64,000 nucleotides of DNA from Phaeosaccion multiseriatum (GCA_965112735.1 OZ218959.1:558001-622000), one strand, 5' to 3'. Shown: positions 1 to 64,000, counted from the stretch's first letter. The notes: generated by a model from the letters alone, not told the origin. Numbers and translations: made by a program.

Positions 1-865
1 GGCGGGATACGCATGCGGTGGCTGGCTCATCTTCATGGGAATTGTCGGCAAGGTGGCCGGAATCATCACTTCCATCCCGGACTCCGTGCTGGGAGGCATG
101 ACCATCTTCCTCTTCTCCAACGTGATGGTGAGCGGCATCAAAATCCTGTCCCAGGTAGACTTGAACTCGCGCCGCGCACGCTTCATCCTGGCCCTCTCTC
201 TGGCGCTCGGCGTGGGTGTGACTGTCTGGCCCTTCGCCTTTTTGGACCGCCGGTAAGGAAGGAAGGAAGGAAGTCAAGGAAGGAAGGAAGTAAGGAAGGA
301 AGGAAGGAACGATGGGGGAGCTCGGCTGAAGCGGGAGCTATCCTCTGTATCTTTTGTTCGATTTCCGTAACGCTCTCGCGTTTGTCTCCCCCTCTACCAC
401 AGGGCGAGTCCCTACACCGCCAATTTCTGGCCCTGCAATGACTGCGGCGACAACATGAAGGGGCTCAGAAACGGAGTCGTCATTTTCTTGTCCACGGTGA
501 GAGTTTCAAGTCGGCGGATAGGCACGGAATACTGCTGGGCAGCGCAGCCAGGAGCTGCTTTGGGTATTGTACTTTGGTCGACTCTCTCTTGTCTTTTACA
601 GGCTCGCCCTTTCACCTCCACCCACGCTTGTCCGCCTTGTCTGTCTTGCAACCCTCTCCTTGTGTGCCTGCGTCCCCCCGCTCCTCAGGGCTACTGCATC
701 GGCACAGTTACCGCCGTTATCCTCAACTGTATTCTGCCCGCGGACGTGATGGTGGACGGCAGCATGCACGACAAGGTCCTCAGCCCCGTCGTCGTCGCCA
801 ACCAGGACCCTCCGAAGGAAGCCAATGGCCCCATTACCACCGCTCCAAAGTACAGCGCGGCGTAA
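1..865 (+). CDS. NCS2/NAT family xanthine-uracil (UapA-like) permease, 3' part; exons <1-252, 403-496, 689-865
   Basis: AGYACGGWLIFMGIVGKVAGIITSIPDSVLGGMTIFLFSNVMVSGIKIL...RARFILALSLALGVG...TAVILNCILP matches the NCS2 C-terminal helices. GT-AG introns 253-402 and 497-688 keep the frame. Confidence 0.85.
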
Positions 866-1133
866 GGCGCCGCAGCGAATGAGTAGATGCGCGTATATAC
901 AAGTCTGCTGACTGTACAGTAACTGTAGCATAGATAGGCTTGGCTGGTGCATGCCCCCATTAGAAGCACATAGGCTTAAGAAAAGTATAGGGGCAGCCAA
1001 GGCTTCCGGGCGAGCATGGTGCGGTCGGTGCGGTGGAGAAAAGAGTCGAGTGACAAGCTCGGTGAAGAATGTAGTGTGTAGAGGAAGGAGGGGAAGGAGA
1101 TGTGTGTGCGTGTGTGTGCGTGAGAGAGAGAGA

Positions 1134-1164
<31 letters not shown>

Positions 1165-2049
1165 TGACACAGATGTTTTCCTCCTTGTGCACGAATGCTT
1201 TCGTTGCTTCAAGTCGCCAGCCATCTTTGAGATGGATTGCGGCGGCGATGAAAGACAGGATTGTTGATTCTGGCCCAGACTCGACGAAGGCCCCCCAAGA
1301 GCCCCAGAACCCGAAAAGTGGACCTGCCTACAGTAATGAAAAGGGCCGCAGGTCTTGGCCTCGGCCTGGGGGTGCGCGGCCCGGGCTGGAGGAGCGGAGC
1401 CCCCCTCGTTGGGTGCACGAGTCAGTTCAACATTTTCTACTTTGTATAGTGTTTATTTTTGTTGTTGTTTTTTTTAATTACCGAACATTTATTTTATTTT
1501 TTAATTATCGAACATTTATTTTTAATTTTTCTTATTATCGAATGATTACGCCCCACCCCTCTACACCTCCACATGTACCCAATACTTCGCAGACAACGCT
1601 CGGGCTGCTCCTGCTGCGCGCCATCCTCCCGTGACCCTGTCCTCTAAATCCAGAGGGACGAACTCAACAGAACGGTTTGGCTAGGCTGGACTGTACCACC
1701 AAGCATGGCCAAGCCTTTGCGGCCCAGTCTCCCCCCGCACCGAGCCCCGCACTAACGCCACCACTCCTCGTTGATACAGACACTCCCTCGTCGTCAACTG
1801 TGAAACGTGGGGCAGCGTGTAAGGAAGAAAGAGGCACTCCTTGACCAACACCAGCTTGCTCCTCCTGCTCCTGCTGTGGAGCACCAACGCGCCCCCTCCG
1901 AACCACCCGTCGCTCTCGCCCCTGGCTGAGCCGCAGCGTTGTGCCTCACAGCACCTCGCCTTCCAATCCCTCACGCCTCACGTCCCTGGCTGCGAAACTC
2001 CTCTACGGTCGTCTGGAGGCCTCTGAGCTGGAGGCCATGGACGACGAAC

Positions 2050-3130
2050 AGGAGGAGCAGCCGGGATGTCCTCATCACCCGTGCACCACCGAAGACGCTT
2101 CCCATGCACACACAGCCCACCTTTGGCAGATCAGAAGCCAGTCGCTTGCAAACGTAAGTCGCGCCGCCTTCTTCCCTCAAACGCTGAACAACACGACACG
2201 GACCAAACCATCGCAGAGGATCAAGCTTGGCGGTGCGGCCAGTACGCTGGCGGTACCGGTGCACCCACACCCTATCTCCATCCTCTTCATCACAACGAAA
2301 CTACGATACCTCTCCCTGGCGCCATCAGTTGTGAATGTCTGCCAGCCGAGGCAGAGTGTCCACTGCCATCTGCTGAATCTCGCTGACTCTGTCTGTCAAG
2401 TCTTCCACATAGTCACTCACGCTCACCCAGCGCGAAGGCAACCTCACCCGTCTACCCAGCATGCATTCAAGCGGGAGAGTAGGCTCCTGACCATACAACA
2501 AGGCTGAACGGGGCCATGCCCAGGAGCCGCGTCGGGCTCGAGCGAAAGCAAAAGAGCGCCTAAGGCAACCACTTGTCCAATCGCGCTGGTGCTCGGCAGC
2601 GAAGGAGGAAAGGAAGCGCACCAGGGTGCCATTCACCTGCTCCGTCAGACAGTTACACTCCGGATGGTACGGGGTCGTGAAGCGCTTCTCGGTACTCAGC
2701 TGTTGAGTGACAGCTCCGAGGAGACGGCTCCGAAGCTTCGGCCCGTTGTCCGAGAGCAAAACACGAGGACAGACATGACGCGGGAGTATCTCCCTACCAG
2801 TAGCTCCGCAATCACCTCCGCTGTGTGCTGCTTCACTGCAAAGGCCTCCGGCCACCGAGTCAGATAGTCCGTGAAGACGACCATACACTTGTTGCCTTCG
2901 CTCCTCCGTGAGCGAGAGGTCTACCACGTCTACCCCCACATAATCAAACGTAGCCTGGCGCAACCGGTATATTGCTCACAGCTTTCGCGTTCCTCCTTTG
3001 ACCATCCACCACAGTAGTGCCATCGCGAAGACGCTATTCGTTGGAAGCTGCTCTTGGTGATCATGCCACGTGCGTTATGCCACGGCGCCTTGCTTGCGTC
3101 AGCAAAACGCTCCATCGATAATTCCAACTG
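2050..3130 (-). mobile_element. Degenerate Ty3/gypsy LTR retrotransposon integrase remnant (zinc-binding region, rve core, GPY/F region)
   Basis: Fragments in several frames: VVFTDYLTRWPEAFAV, VLLSDNGPKL, FTTPYHPECNCLTEQVNGTL, LLYGQEPTLP and AKLDPLRWFGPCRVVQRL. Multiple frameshifts; no LTRs recognised. Confidence 0.85.
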
Positions 3131-3139
3131 AACTTGTAC

Positions 3140-3643
3140 ACCAACTGCCCGCCCCTGGCTGCTGTGCACCGCCGCCACCACCACAGGCCAACACCAACGG
3201 CACCGCCTGCAGGGGTGGGAACGCGCCCGACCGTGCTTGTGGGGCAATATGAGACCTACACCACCTCATCATGCTCTGTCCCCGCCTGCTCAGCCATCCT
3301 CCGCAGCGTCGGCAGCGTCAAAGTCGTCCACACTGCACAAAGTGCGACAACTACGAGACGCCGCCGCAGCGCGAGCCATCTTGGCCTGCGCCCTCTATGT
3401 GTGGAAAGAATACTTCACCTCATCCGACAATAACATACCTCAAATGTTATTATCGGAAGAGGTGAAGTGTTCCTTCCACTCGTAGACAGCGCAGGCCAAG
3501 ATGGCTCGCGCTGCGGCGGCGTCGCGTAGTTGTCGCAAGCACGGTCGGGCGCGTTCCCACCCTCCAAGCGGCGCCGTTGGTTGGTGTTGGCCTGTGGTGG
3601 TGGCGGCGGTGTTGGGTACAGCAGCAAGGGGCGGGCAGTTGGT
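3140..3643. repeat. Imperfect fold-back inverted repeat (~500 bp) with a 7-nt loop at 3437-3443
   Basis: 3343-3436 pairs with 3444-3537 (CCGACAATAACAT-acctcaa-ATGTTATTATCGG). 3140-3239 pairs with ~3536-3643. About 100 bp extra in the left arm. Confidence 0.85.
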
Positions 3644-3809
3644 GTTGTTGCTTGTCGAGGAGCCTTGGTCTCCTCAGAGAGGGGCGAGGCGTTACTTTTA
3701 GACATCTCTCAACTCACCGGTTCCACACTCAACGCACAACCACGAATCCGAATATCCCCCCTCTCCTGTAAAAAAACAACTGTTACCACCAGTGTTTGGT
3801 GTTACGAAG

Positions 3810-3959
3810 TCGAAGCAGCGCAGAGTACTCACAGCCCTCTTGGACGCCACGAGTGGATCCGCTTGGTCTAAAAAGGCTGGATGGAACGCGGCCCTCTTTT
3901 TTTTTTTCGGAGTAAGACCTCGACACAACATGGTGAGAGAGCTACAGTTGTATGATTGA
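3810..3959 (+). pseudogene. Degenerate LRR N-terminal cap coding segment
   Basis: Manual translation gives SKQRRVLTALLDATSGSAWSKKAGWNAALFFFFGVRPRHNMVRELQLYD*. This resembles the algal/plant LRR cap (xRxALxALxxATxGxxWxxxxGW...GV...RVxxLxL). A T11 run interrupts it, and there is a stop where NNL is expected. Not in the ORF track. Confidence 0.65.
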
Positions 3960-4513
3960 TGATTATGGTTGTTGCGCCTTAGGTTCTAAAGTTCTTCTAC
4001 TTCAAATATCCTTCTACACTACCCATGACGAAGCAAAGCCGGCCAAGGATTGTAAGGGAGCGGCATGACGTGGTAGTCCAGCGAGTCTCGTTCGCGTCCC
4101 TTGACTTGATGTTTGGTTGTGGCTTTCCCCCCATCTCAGGGACTACTCCGCAACTTGGACGGGTCACACCTTCGAGAACTTTTGCTCGACGGGAACCTTC
4201 TAGACGGTCGGTGTTACGCGAACCCCGTTCGCATCCCTTTCACTTGATATGAGTATGACCAAATTTGTACCTCAGCTACAAGAAGTTCACTGGTGAGTGG
4301 TGGGGTTCGCGTCCCTTTCGCTTGATATGCGTATGACAAAGAACTTTCCCTCCGCTCCGCAGAGAGAGTTCCAGTGGAGCTTGGAAGTCTGGAGAAGCTT
4401 GAGCATTTGGACCTCTCTGAACACGCTCACTGGTAAGTGGTACGCACACCCGTTCGGGTGCGTCTCCTTGACTCGATATTGGTGTGGCTGAAGAACTCTC
4501 CTCCCATCCGCAG

Positions 4514-7500
4514 GGCGTATTCCACCAGAGCTTGGAAGTCTGGAGAAGCTTCAGGGTTTGGGCCTCTCCGGCAACAAGCTCACTGGTATGTGGTACGCGT
4601 ATCCGTTCGCGTCCACTTGACTTGATAGATATTAGTATGGCTGAAGAACTTTCCCCACGTCTCAGGGAGTACTACGCCGCAACTTGGACAGCTTTCAAAC
4701 CTTCGAGAACTGTGGCTCCACGTGAACAATCTAGAAGGTGGGGGGTACGGGAATGGCGTACATCTACCTTCCAGATTGTTATCGAGCCATAGTTGTCTAA
4801 GGTTTGAAAGCTTTCCAAGTTGCGGCACAATACTGCCTGGGGTGGGAGGGAAGCTCTTCAGCCATGCCAGTATCAAGTGAAAGAGACGCGAATGGGTGTG
4901 CGTACCACTCACCGGTGAGCTTATTGTTGTGGAGGCCCGAAGTCTCAAGCTTCTCCAGACTTCCAAGCTCTGGTGGAATACTCCCTGCGGATGGGAGGGA
5001 AGTTCTTGGGTCACACTGATATCAAGTGAAGGGGACGCGAACGGTTGTGGTACCACTCACCGGTGAGCTTGTTGTTGTGGAGGCCCGAAGTCTCAAGCTT
5101 CTCCAGACTTCCAAGCTCTGGTGGAATGCTCCCTGCTGATGGATGGGAGGAGAGTTCTTTGGTCACACCATTACCAAGCGAAAGGGCCGTTCCCGTCCCT
5201 TTCACTTGATATCAGTATGGCTGAAGACCTGTCCTCCCGTCCGCAGGGCGCATTCCACCAGAGCTTGGAAGTCTGGAGAAGCTTCAGGGTTTGGGCCTCT
5301 CCGGCAACAAGCTCACTGGTAGAAGTGGTACGCGTACCCGTTCGCGTCCACTTGACTTGATCGATACTAGTATGGCTGAAGAACTTTCCCCACGTCTCAG
5401 GGAGTATTACGCCGCAACTTGGACAGCTTTCAAGCCTTCGAGAACTGTGGCTCCACGTGAACAATCTAGAAGGTGGGTGGTACGCGAACGGCGTACCATC
5501 TACCTTCTAGATTGTTCTTATCGAGCCATAGTTGTCCAAGGTTTGAAAGCTGTCCAAGTTGCGGCACAATACTGCCTGGGGTGGGAGGGAAGTTCTTCAG
5601 CCATGCCAGTATCAAGTGAAAGAGACGCGAATGGGTGTGCGTACCACTCACCGGTGAGCTTATTGTTGTGGAGGCCCGAAGTCTCAAGCTTCTCCAGACT
5701 TCCAAGCTCTGGTGGAATACTCCCTGCTGATGGATGGGAGGAGAGTTCTTTGGTCACACCATTATCAAGCGAAAGGGCCGTTCCCGTCCCTTTCACTTGA
5801 TATGAGTATGGCTGAAGACCTGTCCTCCCGTCCGCAGGGCGCATTCCACCAGAGCTTGGAAGTCTGGAGAAGCTTCAGGGTTTGGGCCCCTCCGGCAACA
5901 AGCTCACTGGTAGAAGTGGTACGCGTACCCGTTCGCGTCCACTTGACTTGATAGATATTAGTATGGCTGAAGAACTTTCCCCACGTCTCAGGGAGTATTA
6001 CGCTGCAACTTGGACAGCTTTCAAACCTTCGAGAACTGTGGCTCCACGTGAACAATCTAGAAGATGGGTGGTGCGCGAACGGCGTACCATCTACCTTCTA
6101 GATTGTTCTTATCGAGCCATAGTTGTCTAAGGTTTGAAAGCTGTCCAAGTTGCGGCACAATACTGCCTGAGGTGGGAGGGAAGCTCTTCAGCCATGACAG
6201 TATCAAGTGTGAAAGAGACGCGAAGGGGTACGCGTACCACTCACCGGTGAGCTTATTGTTGTGGAGGCCCGAAGTCTCAAGCTTCTCCAGACTTCCAAGC
6301 TCTGGTGGAATGCTCCCTGCGGATGGATGGGAGGAGAGTTCTTTGGTCACACTGATATCAAGTGAAGGGGACGCGAACGGTTGTGGTACCACTCACCGGT
6401 GAGCTTGTTGTTGTGGAGGCCCGAAGTCTCAAGCTTCTCCAGACTTCCAAGCTCTGGTGGAATGCTCCCTGCTGATGGATGGGAGGAGAGTTCTTTGGTC
6501 ACACCATTATCAAGCGAAAGGGCCGTTCCCGTCCCTTTCACTTGATACGAGTATGGCTGAAGAACTGTCCTCCCATCCGCAGGGCGCATTCCACCAGAGC
6601 TTGGAAGTTTGGAGAAGCTTCAGGGTTTGGGCCCCTCCGGCAACAAGCTCACTGGTAGAAGTGGTACGCGTACCCGTTCGCGTCCACTTGACTTGATAGA
6701 TATTAGTATGGCTGAAGAACTCTCCCCACATCTCAGGGAGTATTACGCCGCAACTTGGACAGCTTTCAAACCTTCGAGAACTGTGGCTCCACTTGAACAA
6801 TCTAGAAGATGGGTGGTACGCGAACGGCGTACCATCTACCTTCTAGATTGTTCTTATCGAGCCATAGTTGTCCAAGGTTTGAAAGCTGTCCAAGTTGCGG
6901 CACAATACTGCCTGGGGTGGGAGGGAAGCTCTTCAGCCATGCCAGTATCAAGTGAAAGAGACGCGAATGGGTGTGCGTACCACTCACCGGTGAGCTTATT
7001 GTTGTGGAGGCCCGAAGTCTCAAGCTTCTCCAGACTTCCAAGCTCTGGTGGAATACTCCCTGCTGATGGATGGGAGGAGAGTTCTTTGGTCACACCATTA
7101 TCAAGCGAAAGGGCCGTTCCCGTCCCTTTCACTTGATATGAGTATGGCTGAAGACCTGTCCTCCCGTCCGCAGGGCGCATTCCACCAGAGCTTGGAAGTC
7201 TGGAGAAGCTTCAGGGTTTGGGCCCCTCCGGCAACAAGCTCACTGGTAGAAGTGGTACGCGTACCCGTTCGCGTCCACTTGACTTGATAGATATTAGTAT
7301 GGCTGAAGAACTTTCCCCACGTCTCAGGGAGTATTACGCTGCAACTTGGACAGCTTTCAAACCTTCGAGAACTGTGGCTCCACGTGAACAATCTAGAAGA
7401 TGGGTGGTGCGCGAACGGCGTACCATCTACCTTCTAGATTGTTCTTATCGAGCCATAGTTGTCTAAGGTTTGAAAGCTGTCCAAGTTGCGGCACAATACT

Positions 7501-10201
7501 GCCTGGGGTGGGAGGGAAGTTCTTCAGCCATGACAGTATCAAGTGTGAAAGAGACGCGAAGGGGTACGCGTACCACTTGCTTGCCCCTGAGCTGTTTCCT
7601 GTTCAGGCCGAGCACCATCAGGTTCTCAACACTTCCAAGCTCTGGTGGAATGCTCCCTGCGGATGGGAGGAGAGTTCTTTGGTCACACTGATATCAAGTG
7701 AAGGGGACGCGAACGGTTGTGGTACCACTCACCGGTGAGCTTGTTGTTGTGGAGGCCCGAAGTCTCAAGCTTCTCCAGACTTCCAAGCTCTGGTGGAATG
7801 CTCCCTGCTGATGGATGGGAGGAGAGTTCTTTGGTCACACCATTATCAAGCGAAAGGGCCGTTCCCGTCCCTTTCACTTGATATGAGTATGGCTGAAGAA
7901 CTGTCCTCCCATCCGCAGGGCGCATTCCACCAGAGCTTGGAAGTTTGGAGAAGCTTCAGGGTTTGGGCCTCTCCGGCAACAAGCTCACTGGTAGAAGTGG
8001 TACGCGTACCCGTTCGCGTCCACTTGACTTGATAGATATTAGTATGGCTACGAACTCTCCCCGCGTCTCAGGGAGTATTACGCCGCAACTTGGACAGCTT
8101 TCAAACCTTCGAGAATTGTGGCTCCACGTGAACAATCTAGAAGGTGGGTGGTACGCGAACGGCGTACCATCTACCTTCTAGATTGTTCTTATCGAGCCAT
8201 AGTTGTCTAAGGTTTGAAAGCTGTCCAAGTTGCGGCACAATACTGCCTGGGGTGGGAGGGAAGTTCTTCAGCCATGCCAGTATCAAGTGAAAGAGACGCG
8301 AATGGGTGTGCGTACCACTCACCGGTGAGCTTATTGTTGTGGAGGCCCGAAGTCTCAAGCTTCTCCAGACTTCCAAGCTCTGGTGGAATGCTCCCTGCGG
8401 ATGGGAGGGAAGTTCTTGGGTCACACTGATATCAAGTGAAGGGGACGCGAACGGTTGTGGTACCACTCACCGGTGAGCTTGTTGTTGTGGAGGCCCGAAG
8501 TCTCAAGCTTCTCCAGACTTCCAAGCTCTGGTGGAATGCTCCCTGCTGATGGATGGGAGGAGAGTTCTTTGGTCACACCATTATCAAGCGAAAGGGCCGT
8601 TCCCGTCCCTTTCACTTGATACGAGTATGGCTGAAGAACTGTCCTCCCATCCGCAGGGCGCATTCCACCAGAGCTTGGAAGTCTGGAGAAGCTTCAGGGT
8701 TTGGGCCCCTCCGGCAACAAGCTCACTGGTAGAAGTGGTACGCGTACCCGTTCGCGTCCACTTGACTTGATAGATATTAGTATGGCTGAAGAACTTTCCC
8801 CACGTCTCAGGGAGTATTACGCCGCAACTTGGACAGCTTTCAAACCTTCGAGAACTGTGGCTCCACGTGAACAATCTAGAAGGTGGGTGGTACGCGAACG
8901 GCGTACCATCTACCTTCTAGATTGTTCTTATCGAGCCATAGTTGTCTAAGGTTTGAAAGCTGTCCAAGTTGCGGCACAATACTGCCTGGGGTGGGAGGGA
9001 AGTTCTTCAGCCATGCCAGTATCAAGTGAAAGAGACGCGAATGGGTGTGCGTACCACTCACCGGTGAGCTTATTGTTGTGGAGGCCCGAAGTCTCAAGCT
9101 TCTCCAGACTTCCAAGCTCTGGTGGAATACTCCCTGCGGATGGGAGGAGAGTTCTTGGGTCACACTAATATCAAGTGAAGGGGACGCGAACGGTTGTGGT
9201 ACCACTCACCGATGAGCTTGTTGTTGTGGAGGCCCGAAGTCTCAAGCTTCTCCAGACTTCCAAGCTCTGGTGGAATGCTCCCTGCTGATGGATGGGAGGA
9301 GAGTTCTTTGGTCACACCATTATCAAGCGAAAGGGCCGTTCCCGTCCCTTTCACTTGATATGAGTATGGCTGAAGACCTGTCCTCCCGTCCGCAGGGCGC
9401 ATTCCACCAGAGCTTGGAAGTCTGGAGAAGCTTCAGGGTTTGGGCCTCTCCGGCAACAAGTTCACTGGTAGAAGTGGTACGCGTACCCGTTCGCGTCCAC
9501 TTGACTTGATAGATATTAGTATGGCTCCAACTTTCCCCACGTCTCAGGGAGTATTACGCCGCAACTTGGACAGCTTTCAAACCTTCGAGAACTGTGGCTC
9601 CACTTGAACAATCTAGAAGGTGGGTGGTACGCGAACGGCGTATCATCTACCTTCTAGATTGTTCTTATCGAGCCATAGTTGTCCAAGGTTTGAAAGCTGT
9701 CCAAGTTGCGGCACAATACTGCCTGAGGTGGGAGGGAAGCTCTTCAGCCATGCCAGTATGAAGTGAAAGAGATGCGAACGGGTACGCCACTTGCTTACTG
9801 AGCTGGTTCCTGTCCAGGCCGAGCACCATCAGGTTCTCAACACTTCCAAGCTCTGGTGGAATACTCCCTGCGGATGGGAGGAGAGTTCTTTGGTCACACT
9901 GATATCAAGTGAAGGGGACGCGAAAGGTTGTGGTACCACTCACAGGTGAGCTTGTTGTTGTGGAGGCCCGAAGTCTCAAGCTTCTCCAGACTTCCAAGCT
10001 CTGGTGGAATGCTCCCTGCTGATGGATGGGAGGAGAGTTCTTTGGTCACACCATTATCAAGCGAAAGGGCCGTTCCCGTCCCTTTCACTTGATATGAGTA
10101 TGGCTGAAGAACTGTCCTCCCGTCCGCAGGGCGCATTCCACCAGAGCTTGGAAGTCTGGAGAAGCTTCAGGGTTTGGGCCTCTCCGGCAACAAGCTCACT
10201 G
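4514..10201 (+). other. Plus-strand LRR exons. A (GRIPPELGSLEKLQGLGLSGNKLT): 4514-4585, 5247-5318, 5838-5909, 6583-6654, 7174-7245, 7919-7990, 8657-8728, 9396-9467, 10130-10201. B (GSITPQLGQLSNLRELWLHVNNLE): 4666-4737, 5401-5472, 5992-6063, 6737-6808, 7328-7399, 8072-8143, 8811-8882, 9548-9619
   Basis: 72-nt phase-1 exons with pyrimidine-rich CAG acceptors and GT donors. The donor is mutated to AT after B at 6064, 6809 and 7400. Frameshifted or remnant cassettes lie at 4140-4206, 4276-4292 and 4363-4432, and a truncated one at 10280-10320. Confidence 0.85.
4768..10015 (-). other. Minus-strand LRR exons. C (GSIVPQLGQLSNLRQLWLDKNNLE): 4768-4836, 5504-5575, 6095-6166, 6840-6911, 7431-7502, 8175-8246, 8914-8985, 9651-9722. 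D/E (GSIPPELGSLEKLETSGLHNNKLT): 4913-4984, 5061-5132, 5652-5723, 6245-6316, 6397-6468, 6988-7059, 7733-7804, 8323-8394, 8471-8542, 9062-9133, 9210-9281, 9944-10015. F (GSIPPELGSVENLMVLGLNRKQLR): 7585-7656, 9799-9867
   Basis: The reverse complement shows CAG|exon|GTGAGT (D/E), GTAGAT (C) and GCAAGC/GTAAGC (F). All are phase 1. Confidence 0.85.
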
Positions 10202-10770
10202 GTCGGAGTGGTACGCGTACCCGTTCGCGTCCCTTTCACTTGATATTTGTGTGACCAAGGAACTTTCCTCCGTCTACGGGGGGCATTCCACCAGAGCTTG
10301 GAAGTCTGGAGAAGCTTGAACAAAGGGCGGGTGACGGATGTGAAGGACCCTGGCCCCCTTCCTCACTCCTGAACCCGTATAGACCACTTGGGGGATAACT
10401 TGTTTAACACACACGGAACCTTCCTGGGTCTAAGGGTGGCATATCAGCATTGGTACCACTTCTCGCAACTCTCACCACCTTGACGGTTACAAAATACTTC
10501 GTAGTAGTTACGTACTTGAGCCAAAAAAAGGAGGGAGGGACTGGGGGGGGGGAATACCTCCAGGGGGGCGAGGCTTTCTACCCATGCACCCGCATGAGCA
10601 GGAGCAGGAGAACAGGGTCCGCGTGGTGGACATTTGGTGGATAGGCAGATAGATGGATGGATGACTTTGCTTTGTTTCATAGTCGATAGTAATCATTTTG
10701 AATCAAAGAATCGAATCGCTACATATGTGCGTCTTACTTCTTCTTCTTGCCCTTCTTGCTGAAGGTGCGT

Positions 10771-18986
<8,216 letters not shown>

Positions 18987-19411
18987 GGTGGCCGCTGCCC
19001 CTCCTCAACCCTAACCAGTGCAGCTCTTCCTTTCCCTCCCAGTGAGCTCTTCTCCCCAGATCAGGTCTCCCACCTCTCTGCCTAGTTACACACTATTTAG
19101 GCATTGATGGCTCTCCAGCTGCTGCTGCTTTGCTAATGTCCCTATTAAATATCGCGATTTCGCAGCTGGAAAAAACAGTTTCATGTGCATCTGGTTGGGC
19201 CCATCCGGGGGAGACCCAAATGTATCTGGTTGGGGCACTTTCCCGATTTCCGATTTCCAGCTCGCCGCGTTTCTTTTTTCCCCCCCTTGTCCTTGTCCTG
19301 CACCAACAGCTAATTAGAAGAAGCCAGACGAATAGAGTGTGCAGAAGGGCGCGCAATCTGGGGTGAAAAGTAGAAGGAGAGAATATTGGGTAGATAAACT
19401 TTGCGTTCGCG

Positions 19412-21381
19412 ATGAGCATTCCGCCAGAGTTTAAGGCGCTCACGCCATTCGTCAAACGCGCGGAGGAGCTGGACAAGGACAAGAGTAGTCCAGAGAGTGC
19501 CCTCGTAGCCTATTATTGCCGAACTTTCGCGATGGACATGGGAATCAAGATGTCCGCAAAGGTGAGGGGCGAGCGACCGGATCGCGAGCGAGGGAGCAAG
19601 CGAGGGAGCGAGGGGGTTATTCGACTCTTTGCAGCAGGCAGATATCCTCACTCGCAGACTCTGATCGTTGTTCGCTGCCATGGGAATCCGTCTCTGGCGC
19701 TACGCAGGCGGGCCCGGAGGCACAAACCTACTTGCTGGGGCTGATGACCAGACTGGAGCAGGACAAGCAGAAGGCGGTGTTCACTGAGGAGGAGGGAAAG
19801 GTGAAACTTGGCTTGCGAGGAGTTCCCCTCAAAGGGACGCTTCACCCACCTCACACGGCGCTGTCTGCCCGTGTCTGTGTCCCGGACCTTTGTCTATGTA
19901 CAGATGGTATGCACTGAATTCGCATCCAAGATCTTTAGCAAGGCGGACGACGAAGACCGCGCGGGCGCGAGCAACAGGGGCACAGCGCGGACCTTCTACG
20001 CGGCGGGTAGGTCCGGGCCACGACTCCTCATCCTCCGCATTGCATCGCACGCCTCTCCTCACCGGCATTGCTTCTGTCCCTCTCTGTCTCTTTCTTGTTC
20101 TGTCCCTTGTCTCTTGTCACTCTTCAGCGATCTTCATGGAGATTCTGGAGCAGTTTGGAGAGGTGCGCTCGTGTAAATGCCCGAAGAGACGAGAGAAAAA
20201 AAAGCAAAGCGTGACTGACTGACTGACTGACTGACTGACTGGATTCATGTTGCTTTCACGTGACGTACATTGCCGTGCTTGGTCTTGCCCCTGAACAGCT
20301 GGACGAGGTGGACGCTCAAAAGATCAAGTACGCCAAATGGAAGGCCACGGACATTCTCAAAGCCATCAAGGAGGGCAGGCCGGCCACCCCGGGGGGCTTC
20401 GGAGAGGAAGCTCCGGTGGCGGCGGAGGCGGCAGCAGCAGAGGCAGTACAGGCAGAGACCTCCGAGGCCAACGCTACCATGGAGGGTGTGGACCACGCCA
20501 GACAGGCAGCAGAGGCGGCAGCAGCGGCTAAGGCAGCGGCGGCGGGGGGGGCAGGTGGGCAAGACGCGATGGACATCCCTGAGGCTCCTCTGGACATTCC
20601 CTCTGCGCCTGCTGTGGCGCCCACCCCAGGCGAGTTGCCCATTCAGCCTCTAAGGAAAGGGCATGTCTGCCTCCTCTGCGTCGTCTACACATGACTCAAG
20701 ACCTCATCTCCTCCTCCTCTGCTCCGTGCTGCCTCCTCTGTGCTGTCCCCCTCTTGCTCCTGCCACCACAGCGCCCGACGCAGCTTCTCCTTACACACCT
20801 CCTCCTTCTACCCAAGCCCCCCCCCCGGGGGTGGTGCCTGGCGCTTACCCGACACCGTCAGCAGCGCCGGTAGCAGCTCCATCGGCCCCTCCAGTGCGCT
20901 CCTCCTCAGCCGCTGAGGAGTCTCGAGCGGCCATTGCGGCGATGAGAGTGCCCGGGTCTGCAGCACCCCACCCTGCCTCCGCCCCTGCTCCTGCGACTGC
21001 TGCTTCGGTTTCAGTGGCTGCGGGGCCGGCAAGGAAGGGCATCACCAGGGAAGAGTTTGCAGATGCGTCGGAGCTCGCCAAGTTCGCTGTGGCGGCACTC
21101 GATGCCAAGGAGGTGAGCTGAACAGCAGAGCAGCGCGCGGCCAGATCCCTGGCTCCTCGGGTGGAGAGAGGGGGAGCCTAAGTCAAGGACTCTCATGCTA
21201 CACGTCACATATCCCAGTTGGCGATATGGTCCGTCCTGATGGTGGACTCATCCGCATCCCCCCGCCTCCCCCTCTTCCTCCCACGCTCTGTCTCCCACGC
21301 TCTCCCCGCCTCTCTCTCTCTCACACACAGGCCGACCTTGCCGTGGATCGCCTACGGCGTGCGCTGCAGATTCTCACATGA
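19412..21381 (+). CDS. VTA1: Vacuolar protein sorting-associated VTA1 (ESCRT/Vps4 cofactor), multi-exon
   Basis: MSIPPEFKALTPFVKRAEELDK...VAYYCRTFAM; FASKIFSKADDEDRAG...TARTFYAA; KIKYAKWKATDILKAIKEGRPATPG; C-terminal VSL region ASELAKFAVAALDAKE|ADLAVDRLRRALQILT*. Confidence 0.92.
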
Positions 21382-21478
21382 GGGAGGGGTCGAGGCGAAC
21401 CCCTCGTCTGGCCTCTGCTTCCGTTCAGAAGGAGCCCTTTTCTTCGTCTAAAGGCAATCCTTTTTTTTGTTATTTTAA

Positions 21479-21718
21479 CACTCGATTTGGGTCAGAATCG
21501 CCCAAATCGCCCCGTCTTTTGGGGGTCAGCGCGGCAGAACCTCCTCCGAAATTGCTAAAAACTAGGAAAGGAAGGAAAGGGGGAAAGACGAGAGACTATG
21601 TGTCGGTAGGCATCTCAAAGAGCTACACGAAGAGCTATAGCGCTTCTCCCAGCGTCATTTTGCCGCGTGCGTCCAAAAACTTTCAGGCGATTTGGGCGAT
21701 TCTTACGCAAATCGAGTG
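21479..21718. mobile_element. 240-bp MITE with TIRs and a TTAA target duplication (piggyBac-like)
   Basis: TTAA|CACTCGATTTG...CAAATCGAGTG|TTAA. The internal segment CTCAAAGAGCTACACGAAGAGCTATAGCGCTTCTCCCAGCGTCATTTTGCCG is shared with 24786-24837 and 25190-25243. Confidence 0.75.
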
Positions 21719-21762
21719 TTAAAAAAAAATAAAAATGACAAGTTTAGGTGTATGTACAGAGC

Positions 21763-23744
21763 TTACGCAAATGGTAAGGAGTAGAGAGATAGGTCCTGTC
21801 CGCTGGCGAAGGCCAACAGCTGGCGAGAGGAGGGGCCCGAGCTAAAGCCGCTGCTGCTCAGAATCCCCCCTCTCTGGGGCTGTAACATGTGGATGAGCTC
21901 GGCCTCTGGGGGAAAGGAGAAGGCCCCATCCTCTGCCTCGTCTGCCTCCCGGAAACCATGGGGGTCTCGGTCGGGAGGTAAAGTGTAGTCTTGACTGGGA
22001 GCCTCTACGCGCCAGATGAAGGGCCGCCGAGACTCCTCGTCACCCCCGCACAGCAGCAAGCTGGAGTCAGTAGCAGGTAGCAGGGATGGTCTGCACAGAA
22101 GAGCCTTGTTGGAAAACCCGTCGATCTCCAACTCCGCCCGGGCAGTTCCCAGGGGGGAGCCGCCCTCGGCAATTGGTGCTTCACCAGCCGTAGCAGCGCC
22201 CACCCCGTTTGGCCCTCTGTAGTACTGCAGACAATGGCGTGGTTTGTTCCCTCTGCTCGACCACAGCAGCACCGTATCCCCTCCTCTCCCCCCTCCCCCC
22301 TGATACACCAGGCTCATGACGGGCTGCCTGTCAGCGTCGCCTCCTCTCTGCGTGCACGTCCTCTCCACGGGCCCTGATGAATATTCCTCAGCACGCCCCT
22401 GCACACCGGACTCCGCCTCTGCCCCCCCCCTCCTCCACCAGTGGGCGCTGCGGTATGTGGCTGCGAGAACGGCCCCTCCCTGCAGAGCCGCAAGGCTGTG
22501 GACCGGCGGGCCCCCCTTTGCACCTTTGGGGAAGCTGTCTACACACTTTCCTGTCACGCGCAGATCATACAAGAGGACAACGCCGTTCTCAGTCCCGATG
22601 TACATGGAATAGGCCCCTCCCCAGATGCATGCCCGCCCCGGCCTCTCTAGTCTGTAGCTTAGTACTCTGTGGTCATTGTGGTCCGTGACGACAAGCTTCT
22701 TGTCCAGCGACGTGGTGAGGAGCAGCCCCTCCTCAGGCTGGACAGCCATGTCCGTCACAGCCGCCTCGTGCAACGGGATGAAGCTCTCGTGCCGCTTCCC
22801 CTGCTGCTGCTGCTGCTGCTGCCCCTCATTAATTGAACCTCTGCTGCCCCCCCAGGCGGCGAGGCTCAGCTTAAGCACTCCGTGGCGGGGTCTGGAGCTG
22901 CTGGTGGTGGGCAAGCTACACGACGCCAGGAGCATGTCTCCGGAGGGCGCGAAGGTCACGAAGCGGGCGCCCTGGAGGTTGTTCAGACACAGCAGCTCTG
23001 GCACTGCTCTACAGCCGCCGCTGCTTCTTGACCCCAACCTTTCTCCTGGCGAGCTCGCAGCAGCGGCAGCAGCAGCGGGGGGGGGCACATGATTGGAGGG
23101 AGGGTGCCTCGGCTTGCCCTGCTGCGCTACTGCTTGTGCCGCTGCCCGAGTCTTGAAGCTCTCCTTCTCTCGTCGCAAGATCTCGTTCTCTATCCTGAGT
23201 CGCGCCACTTCCTTCTCGGACTTGCTCAGCTTTGCCAGGGCCTCGTCGCGTTCAGAGGAGTCCGTCACCACCGGGTCTGACGACCCCAACAACAGTACAT
23301 GTACGAGGTGAACAACGTATCAGTGAGGACAATGATCAAGGTGTAGAACATAGCACCCATCTCGCTTACATTCAGTAAAGTACAGAGGGATTACATCGCG
23401 TAGGTTCGCCGGCTTCTTACACTGCAAGAGAATGTCAGCGGCAGCGGAGTAGGCAGAACGGATTAGGTTGAGGTAGGACGACACTCACTAGCAGCAGAGG
23501 ATTGCACGGCAGGCGCACCATCTCATTGCACGGCAGGCGGACAGCCTCTACAACTAACCGTTGGACAAAATGACTGGATCCGGAGCGCGCGTTCTATACA
23601 GCTCTTCCCGTAGAGATGGCCGCAGTTTCTGAGGCAGCAGATTCGGTGATCACCTTCGCTTTCCCAGACATCTAAACAGATGGGGCACTCCCTGCTCTCA
23701 TCCCTGACCACGTCGAATCCCGCGTCAGGTCTACTCCTCTTCAT
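21763..23744 (-). CDS. RFWD3: RING finger + coiled-coil + WD40 E3 ligase, RFWD3-like
   Basis: RING CPICLDVW...HRICCLRNCGHLYGKSCIERAL...CPT|C; WD region IPLHEAAVTDMA...LLLTTSLDKKL...YIGTENGVVLLYDLR. Confidence 0.82.
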
Positions 23745-23963
23745 CCGATTATGTTGCGGGTGAAGAGTTCAAAGCCAGCGTTGCACCAGCTGTGACGCGA
23801 TGCATAAAGGCAACGCCTATACGCCAATCCCATGCAGATGTATTGGGCCTCCCCCTCTTCCCCTCAAAAAGAGATGGTGCCATTTGTGATTTCCGATGAC
23901 CACATGACATGGGTTCACATAGATGGCACTTAAAGGTGTGTTGTTGTTTTTTTTAGTTTTTTC

Positions 23964-24736
23964 ATTTCGCGGTTGACGCCCCATTAATTTTTTTTGACGC
24001 CAAATGACGATTTGTTTTACGACGTTTGACGACGTTTGACGACGTTTGACGACGCTTTAGCCCCCTATTTGACTCCCTTTGACGCCCTTTGACGCCCTTT
24101 TATCTTAATTCGCCTTAATTTCGTCTAAAAAAAATCACGTAAAAAAAAATCACGGAAAAGGGCGTCAAAGGGCGTCAAAGAGCGTCAAAAGGCGTCAAAG
24201 GGCGTCAAATAGGGGGCTAAAGCGTCGTCAAACGTCGTAAAACAAATCGTCATTTGGCGTCAAAAAAAATTAATGGGGCGTCAAAAGTGCCACTCAACCG
24301 CGAAATCACAGTATGATCTCATTCCCCCTCAGTTCATTCCTTCTTCACTTTTTTATTACTGTGATTTCGCGGTTGGGTTGCACTTTTGACGCCCCGTGAA
24401 TTTTTTTTGACGCCAAATGACGATTACTTTGACGACGTTTGACGACTTTTGAACCCCTTTTTTACCCACTTTAAAACCCCTATTTGACGCCCTTTGACGC
24501 CCTTTGACGCCCTTTGACGCCCTTTTCCGTGATTTTTTTTTACTGTTTTTTTGTAGACGAAAATAAGGCGAATTAAGATAAAAGGGCGTCAAAGGGCGTC
24601 AAAGTGCGTCAAATAGGGCTTTAAAGTGGGTAAAAAAGGGGTTCAAACGTCGTCAAACGTCGTCAAAGTAATCGTCATTTGGCGTCGAAAAAAAATCACG
24701 GGGCGTCAAAAGTGCCACTCAACCGTGAAATCACAG
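23964..24736. mobile_element. Two oppositely oriented copies of a palindromic MITE (23964-24311, left-truncated; 24359-24736, complete) with TA flanks and internal TTTGACG(C) repeats
   Basis: TA|CTGTGATTTCGCGGTTG...CAACCGTGAAATCACAG|TA. A TA duplication is typical of Tc1/mariner-derived MITEs. Confidence 0.75.
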
Positions 24737-24765
24737 TACTTTTATTTTTTAAATTAATGACCAAA

Positions 24766-25302
24766 TTTTTTTTTGCACAAACTCGGCAAAATGACGCTGG
24801 GAGAAGCGCTATAGCTCTTCGTGTAGCTCTTTGAGATCCCCACCGATCCATGGTCTTTCGGCTTTCATCGCCTCTTCCCTTCCATACATTGTAGTTGTCA
24901 GCATTTCTGCACCAGCACCGCCTTCCCGGGGGGGGGAGAAGGGGGATGTGCACGCCATGGAAATCGCTCATGGGCAGCTTGCCCGCCCTTCTGCAAGAGA
25001 ACAGGCGCAGCGCTACGGCGGCTAGCTACAGTGGAGCAGCAGCAGGACCCTTGGCAAGCCTGGTGCGATTTCCGTGGCGTGCACATCCCTTGTCCCCCCC
25101 CCCGCGGGAAGGGGGTGCTGCTGCGGAAATGCTGACAACTACGGAAGGGAAGAGGCGATGAAAGCCGAAAGACCATGGATCGGTGGGGACCTCAAAGAGC
25201 TACACGAAGAGCTATAGCGCTTCTCCCAGCGTCATTTTGCCGAGTTTGTGCCCAAAAAAAATTTGGGGCGATTTGAGCGATTATTACGCAAATCCAGTGT
25301 TT
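24766..25302. mobile_element. Long fold-back MITE-like element related to the 21479-21718 family
   Basis: 24766-24900 is a near-perfect reverse complement of 25130-25260. The right end GCGATT...TTACGCAAATCCAGTG resembles the 21.7-kb TIR. Confidence 0.7.
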
Positions 25303-25438
25303 AAAAGTAATTTAAAAAAAAAAGAAAAAGGGGCTCTGTCTTGTACATCTCCTTCTCGTACCTCCCAGACCTAGCACCACCCCCGCGTTGCAATCAACAC
25401 CAGCCACTGCACCGAACTACACGGCTCTCTCCTCCTCG

Positions 25439-26859
25439 TCACCTTCCGCAGTGGTCATTCGATTCTCCACACCAGCCCCACTGGCTGCAGCACAGAGAAG
25501 TGTCGTCGCACCTTCCATTGCCCCGGCTCCCATTTCCGCAAGTGCCTCCCCCCTGGGAGATGCAGTCACAATTGTCATCGCAAGGGCAGCTTTGACACTG
25601 GTCGCACTTGTTGCCTCCTCCTCCACCACCACTGCCTCCCTGCCCTCCACCATCACCACCGCAGTGGTCATTCGATTCTCCACACCAGCCCCACTGGCTG
25701 CAGCACAGAGAAGTGTCGTCGCACCTTCCATTGCCCCGGCTCCCATATCCGCAAGTGCCTCCTCCTCCACCACCGCTGCCTCCCTGCCCTCCACCACCAC
25801 CACCGCCTCCTCCACCAATGCTGACATCGGCACAGTTCCAGAAATGTTCCGCGGTTGGGACCTGGGAGCACGGACTGAGGTTGGAGTCTGAGGACAGGGA
25901 GGGAGACGAGAAAGCGTAAGTGAGGAGCGTGACAGGAAAAGAGGCAAGCCGAGCAAGCCGAGCAAGCCGAGCACGCCGAGCAAGCCAAGAAGAGCCATCG
26001 CCGTGTGCGGATTCCAGCGCGCTGACTGGTATCGGCCCACACACCCCACCACCACCGCCACTCACAGTTAGATGCTCCACAGGAGCTGGGATTGCTGCTG
26101 ATAAAGTTCCAGTAGCCAGGCTCGAAGCAGCTGTTGCCAGTCACGTCTGAGAGAACCAGAGAGACAAGACAGATGTGAGAATGCGAGTGAGGGGAGGAGC
26201 AACAGGGATAGCAGGCAGTAATGTAGAGAGGAGGGAATAGGAGCGAGAACCTCTCTCTGGCACTGCCTCTACAGTATGCGGGCATCGCGTCTCGCGCACT
26301 TACAATCGGCTTGAATGACGCAGTGGGAGCAAGTCTTTCCCGCGGGAAGCTGCAGAGTGACTCTCTTTTCTCCCAAATCGTTACCACAGTCTCTTCCAAT
26401 GTAGTACCTCCCAGGATGGTTATTGTCTCTGGGGGAGTAAGGGGAAGATGCTCCGCTGCCCACCCTGTTCAAGGGCGTCTGGTCGAAGCAGCCCTGTGAC
26501 ACAGTGCCACCGGAACCAACGTCACAGAGGTAGAACTGGAGGAAGCCCTCGTGGTGGACGGTGAGCTCAAACACCGCTTCCATAGTCCCCCCCGCCGAGT
26601 AGCTCGCCCTGACCGGGAAGTTGTTGTTTGGGCCACTGAACAGGTACTGGCCGCCGTCTTGCCAGGGGTCTCCACAGGCCTCGTGCCTCGGCCGGATTTC
26701 ATGGCTGTTGAAGGCACTTGCTTGATACCCTGACACTTGCCCATCTTGAAATCCCTGGTAATTCCTGCTCGCGGGTTCCTTGAGATATCCATGGCCCATG
26801 GAGGAGGGCAAGAGGACGAGGCTGAGGAGTGTTGCGAAGAGAGCCTTTGCTGCGCTCAT
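25439..26859 (-). CDS. Secreted lytic polysaccharide monooxygenase (AA15/chitin-binding type-4-like) with a Gly linker and two hevein-like (CBM18) domains; 2 introns
   Basis: Signal peptide followed by His1 (SSMG|HGYLKEPASRN); LTVHHEG; LPAGKTCSHCVIQAD|YVTGNSC; EHFWNCADVSI; two copies of CG.GSRGNGRCDDTSLCCSQWGWCGESNDHC. Confidence 0.85.
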
Positions 26860-28036
26860 GGTCTTGATCCGGCGAATGATGTTGGCGTCAGTTCCTTGAT
26901 GAATGGTGTTGATATGTTTGTGCTGCTGGTGTTCAATACCATCCTTCTTTGCCCTTCACTCCTGCAAGTGCCACGTCCGAGGGGCTTTACGTCTCGCCTC
27001 TCAGCGGCGGGGGTGCGGAGGTGCGGGTTTGCCTTTCTTTCCTTTCCTTCTGCTAGCCTTTCCTTCTGCTGGGAATTACTTCTGCTGCATAGGGGTACCG
27101 GTGCGATGGGAAAGGCCGACCTCTCACCATTCTCGAACAGGCTCAGAAGGGTATAGAGCCCCGGCCGTAGAATGTAGAAGCGCCACACCTTAGTATGATA
27201 CCATCCCAGCAGGGTCGGCCCCTGACCTGGCTGTTCCGTGAAAATTTCTGCCCGCGCGAGCCGGCCGGTTTCCTGTTTCTGGCCGGTTTCCTGTTTCCGG
27301 CCTGCGTCCTGTTTCTAGCCGGCGCGAGCCAGTCTGCGTCCTGGTTCTGGGTGGGGGTGGGCGAGCCGGCCTGTTTGAGCCGGCCTGTTTGAGCCGGTCT
27401 GTTTGAGCCGGCCTGTCCCGTTGGTCGCGCCTGTTTCTTTTCCCCTCTTCTTGTTACCTCTTTCTCTCCCTCCTTTCCTTCCTCTTTCCTATTTCCTGTT
27501 TCTATCGCCTCCGTATCCATAACCCCAGTGGGGTTCGTTTACAACCCGCGGTCAGGTTGAGTCTGCTTGTGGTACATGCTGATGGTCAAAGCTCAGCATG
27601 TTCCTTCAACCTCCCTTCTCTCAGTACCGCTGACTCCTTGTTACGACGGACTCTCCACGGTGTTGCGCATTCGCTGCTCTGGCCCAGGTTCGCGGCATCG
27701 GAAAGCCTTCAGGCCTGTGTGGGGCGTATAGCGTAGTTTTTGTGTTGTTTCGGGGGGGGGGAGGGGTGATTTACTTTTCTCCCTTTAAGTGCCATCTATG
27801 ATTGTCTAAAAGTAATGTCTCACCGCCTTACCTCATGGAACAAAGTTGATATGTGTCAAATCGAGCGTTCGTGTCGGGCCCGCTGGAGCGCGACGGCCGG
27901 GGGGGTGGAGGGCATAGAAATAGGAGGTGCGGAGCTGGGGGAAGGGAATTTGAATTTCGGGCCCCATTAGCACGATATTTTTAGTTATGTATGTACATCA
28001 TTTTAAAACATAAGCTCCAAAGCCTCTTGGAGGGAC

Positions 28037-28341
28037 TCAGTGGTCGCTCTCGTAAATATCCTCCAGGGGAAGCGAGGGAGCGGGGCCCGAGTACCCACGG
28101 GGGGAGTGCCCACTGGAGGGCGGGGCATAGGGAGAGGCCGAGCTCGAGGCACTTCGATGCGCCGCGTTGAACCGCTCCAACCAGTAGAAGCTCGCTGCGT
28201 CTGGGCTGTCTCCTCCTGCCCCACCTGCCCCTCCTACCCCTTCCACACCGCCCGCCACACCCATACCGACTCCCGTGCCGATACCGCTCGCGTCAAGGTT
28301 AAAGCCGCCGAGGCTGGTGTGGTTATACCCGACAGGTCCTG

Positions 28342-28400
<59 letters not shown>

Positions 28401-28726
28401 CGGCCGTACCCACCCCCGCCTCCGGGTTGGAGGCTGGAGTACGAGTGCATGCTGCTGCCCCCCCCTACCCCCTGGCCAGGCATGTGCGAGAAATGCATGG
28501 AGGGGATCATGCTTGGCGTTAGACTCGCCCCCAGTAGGTTGGTCAGCTGCATTGACGGCCCCAATGGCCCAATGGTGCCCCCCAGCATGGCGCTCTGCTG
28601 CCCGCCCGTCGCCCCAGGGGCTCCCATGAGGAGGCTGTACTGCCCGGCTTGTGCCTGCGGGCCGCCCATGGCAGACGACTCCAGGTGAGAAGGAGTCAGC
28701 TCCTTGGGCTGCTGAGGCTGCTGCTG

Positions 28727-28815
<89 letters not shown>

Positions 28816-30349
28816 CGTCTTGTCCTGGCGGTCGCGGAGGTTGGCTTTGCGCCTCCTCCTCCGACCGCGGGGGTGGCGGCTGTTGATGTGGTGCTCCCCC
28901 CCCCTCCTCGTGCTGCCGCTGCATGGCCATTACCGTCGCCAGCTGCTGCTGCTGCTGTATCGCCAACTTCTGCTGCTGGCGGAGGAGCTCCTGCTGCTGG
29001 AAGCCCGCCAACGTGGAGAGCAACTCCTGCCCAGCCTGTCCGGGCCTCCAGTGCGGATGGTTGGCAGTGAAATTGAGGAAGCTCTTCTCCATCTTGCCCT
29101 GCACCGACACATCTCTGTCTCTGTCTCTGTCCCTCCCGAAGGCCCGAGGGGGTCGCCTCCTCACCGAAGACGGCGCGTGGACTGATGCAGAGACGGAGAC
29201 AGGGCCCGGGCCCGTTGGTGGTATAGGCAGCGGCGTGGAAGAGGCCAGCCCTTCCCCGCCGCCATCCTGGGTGCGCAGGGAGCCCCCCCCCCCCTCCCCA
29301 TCGCCGTCGCCACTGCCGTCCTGACCCACTGAGTGGCCCTCGTGTGTGTTGCCGTCTCCTCCTCCGGCCGCAGACAACCTCCCAACATCGCCAACTGTGG
29401 CCGCCGTATCACCAGCTGCTGCTGCCTCGACCCCCTCGCCCCCCCCTGGTGCTGGCGCAGCGTAGTCCTCGTCTCCGTATTTGCCAAAGTCAAACTGGCT
29501 GCGGGCACACAAGAGACAAAACAAGCAACAAGTAAGGAAGTGGGGCCAAGGGGAGATGGGAGAGAGATTTGGCTTCTCTGACTTATGATGCTACACACCT
29601 GTAGCTGCACACAGAGCCTGTGCCGGGCACGTCTACGGTGTGATTCTCAACGAAGTCAATGATGTCTTGTGCACAGCCCGGCAGAGCGAAGCACAGGATC
29701 ACAGGTGCGAAGAGCACGCTCAACAGCTCCTGCTCGGAGGGAGGGAAGGGTGGGAGTAGAAGCGTAAGGGGGGGGGGGGGGTGAGGGCGTACGTGCATGC
29801 GCGGCTTGAGAAGGAGGTGTTGTGTTTGCTTGTGCCTGCCTGGACACAAACACACACACATGTATTTACGGAGGGGCGTGGCGGGGCGTGGCTCTCGGAG
29901 GGGGCAACCGACAAGGGTGAGCGCAGGTTGCCCTGCCCTGCCTTTGTCCTGCTCAGGCCCCTGCCCTGCCCTCCTTCCTCAGTCCCCGTCACTGCCTGCT
30001 CACGATCCACTCCTCACTCCTGACCTGTATGAAAAGCTGAGCCTTGTACTGGTACATGCCCAGCAGCTCGTCGCGCACCTCTCGAGTGTGGCTCCTGCAT
30101 GCAGAGGGGTATGGGCAGAGGCACGGAGGGGCTTGAGTCGCGGGCACAGGACAGGCAGCACAGCACAGCGCAAAAAGGCCCTCTCAGCGACCCTCCCCTC
30201 TCCCCTCTCCGGTCTGTCTGCCCATCTGCCTGCCTGCCTGCCTGTGCGCCTGCCTGTCTGCCTGCCTGCCTGCCTGCCTGTCTGCCTGTCTGCCCATCTG
30301 CCTGCCTGTCTGCCTGCCTGTCTGCCTGCCTGCCTGCCTGTCTGCCCAT

Positions 30350-30395
<46 letters not shown>

Positions 30396-33300
30396 ACCGT
30401 CGCACCTGCCCCACCAGCGCTCCGGCATGTAGTGCGTGTGCGCCGCGATGCGCAGCATGATCTCCTCCGAGTCCGTGGGTCTTCCACTGCCATCCCTGCC
30501 ATCGCCACCCATACCCATACGCCGCCCCGGCTGCAGCTGCGGCTGAGGCAAGGCCGAGGGAGGGGCGTGTACCTCTGGTCCGGCGGCGCTCCGGCTAAAG
30601 GCGTACGTGGCGGAGAATACACCGACATACCACAGAAGGTTCTTGTCCCACAGCTTCACGTAAAGCAGGATAGAGTCGTCAAGCAGAGTAAGGAGGAGGA
30701 GCACGGCCACGAATGACCCGGACACGAAACGTATGGTGCGTAGGATGGATGCGAGGGCAAGGTGTGGAAACTGAGAGAGGTACTCCTCCGTGTGGCGGTA
30801 GGAGCCCTCCAAGCGCCTTTTGTGAAAAGGAGGGGGGGGGAGAGGCGAGAGGAAGGAGGTGGGAGGACGCAAGAAGGGAGGGGGGGTCAGGGGAGGGAGG
30901 GAGGAAGTCGGGAGAGGAGACGGGAGGACAGGGGATGACGAGGGGCGTCAGGAGGGAGGGGGAGAGGGGGGTGTGAGGGCGCGTGAGTGCCATCTGGACG
31001 ACGCACTTGTCAAAGACGTGCTTGAGCTCGTTGAACTCTCTGAAGGTCCACTGCGCGTGGGGACTCCATTGCCGAGGGCCCAGATAGTTCCTGCTGCTGT
31101 GCCAGTCCTGTCGTAGAGGGTGGGGGGGGGTGGGGGTAGCACCAACGTATGTATGATGAGTGTTTGCATCAGCACGCACGTGCATCGGTCCACCCCCCGC
31201 CTTGCCTTGCATTACATTGCATTGCCCGGCCTCCCGGCTACACCTGCGGTCCTCACTCAATCATTCAGTCCGTCACTAAGTCAGTCAGTCCCTCCCTCCC
31301 TCCCTCCCTCCCTCTCTTACTCACTCAATCGCTCAGTCAGTCCCTCACCTCCTCCTTTCCCCTCTTCCTCACTCACTCACTCACTCACTTATCCCTCCCT
31401 CCCTCGCTCACCTGTGCGTTTTGCAGGAAGAAGTAGATGGTCATGAAGAGCAGCAGGAAGGGAAGAAGCGCCACATGCGCCAGCCCCACGAGCACGAAAC
31501 GCCGCCGGAGAGAGGCAGCGTCCGACAGGAAGTCGCGCCGAATGGTGAACTGCATGCAGGCAGGCATATGGGCAGGCAGGGCAGGAGGGCGACAGGCAGG
31601 CAGACAGGCAGGCAGGCAGGGGGGTGGGGGGGAGAGAGCAAGGGTCACTGCCCGTAGTCGCACAGCTGGAGAGCCTGGCCATTCGTTCCGCGGGTATTCA
31701 TCATTGGTTCCACGGGCACACACAAGCACACACGCACACACGCATCGCACACACCTTCTGATTGAACATGTGATTGATGACGCAGAAATTGACGCTCCAC
31801 TCGAGGCTCTTGGTGAGGAATTGGCGTTCGGTGTGGGCCCCGAGAGTGCCCAGCCCTTTGGCGCCGAGGAACGGCAGCGGTAGAGACAGCTTAAGAAGGC
31901 CTTCGCGTCGCAGCCGATGGGAGGGAGCGAGAGGGAGGGGGGGGTTAGGGGAGGGAGGCCAGCAGAGGAGGGATGGCAACAGAAGGCTTGGGTACGGTCT
32001 CCTAACCCCGGAAACTGACACTGAAGCGGCACCTTTGTTGATGAAGGCGATGAAGTAATTGTCCTTCCTCATAATGCGGCTGGCAAGGTCGTGTGCGGTC
32101 AAGTCGCTCTTGTGAATCACCACCTGGTGCAGGAGGGGGGAGGGGGAGGGAAGAGTACAGGAGGGGCTCGATTAGCCTTCGTCTTGCTTTGCTTACTTGT
32201 TGTTTGCTGCTTGCTTGCATGTGAGTCCTGCACAAGCCCAACATTCGGAGGAGCCACGGTGCAGTGCTGAGCCGACTGACCGACAACCACAAACAGCCCC
32301 CCCCCCATGTGCTGACAAAAGCAAAAGGCCTCTCACTCTCACCATGTAGCGGCCGCTGTTGTGCAGCAGCAGAAACTTGTCCACCACCGTGCTCCATGCG
32401 ATGGTCTGCAGCTCGCGAGAGTCGATCTGTAGCCTCCCGCGGTACACTTTGGCAGTGAATGTGTTGAGAAGAGAGTAGGGGCCGGGGGGGGGGGGGGAGG
32501 GTTGCCTTGAGCGAGCGGACGGCAGACGACTGAGGGCTGCTTCTTCTGGCTCGGACCGGACGGACAAGTCACGAGAGAGAGCCTCATACACCTCACACAC
32601 CTCACACACCTCACAGAGTCTCAGAGCCTTCCTTACTCACCCTCGTCCATCTCGAGTGCTTCCTTGACGGTGTACCAGAAGGAGAGAGCACACCAGGCCC
32701 AGTACAGCAGAAAGAGCAGCATGTAGGCCCAGACCCAAAGGTGGAACAGGGACGGCTCCCGCCAAGGCTTCGACGTCACGTACTGCTTACGGCAGGGGCG
32801 CGGAGTATGTACAGAGGGTACGGAGGGAGGGAGGGAGGGAGGGAGGGAGGGAGGGCACGAGGAAGTGGAGTGAAGTGCGTGAGAGGGAGGGGGCACCGGA
32901 GAGTGGGGAAGGAAGGGGGAGAGGGAGGAGGGGACGTGGCGCCACATACAATATTTTCATACGGTTTTTTCAATGCGCTGTGTATGGGGGTGGACTGACT
33001 AAGTGTGCCAGTGACAGTGCAGTGCAGTGACGGTGTGACTGGTATGGATAACGCAGACAAGGAGACGAGACGCGGAATACGTGACCACGGCACGCACACA
33101 CGCACACACAAACGCACGCACGTGATGGAAGTCGCGGCAGCTCTCTTCGTCGCGGCAGGTGCTAAGCTGGCCCCAGTCCACGAAGGCGAAGAGGAAGGCG
33201 CTGAACACGACCGTGAAGGCGAGGATGGCGAGGTTGGCGAGCCCGCGCACAACGATGGGGTACAGGCCTTTGGAGGCGAAGAAGCTGTACATGGACCGGA

Positions 33301-34498
33301 AGAATTGGTCCAGATCGGCCACGGCACCCTGCGAGGGAGGGAGGGAGGGAGGGAGGGAGGGAGGGAGGGAGGGAGGGAGGGAGGGAGGCTTCAGTTCAAG
33401 TCAAGTAGGCCCCACACACTTCAAGCCAACCCCTCCTCCTGCCTCCTCGTGTGAGAGAGCCCGTGCACTCTCTCCACAGCCTTGAGGAGCAGCCCCACGT
33501 GGAAGTTCGTCAAAGTGTCTTTATCGTACCCTTCCCCACCCACGCTCTGGACAGCCTCGCCCATCCTTCCAGTGCCTCTGCTCTCACCCAATCCTCGTCG
33601 TCCCCCAGTTGGTGGTACGCCCCCGCCGAGCTGCCGTCTCCGTTAACACCGTCCCCCTCCCCTTCTTCATCACCCTGCCCCGCCAGCAGCCCGAACTCTG
33701 CCGCCACGTCTCTGAACATTGGTATTCGTCTTGGCGGGCCCGCCCCGCCGCCCGGCGGATCTGCAGCAGCACAGTGCACAGCAGCACAGCACGGAGAAGA
33801 AGCCGGTGCGAGTCAGCAGCAGCAGTTGGTGATACAGCCGCGATAGCAGCATTAGCAAGGGTGTGCCAGGGAGACAGAGGGACGCAGCGGAGCCTGGGCC
33901 TGTGTCTGAGACCGTCTGGCAGCCTCTTCACGTTCAGACCTCTTTCTTCACCCTGTCACTCACCTCCCCTGAACATTTGCCTAAAACTGGCTCCGGCGCC
34001 GGCTCCTAGCCCTTTGCCCGGCAAGCCCCCCATAGACAAGACGTTGGGCCTGCCCACGCCCCGCCCGGTATCTTCCACCCCTGTTCGGCCCCTCCCCACG
34101 CCCATGGGCCTCAAGGCGCCATTGACCTGCCCCAGCACGCCGCCCATACCATTCCTGCCAGCTCTGCCAGGCAGGGCGTTCCGGGCCTGCCATTCGCGCT
34201 GGAGGGCCCCACCCAGGATGCACAGTAGCGAGAGGGGGGGGGGGCAGACCAACAGACAACAGACACGTGGAGAGACCGGAAGAGAGCAGAGCGGAGGTGA
34301 GCGAGCGCCGGGCGACGGAGGGGAGAGGAGGCCGGCGCACCAGAAAGGGCGGTGGGGCTGAGAAGCCTAGGCACACAACGAGAAAACGATACGGAGCGAG
34401 TCGAGGAGCGGAGGAGGGGAGGAGAGCGACAAACTTACCCGCTCATTTCTCTGCAAATCTTGCAGTTCAGCCCAAACGCCTTGGTCATTTTGCGCCAT
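28037..34498 (-). CDS. ATG9: Autophagy protein ATG9, multi-exon, polyQ-rich C-terminus
   Basis: DLDQFFRSMYSFFASKG; TAHDLASRIMRKDNYFIAFINK; LTKSLEWS; RQWSPHAQWTFREFNELKH; ELLSVLFAP...IIDFVENHTVDVPGTGSVCSY; GKMEKSFLNF. The start codon is inferred. Confidence 0.92.
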
Positions 34499-34869
34499 GA
34501 GGAAGGAGGAGGATCGGACCGGCGATACTCCCAACCTCTCCTGCTGCTATTGCTGCTGCTGCAGCTGTGTGTACTTTCTATGTGAAGTCCTCTCTCCTCG
34601 CGGAAGGTCTCTTTCTCGAGCTTCGAGAGGGAGATCCATTTAGACGTTGAGGGGCTGCTTATGCATATCACGCACACCACGAAGAAGGCTCTACGCCATC
34701 AGGCCGGTGGATGGTACAGTTCTACTCGTACTCCGTTGAAAGGGAGCCGAGGCCGAGGTTTTTTTTCTAAGTCAGCAATGCATACGCCCTCTCCCTCTTG
34801 TGACAAAGGCTGCGGCTCTTCTATAATGCAGTAGTTATAGATAAAGTTGTAGAGTGGAGGCAAACAGCC

Positions 34870-35490
34870 ATGTCGAGCAGAGCTGCGGCTTCGGTGCCCA
34901 AGCATACTGTCATTTCCAAGGCGCTCACCATGGGGAGTGAGTACACGGAGGTAAACGATTGATGCATGAATTGAGGGACAACCTCCTCGCCCATCCGCAG
35001 CGGCTTCTCTCCTGATTATGACGCGATTCTTTCCCCTCCCCCCTTCTTCACGCCCTCAGTCCTCTCCTCAGTACGCCAACCGCGCGGGCTTCCTCGCTCC
35101 TCCCTCCCCCCTGCCTCCCTCATTCCTTTCTTTATCTGCTGTCTGTCCATTCAGATGCAGCAGGAGGAGGCCCGTGACGCAGTATACTTTCTGAGGCAGG
35201 TGCTGTCCCTGGTGCTGGGCTTGATGTGGGGCATACTACCGGTGAAGGGGGCATTTGGATTCATGTCGTTCTTCTGTCTACAGTACGGCCTGTCGCTGGC
35301 GTACACCAATTGGTTCATCAGTGTGGCGCCGACGATGGGCGCAGATATCTTGAAGGAGGGGATCCAACCTTGTGTGGGCCTCTTCCTCCTCACTTGGATC
35401 ATGACTTACAGCATCTTGTATGGAGACTTTGAGGCCAATGATCTCATCACGCCAGAGCAGGTAGCGACCGACTCAGCCCCCGAGATGTGA
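34870..35490 (+). CDS. Rab5ip family membrane protein (RAB5IF/C20orf24-like), one intron
   Basis: DAVYFLRQVLSLVLGLMWGILPVKGAFG...ILKEGIQPCVGLFLLTWIMTYS. Confidence 0.8.
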
Positions 35491-35737
35491 ACGAAGCTCG
35501 AGCAGAAGGGAAGGAGGATGCAGGAGGTGACGACGACGTGAAGAAAGGCGGTGCCTCCCTCAGAGCAGGCGGTTAAGGAAGGCCCCCAATCAGCCGAGCC
35601 GAGTGTGTGTGCGGCGAGCAATAGGAGTCAAACAGTGTCAATAGGAGTTATAAACAGTACGTGTGAAGAGCACTGCACCTCTCGCAGCGCTGGGTAGGAG
35701 TGCTGTTGTGCCTCCCCTCACTTCCCCACTCTTGCTA

Positions 35738-38621
35738 TCAATGAATTAATAGACACAGTGTGGAAATTTGGAAGAGAGTCCTGGGCGTTGACGTTTTGCT
35801 CTGCACACAGGTGCTTACCATGGAGGCAGCCAAAGCGGCAGTAGCTGCGATTACGCTGCGTATGATACACCGAAGTCCGATGCCGGCTTCCCTCCACTCG
35901 CTGCGACTTTCGGCAGGGAGGCTCACGTGCCGTGGTTCAAACACGTTTCAACGACAACTTTCACTTCACGTGTTGGTTATCCATTCTAGAGGGATGAAGA
36001 TGCCTGGGCAGCTGCTGGGAACTCGGGTAGCCCCAGCCGTACCGAAAGGTGCCCTTCTATGCGACTGAAAGGAATCGTGACCCACTCGTGCCCGGCGTAC
36101 TGCCCAGGGGCGTAGCTGCCCAGCTCCACCCCGCCCCCGCCCCCCCCTGGGAGGTCGGGCAGGCAAGGCAAGGAAAGCCTTCTCCTCGACGTACCCCTCC
36201 TACGGCTCTGCTCCCGCTGGCACACAACCCCCACCCCAGGGGGCACTCCAAGCCCGTCTGACCTCCACCACTGCTGAGTGCACTGCCGTTGGTTGGCCCT
36301 GCCTCGCAGCTCCTTCCTCACCCCCTTGACCGCGGTGTCGTAGGGCCATCTCCCCGTCTGTGCCAACAACAACAGGGCCTCCTTGAGCCTCCCCACGAGC
36401 TCGACCAGTTTGTCCCTCAGTGCGCCCCCCTCCACCCCCAGAGCCCGGTGCAGGCACGTCGTAACGGCAGGCGAGGAGAGGCGATCGATGAGCTGCCCAA
36501 CGCTCTTAATTCCGCACTGCGACGCCAGGCCTCGAGCCGCCAGCCTCCCTGCACACACCCCCGTCCTCCACCACGCCTCCTCCCTCCGCTCCTCTTGACT
36601 CTGGCCCTGACTGCCATCCGCAGCGACCCCCTGCCCAAGCCTCCTCCAGCGGGCCTCCTCCCCTCCGGTGAGTGCGCTGGCCATGCAGGCGTGCATGAGG
36701 AAGAGCTCGAGCGGCTCCGAGATGAGATGTAAGGAGCTCCAGGGGGCGCAGGTTGGCACGTCGTTGACCTTGTTGTTCACCTGGCCCGTGTACGCATGCA
36801 CAGAAGCCATGGCAGAGCAGCAGCAGCAGCAGCAGAAGCAGCAGGAGTCAATCAGTCAGTCAGTCAGTCAGTCAGTCAGGATGGATGGATAAAGAGCCTC
36901 TCGGACGGACTGGACCACCGGATCGGACTCGTGGCGGTGCGACTTTTAGCATTCCAATGGCTCAATGGTGCATCATGACGTACCTGGGCAACGGTCTGCT
37001 GAGCGAAGCCCGCCTTGAGCGTGCTCCCGCACCGAGGGCACGTTTTGGTGCTTCGGCTCCGTAGCGCCAGACAGGAACGGCACAGATGGTCCTCTACGCT
37101 CAGCCAACTTAGGAACTTGACGGGCGCCTTCCTCGTCTTAGGAGCGGCTGGCGGGGAGGAGCCCTTTTCGGCTGCTTCCCCCGGGGGCAGAGAGGTGCTG
37201 CTGCCATCGAGCTTGACGCCTCGAGGGGCAGGGGGCACGGGGTGCGCGAGACGGAGAGCTTCTTTGGAGGCCAATTCGTTGACAAAGGCCGCCAGCAGAC
37301 GCGTCTCCTCGTCGTGCAGAACGGCTTCGAGGGCAGGGGAGGCGGGGTGGAGGTGTATGGGCAGGGCGGGGGAGGGACACAAGCATATGGGCAGGGCAGG
37401 GGGCGGGGACGGGGGCGCAGAGGTGTGAGACGGACGATACGGTCTCCATCGGCGGCTCACACCGCAGGGGAGGGACATCAATGACTAGACAGCAGCAGGG
37501 GCTGGGCAGGGCCATCAATGACGCCATCGATCACCGTTCCTCACCCGCGGCCATGGCGTCTTGCGCGGCGCGTGCGTCACGAATGGCCAGCGACACTTCC
37601 AGCAGGTACCGCCAGTAACGCCTGCTCAGCTGCCGCTCCAGACTACCGGCGAACTGCCCCACCGGGGGCGTCACGGGCCTGGATCTGTGGTGGCTGCTGC
37701 TGCGCGTCTCTGTCTCTGTCTCCGCCCCTATCGCTTGTTCTATTATCCCTCCCCCCTCCCTCCCCCCCTCTCCCGGGCGGCTCGGACGGGGGTCCGACAG
37801 CGCACGGACGAGAAGGGGGCGAAATTCCCCCCTCTGCAGCACCTGAGGCTCGAACTGGAGCTCGCAGCGCACCAAGGCCATGACGGAGCGTGGGTGCAGA
37901 GCGGCGATGACTTGCGCGTCAACCACGTCGTACAGCTGCAGCAGCTCCCGGTAGCGTAGCGACACGCTCGCTCGCTCACGGCCAAGGGGAGAGGGGCCGG
38001 ACCCTCCTTGCTCGCCTGAGCCGAAGCCTTCTCCACCACCATCGTCGCCGTCGAGCTTTCCCTGCCCTCTCCGCCGCCGCCGCCGCCGCCTCCTGAGTCG
38101 TCTCTCTCGAGCGCTCTGGACGATGCCAGCGGTAGCAGCAGCATGTGGTGATACAGCACTTGCAGACTCGACGCCCCCCCTTGCAGGGAGCACCTCGGGC
38201 AAAGTGCCGCTGAGCGTGCTCAGACCCGCAGGGGAGACTGAGCAGTGGAGGGCATCACGCAGGAGGCTGTCCACCTGCGTCACTAGCTCCAGCCAGCAAC
38301 GAGAGAAGGAAGAAGAGCCAGGAGAGCGAGAGGAAGGAGAAGGTCCAGAGGAACACGAGGAGCCTGGTGCACCACCCCTCCTCCCCTCCCTTCCGCTGAG
38401 GAATCTCTCGTGCAAGCCGAGGAGGTCGGGTGGAGCGGTCTCCATAACGAGCCTCACCAGCTCCTTCTTGGCCTCGGCAAGCTGCCTGCCCCACTGCTGA
38501 AGCCGACGAGCAGCCCTGTTCTCCACTCGGCGGCGGAGGGCGACGCGTTTCTCTCGGCGGTAGTTTACAAATCCAATGGCCCATGTGTCCCAGAACCTCT
38601 GCAGTCCGCACGCAATACACA

Positions 38622-38662
<41 letters not shown>

Positions 38663-41600
38663 GGATGTGCAATGAGGGGGTGAGTGGAGGGGGAGATGAG
38701 AGGGGAGAGGAGCGAGTGCGAGGGGGAGGAGAGAGGAGCGAGTGCGAGGGCTCGCTTGCACAAGTTTAGGTGTGGTGTTTTGTAAAGCATGAGGACAGGA
38801 GCATGAGCCCCTCCCACTTGCCCCAGAGAAGGTGGATGGATGGATGGATGGATGGATGGATGGATGGATGGATGGATGGATGGATGGATGGCAATGGATG
38901 GATGGATGGATGGATGGCAATGGCTGGATGGATGGATGGATCATGATTGACCGGCCCACTCACCTGGATGCGCCTGTTGCAGATGCAGAGGTGATAGAGC
39001 ACGGCCATGCTGTGGTTGGCGTCCACGAAGCTGAGCCCTTTGAGCAGCAACACCCCCCGCAGATGCTCTCGCGCCTCCGCGGATGAGATGTGCACGGGGG
39101 GGCTTCTTCCCCTCCTTTGGTGCTGCTGTATCACCAACTGGCTTTGGCTTGCGGCGGCCGACCCCTCGCACTCACTGCTGCGGCCCCACTCTGTGCTACC
39201 ACTGCTTGGAGCAGGGCCTCCGTGCTCCTCCTCTCGGAGTAACGGACTCGAAGAGACCCCGGGGGGCGCGTCCCACCGGACACCACCATCCTGAAGTGCG
39301 TGGTCTGCCTCGCCATCGTGTTGCCCGTCCTGCTGCTCCCCTCCCCTCGGCTCCCCACCACTTGCACCGCCCCCCCGCCGCCCCCGTCGGGACTCCATGG
39401 CGAGTGCCTCTCCCCAGCCTCTCTCCAAGTCCTCAGCACTCGGTCCATCTTGCGAGTGGAACTGTAACCAGTGGCTCAGGACGGCGCCGCCCTGCTTTCG
39501 AGCTCGTGCGATGGCTGTGCGAGCGCGACAAAGGCGCTGAATGCGAACGATCTCAGGCAGGAAGGTGGCCGCCATCGTCTCCAGCCCCTGCAGGCCCCTT
39601 CTCTTGTGCATGTGGCGCGATTGGTTACGCCGAACGTCCTTCCAGTTGTGGCGTAGCTTGCGGGCCTCAGAGGGAAGCATGGGCGTGCCTAGGAGGTTAA
39701 AGATTAGGCCTGCGAGGCTTTGTTCTATGCCCGCCGCCTGACTAAAGGCGAGCAGGGGGCGCGTAGGTGCGACCAGAGAGTCTGTTGACTGCGACACCAC
39801 AGAGCTAGTGCAGTCACTGTCATCCGGGAGGAACACCGTAGCCCCTGAGACGGGCGGGGGGGGGCTGCGGGAGGGTGGGGCAGTGGTGGGCCAGAGCGCG
39901 GAGGAGAGAGGGCCCGTGGAGGGGGGGGGGTATCAGGTTGAGAGTCGAGAGAGGCGGGCACCGGGAGGAGCGATGCGGTCCTCGCCAGGGACCTGACTCA
40001 CCCTGCGACTGTCCATTGGATGGGCTGAGTGGCGTCTGCCAAGCATTTCGTCCCTCGGAAAGCCGGCGTGCTTGGAAAGGCTGCTGCGGAAGAAGGAGTC
40101 TTCCCTTCGCCTTCGCCTTCGCCTTCTCCTTCTCCTTCTCCTCCCCCGCCAAGCTGCATGCTCTTGGTCACCAAGCCCCCCTCCTCCGCCCCTCCCTCAA
40201 GAGAGCCTGCTTGCAAGGCTGCCTCGACACCGTCCCCTTGAGCATCGACCCCGGGGGGCTGACAGGAGGCACGCAACTCACGCGCCACTCTCGCCCTCCT
40301 TGCCCGATGGCGCAGGAACTCTTGCACCAGCCGGGCTGCCGCGTCTCTGCGTGCCCACTGGATGATGCGCGTCTCCTGGCTTGTGGCCTCGAGGTGTGCC
40401 CCCATTAGCACCTGCTCTCCTCTTAGCTCCAGTTCGGCAGGGGCTGCCACTCTGGTGGATGGAGCAGACGACTCTGCTGCCCCTCCCGTAGCTCCTGCCG
40501 CCCCTGCCCCGGCCAGTCTTTCAAGCCTCCTTGCCTCTCCCTCTACTCCTAATGCTCCTGTCAAAGCCGTAGACGAGAGAGAAGGGCGGCGGCGGAAGGA
40601 GAAGGGGAGGGGGGGGGCTAAGCGCTTCCCACATTGCATCTTTGTGTCCAAGCCGGGGCAGGGGGGCGTGATTGTCACGCCAATGGAGAAGCTGAAGGCC
40701 GTTGCGCCGATCCATCCGATCAACCTGGCCAAATCCACCGACCGTACCCACCTTGCTTTAGGCCGAGTTGGGAGATGACCAAGCCCAACCTTCTGTGTGC
40801 ATTCTCCGCGACCCTCATTTTGGTCATGAGCATGCGTGTCCGGCCGATGTGTCCCCCTGTGTAGCGGTGCGGCTCCATGGCTCCATAGAAGCGCAGGATT
40901 GCCCAAGAGAGGGACGTGAACAGTTTGCGCACCTGATGCCCCCTCACAATGCGCTGCAGCTGAATGGCTGCCCGCCGCCGTAAGTACGCCCCTCTCGGAG
41001 TGCATCCTTCGTTCCGCACCAAGAAGCTCATGAAGCGCGTGCTGAAGCCCCCTTCGCTGTGTGTATCTGCCCCCTCCTCCTCCTCCTCCTCCTTCCGATG
41101 CTCACCACTCCCTTCGCTTAGGCTTAAAAGTGGCCCACCGACGGCCTCGAGAGAGTTTCGCACAGCTTCCATGTGCGTCCTGTGAATGCTTGCCGCGGTG
41201 CCCCCCCTCTCTGCTCCCAGGGCATCCTGCTGCGCTACATTGTCTCCACGACCCCCTCCACAAGTGCCGAGGCGCCGTGACTCTCCCCGTGAGCGAATCT
41301 CATGCCGCACGTCCGCTCTGACCGCCACCATTCCTATAACTCGGTCAAGTGTAGCCAAGATCCCTTGCACGCTCACCACATGCCCGTTCACCTCCTCCTT
41401 CACCCTCTGCCGCCGCAGGTCCCCGGCACTCGGGCCAACAGTGCTGAGGCTGCCACACACCGCCTCATCGCTGAGTTTCCATGATGCTGTCCGCTGCAGC
41501 CCCATTCTACGGACCCTTTCCAGGGTTGAGTCCGCCTGAAGCCCATGCGTGAAACCTTCCACGGCATTGGCACTCCTTTGAAGCCTGTTGGCAGACTTGG

Positions 41601-41991
41601 TGAGCTTCAGTACTTCGCCTCTCAGCCGACGGTTCTCCTCACGATGCTGGCATGAAATTTCTCTTTTGCGCCGGAGCATAACCTCCCGCTCCTGAGCAAG
41701 GAGAGGCCAGAGGGGTAAGAGAGGCGGAGGGAGCAGGGGGAGGGGGGCGGGCGGTGTTCACAAAGGTGTTTGGTGCAGATTATACTTCGCCCCCAGCTTT
41801 ACTACACCCACCTCTGCGAGCTGATACCTCTCAGCATTCGAGAGACCGGACTCGTTGCCGTACAAGAGCTTCCCCACTTCTCGGCCTCGCTCATGATAGA
41901 CCTCGGAGAGTTTATCGACTGCCTTCAGGCTCCTGGGGATGAGGGTGGGGTTGAGGAGAGAAGGCCCCTCACCCCTTCTCTTCCTCGTCAT
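35738..41991 (-). CDS. Large uncharacterised multi-exon protein with coiled-coil and IQ-like motifs (boundaries approximate)
   Basis: Consecutive long minus-strand ORFs bounded by splice sites; [39 protein letters not shown]; a CxxC...CxxC segment near 37.0 kb. Confidence 0.55.
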
Positions 41992-42485
41992 GACCTTCGC
42001 AGAGCGAAGGTGCTTGCTGCTACTGCTCCTGCATTGCAAGCTCCCCTTAGAGGAGATATTAAGGGGAGTTTTACAATAAGGGGGCAATGCAATGGATCTA
42101 AGGGGAGTTTTACAATAAGGGGGCAATGCAATGGATCCCACTTGTAACGCTCGAATGGGCTGTCGCCATTTGTAATCCTCACTTCTGACTTCAGCCGCCC
42201 CTCACACACACACACACACACACACTTTCACACTTTCAGTTTCTTAGGTGATTCCTATTAAGTCAATAAAGTTCCCCCCCCCCTCTGATCGACTCAACCA
42301 GGGCCGAGATGCTGTTTGTTCTTTGACCGCTGCTGCTTCTTGCACCGCTGCTAAAGAGGTGTTGGAGTTGCCGCTCTTATTCTACGATTGAATAAGATTC
42401 CTTGGATTTTATGATTAGTTGATGTAGCGTGGGGACGAGGCTTAGAGGCTTATTACGACCCCAAAGAAACTTAATCGAGCCCCCT

Positions 42486-43846
42486 TCAGTCCATCCTGCA
42501 CTTGAGCTCTCTGCAGCTGACGCCATCAGCAGTTACCAGGTGCACAACCGCCCCGTTGCCGCTGAGGCAGTCCCTCTCCAGCGCGGCCAACAGGCAGCGG
42601 CTCACCGTCTCGAACAGCTCCTCTGGGCCCAGATCAGGCAGATAGTGCGCCTCGCAGAGCCCGTACAGCGATTGGCTTGAGGTGCCTCCCACCGCAAACT
42701 CGTCAGTCTTGAGCATGGCCCCCAGCATGTCCTGGAGCGGGGCGGAGGACGTCGAGGGAGGGGATGATGATGATGATGATGATGATAATGATGCACATCC
42801 GCCCAATACGCATCGTGAGGGGGGGGAGTGGCAGGGAGGGGTGGAGGGAGGGGAGGGAGGGGAGGGCGAGGGCGGCTTCCGTGCCAAACCCTGCCAAGAA
42901 CAGTGTCGCTCCTTTGCCTACCTTCCCCTCCCCTTCCCCTTGGGAGCTCGCTGTTTATGTGTCTTTACCTGCGCACAGATGAAAGGCTTCCCCTTCCTGT
43001 CCAGCCCCGCCACGATAGGCTCTACATAACGCGGAGAAGCTCTGTGGGAGTAGAGCATGCCTGAGAGCAGGCTAGCCGCCACCGCAGGCTCCATGGCCCG
43101 GCCCTCCGCCAGTCTATAGCTGCTCACCTCGGCCGTTAGGTCCTGAGGAGGACGGGGAATTGGGGGGGGGGGGAGGGACAGAGATCCGCGTGAGGGGGGC
43201 AGCACTCCTCCTGGCCATCCCCTGCCATCCCCTGCCATCCCCTGCCATCCCCTGCCATCCCCTGCCCGCTTCGACGAACCGGCAGCACTTGCAGGTTGGC
43301 AGGGAGAAAAGGAAAATGCACGGCTCGGAGCGGATGGAAGCGAGAAAAATGTCGAGGAGAAGCAAGCCTCAATACAGCACGGGAAGAGAACAGCCCAGAG
43401 CAGCTCTTGGTTCGCACCTCCATGAGTGTCTGGACGTCTGTCGTGAGGCCCACAAAGGCGCAGAGCAGTCTACTGCTGAGCTTGAGCACTCTCCTCGCCT
43501 CCGATGACACGAGCTGCTCGCCCAGCCCGAAGCGTCGGTCGACGCCCACGGCCACACAGCCCCGTCCTGAGCAGGGAGGGAAGGGAGGGAAGGGGGGAAG
43601 ACATCAGCTAAAAGTTGGGCTCCGATGGCACACTAAATCGAGCTTGCAACTACAGTACCCACCCGCCATGGCGATGCAGGAGCCACCGTTCAGATCCATA
43701 GGGCTCATCTGCTGAGCGTGGGCGGTGGGTGCTCCAGAGAGCACCACGAGGAGGAGCGGAAGGAGTGCAAGGAGCCATGGGCACACCAAGGGCACCGCAC
43801 TTCTCCTCCCTCTTTTTCTCCCTCCGCGTACTACACTGCCAGACAT
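42486..43846 (-). CDS. PSMB3: 20S proteasome beta-3-like subunit with an N-terminal signal-peptide-like extension
   Basis: MSPMDLNGGSCIAMAG|.GCVAVGVDRRFG...GLTTDVQT...YVEPIVAGLD...KPFIC...LYGLCEAHYLPDLGPEELFETVSRCLLAALERDCLSGNGAVVH...LKCRMD*. Confidence 0.88.
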
Positions 43847-44400
43847 GCCCTGTGCTTCTTGTGGAGGGGATCTGGGGGTGATCAGCAGATCGAGTCTTTG
43901 CGCACCCGGCACGTGCACACTCCAACCTCCAACCCCCCTAATCTCTTATCTCCCCGCGGTAGATACCAATGGGTACCCGTCCAATATCTCCCCACTGAGT
44001 CCACCAGTCCCCCGGCCGGGTGGGTGGGAGAAGATTCAACGCGTTAGCTGCTTTCAGGCCAGCGACCCCTATCCTCTCTCCACCCACACCACCCTCCCCG
44101 CCCCTATCTTGACCAAAAGTAAAAGAGAGACCTTCAAGTGCCATTTGCTGACATAATATGTCGGCCCTGCCAAAAATAATGCTCAACGGGAACGGAGTTT
44201 CTCCGAGGGCCGATATATAACCCAGTGACGGGAGAAGAGGAGGGAAGGCAGACATGCGGGATAACGTGCTTCGGGGTGTATGTGCGAGCGATGTGGCCGC
44301 TTCAGGTGCGGCAGGAGCAGTGGCAGCTGCAGCAAGTAGCAGCCGCTCGCGATATTAACAGTCTCCCCGCCTCAGGCATCCACCTCCCAATCTGAGAGAG

Positions 44401-47400
44401 ATGGACCGAGTGAGGACGGCTCTGCGAAGGCTCAGCCCTTCTCTAGACGGCAGCAATCGCGGCAGCAGCAGCCGAAGCCATAGCCCTTCAGAGGGAGGAG
44501 ATGCAGACCAGGGACGTGGCCGTGGCCGCAAGAGGAGCTCCAGCAGAGGTAGAAGTAAGACGAGAGGGGGGAGCCGTGGACGTGGGAGGGGGAGTCGCAG
44601 TGGCAGTACCACGCATGACGCTAGATCAGGCGTAGTAGTAGTCAAGCCGATGGAGCGGCAGGAGGGCGGTGATGCTTCTCTCCGTTCGGAGATGCGCGAT
44701 TGGCTCGACGACTCGGACGACGGAGAAGCACCTGGGGGGAAGGAGGGTGACGAGAACAGAGTCCAGGACGAGGGGGGGCGGGAGTGGCTTGGCTGCTCCT
44801 CTCGTAACCCTTCCGTCCCTTCCTCTCTCACCTTGAAACAAGTCCAGGTAAAGACACCTGGGCCATGCACGCAGAGCAGAGCAGCGCAGGCTGCGAAAGT
44901 GGCGGTCAACAGTATACAGCAGAAGATGCAACAGGCGCTTCAAGAGCAGCAGCAGAACATGCAGTGGGACCTTCAGAGGCAGCAGCAGGAGCAGCAGCAG
45001 CAGGGAGTGGAGAAGGGGCTTCCTTCGACTCCTGAACCCCAGTCATCTCTTCAATCGACGTGTGCTGCTGATGATGCGGCGCCCTACTCGCCAGGCACGC
45101 AGAAAGAGATTGACGAGTGGCTCGAGATCGACTGTGGAGAGGACGAGGAGGGAGTGCAAGCGACGTCTCCCGCCTCTGCGGGTGTGATGGGCTTCTCACA
45201 GCTCTTACAGCAGCAGCAGCAGAAGCAGCAGCACCAGCAGGGGGCAGGGCTTGGGCAGAGTAAGTGTGGACCTCTTCTCGTCGCCATGCCTTCCTCCCTG
45301 CTAGCAATCAACACTGCAACCTCAGAGCAATCGCCGGCCGCTTGGGAGGAAGAGCGCCTCCCAGCCTACCCCTTGGGGCAGGGCAGCCGCACACACAGCA
45401 AAGAGTGCATCTCAGAGGAGCAGGTCGAAGCGAGGAGCTTCACACGCAAGCAGCACCGTCGAGGGAGCTACGGGAGTGGAGGGAGTAGAAGCTTGAAAAG
45501 AAGGAGTAGCGGGAGTTTCGGGCACAATCGAGTAGGCTCAGGGAGGAGGCACCAGCTCAGCGGCGACGCGCACTCGCCCATAGCAGCAGTAACCCTCGGC
45601 CTGGAAGGGCTCGGCTCTCCCGACCTCTCCACTGCCTCGAGCAAGAAGCAGCTCCGGCGCCGCCACTCTTCGGCTCATCATCTCCGCCCCAACATGAGTC
45701 GTGGCCACAGCTTGAGTCCCCTCACGCCGCTGGCCCCCGTCCGGCTGGAGGAGGAAGCGGGGCTGCTGCTACTGCCTTTCGAGCGCAGGACGAGTACATC
45801 TCAAAAGAGAAGTCCCGGTGCGATTGTCAGCGGCGGTGGAAGTGGCACCCCAGAAGTGCCCAAGGAGCGGTTATCTGAAGGAGAGGAGGAGGGGGAGGGG
45901 GAGGATGACGCTGATGCCGCTCCTGCTGCAGCGGGCGATTCTGGGAGCGGCAGCGGCAGCGGCAAGGTGTCGCAGATGCTCAAGTGGATGAGCATGGATA
46001 GCAGCGAGGACGACGAGGACTGGGCCGGCAATGCACCACCGGTAGCTTCTTCTGCGGCCCATGGTGCTTCGGATGTTGGCGTCAGAGGGAGGGACGCACC
46101 CTCCCCGGTGGGGCTTGGCGTGGCGTCCTCGGGCTCCGACAGCGGAGCCAACGCCAATACCACTGCCACTACGAATGCCACTGTCACTGCCACTGCCAAT
46201 GCCCATGCTGGCTCAGGGTCACCTCCAGGTGCGTCGGATGGAGTCGGGTGGAGCGGGGGGAGGGGGAGGGTCCCGAGAGGCGCTCTGCTCACTCACTGCT
46301 CTCCTCCGCAGGTGGCGCTTGCAGTGCTTCTCGCCCGTGCTGCCTCGTTTTCCATCCTCTGCCCCCTGCCGTCCCGTCCCTTCCCTGCCTTACCCTATCC
46401 CCTCCCCTCCCCTTCCCTCCTCCTTCCCTCCCTCCCCTATTTCCGTGAACATTACGAACTTGCTTTTGCAGTGTGTGCTTCCCCCCGCAGCAAGGTGTTC
46501 GCCCACGGAAGGTCTCGCTCCCCCCCCCTCAAGTACAACCCCCCACTCAGCGCCAGCCTGGGCACGGACATATCGACTCGGAGCCTCTCCAAGCGACGCA
46601 CGCCCTCACGCTCGCCCTCCCCGGGGGGTGGCCACACGCACGAGGGCACTTCAGAGGCTATGGAGGGCAGTGTCAATACGGGCCAGAGGGGGAGGGAAGC
46701 CTCGTCTTTACCTTCGGAGGGGGTTGGTAGCGGAAACGGGTCAAACGGGTCTCACTCGCCACCCAATGCAAGCCCAAGAAACAGCATCCGGCGCGTGGGG
46801 GGAAAGGCTCCCCGACCGGTGAGAAGACGAGAGAAGAGAGGAGGGCACACAGAGGTGCTGATTGCACAGCCTCCTCACCACCGTTCTTCCCCTCCTCTCC
46901 TCCAACTTGCTCCCTCCATCCACTGCCATCGCTTCCTTCAGAGCTCCGCCCTGGGCGGGACAGGTCAGTCCTCTTCGTCCTACGGCAGCTACAGCGCCGA
47001 GCAGCTCGGAGCGGGTGGAGGGGACCAGCAGCCGGACTTTCCGACGGCGGACTTCGACGACGGTTACAGCACCAACGACGACATGATGAGCAGTAAGTAC
47101 AGCAACTGGGACATTCATGAGTGTGGAGGGGAGGGGAGGGAAGGGGAGGGGAGGGGAGAAGGGGAGGGGAGGGGAGGGGAGGGGATGGGAGGGGAAGGAA
47201 GGGGAGAAGGGGAGGGGAGGGTTGGGGAGGGGAGAAAGGGGGGGGGGGGGGGGAGGGGAGGGGAAGGAAGGGGAAAATGGGAGGGGAGGGGAGTGGAGGG
47301 GAGGGGATGGGAGGGGAAGGAAGGGGAGAAGGGGAGAAGGGGAGGGGAGAAGATGACCCTCGTATCCTTTACCTTCAATGCCGTGCCATGGGTCTTCCCA

Positions 47401-48263
47401 TCGACTAATCCATCAAAGAGATGTTGGTCCGTTTTTTGCTTTGCCTTGCCCCCACTCATCCCGTATGGCCAATAATTGCCTTGCCTTGCCTCCCCTCCCC
47501 TCCCCTCCCCTCCGCTCAGGCCAAGAAAGCTCCGTCAGCATGGACGGTGGACTGCATGACTTCCTGGCCACAGGCAATGAGGAGTGGGGAGATGATGAGT
47601 CACAGGACACAGAGGGGAAGCTCAGGCTCGAACTCGGGCCTGTGAGGGAGGAGGAGGGCTCGGAGGGGGACTTTGACGACTTTGACGAGGAGGGGGGCAG
47701 CGACAGAGGTGGGTGATACATGAAGGTACACGCATGTACACACATGGGTACAGACATACACACACCATACACACACACATACACACACGCACACACACAC
47801 ACACACCACACACATACATACACACACACACACACACACACGCACACGGCGCGAGGACTTCCCCTCCCCGTGGGCCGCTTTGCCTTCTCGTATACCATGA
47901 ACTGACTCACAGACCTCCTCCTGCTGCCGCTGTATCACCAACTGCTGCTGGTGCTCTGGGGTGCGGCTTGTGCTTGTGCTGGTTCTCCTGTCCGATGGTT
48001 ACAGAAGACGAGGCGTCAAAGGGGAGGGAGACAAGACGCTTCCTCAGCGCCAACCGAGTCGTGCACAACGTGTTGCTCGGAGTGGAGGGACTCGAGCTCA
48101 GCACACTCACCCTGGAGAGGTGCGTGGGGGCGGGCGTGCAAACGCTGCGTGCAGACGGCGGATGAGGGAGGACCTGTAGGAATGTAGGGATTAGGAGGAG
48201 GAGGAGGAGGAGGAGGAGGAGGAGGAGGAGGAGGAGCGCTCGCAGAATTGATTCTTGTCTTGT

Positions 48264-48294
<31 letters not shown>

Positions 48295-48827
48295 CCTGCC
48301 TCAATCCCTCGCTCATTCTCTCCCTCTTTCCCTCTCCCTCTCTCTCATGTCACACTGCCTCTTACTCCCTCGCCCTCTCTCCCTCCCTCTCCTTCCTATC
48401 TATCCCTCCCCCCCTCTCCCTCTCCTAGCCAAGCCGCGGTCATGCGAACAACCCGTATGCTTGAGTACAACCCCGGTGAAGTGATCTGCCGCGAAGGTGA
48501 GGAGTCCCTGGCCTTCTTCATCATCATGGGCCCTGCCGAAGCCGAGGCGGTGGTGACTCAGAGAGACCGACACGGCAGTGGCCAAGCAGAAACTCAGGCC
48601 CCAGCCCAGACGCAAGCAACAGCAGCAGCACCCCCAGCGCAAGGCCAGGGCAGCGCCGATCGCACCTGCAAAGCGTCGGAGTCTGCGCACAGCTCTCCAA
48701 CGGCGGCCGCGGAGCAGCCGTTACAGAAGGCTTCAGCACTTGGGTCTGGGCTTGGCGCGAGCCTTGCCCCTCCGTCGACGTCTTTGCTCGGGGAAGAGGG
48801 AGGGGGAGGGCGGGCTCCCTCCACCCC

Positions 48828-48869
<42 letters not shown>

Positions 48870-51800
48870 CGAGGAGGACGAGGAGGACGAGGAGGAGCAT
48901 GGCACAGAGGTGGTCAAGCTTCAGGACGAGGAGGACGAGGAGGAGCATGGCACAGAGGTGGTCAAGCTTCAGGACGAGGAGGAGCATGGCACAGAGGTGG
49001 TCAAGCTTCACAAGGGGGCATACTTTGGGGAGTGCGGACTCGTGTACTCCCCGCAGAGGAGGCGCAGGGAGAGCGTGAGGGCGCTGACCACGCTGCAGTG
49101 CTTGTGCATAGGGCATGAGCACTTCGGACTATGGCAGCAGATGCGTTCTTACATGATCATGCAGAAGGTAGGGGTGGCGTTGTTGTTGTTGTTTTTGGTG
49201 GTGGTGGTGATGGTGGTGGTGGTGTTGTTCTGGTCGGTATTGGTGTTGTTGTTGCTGTTGTCAAGGCCCGGCAAGAAGAGGTGTCCCCGACGCTCACACC
49301 AGTGCCGTTCCATGTCCCCTCCTCTCCCCTCCCTTCTCTCCCCCTCCCCTCCCCTCTCCCCCTCTCCTCTCCCCTCCCTTCTCTCCCCCTCCCCTCCCCT
49401 CTCCCCCTCTCCTCTCCCCTCCCTTCTCTCCCCCTCCCCTCCCCTCTCCCCCTCTCCTCCCCCTCCTCTCCTCTCCCCCTCCCCCCCCCAGGTCCCCTTC
49501 CTGGCCCAGCTGCCCAAGGCGGTACAGATCTCTGTGCAGCACAAGATGCGCATCGTGGACTTTGAGGATGGGGAGCTCATCGTCAGGCAGGGGGACGCAG
49601 GGGACAAGTTCTACATGATCACCAAGGTAAGCAGGATAGAGGTATATGCGCAGGGTAGACGAGTATGGGCATGGCATGCTATCGTATGGAACTTGACGAT
49701 CAGAAGGCGTTTCAGAAGGCGTTTCAGAAGGCAGGAGAGGCGTAGAGGTGTAAGGGAGAGAGAGAGAGATGTTGACTCTCCCTTCCCGCCATGTTTGTGC
49801 GCCCTGCGCTCCTGTCGCAATGCCGCTCTCTCTCTCTCTCCCACTCTCTGTCTCTCTCTCTCTCTCACTCCCTCTCTCTCCCACTCTCTGTCTGTCTTTC
49901 TCTCTCACTCCCTCTCTCTCCCACTCTCTGTCTGTCTCTCTCTCACTCCCTCCTTTCCTCTCTCCCTGTTTCTCTCTCTCTTCTGGCTCTCTCTCCCTCC
50001 TCCTCTCTCTCTCTTTGTGTGTGTACATATTCTTTATAAATATATATATATACATATGTATTGTATATATATATATGTGTGTGTGTAAACGCCGAGCGCA
50101 GGGGGCGTGCGAGATTACACAGAACGTGGTGCTTCCCGGAGGAGGAGGAGGAAGAGACGCCCTCGGCTGGGGAGAAGGGGGGGAGGAGGTGGACAGATGG
50201 ACAGACGACAAGTACCCCGGGGGGGAAGAGGTGCTGACCCACAAGTACGAAGGGCACTACTTCGGAGAGATGGCGCTTGTATATGATGAGCCGAGAAACG
50301 CCAATGTCAGGGCACTGGGAGCGGTGTCGTGCATCTATCTGGATAAGAGTGAATTCCGACCGCTGCTTACGGATAGGAAGTTCTATCACATGATCGAGCA
50401 AAGGTGAGGGGAGGAGGGAGGAGGGAGGGGGGGGAGGGGGAGGGGAAGGAGGGAGGGCAGGGAGGAGGGAAGGAAGGGGGAAGGAGGAGGGGGGCACTGG
50501 CCTGGCGCAAACCTTCCTTCCTCACGCCACACATTCTTTCTTTACCCACACCAACACCATACCAACACTCAAACAACAGTATTCATAGCATCGTCCTCAA
50601 GAGAGAGAAGCGCGCGAAGCTTCTCTCCCAGAAGCTACCGGGGCAGCAGCAGACAAGGTTCTCCACCCCGGGGGGAGCTCGCCAATCACTTGGAGCAGGG
50701 GACGGCTTGAGCGACGGGGACAGCGGGCACGAAGGGATGGGGCGACGCGAGCGGTACAGTACAGGGGGGGCGGGCGACGGGAGCCCGTCTGTGCGCATGG
50801 GCGTAGGGGGAAGCTTCGCTACCGCTACCTCCACCCCGGGGCATCCGGCCTCGTCGAGGAAGCTCATGAACAAGCGCAAAAGCTTTCGAACCGTTGTCAA
50901 GGCCGTCGAGTCAAGGCTGCCCACGGGCAGCAAGATTATCAACAAGTACGAGGTGGTGAAGGAGATTGGCAAGGGCGCCTTCGGGATTGTGTATCTGTGT
51001 AAGGACACGTCCACCTCCTCCCCAAGCGCGCATGGTGGGGAGGGAGATCGGGGAGCGCTGTATGCGATGAAGGTCATCGAGCGCAAGAGGCAGCGGAAGA
51101 GCATCGGGATCGGGGGAGGGGGGGGGGGGGGGACGGAGGTGGAGGGGCAGGCAAGTGGGACAGCAGGGGTGGCAGCACGCGACAGGAGCAGCTCCTGGCC
51201 TCCCTTCAGAGGGAAGTTGGGGTGATGAAGCAGATCAGACACCCCAATATTGTGACGCTGTGGGAGGTGATTGATGACCCGAGGGCTATTGGGGTGTACC
51301 TTATTCAGGAGTATATGGACGCGGGGCCCATCTTGCCGGAAGGGTACGAGGTGGACCCTCTAGGCGACGAGGAGGCTTTGTTCGTGTTCAAGCAAGCGGT
51401 GTGTGGTCTGCACTACTTGCATGAGCACGGGGTTGTGCATGGAGATATTAAGCCTGCCAACTTGCTGCGCAACAGCGACGGAGTTGTCAAGATTGCGGAC
51501 TTTGGAGCCGCCAGCATGCTCTTCTCGGAGGGGGACAGCAGCAGCAGCAGCACCGGCACCAGCAGCGAGAGAGAGGGCGGGGGCGGGAGTGGGGGTGGGG
51601 GTGGGGGCAGCATCAACAGCAGCGGTGGGGGCATCAGCGGCAGCTTTAGAGCGCCCAAGAAGCTCATTGTGGGCACCCCTGCCTTTATGGCACCCGAGCT
51701 CTTCGCCCCCGATGCGCTGCAAATGATCAGCACCGCAGCCGATGTGTGGGCCCTCGGGGTGTCTCTCTTCCAGGTAAGTTACGTAGGGTTACATACGTAG

Positions 51801-54800
51801 TGAGGTCGCCTGCTGCTGGCTGGTTTGCACCAAGTACGGTCTGACTGACTGGCTTGCTGCTTGATAGGCTTGCTTACAGGCTTAAGAAACGTGCTCTCTC
51901 GCTCTTCCTCTCTCTCTCCCTCTCTCTCTCCCTCTCTCCCTTTCTTTCTTCCTCCCTCTCTCTCTGCCTCCACCCTCACCCCCTCTCTCACAAACCTCGC
52001 CCCATCTCTCTCCCTCCACCAGATGGTTGTGGGAAGGACGCCATTCTGGGCCACTTCCCCCGTGGCACTAGACCATGCTGTCCGCTTCTCAGAGGTGTCG
52101 TACCCGCAGACGATGGAGCCCAGCCTCAAGAACCTCATGCATCGCATGCTCGACAAGGAGCCCAAGAGACGCATCGACACCTCGCAAGTCATGCATCACG
52201 ATTGGGTCACCCAGGAAGGGCTCTGTCCTCTGGAGCTGGAGGAGGAGGAGGGGGAGGAAGACGAGGAGGAGGAGGGGGAGGAAGACGAGGAGGAGGAGGA
52301 GGAGGAGGAGGAGGAGGAGGAGGAGGAGGAGGAGGAGGAGGAGGAAGATGAAGAGGATGAAGCCTTCCCAGCAAGAGGGCGGAACGGCGGCGCAGAGGCC
52401 AGCGACGGAGGGGGGCGGCCGAGGTGCCGACCAAAGCTCAGCCGCGACGACTCCGATGTCGCCCTCTTTCCGACGCAGCAGCAGCCGCAGCAGCAGACAA
52501 GAGATTCGGCCCTGTTCTCACCATTCGTGGACGGAGCCAGCGATGCCATCAGCGATGCCATGGTTGCTGGCGGAGGTGCGTCGGCTCCTCGCCGCCCCCC
52601 TCTGTCTCCCTGCTCTCGGTACTTGTCCGACGACGGTGTGGGCGGGAGGGTGGGTTACGGCACGCCTCAGGCCGCACTAGAGTGGCCCTCTGCCGGCTCA
52701 GAGTCCCAACAACAAGCAGCCGCGGTAGCTCGCCGCCTGCCGCCTCCATCGCCTCGTACCACCTCGGCAAGATTACGTAAGGCATCTGCATCCCTCTCCG
52801 TCTACGCACACGCACACACACACGCACACACATCGGGAGGCGAAGAGGCGGCCCTTGAGGGTGCGGCAGCAGCTCCTCCATCGTCGCGTAGAGGGGCGCA
52901 CAGAAGCAGGAAGCGTTCGTCACTGACGGAGGGAGGAGGACTCCACGACCCCGATGAGGGCAAGGACACCGGCTCGGAGTCCGCTGCTCGCGCCTCTCTG
53001 GAGGCAAGCGCCGCACCGGGCCTGGGGGTGCTGACTCAGAGGAGCGAGGACTCGCTGGCATCGGCAAAACGCTCGAGGCCGAGGCAATCTCTGCCGGGAC
53101 AGGCCCGCACAAGGCACAAGTCACGCCTGGCTCCGTCGCTCTCCTTCTCCTCCGATGTGCTCCGTGGGGCGTCGCCAACCCACACAAGGAGCGGAGTACC
53201 AACAAGTAAAGGGGGGGGATTCGGCCCGGGCTTGGGCCTGCGAGGTCTGCATGGGGGGCACTTGCCGCCGGGCACGCTCGAGCTCATCAACGACAAGAAC
53301 ATTGAGTGCCTCCCCTCCTCACAGATGTTGGACGTTCAAGAGGTAAAGGAGGGAAGGAAGGAGGGAGGGAGGGAGGGAGGGAGGGAGGGGAGTGGTTTGA
53401 AGCTGCTTGCCCTCTCGGTTGCCGCCTCCAACTGCTGCTGCTGCTGTTGTTGGTGTTTTGGCTGCTTGCTGCTCTTCGTGTGATGCTCGTTCATGTCCCC
53501 CTTGTCCCCCCCTGCGCTCCCTTGCCCCCGACAAACAAACTCGCGACATAACCAAACAAACGTACCCCACAGGTCGTCATCGAGTACGGACAAGGGGGGT
53601 CTCGGCGCATCTCATTGACGCAGGAGGAGCGCGAGGCGAACAAAGCGGGCCTCTCCCCCTCCACTCATGCTCCCGAGAGGAGGGGGGGATCCCTGGGCGA
53701 TGGTGAGAGGCAGTCCGACCACGCTCAGGCGCACGTTCGAAGCAGCAGCGCTAGCAGCGCCGGTTCTGGTGGCAAATTGGTTCAGTCTTTCTCGTGCGAT
53801 AGTCTCAGTGCGAGTAACTTCGCAGGGGGAGAAGGCGACCTCGCCTTAGGAAAGGGCGGCGGCGGTTCAAGACGGCAGAGCGAGGGTAGTGGCAGTGGGA
53901 CTGGCAGTGGGGGTGGGAGCGGCCGCCTCAGCTTACTGAGTAGCGCCTGCAGCAGCTTCAGCGTGGGGGGCAGGGCCAGCCACCCCGTGGAGGAGTACGA
54001 TGAGCAGGAGGTCAGGGAGCGTTGGGGGAGCCTCACGCGCAAGGGAGAGTTCCTCATGCTCAACACGGGCATCCAAGTGGACGCCAACACCGGTCAAACC
54101 ACGCGCAAGGGCATCATGATGCGAGCCAAGGCAGGCCGGGCAGGCAGTGTGTCGGCCTTCAGCTCCTTCAAGCACGGCAACGGCTCCAAGAGAGGGGCTG
54201 GGGGTGGGGTGGGCGAGGACGGTAGCAGGCTCCGACAGCACGGAAAACGCAACAGGAGGCGAAGCATCAGCACGGATCAAGTAGGCTTTGGGAGTGGCGA
54301 GGCGATGGGGGAGGAGGGGGAGGAGGAGGAGGAGGAGGAGGGTGCGGCCCCCACTGTGAGGAGCGTTCGGCGACGGAGTGTGAGTGCGTGCTCCAATGCT
54401 GGAGCGTGGGCAGAGAAGGAGCGCAAAAGGCACAGCGTGGAAGGCGTCGTGTCTCTCAGAGACAAGAGCGGGCCGCCTGTCGATCCCTGCTCTGCGGCCG
54501 TTCGGACCCTCTTTCCCGACTCTCCCATTGAGGAGGCAGGCAGGGACGATCACAGCCGCGCCGACATGACCCCGCCGTCCGTCCTCTTGGTTCACGTGCC
54601 CCCTACCCTCCTCGAGAGAAGGTACAGCGCCTCAAGGGGAGCTTCCGACGAGGAGCAGCAGGAAGAGGAGGACGGAGAGGGAGAGAGAGAGACATCCATC
54701 TTCTCGTCCGCTTCCTTGAGCAGCGAACCCCCCTCAGGAGGCCCTGACTCATCTGGCAGCAAGTGCTCGGGGCCCATTCGTCAGGAAGAGCAGACCAGTC

Positions 54801-57628
54801 CGGACAGGGCGTATCCTCTCGACCGGGCTCACGCTCTTGCCCCTTTTGGAGTCAAAGCGTCGCCGGCGCTCGCTTGGCAAGGTATCGGCGGAGAGGGTGG
54901 AAGAGGAGAAGCAGGGGCGGGTGGACGAAAAGGAGGAGGGGGTGGTGGTGGTGGTGGTGGTGGTGGAGGAGGAGGAGGAGGAGGAGGAGGAGGAGGAGGA
55001 GGAGGAGGAGGAGGAGGAGGAGGAGGAGGAGGAGGAGGAGAGGGTGGCGGGGAAGGGGTAGGAGAGAGAGAAGGAGAAGGGGGGGGAGGAGGAGAAGGGG
55101 GAGAAGGGGGAGGAGGAGGAGGAGGAGGAGGAGGAGGAGGAGGAGAAGGAGGAGGAGGAGGAGGAGGAGGAGGAGGAGGAGGAGGAGGAGGAGGAGGAGG
55201 AGGAGGAGGAGGAGGAGGAGGAGGAGGAGGAGGAGGAGCAGGAGGAGCAGGAGGAGCAGGAGGAGGAGAAGGAGGAGGAGGAAGAGCAACAGCAGAGAAG
55301 AGCGACAAGGAGAAGGAGCAACGATTGTTGCAGGACAACATGCAGAGCATTTTGGAGGGCGCCTTCGAATCCGAAGACGGCGGCAGCAGCGGGGACGACA
55401 ATTCAACGGAGGGCGACCTGCTTTCGCCTACATTCGGTGTCGGGGAGGAGGGGGAGGAGAAGCAGCAGGAGGACCAGAAGGAGGAGGAGGAGGAGGAGGA
55501 AGAGGAGGAGGAGGAGGAGGAGGAGGAGGAGGAAGAGGAGGAGGAGGAGGAGGAGGAAGAGGAGGAGGAGGAGGAGCAGCAGCAGCAGCAGCAGGAGGAG
55601 GAGAAGGAGGAGGAGGACCAGGAGGAGGAGGACCAGGAGGCGGCGGAGGAGGCGGAAGAGGAGGACTGGCTCGGAGAAGGAAGCAGCAGCTGCACAACGG
55701 TGCTGCCAGGATTTGACAAAGAAGATGCCCAGAGGCAGCAGATGCGCCTGGCCCTGGATGACTTTACTGATAGCGAACAAGAAGACGGCGACGAGGAGGC
55801 GGAAGAGGAGGAGGAGGGGGAGGAGGAGGAGGAGGAGGAGGAGGAGGAGGAGGAGGAGGAGGAGGAGGAGGACGACGACGACGAGGAGGACTCCTCGTGC
55901 TCCTCGGACGACGACTATGGCGATCTCAATGACGTGGAGGACGTTACGGAAAAGGTGGAGGAGGCGCTGCCCTCCATGCTCGAAGGGGCGGTGGCTGCCG
56001 ACGATCCGGAGTTGCAAGGCCTCTCGCCAGCGGAGGAGGAGACCTACTGGCGAGCCTGTCGCGACGCGCAGCAGAGCAGCCAAGCGCAGCACTGCCCTGG
56101 CAAGGGAGGGGAGGCAAAGGGCGTGAGGCTAGAGCTCCCCCACATGCGGCAGCAACAACAGCAGCAGGAGGGATGGGAGCAGCAGCAGCAGGAGGAAGAG
56201 GAGGAGGAGGAGGAGGAGGAGGAGGAGGAGGAGGAGGAGGAGGAGGAGGAGGAGGAGGAGGAGGAGGAGGAGGAGGAGGAGGAGGACGACGACGAGGACG
56301 AGGACGAGGACGAGGAGGAGCAGGAGCAGCTCGACAGGCGACAGCTGACATCCGTGGTGCAGGTGCGCAACTTCGCTTCGCAAGTGAATCTGGAGCTGGG
56401 CATTCGACACGGCCACAACTCCGTGCAGGGCAACAGGGCAACCATGGAGGACCGAGTCACCGCCATCGGAGACCTGCTGGCCAGGCCTCTGTGGGAGGAC
56501 CACTTGCTAGCCCAGGAGGAGACCCAGGGGGGCGGCAGTGGCGACACCATTGTGTTTGAGGGCCCCTCGGGGGGCTTCTTCCCGCCCTCGCCTGGAGGCT
56601 GCGGCGAGTCGGACCTGTCGGAGGGGGAGGAGGTGAGTGACAGCAGCGTTCTCTTTTCCCCGGAGAGTATAGAGGATGGTCTGGCGGCGCATCGAGAGCT
56701 CGCGAGCGTGGCGTTCTTCGGTGTGTATGACGGGCATGGGGGCTCGAGAGCCGCTGAGATGCTGCAGGATTCGCTCCACACCGCCTTGCTGCAGCAGCCG
56801 AGCCTTCACACGGACCTTCCCCAGGCTATAAGGGGGGCCTGCCTCGAGGCGGATGAGAGCATCCTTCGTAGAGACAGTGAGGCGCAGGAGGAGAGCAAGC
56901 GCAGGAGGGAGAAGGACTGCGGGGCGAAGGAGGCGAAGGAAGCGAAGGAAGCGAAGGAGGCATCTGCGGTGGCACCCGGGGACAGCTGTCCTCTCAAGCC
57001 CATGGCCTCCTCAGGGGCCACTGCGGTGCTGTGCGTGGCCTACGCGGCGAGGCAGGGCCCAAGGGAGGGTCGGGTGCGTCTGTGCGTGGGCAATGTCGGG
57101 GACTGCAGAGCCGTCCTCAGCCGCAGAGGGGTCGCCACCGACCTGAGCGAGGATCACAAGCCCTCGTTGCAGAAGGAGGCGGATAGGGTCGAGCGGGCGG
57201 GCGGCTTCCTCAGCAGGGGCCGCGTGGACGGTGTGCTGGGCGTCACCCGATCGTTCGGAGACATCAGGCTTAAGACCTTCACCTCACCCCCGCCCGGGCC
57301 ATTGACTGCCATCTTCGAGGAGGAGATGTGGGGGCAAGCCGTCATATCCAGGCCGGACGTGGTGACGCTTGAAGTGTCTCCCGGGGACGAGTTCCTTCTG
57401 CTGGCCTGCGACGGCGTGTGGGACGTGGTGAGCAGCCAGCAGGCCGTGAACTTTGTTAGGCGGAGGCTGCTGCAGCACAGGGACGTTCAGAGAGCGGCGA
57501 GAGAGCTGAGTGCTAAGGCCGTGGAGCTGCTGTCCAGCGACAACTGCAGCTGCATAATAGTGTGCCTCAATCAGCAGGAGGTTCGAGGAGGCTTCGTCAG
57601 CCCCGTCAATGTCGCCAGCGGCTTTTGA
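44401..57628 (+). CDS. Very large multi-exon protein: disordered N-terminus, two cNMP-binding domains, CaMKK-like Ser/Thr kinase, low-complexity linker, PP2C phosphatase
   Basis: cNMP: GEVICREGE...GAYFGE and GELIVRQGDAGDKFYMI...GHYFGEMALVYDEPRNANVRA. Kinase: INKYEVVKEIGKGAFGIV, YAMK, HGDIKPANLL, DFG, GTPAFMAPE. PP2C: GNRATMEDR, FFGVYDGHGG, NVGDCRAVL, DHKP, LGVTRSFGD, LACDGVWD, SSDN. Confidence 0.8.
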
Positions 57629-58037
57629 GAAAAGCTTTGTTACACGTGTGGTGGTGGTAGTGCTGGTACTGTACTGGTACTATTTTTGTCTGTTTTTGTA
57701 TAGAATAGAGGGTTTGTGTCGAAGCAGCAGGGAGAGGGAAGTGTACCAAAAATAAAAATAAAAGTGAATGCCTGTCTCTATTGTTGTTTCCTGCCTCCTC
57801 GGCACTGTCGGGGCACCACCGCACCTCTCGTGAGATTGCTCGGCCGCCCGCGGAGGGAAAACTGGGGAATTATACTGTATACACAAACGAGAGGCATTCG
57901 CCCTTCCCTCTCCACCTTCCCAGCAGTGCAGCGAAATGCGCTACCACTGTTGGGGGATACTATGTTGCCAAAATTGAGGTGTACCCAGAGGCCGGCATTT
58001 CTCTCCCGCTCTCCCCCCCTTGCCCCCCCTCTGCTCC

Positions 58038-61000
58038 TCAATACTCATCTTCTGAGTCGGAGCCGTACTCGTCCTTCTTGTAACCCTGCTTCTTGGCCTT
58101 TTTCGGGGCCAAACACTCCCTCACGTACTTTTGAAGGTCTCTGAGCGTGGGCGTGTCCATGGTGTCTATATCAATCTCAATCTCGGCCTCCTCGTCCTTA
58201 TCGGCGTTTAGAGGCATCCGCTCCGCGATGATCTGCACCACTCTCGTCAGCTTCTCTGGGGGCAGCCTGTTGATGTCCAGTGACAGCTGCTTCTTCTCCT
58301 CAAAGTCCAGCTGCACCCCCTCCATGTCCCCATTGCCCGCTGCTCCGTCATCCTCCTCTTGCCCGGACATGATTCCCGCCGCGCCTCCCATGCCGCTCAT
58401 GTCCATACCCACTCCCGCTGTATGGCTGCCTGGACTGGGGAGACCCTGTCCGTGCGTCTGCTGCTGCAAAGAGAGAATGGTGGCCTGCATTTCCGCCATT
58501 TGTCGCTGCATCAGCAGAAGGGTAGCAGACTCGTCCGCCCCTCCCTTGGCACCAGCGCCCTTTCCGCCCCCCCTGGCGCCGGAGCTCCGCGCGCCCTTCC
58601 CGCCCCCGTTCCTCGCCCCCTTGCCTGCGCCCTTTACACCTATTGCCTTTCCTCCTCTGCCCCCTCCTCCATCCACCTCATGCTCCCCGATTGCGTCTAA
58701 TGCCCCATCCTCTGACATCAGGAAGCCTCCCTCGCTGCTGCTTCGACTAGCCCCCAGGCTAGCCACGGAAAACTTCTTCCTGTCCATCGCCCCAGTGAAA
58801 GTCCCCCCACCGGCGCTCTGAGCCCTGCTGAGGCCTGCCGCGCCCCCCTCGCCGCCGAGCCCCAAGTTGGACGAGCTCTTCTTCTTCTTGAACTTGCCCG
58901 CGGCCCTTTGCGCGGTGGCCAGCTTCCTGTCCCTCTCCTCCCGCTCCCTCTTCACCCTCCCTTCTCGCTCGTCCGCCTCCCGCCTCCTTGCCAAGCTGGT
59001 GCTTAGCGCCAAATACTTTTCCTCGAATACGCTTTGCAGGTCTCTGGCGCTCTCGTTCACAACGTTCCTGGGGTCTGGTGTGTACTTTATGGCATTGCTA
59101 AACACCCTCCGAGTCTCCTCGGCAAACTCCTCGACAGTTTCATAGGCGCCAGTGTCTAACTTGCGTTTGACCATGCCAAAGTCAATCGGGTCCTTGATGA
59201 CGATGAGGTAGTCTGGGAACTTGGTGTGGTCCACAGGAAAGTTGAACCAATGGCTCTTGTCCTTCACAGACATGAGTCTCTTCAGCAGCACTTGGCACTG
59301 CTTCAGAGACTCGGGCAGCTTCACTGGCTTTGAGTCTTCGAGGAGGTGAGATGGCGTTCGGGAAATGCGTCTCCGAAGTAACCCTAGTCCCCCCCCCTCC
59401 TCCCCCGCTCCTGCCAGCTCCCCCGTAGGCCCAGCGCCCACACCACCAGCGCTACTCTCCGGAGCAGCCCCAGCCAAGCCCGGCCCAGCAGCTCCCACTA
59501 GCGGCTGCTTCTTGTGCGACACCTTGACCTTCTTCTCCCCCCCCACCCCCGTCGACTGCACCGAGGAATTGGCCCGTTTCCGTGAGCCCCCTCCCCTCGG
59601 TGCTTTTGTAGTCAGGTCGTACTGACGGTACAGCTCAAGGTCCATGCTTCGCGAGACGGTGCCCGATACCTGACGAGAGGGGATGAGCAACAGGTAGCAC
59701 CGGCGGGGTGGAGGTGGTGGTGGTGGGGATGGGATGGGCGTGATGAGCTGTCAAGAAATAGAAAGCCCGACCGCAACGGCGCTCAGCGTCCAAGAAGGTC
59801 AGTTGCGCACAGGCACAGTATGACCTACAGCAAACCAATGCCGCACCTGGAAGGCTCCGTACTGATTTCTCCCCTTGCCGCAGCAATTCCAGAAGCCGTG
59901 CAAGTTTCTGGTGAAGGTGAGCGAAATCTCCTTCTCATGCACCTCCAGCTGGGGCTTGCCAGGCTGCTTTACAATGAAGAACCCCGTATACAACCCGCTC
60001 ACAAGCACCTCCCCCAACCCTGCTTCCGCTGGACCCCCCACGGAAGAGCCCCCCACCCCTGTCCCCACCACAGCCCCGCCAGCAGCAAGCGCCGCGTTCT
60101 CCTTGGCAGCCGCTGCTGCAATCTCTGGAGTAGGCGCGGAGAAGCCCTTCCCCACGGCCTCGACGAGGCGGTACTCAAAGAGGCTGGTGTCGTCTGGTGA
60201 CGCCGACTTGTGCGCCTGTACTGTGGACCCCCATCGCCCAAAGCACTTGTGGCCAACCACCTTACCCCGCATGTACGCCGTAAACACTTTCCGCGGGGGG
60301 AGAGGGGGGCCGCTGGGCCCCGACGATGGAGGTTGCTGTGCCTCGGGGACCACGACTCCAAGCGGCGGTTCAGGAGGTACCTTGATGCGGAAGGTGGCCT
60401 TCCCCTTCCTCGTGTGCGACATATCCGCACCACTGCTTTGAGCTGGACCGTCCTCTCTGGCGCTCTGCTGCTCTTCTACTTCGTCTGCTGTCTCTGGTGG
60501 TGGCGGGGCTATACGTTGTGGCACGCTGACTTGACCTAAACCCCCGCCCCCCTCGTCTTCGTCCCCTTCCCGTTCCCGCGACACCTCCGCCTCCGCCTTC
60601 TTCTCCTTCTCCCTTTCCTCCTCCTCCTCCTCATCCTCGTCGTCCCTACCCCCTTCCTCCGAATCGCTGTCCGAACTCGTACCCGAGGAATTGTCCTCCG
60701 TCTCTATTGCTGTTTTTGGAGCGGCCCCACCTATACCCCCGGTGTCATCAACACCACCATCGTCGGGCGGCACGGGCTGTGCAGGCGGCAGGGGCTGCGG
60801 CGACACCCTGCCTCCGTCCTGCTCCTCCCCCACTTCCCTTGAATTGTCTCCGTTATGGTGTTGGACAGCTGCCTCTGCCTCCTGCTCTGGTGCCCTAACG
60901 ATTTCCCCATTGCTGACAACTCTGTCCTTCCCCTTGTCCTTCTCTCCTTCCACCGCCGCCGCCGGTTTGGGGGTAACACTGCTCCACTTCGGAGGATGCC

Positions 61001-61422
61001 CGTTCGGTAGCTCCTGCCCCCGCCGATCACCCTCACCGGCCAGGCCACTACAATTTGCCTTGACACTACTGGTGGGCGACGCCTTGGAGAATGGCGTTGG
61101 GTTCCCCGCAGGCGTCGGCAAGCGTACTGGCGACCCATTCGCATTCCCACTGCCACCGCTATCGTCCCCCAAGGATATTAGGAAAGAAAGGAGAGGGCGG
61201 GGGCGAAGAACAACTGAGCGAGGAGCATGGACGGAGGGCGGGTCGGCAGCGGGGATGGGAGCATTTGAAAAGCCTCGGTAATTACCTGCTGCTCGTCGCC
61301 GCCAAGTGTTCCATCTTACTCCTTGCCCGCACGGCGGCAGGCCCCTCCCCCATCAGCCCAGAAACAGCCCCCTCCGCTAACGCGACCATAGCAGCACTGG
61401 CAAGCTCCTCCTCAGCGTTCAT
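58038..61422 (-). CDS. BET/GTE-type bromodomain + ET domain protein
   Basis: Bromodomain WFNFPVD...[21 protein letters not shown]...VFSNAIKY; ET domain [25 protein letters not shown]...[21 protein letters not shown]. The start is inferred. Confidence 0.85.
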
Positions 61423-61833
61423 GGGGGGAAGACCGCAGCCGCCCTTTCGGACAAGGTGAGGATCCCAACTCCCATCCACTGCTGCTGCTGTTTCCCTCTG
61501 CTGCTGCTGCTGCTGCTGCCGCAGCCGCTGCTGCCGCACTCTTCTGGCTTCTTCTTTGCCCCCCTCTTTGCTGTGTGTGTCCGGAAAAGGGCAATCGGGT
61601 TGTGGGAGGCGACTTGGGGCAAAAACCTAACCACCTGGGAATTTACCTAACCACCTGGGCATTTTACCCCAAAAAAAGCCTTAGTAAGTGGAGGGAGGCA
61701 AGAGAGAGAGGTTGAGATGGGGCCACACACTCATGGGACCAATGGCCTCGACAGGGAGACGAAAGAGGGGGCCTGATTCGGGACGATAGGGGAAGGCGAA
61801 CGACTCGCTCTCCTGCCCCTGGACAGCGCGGGG

Positions 61834-61844
61834 ATGAATCCACC

Positions 61845-61876
<32 letters not shown>

Positions 61877-62778
61877 GAGGAGGAGGAGGAGGAGGAGGAG
61901 GAGGAAGAGGAGGAGAAGCTGGATCAGGAGGAGGCCAGATGAACGACGAGGCTTTGCTCCAGCAGCAGGAGCAGCAGCAGCGGCAGCGGCAGCAGCAGCA
62001 GCAGCAGCAGCAGCGGCAGCCTGGGACAGAAGGAGAAAGATACGAAAGGCAACAACAGCCGATCTACGCCCAGGCAACGCGTGATCCTGCTGCTCAGCAG
62101 CAACCCCAGCAGCAGAAGCAGCAGCAGCGGCCGAGGCCACCCCCCCAGTACCAACCGCAGCATCAAGCGGCCCCTCCGCACGCTCTCCACGCCCGTGTGA
62201 ATGCGGTGCTGGGGGTGTGCCCCGGCCTGCGCCAGCCTTTCCAAGATATCGTCGACAATTTGGGGCTGCTGGAACACAGTGTAGGTCTGGCTGAGACGAA
62301 GATCATGCAGGTAGGAAGGATAAAGAGAGAAAGTACGTTCACGCTCGAGACAGAGATTACAGTCACGCTCTAAACCCCTCCTTCCTCCCTTCCCTTGCTT
62401 CGCAGCTGAAAAGTATGCACGACGATGGGCTGCGAAGGTACCTGACCGATCTTGGGCACCGGTACCCCAAGATCGGGGCCACAGTCGCCAATATGCTCCA
62501 ACAGCCTGTGGCCTACATGATCAACTTCGCGGTGAGCTACGAGATCCACTTTGCGCTGATCATGGCCAAGACCCAGGCAGAGCGAAGGAGGGGGGGGCAG
62601 CAGCAGCAGCAGCATCAGCAGCAGAATCAGGGGGCCGGGGGAGACGGACTGTATCACCCCCGTGCAAGGCCCATGACGCAAATGGGAGCGACGGCAGGGG
62701 GCTCGGCCGCAGATGCCATCGCGCTGGATGACGATGACGACGACGCGGGAAGGGCTGGGGGAGGAGGGATGTATGGGT

Positions 62779-62819
<41 letters not shown>

Positions 62820-64000
62820 GAGCAACATCGCTTGTTCCAGCTGGAACAGTTGCGGGCCATGCAGCAGCAGACCGGCTTTGACCCTTCGGGAAAGCGCGTT
62901 CTACCGGGGGAGGGGAGCATGAGAGGAGGGGTAGACAAGCGCCCTCGGACCATGAATGAGTATGCTACGGGAAGAGGCGGGGACGAGGGCGATGAGCGGG
63001 CTCCGGGGACAGTCATCTTCTCCATTTTTAGCGAGTCGGCGTTCACTGTCAAGGTCCGTAAGCCTGCGCCCGCCTCCATCATGACGTACGTCAAGCTCAC
63101 TCCAGGGGCGATTTTGAAGGACGGGCGGTGGCGTATTCCGCTTAGCAGCTACCGCAATCTCTTGGGCGCGGTGTCTAATGTGAGGGGGGCGAGAGTCATC
63201 AACATCCCGGAGGAGGTGCTCAAGGTGCTTCTCCTGAAGAGCAGCCCTGGGCCAGAAGAGGGGGGAGAGGGAGGGGAGGGGGGGGAGGGGGAAGGTGGAG
63301 AAAATGCAGCAGAAGCAGCAGAAACAGCAGAAGGAACAAGACTAGAGGGCCAAGGGGAGGGACAGGGAGAGGGGGTCAAGGGCAAGGGCAAGAAGGGCTT
63401 GACGGCAGAGGAGCTTGTGCGGCAGCATGTGCCCAAGAAGCTGGCCGACGCCCTGGCGCCCTTTCAGAGGGAAGGCGTGGCCTTTGTCATCCGGCAGAAG
63501 GGTAGAGCACTCATCGCCGATGAAATGGGGCTCGGCAAGACCATCCAGGCCATTGCGTGCGTCGCCGCCTACTGCCCGGGCGACTGGCCCGTGCTGGTCA
63601 TCGCCCCCTCCTCTGCGCGCTACCACTGGGAACACGAGATGCTCACCTTCCTGGAGAGGGACATGCTCAAGCCTGAGGACGTACACGTGGTGTGCACAAG
63701 CAAGGGGGGGCTGCCCAAGAAGGCCAGGGTGCGTGTGTGTGTTTAGTTGCCCGTCGTGAAGTGAGAAGAGAAAGGACGAGGGCGTTCCCTCAAAAGCACA
63801 CAACCCTCCTTGCCTTCCCTGCCTTGCCTTACTTTCCTTCCGCTGCAGGTGGTTGTGACCTCGTACGATCTTGTGAGTCGCTTGAAGGACGACATTATGG
63901 CCTTCGGTTTCCACACTGTCGTGGCAGACGAGAGCCACTACCTCAAGAACATGCGAGCCGCACGCACCAAGGCCGTGCTGCCCATCATGGCAGAAGCCAG
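61834..64000 (+). CDS. SNF2-family annealing helicase, SMARCAL1/ZRANB3-like (runs off the window)
   Basis: LAPFQREGVAF...GRALIADEMGLGKTIQAIA...WPVLVIAPSS; VVVTSYDL; VVADESHYLKN. HARP-like segment GRWRIPLSSY upstream. Confidence 0.88.

Follow-up and report, generated by a model that had tools for sequence, protein, structure and literature searches.

The closest described counterparts of the locus analysed here are the ROCO and LRR loci of Ectocarpus and other brown algae, in which each 72-nt exon encodes one 24-residue plant-type LRR and the introns are in phase 2 (PMC3341825, PMC11378527). In brown-algal LRR loci, intact LRR exons whose splice sites are conserved also lie on the non-coding strand within the LRR region; the LRR-only loci are viewed as a reservoir, and differences concentrate at the variable positions of LxxLxLxxN (PMC3341825, PMC11378527). 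But how do such exons come to lie on the opposite strand? Reverse-strand LRR exons, known since 2012 from candidate immune receptors of brown algae, prompted the idea of recombination-based diversity, with no mechanism or recombination site reported (PMC3341825, PMC11378527). The same two papers do not map strand-switch joints, and a palindrome has 0 occurrences in them.

The array described here shares with the brown-algal arrays one LRR per 72-nt exon (24 residues, GxxPxxLxxxxxLxxLxLxxNxLx), phase-2 introns, opposite-strand exons within the LRR region that are intact and keep their splice sites, and differences at LRR variable positions. Unlike those loci, it has no adjoining ROC-COR or other domain, its introns are very short (76-82 nt) and near-identical, and its reverse exons, instead of being scattered, alternate regularly through a tandem quasi-palindrome repeated eightfold. 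What is new here is the mapping of strand-switch joints to an intronic palindrome; the reverse-strand exons themselves were already known.

A second group of relatives comes from replication errors. ODIRA inverted triplications, fold-back inversions and replication U-turns are seeded by short interrupted inverted repeats. Shared with them is that both kinds of joint map onto a pre-existing 8-2-8 motif, here that of ordinary introns, and that a head-to-head joint and a tail-to-tail joint enclose a central inverted copy, with direct copies on either side. The signature of an inversion by replication error is a head-to-head joint paired with a tail-to-tail one, both at short interrupted inverted repeats; in yeast, hairpin sequence was lost from joints with 2-4-base loops (PMC4689423). 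This instability of very-small-loop joints is a further shared feature (PMC4689423). The differences are that the segment, about 0.3-0.45 kb, is far too small to need or hold the replication origin that ODIRA requires; that the arms are 80-85% identical, leaving a duplicative origin unproven; that the inverted repeats are not preserved intact (5 and 8 nt missing); and that both repeats are copies of one intronic motif. Since loss at small-loop joints is documented (PMC4689423), the missing bases weaken strict membership of this group, not the mechanism.

Anatomy of the cassette array

The array occupies positions 4063-10351 of the window (the whole 64-kb stretch of DNA that was analysed) and consists of single-LRR exon cassettes on both strands, each a 72-nt exon plus a 76-82-nt intron, with a cassette period of 150 nt. 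Its LRR exons are intact, 72 nt long, in phase 2 and flanked by AG and GT on both strands; 41 exon cores were placed, 22 on the minus and 19 on the plus strand. From 4514 to 10201 the exons are open over 72 nt in the LRR frame and nearly all flanked by AG and GT, the unit-1 C exon being 69 nt. They translate into one of two types, GxIPPELGSLEKLxxLxLxxNKLTG or GSIxPQLGQLSNLxxLWLxxNNLEG. As phase-2 symmetry demands, the LRR frame takes one base from the preceding exon and gives two to the next.

The left edge lies entirely on the plus strand. A degenerate b-type LRR exon, read directly (4140-4206; 67 nt, frame broken), is followed by an intron of the b-to-a class (4207-4275), a 17-nt remnant of an a-type exon (4276-4292), a second intron (4293-4362), exon A0 (4363-4432; 70 nt, frame broken) and the A0-to-A intron (4433-4513). 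Then come eight units with the cassette order +A +B >< -C (-D) -E <> +A, a single orientation pattern common to 8/8. Unit 1 (4514-5246) holds +A 4514-4585, +B 4666-4737, -C 4768-4836 (the 69-nt exon), -D 4913-4984 and -E 5061-5132. Unit 2 (5247-5837; 591 nt, no D) holds +A 5247-5318, +B 5401-5472, -C 5504-5575 and -E 5652-5723, and is a quasi-palindrome over its full length. The full set of +A, +B, -C, -D and -E recurs in unit 3 (5838-6582; B with donor AT instead of GT), unit 6 (7919-8656) and unit 7 (8657-9395). Unit 4 (6583-7173) again has no D, only +A, +B (donor AT), -C and -E. The two remaining units carry a variant minus-strand cassette, D*, between -C and -E: unit 5 (7174-7918; +A, +B with donor AT, D* at 7585-7656 with a GC donor) and unit 8 (9396-10129; +A, +B, D* at 9796-9867). 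The plus-strand right edge (10130-10351) comprises an A exon (10130-10201), an intron that has lost its AG acceptor (10202-10279) and an a-type exon, in which LRR similarity is gone past about 10320. Both ends of the array are therefore plus-strand cassettes: A0, A, B at the left and A, Ax at the right.

No start exon or effector domain (ROC-COR or other) was found adjoining the array, which is bordered by a weak rve-like remnant and by an AAA ATPase gene's 3' end. The locus is an orphan array of one-LRR-per-exon cassettes in a eukaryotic protist, probably non-coding or pseudogenic. Word depth in the array is 10-90 times that of the flank and 385-728 contigs of public runs align to it, introns included; the cassette family carrying this intron is highly repeated in the genome. 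None of these runs was identifiable as RNA. A word-indexed protein search with the minus-strand read-through ORF at 6057-6392 returned one bacterial LRR protein only. An exhaustive search with the same ORF returned large LRR proteins at 35-48% identity; the ten examined each represent a cluster of one or a few members built from metagenome assemblies, and the sole one with a name is bacterial. The protein collections searched with this ORF yielded no proteins of the source genome. One weak feature-based match, to a haptophyte-leaning cluster, points away from brown algae as the host group.

Strand-switch joints and the intronic palindrome

The ordinary intron layout is donor-GGT-ACGCG[A/T]AC-CC-GTTCGCGT-CCCTTTCACTTGAT-...-CAG. 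Allowing up to 3 mismatches, the motif GTTCGCGTCCCTTTCACTTGAT has 31 copies, all inside 4227-10244, where shuffles expect 0, and in the 26 ordinary introns that bear it the orientation pattern is unchanged across all 8 units. The best palindrome in the window belongs to the intron at 4207-4275 (ACGCGAAC ccc GTTCGCAT at 4216-4234, 7/8 pairs), the only undisturbed b-to-a intron. A typical plus-strand A-to-B intron (5319-5400) has an imperfect version, ACGCGTAC cc GTTCGCGT at 5330-5347, and in minus-strand introns the motif reads ACGCACAC-cc-ATTCGCGT. A-to-B introns have in addition a second, perfect 12-nt palindrome, GGTACGCGTACC, overlapping the motif (e.g. 5327-5338). All the motif examples quoted in the preliminary description, namely those at 4216-4234, at 5330-5347 and on the minus strand, together with the joints at 5473-5503 and 5173-5210, are indeed present in the sequence.

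Is the palindrome itself conserved, as the same description proposed? The joints do lie in it; the pairing is another matter, as the palindrome is imperfect in every window copy and two intron classes have essentially lost it. A perfect ACGCGAAC-N(1-4)-GTTCGCGT has no copy in the entire window, the left arm drifts without compensation, and covariation of the pairing is not above shuffles. Present-day intron hairpins are weak (5-6 bp), with whole-intron fold z from -2.2 to +0.7. A selected RNA or DNA hairpin was rejected on the covariation result and the unremarkable whole-intron folds, and introner-type transposons were rejected as an identity for the introns because the intron ends are not inverted repeats. 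Rfam returned only far-sub-threshold matches to miRNA precursors, which arise because the sequences are long inverted repeats. One contig from the public runs, a paralog, reads ATGCGAAC-cc-GTTCGCAT; there a double change has made the palindrome perfect, a hint that it may be maintained. A metagenome scan with TTCGCGTCYMYTTSACTTGAT gave 3 matches, none in an LRR cassette context, which were taken as chance. Two left-edge introns are altered in this very stretch: that at 4293-4362 has lost the left arm and loop (GTGAGTGGT-GGG-GTTCGCGT), and in the A0-to-A intron an insertion of 4 nt has given a right arm, GGGTGCGT, that is complementary to the variant left one (ACGCAC..). Deletion in the one and rewriting in the other fit what hairpin-templated mutation would do.

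Strand switches occur at 8 convergent joints, which are donor-donor fusions, and 8 divergent joints, which are acceptor-acceptor fusions, near-identical within each class. Convergent gaps are 31 nt long (5473-5503, 6064-6094, 6809-6839, 7400-7430, 8144-8174, 8883-8913 and 9620-9650), except the first copy (4738-4767; GTGGGGGGTACGGGAATGGCGTACATCTAC), which is 30 nt and the most diverged. The second copy can be parsed as GTGGGTGGT ACGCGAAC G GCGT ACCATCTAC, the full sequence of the gap being GTGGGTGGTACGCGAACGGCGTACCATCTAC; together with the exon ends it makes a 27-bp hairpin with a 5-nt loop. Divergent gaps are 114 nt in all eight cases. The first (5133-5246) has its centre, CC GTTCCCGT, at 5187-5196 between ..CAAGCGAAAGGG and CCCTTTCACTTGAT; the others lie at 5724-5837 (centre 5778-5787), 6469-6582 (6523-6532), 7060-7173 (7114-7123), 7805-7918 (7859-7868), 8543-8656 (8597-8606), 9282-9395 (9336-9345) and 10016-10129 (10070-10079).

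When the four junction halves are aligned to the intron consensus, all end at intron positions 12-28, inside the motif. The alignment bears out the earlier view of the convergent joint as two donor halves, and of the divergent joint as two acceptor halves, fused in the motif. The undisturbed intron at 4207-4275 matches these halves, with ACGCGAAC on the donor side and CCCTTTCACTTGATATGAGTATG on the acceptor side. Neither joint is complete: the convergent one lacks 5 central nt and the divergent one the whole 8-nt left arm. The geometry of the two joints is that expected of reciprocal products when the stretch between two introns is inverted by breaks in the palindrome, with a few nucleotides lost at each joint, as had been suggested from the sequence at the outset. 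In public runs, contigs run across the convergent joint (X4 at 5410-5578 and X1 at 5429-5508 across the second copy; X5, from another sample, at 4558-4873 across the first) and the divergent joint (X6 at 5731-5869 and X4 at 5774-5860 across the second copy; X4 at 6519-6605 across the third). The joints are thus real DNA and not an assembly artefact, and the second sample has the same convergent joint.

Order of events and competing explanations

Did the 16 joints arise once or many times? Identity is 93-99% between units and 80-85% between the inverted arms, compared over about 100-290 nt, so that there was one event, with two joints, older than the amplification. The 16 joints are copies of one old, imprecise inversion later multiplied in tandem, a caveat that the preliminary description had itself entered. 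Plus-strand cassettes stand on both outer flanks, so the divergent joint predates amplification; the same arrangement led to rejection of that joint as a tandem-duplication seam. Most differences between the inverted arms fall at LRR variable codons (exon positions 39-58); selection or conversion has therefore reshaped the arms, and their age is uncertain. Their 80-85% identity is compatible both with an old duplicate and with inversion of another cassette pair. Exchange driven by homology can be seen at work, in identical 28-30-nt exon cores in both orientations and in units with and without D. A regular a-a-b super-repeat is attractive as the ancestral array and unproven, since D could have been copied from E at a later time.

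From this anatomy we infer a history that is probably right in outline: one microhomology- or hairpin-mediated inversion (or inverted duplication), small deletions at the centres, then unequal crossing-over. The starting point would be a direct plus-strand array of a- and b-type cassettes, in which a single germline rearrangement either inverted the C-(D)-E segment or duplicated the neighbouring A-B segment in inverted orientation. Both exchange points would lie within the short quasi-palindrome, at 10-27 nt from the start of two b-to-a introns homologous to each other; these ancestral introns are presumed ones, and the hairpin of the present-day intron is weak. Why there? Direct repeats have no inverted homology to one another except the palindrome. 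As the sole opposite-strand homology, it is where a hairpin or cruciform break followed by microhomology-mediated end joining would land with no dedicated enzyme, and a replication template switch (fold-back, U-turn or ODIRA-like) could reach the same site by another route. The fresh joints would be centres of long palindromes with a 2-3-nt loop, hence unstable, and may then have lost 5 nt (convergent) and 8 nt (divergent). Unequal crossing-over between flanking A cassettes would have raised the number of A-B><C-(D)-E<> units to 8, and exchange between the near-identical D and E exons would have produced the short units.

One challenge to a role for the palindrome is that its link to the breakpoints comes from one event, and two random breaks would fall there in ~1-5% of cases (a rough estimate). 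Might an ordinary two-break inversion, repaired by end joining, have broken two introns at similar positions by chance, with the palindrome uninvolved? We regard this as unlikely. In favour of chance are n=1, bases lost at the joints, no clear templated microhomology and a palindrome that is imperfect everywhere without detectable constraint; and if the array was under selection, intact exons would need intron-intron breaks, raising the prior to roughly 5%. Chance would nonetheless have to put four ends into a single stretch of 16 nt out of a 150-nt period, one that is also the sole inverted homology on offer, and choose for both partners the intron class with the best palindrome; that other introns have had this stretch deleted or rewritten also speaks against coincidence.

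Programmed site-specific recombination would make the palindrome a recognition site, at which a recombinase or nuclease encoded elsewhere inverts or shuffles LRR cassettes and so diversifies receptors. The reciprocal geometry at a symmetric site is what such a system would leave, and a highly repeated cassette family (by depth and contig counts), intact exons with splice sites on both strands and the paralog with its compensated palindrome are all in keeping with it. Segments bounded by one short symmetric site and found in either orientation, in a repeat-protein gene array, recall Hin/Gin, the Rci shufflon, FLP and Cre. Unlike in those systems, the sites here are not retained after exchange, no recombinase was found nearby, the contigs listed show no orientation polymorphism, and the context is that of eukaryotic spliced exons. 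LRR cassettes close by in both orientations, and an imprecise joint reminiscent of a coding joint, recall lamprey VLR and V(D)J assembly. There is, in contrast, no germline incomplete receptor gene here, the cassettes being complete, predicted spliceable exons; the joints have no heptamer-nonamer signal as for RAG and no precise signal joint, both being imprecise; and the contigs give no sign of somatic change.

The loss of bases at both joints argues against conservative site-specific recombination, which would regenerate the site intact at each. Also against a programmed system are the lack of a perfect copy in the window, the uncompensated drift of the left arm and the two intron classes without a palindrome. 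One orientation pattern runs through 8 units, the second sample keeps the convergent joint seen here, and no strand-changing joints occur among the contigs listed, contigs being prone to drop rare variants. Scanned against Pfam, 20 large ORFs spread over the 64 kb showed no recombinase or transposase, in agreement with the preliminary description, spliced genes being missable in such scans; the only match was a sub-threshold rve (E 0.064). Somatic recombinants are unreported in comparable brown-algal loci (PMC11378527). It is thus very unlikely that programmed recombination shaped the locus, and it is just as improbable that the intronic palindrome is the cis-acting signal of a programmed, possibly somatic, cassette inversion with the array as its fossil or donor reservoir. 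Of the two routes first put forward, the site-specific recombinase or nuclease is not supported, given the imprecise joints, the want of a perfect site or of covariation, the weak hairpins and the fixed orientation pattern; a cruciform-induced break and rejoining comes close to the reading preferred here, shorn of any dedicated enzyme. A passive hairpin or microhomology accident fits better than a dedicated recombination system.

Slighter still are the chances of a mobile cassette, a 150-nt element with 8-bp terminal inverted repeats (GTTCGCGT...ACGCGAAC) moved in either orientation by a transposase. Measured from palindrome centre to palindrome centre, every cassette is bounded by inverted 8-mers with CC or CCC between them, and the joints have the geometry of flipped elements. 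The inverted block, however, is two to three cassettes and not one, target-site duplications are not visible, both joints have eroded ends, the strict periodicity of 72-nt exons and phase 2 is what tandem duplication would give, and the large ORFs scanned in the window yielded no transposase. Alternating orientation created by repeat mis-assembly or chimeric fold-back reads can be dismissed almost entirely: the region is a long repeat and no contig among those listed spans the whole stretch, but independent short-read contigs, one from another sample, cross both joint types, and the arms are 80-85% identical, not 100% as in fold-back chimeras.

Meaning for LRR exon shuffling

The locus offers a concrete, checkable proposal, in which the palindrome of the cassette intron is a natural place for strand switches. 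If it proves to be the sole event of its kind, it would neatly illustrate an inversion sited at a palindrome and then amplified in tandem. If many independent joints genome-wide share the motif, this would explain how LRR exons are shuffled onto both strands. Whether the process is programmed would then become a direct test, by way of joint precision, orientation polymorphism and enzyme dependence.

The array and its surroundings

The array of single-LRR exon cassettes, in which exon cores were located, spans 4063-10351 on both strands. It opens with a degenerate left edge of plus-strand exons at 4140, 4276 and 4363, continues as eight units and closes on the plus strand with an A exon (10130) followed by a truncated one (10280). 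Each unit reads +A +B >< -C (-D) -E <>, where the letters are LRR exons, >< is a convergent joint (two fused donor halves) and <> a divergent one (two fused acceptor halves). Exons between 4514 and 10201 have an open LRR frame and a length of 72 nt (69 nt for C in unit 1), and almost all are flanked by AG and GT. The repeats encoded are of GRIPPELGSLEKLQGLGLSGNKLTG type ('a') or GSITPQLGQLSNLRELWLHVNNLEG type ('b'), and the exons are separated by phase-2 introns, ordinarily of 76-82 nt, with the consensus GTGAGTGGT ACGCG[A/T]AC CC GTTCGCGT CCCTTTCACTTGAT ... CAG; the cassette period is 150 nt. The intron motif GTTCGCGTCCCTTTCACTTGAT, with 3 mismatches at most, was found 31 times, always within the array, and never in shuffles. 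No start exon or effector domain was found adjoining the array.

Which strand is the better preserved? Of the eight B exons on the plus strand, three (5992-6063, 6737-6808, 7328-7399) are followed by AT where the GT donor would stand, whereas GT is intact at the donors of all eight C exons on the minus strand, so the minus-strand reading (E-D-C, with the inverted A-B skipped as a 371-nt intron) is in better condition than the plus-strand one. In units 5 and 8, D is replaced by a variant cassette, D* (GSIPPELGSVENLMVLGLNRKQLRG; minus strand, 7585-7656 and 9796-9867). It has a non-GT donor, agrees with D over its initial 26 nt and once more from intron position 4 on, and resembles a conversion patch, with ends in conserved sequence, derived from a paralogous cassette.

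The cassette family, including the intron motif, is highly repeated genome-wide, as word depth over the array is 10-90x that of unique flank (three runs) and 385-728 contigs match the stretch at a likeness of at least 95%. Summed word depth at 4223-4313 is ~85x unique flank (three runs, one sample); this bin contains a 17-nt exon remnant together with the motif, which thus seems to rank with the family's most repeated short sequences in the genome.

To the left of the array, the integrase-core (rve) match of a minus-strand ORF (2325-2963) is weak and below threshold (E 0.064). Beside this ORF, just upstream of the array, lies a ~170-nt inverted repeat (3180-3370 versus 3480-3650), probably a decayed retroelement or transposon. 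To the right is the 3' end of a multi-exon minus-strand AAA ATPase gene (10730-13400), identified from its Walker motifs (A, ..SGAGKTMM..; B, ..IIYIDE..), which ends ~400 nt from the array's edge and whose introns abound in GGAGG and CA-type simple repeats. Many long simple-sequence tracts, of the types (GACC)n, (CCCT)n, (AGGG)53, (GA)115, (GGAGG)n and (AGG)241, occur within 13270-16950, 47100-50000 and 54900-56300, the (AGG)241 tract lying inside a 1337-residue ORF with a PP2C domain at its end. Scanned against Pfam, 20 large ORFs across the 64 kb returned RFWD3-type WD40, cNMP-binding, kinase, PP2C, bromodomain-BET, SNF2 and ATG9 domains.

Two joints from one rearrangement

The preliminary description had mapped both kinds of strand-switch joint to one intronic palindrome, a candidate recombination site, and every palindrome and joint example that it quoted was recovered at its position. 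The eight convergent gaps measure 31 nt (GTGGGTGGTACGCGAACGGCGTACCATCTAC), copy 1 being more diverged and 30 nt long; the eight divergent gaps measure 114 nt and are centred on ..ATCAAGCGAAAGGG CC GTTCCCGT CCCTTTCACTTGAT.. When joint ends are placed by alignment to the intron consensus, the convergent gap consists of intron positions 1-17 from the plus strand and 1-12 from the minus strand, that is, the palindrome region minus 5 central bases. Of the intron, the divergent gap retains positions 18-78 (plus side) and 28-78 (minus side), and the 8-nt left arm, one of the two halves of the quasi-palindrome, is gone. From these alignments, all four broken ends fall at positions 12-28 of the 150-nt cassette period, and the few nucleotides said to be lost per joint are 5 and 8. 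Both joint types are crossed by contigs of public runs, one of them from a second sample (X5, 4558-4873), and are therefore real. For the convergent joint with its exon ends, a hairpin of 27 bp is predicted (z -10.6), and for the divergent centre one of 15 bp (z -4.5).

Are these sixteen events or one? The eight units are 93-99% identical to each other, but within them the plus arm (A-intron-B) and the reverse-complemented minus arm (C-intron-E) share only ~80-85%, so the joints are older than the amplification. As the preliminary description had cautioned, the 16 joints thus represent one rearrangement with two joints, later amplified. Arm similarity reaches ~290 nt to either side of both centres, making each 591-nt unit a quasi-palindrome. 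Where the arms differ, it is mostly at the variable codons of the LRR (exon positions 39-58); according to the pair compared, positions 11-33 or 11-38 show no difference, and identical 28-30-nt cores are common to the arms in both orientations; this clustering and these cores argue that the arms were reshaped by selection or conversion.

A reading of the divergent joint as a tandem-duplication seam is ruled out by plus-strand cassettes on both outer flanks of the array, and the joint therefore belongs to the original rearrangement. Both a two-break inversion of a block of cassettes already in place and an inverted duplication fit the joints, which do not tell between them. Amplification probably proceeded by unequal crossing-over between the A cassettes flanking the inverted block. 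Units without D probably stem from exchange between the D and E exons, which are near-identical (3 differences in 72).

The intronic palindrome

Is the palindrome itself conserved? The motif described as such is present in the introns, but a perfect copy of ACGCGAAC-N-GTTCGCGT is absent from the window. The right half (TTCGC.T) and the CTT...GAT after it do not vary among 12 intron lineages, and the left half is variable (ACGCGAAC, ACGCGTAC, ACGCGTAT, ACGCACAC, AC-CACAA, or deleted) with no compensating changes and only one double change in the palindrome pairs. In a covariation test 75% of pair cells were paired, which is not above shuffles (62 of 500 reach 75%). The predicted DNA hairpin has 4-6 bp in most intron classes and is lacking in the E-to-D class; whole-intron folds have z-scores of -2.2 to +0.7. 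A second palindrome, perfect and 12 nt long (GGTACGCGTACC), overlaps the motif in A-to-B introns. The best palindrome in the window belongs to the b-to-a intron (between b-type and a-type exons) at 4207-4275, the only undisturbed one of the class of both joint partners, which matches both junction halves. Two introns give a hint that DNA hairpins may form here and drive mutation: at 4433-4513 a 4-nt insertion gives the right arm complementarity to the variant left arm of the same intron, and at 4293-4362 the left arm and loop are lost. A paralogous contig carries ATGCGAAC-cc-GTTCGCAT, a perfect palindrome departing from the consensus on both sides, although this is a single anecdote.

Proposed origin of the inverted block and comparison with known arrays

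How would an inversion come to lie in this palindrome? Homologous exchange in a direct-repeat array yields deletions and duplications, not inversions, and only a palindromic subsequence supplies homology between one repeat copy and the opposite strand of another. An inversion would thus be expected to land in the intronic palindrome without a dedicated enzyme, whether through microhomology, a template switch or a hairpin-provoked break. In a yeast study, joints with 2-4-base loops proved unstable and lost hairpin sequence (PMC4689423), which the losses at both joints fit. We lean towards a passive palindrome- or microhomology-mediated rearrangement, ahead of coincidence and of a programmed system. 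That the joints fell in the palindrome by chance is unlikely. The reciprocal-inversion geometry proposed earlier stands, as one old imprecise event, but a dedicated recombination system acting at the palindrome finds no support and is highly improbable: each joint is imprecise and has cost part of the site, 26 ordinary motif-bearing introns have retained a single orientation pattern over eight rounds of unit copying, the second sample carries the same joint, strand-changing joints were not seen among contigs (which would, however, hide rare variants), the Pfam scans of the 20 large ORFs revealed no recombinase or transposase, in line with the preliminary description, and neither somatic recombinants nor a recombinase have been reported for comparable brown-alga loci (PMC11378527).

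One-LRR exons of 72 nt were reported by Zambounis et al. from ROCO and other LRR loci of Ectocarpus, where the non-coding strand bears intact LRR exons with conserved splice sites (PMC3341825). Neither that work nor the 2024 follow-up (PMC11378527) contains palindromes or joint mapping, and a literature search for LRR exon arrays with palindrome-sited joints returned nothing relevant. The defining exon features are common to both systems, but the present array has no attached effector domain, its introns are very short and near-identical, and it forms an eightfold tandem quasi-palindrome. Inverted repeats with 102-123-nt arms, 80-83% complementary around a 5-nt loop, recur in it (5363-5613 and six equivalent places). 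Rfam returned only sub-threshold miRNA-precursor matches for the inverted repeats; if transcribed, they would give long hairpin RNAs.
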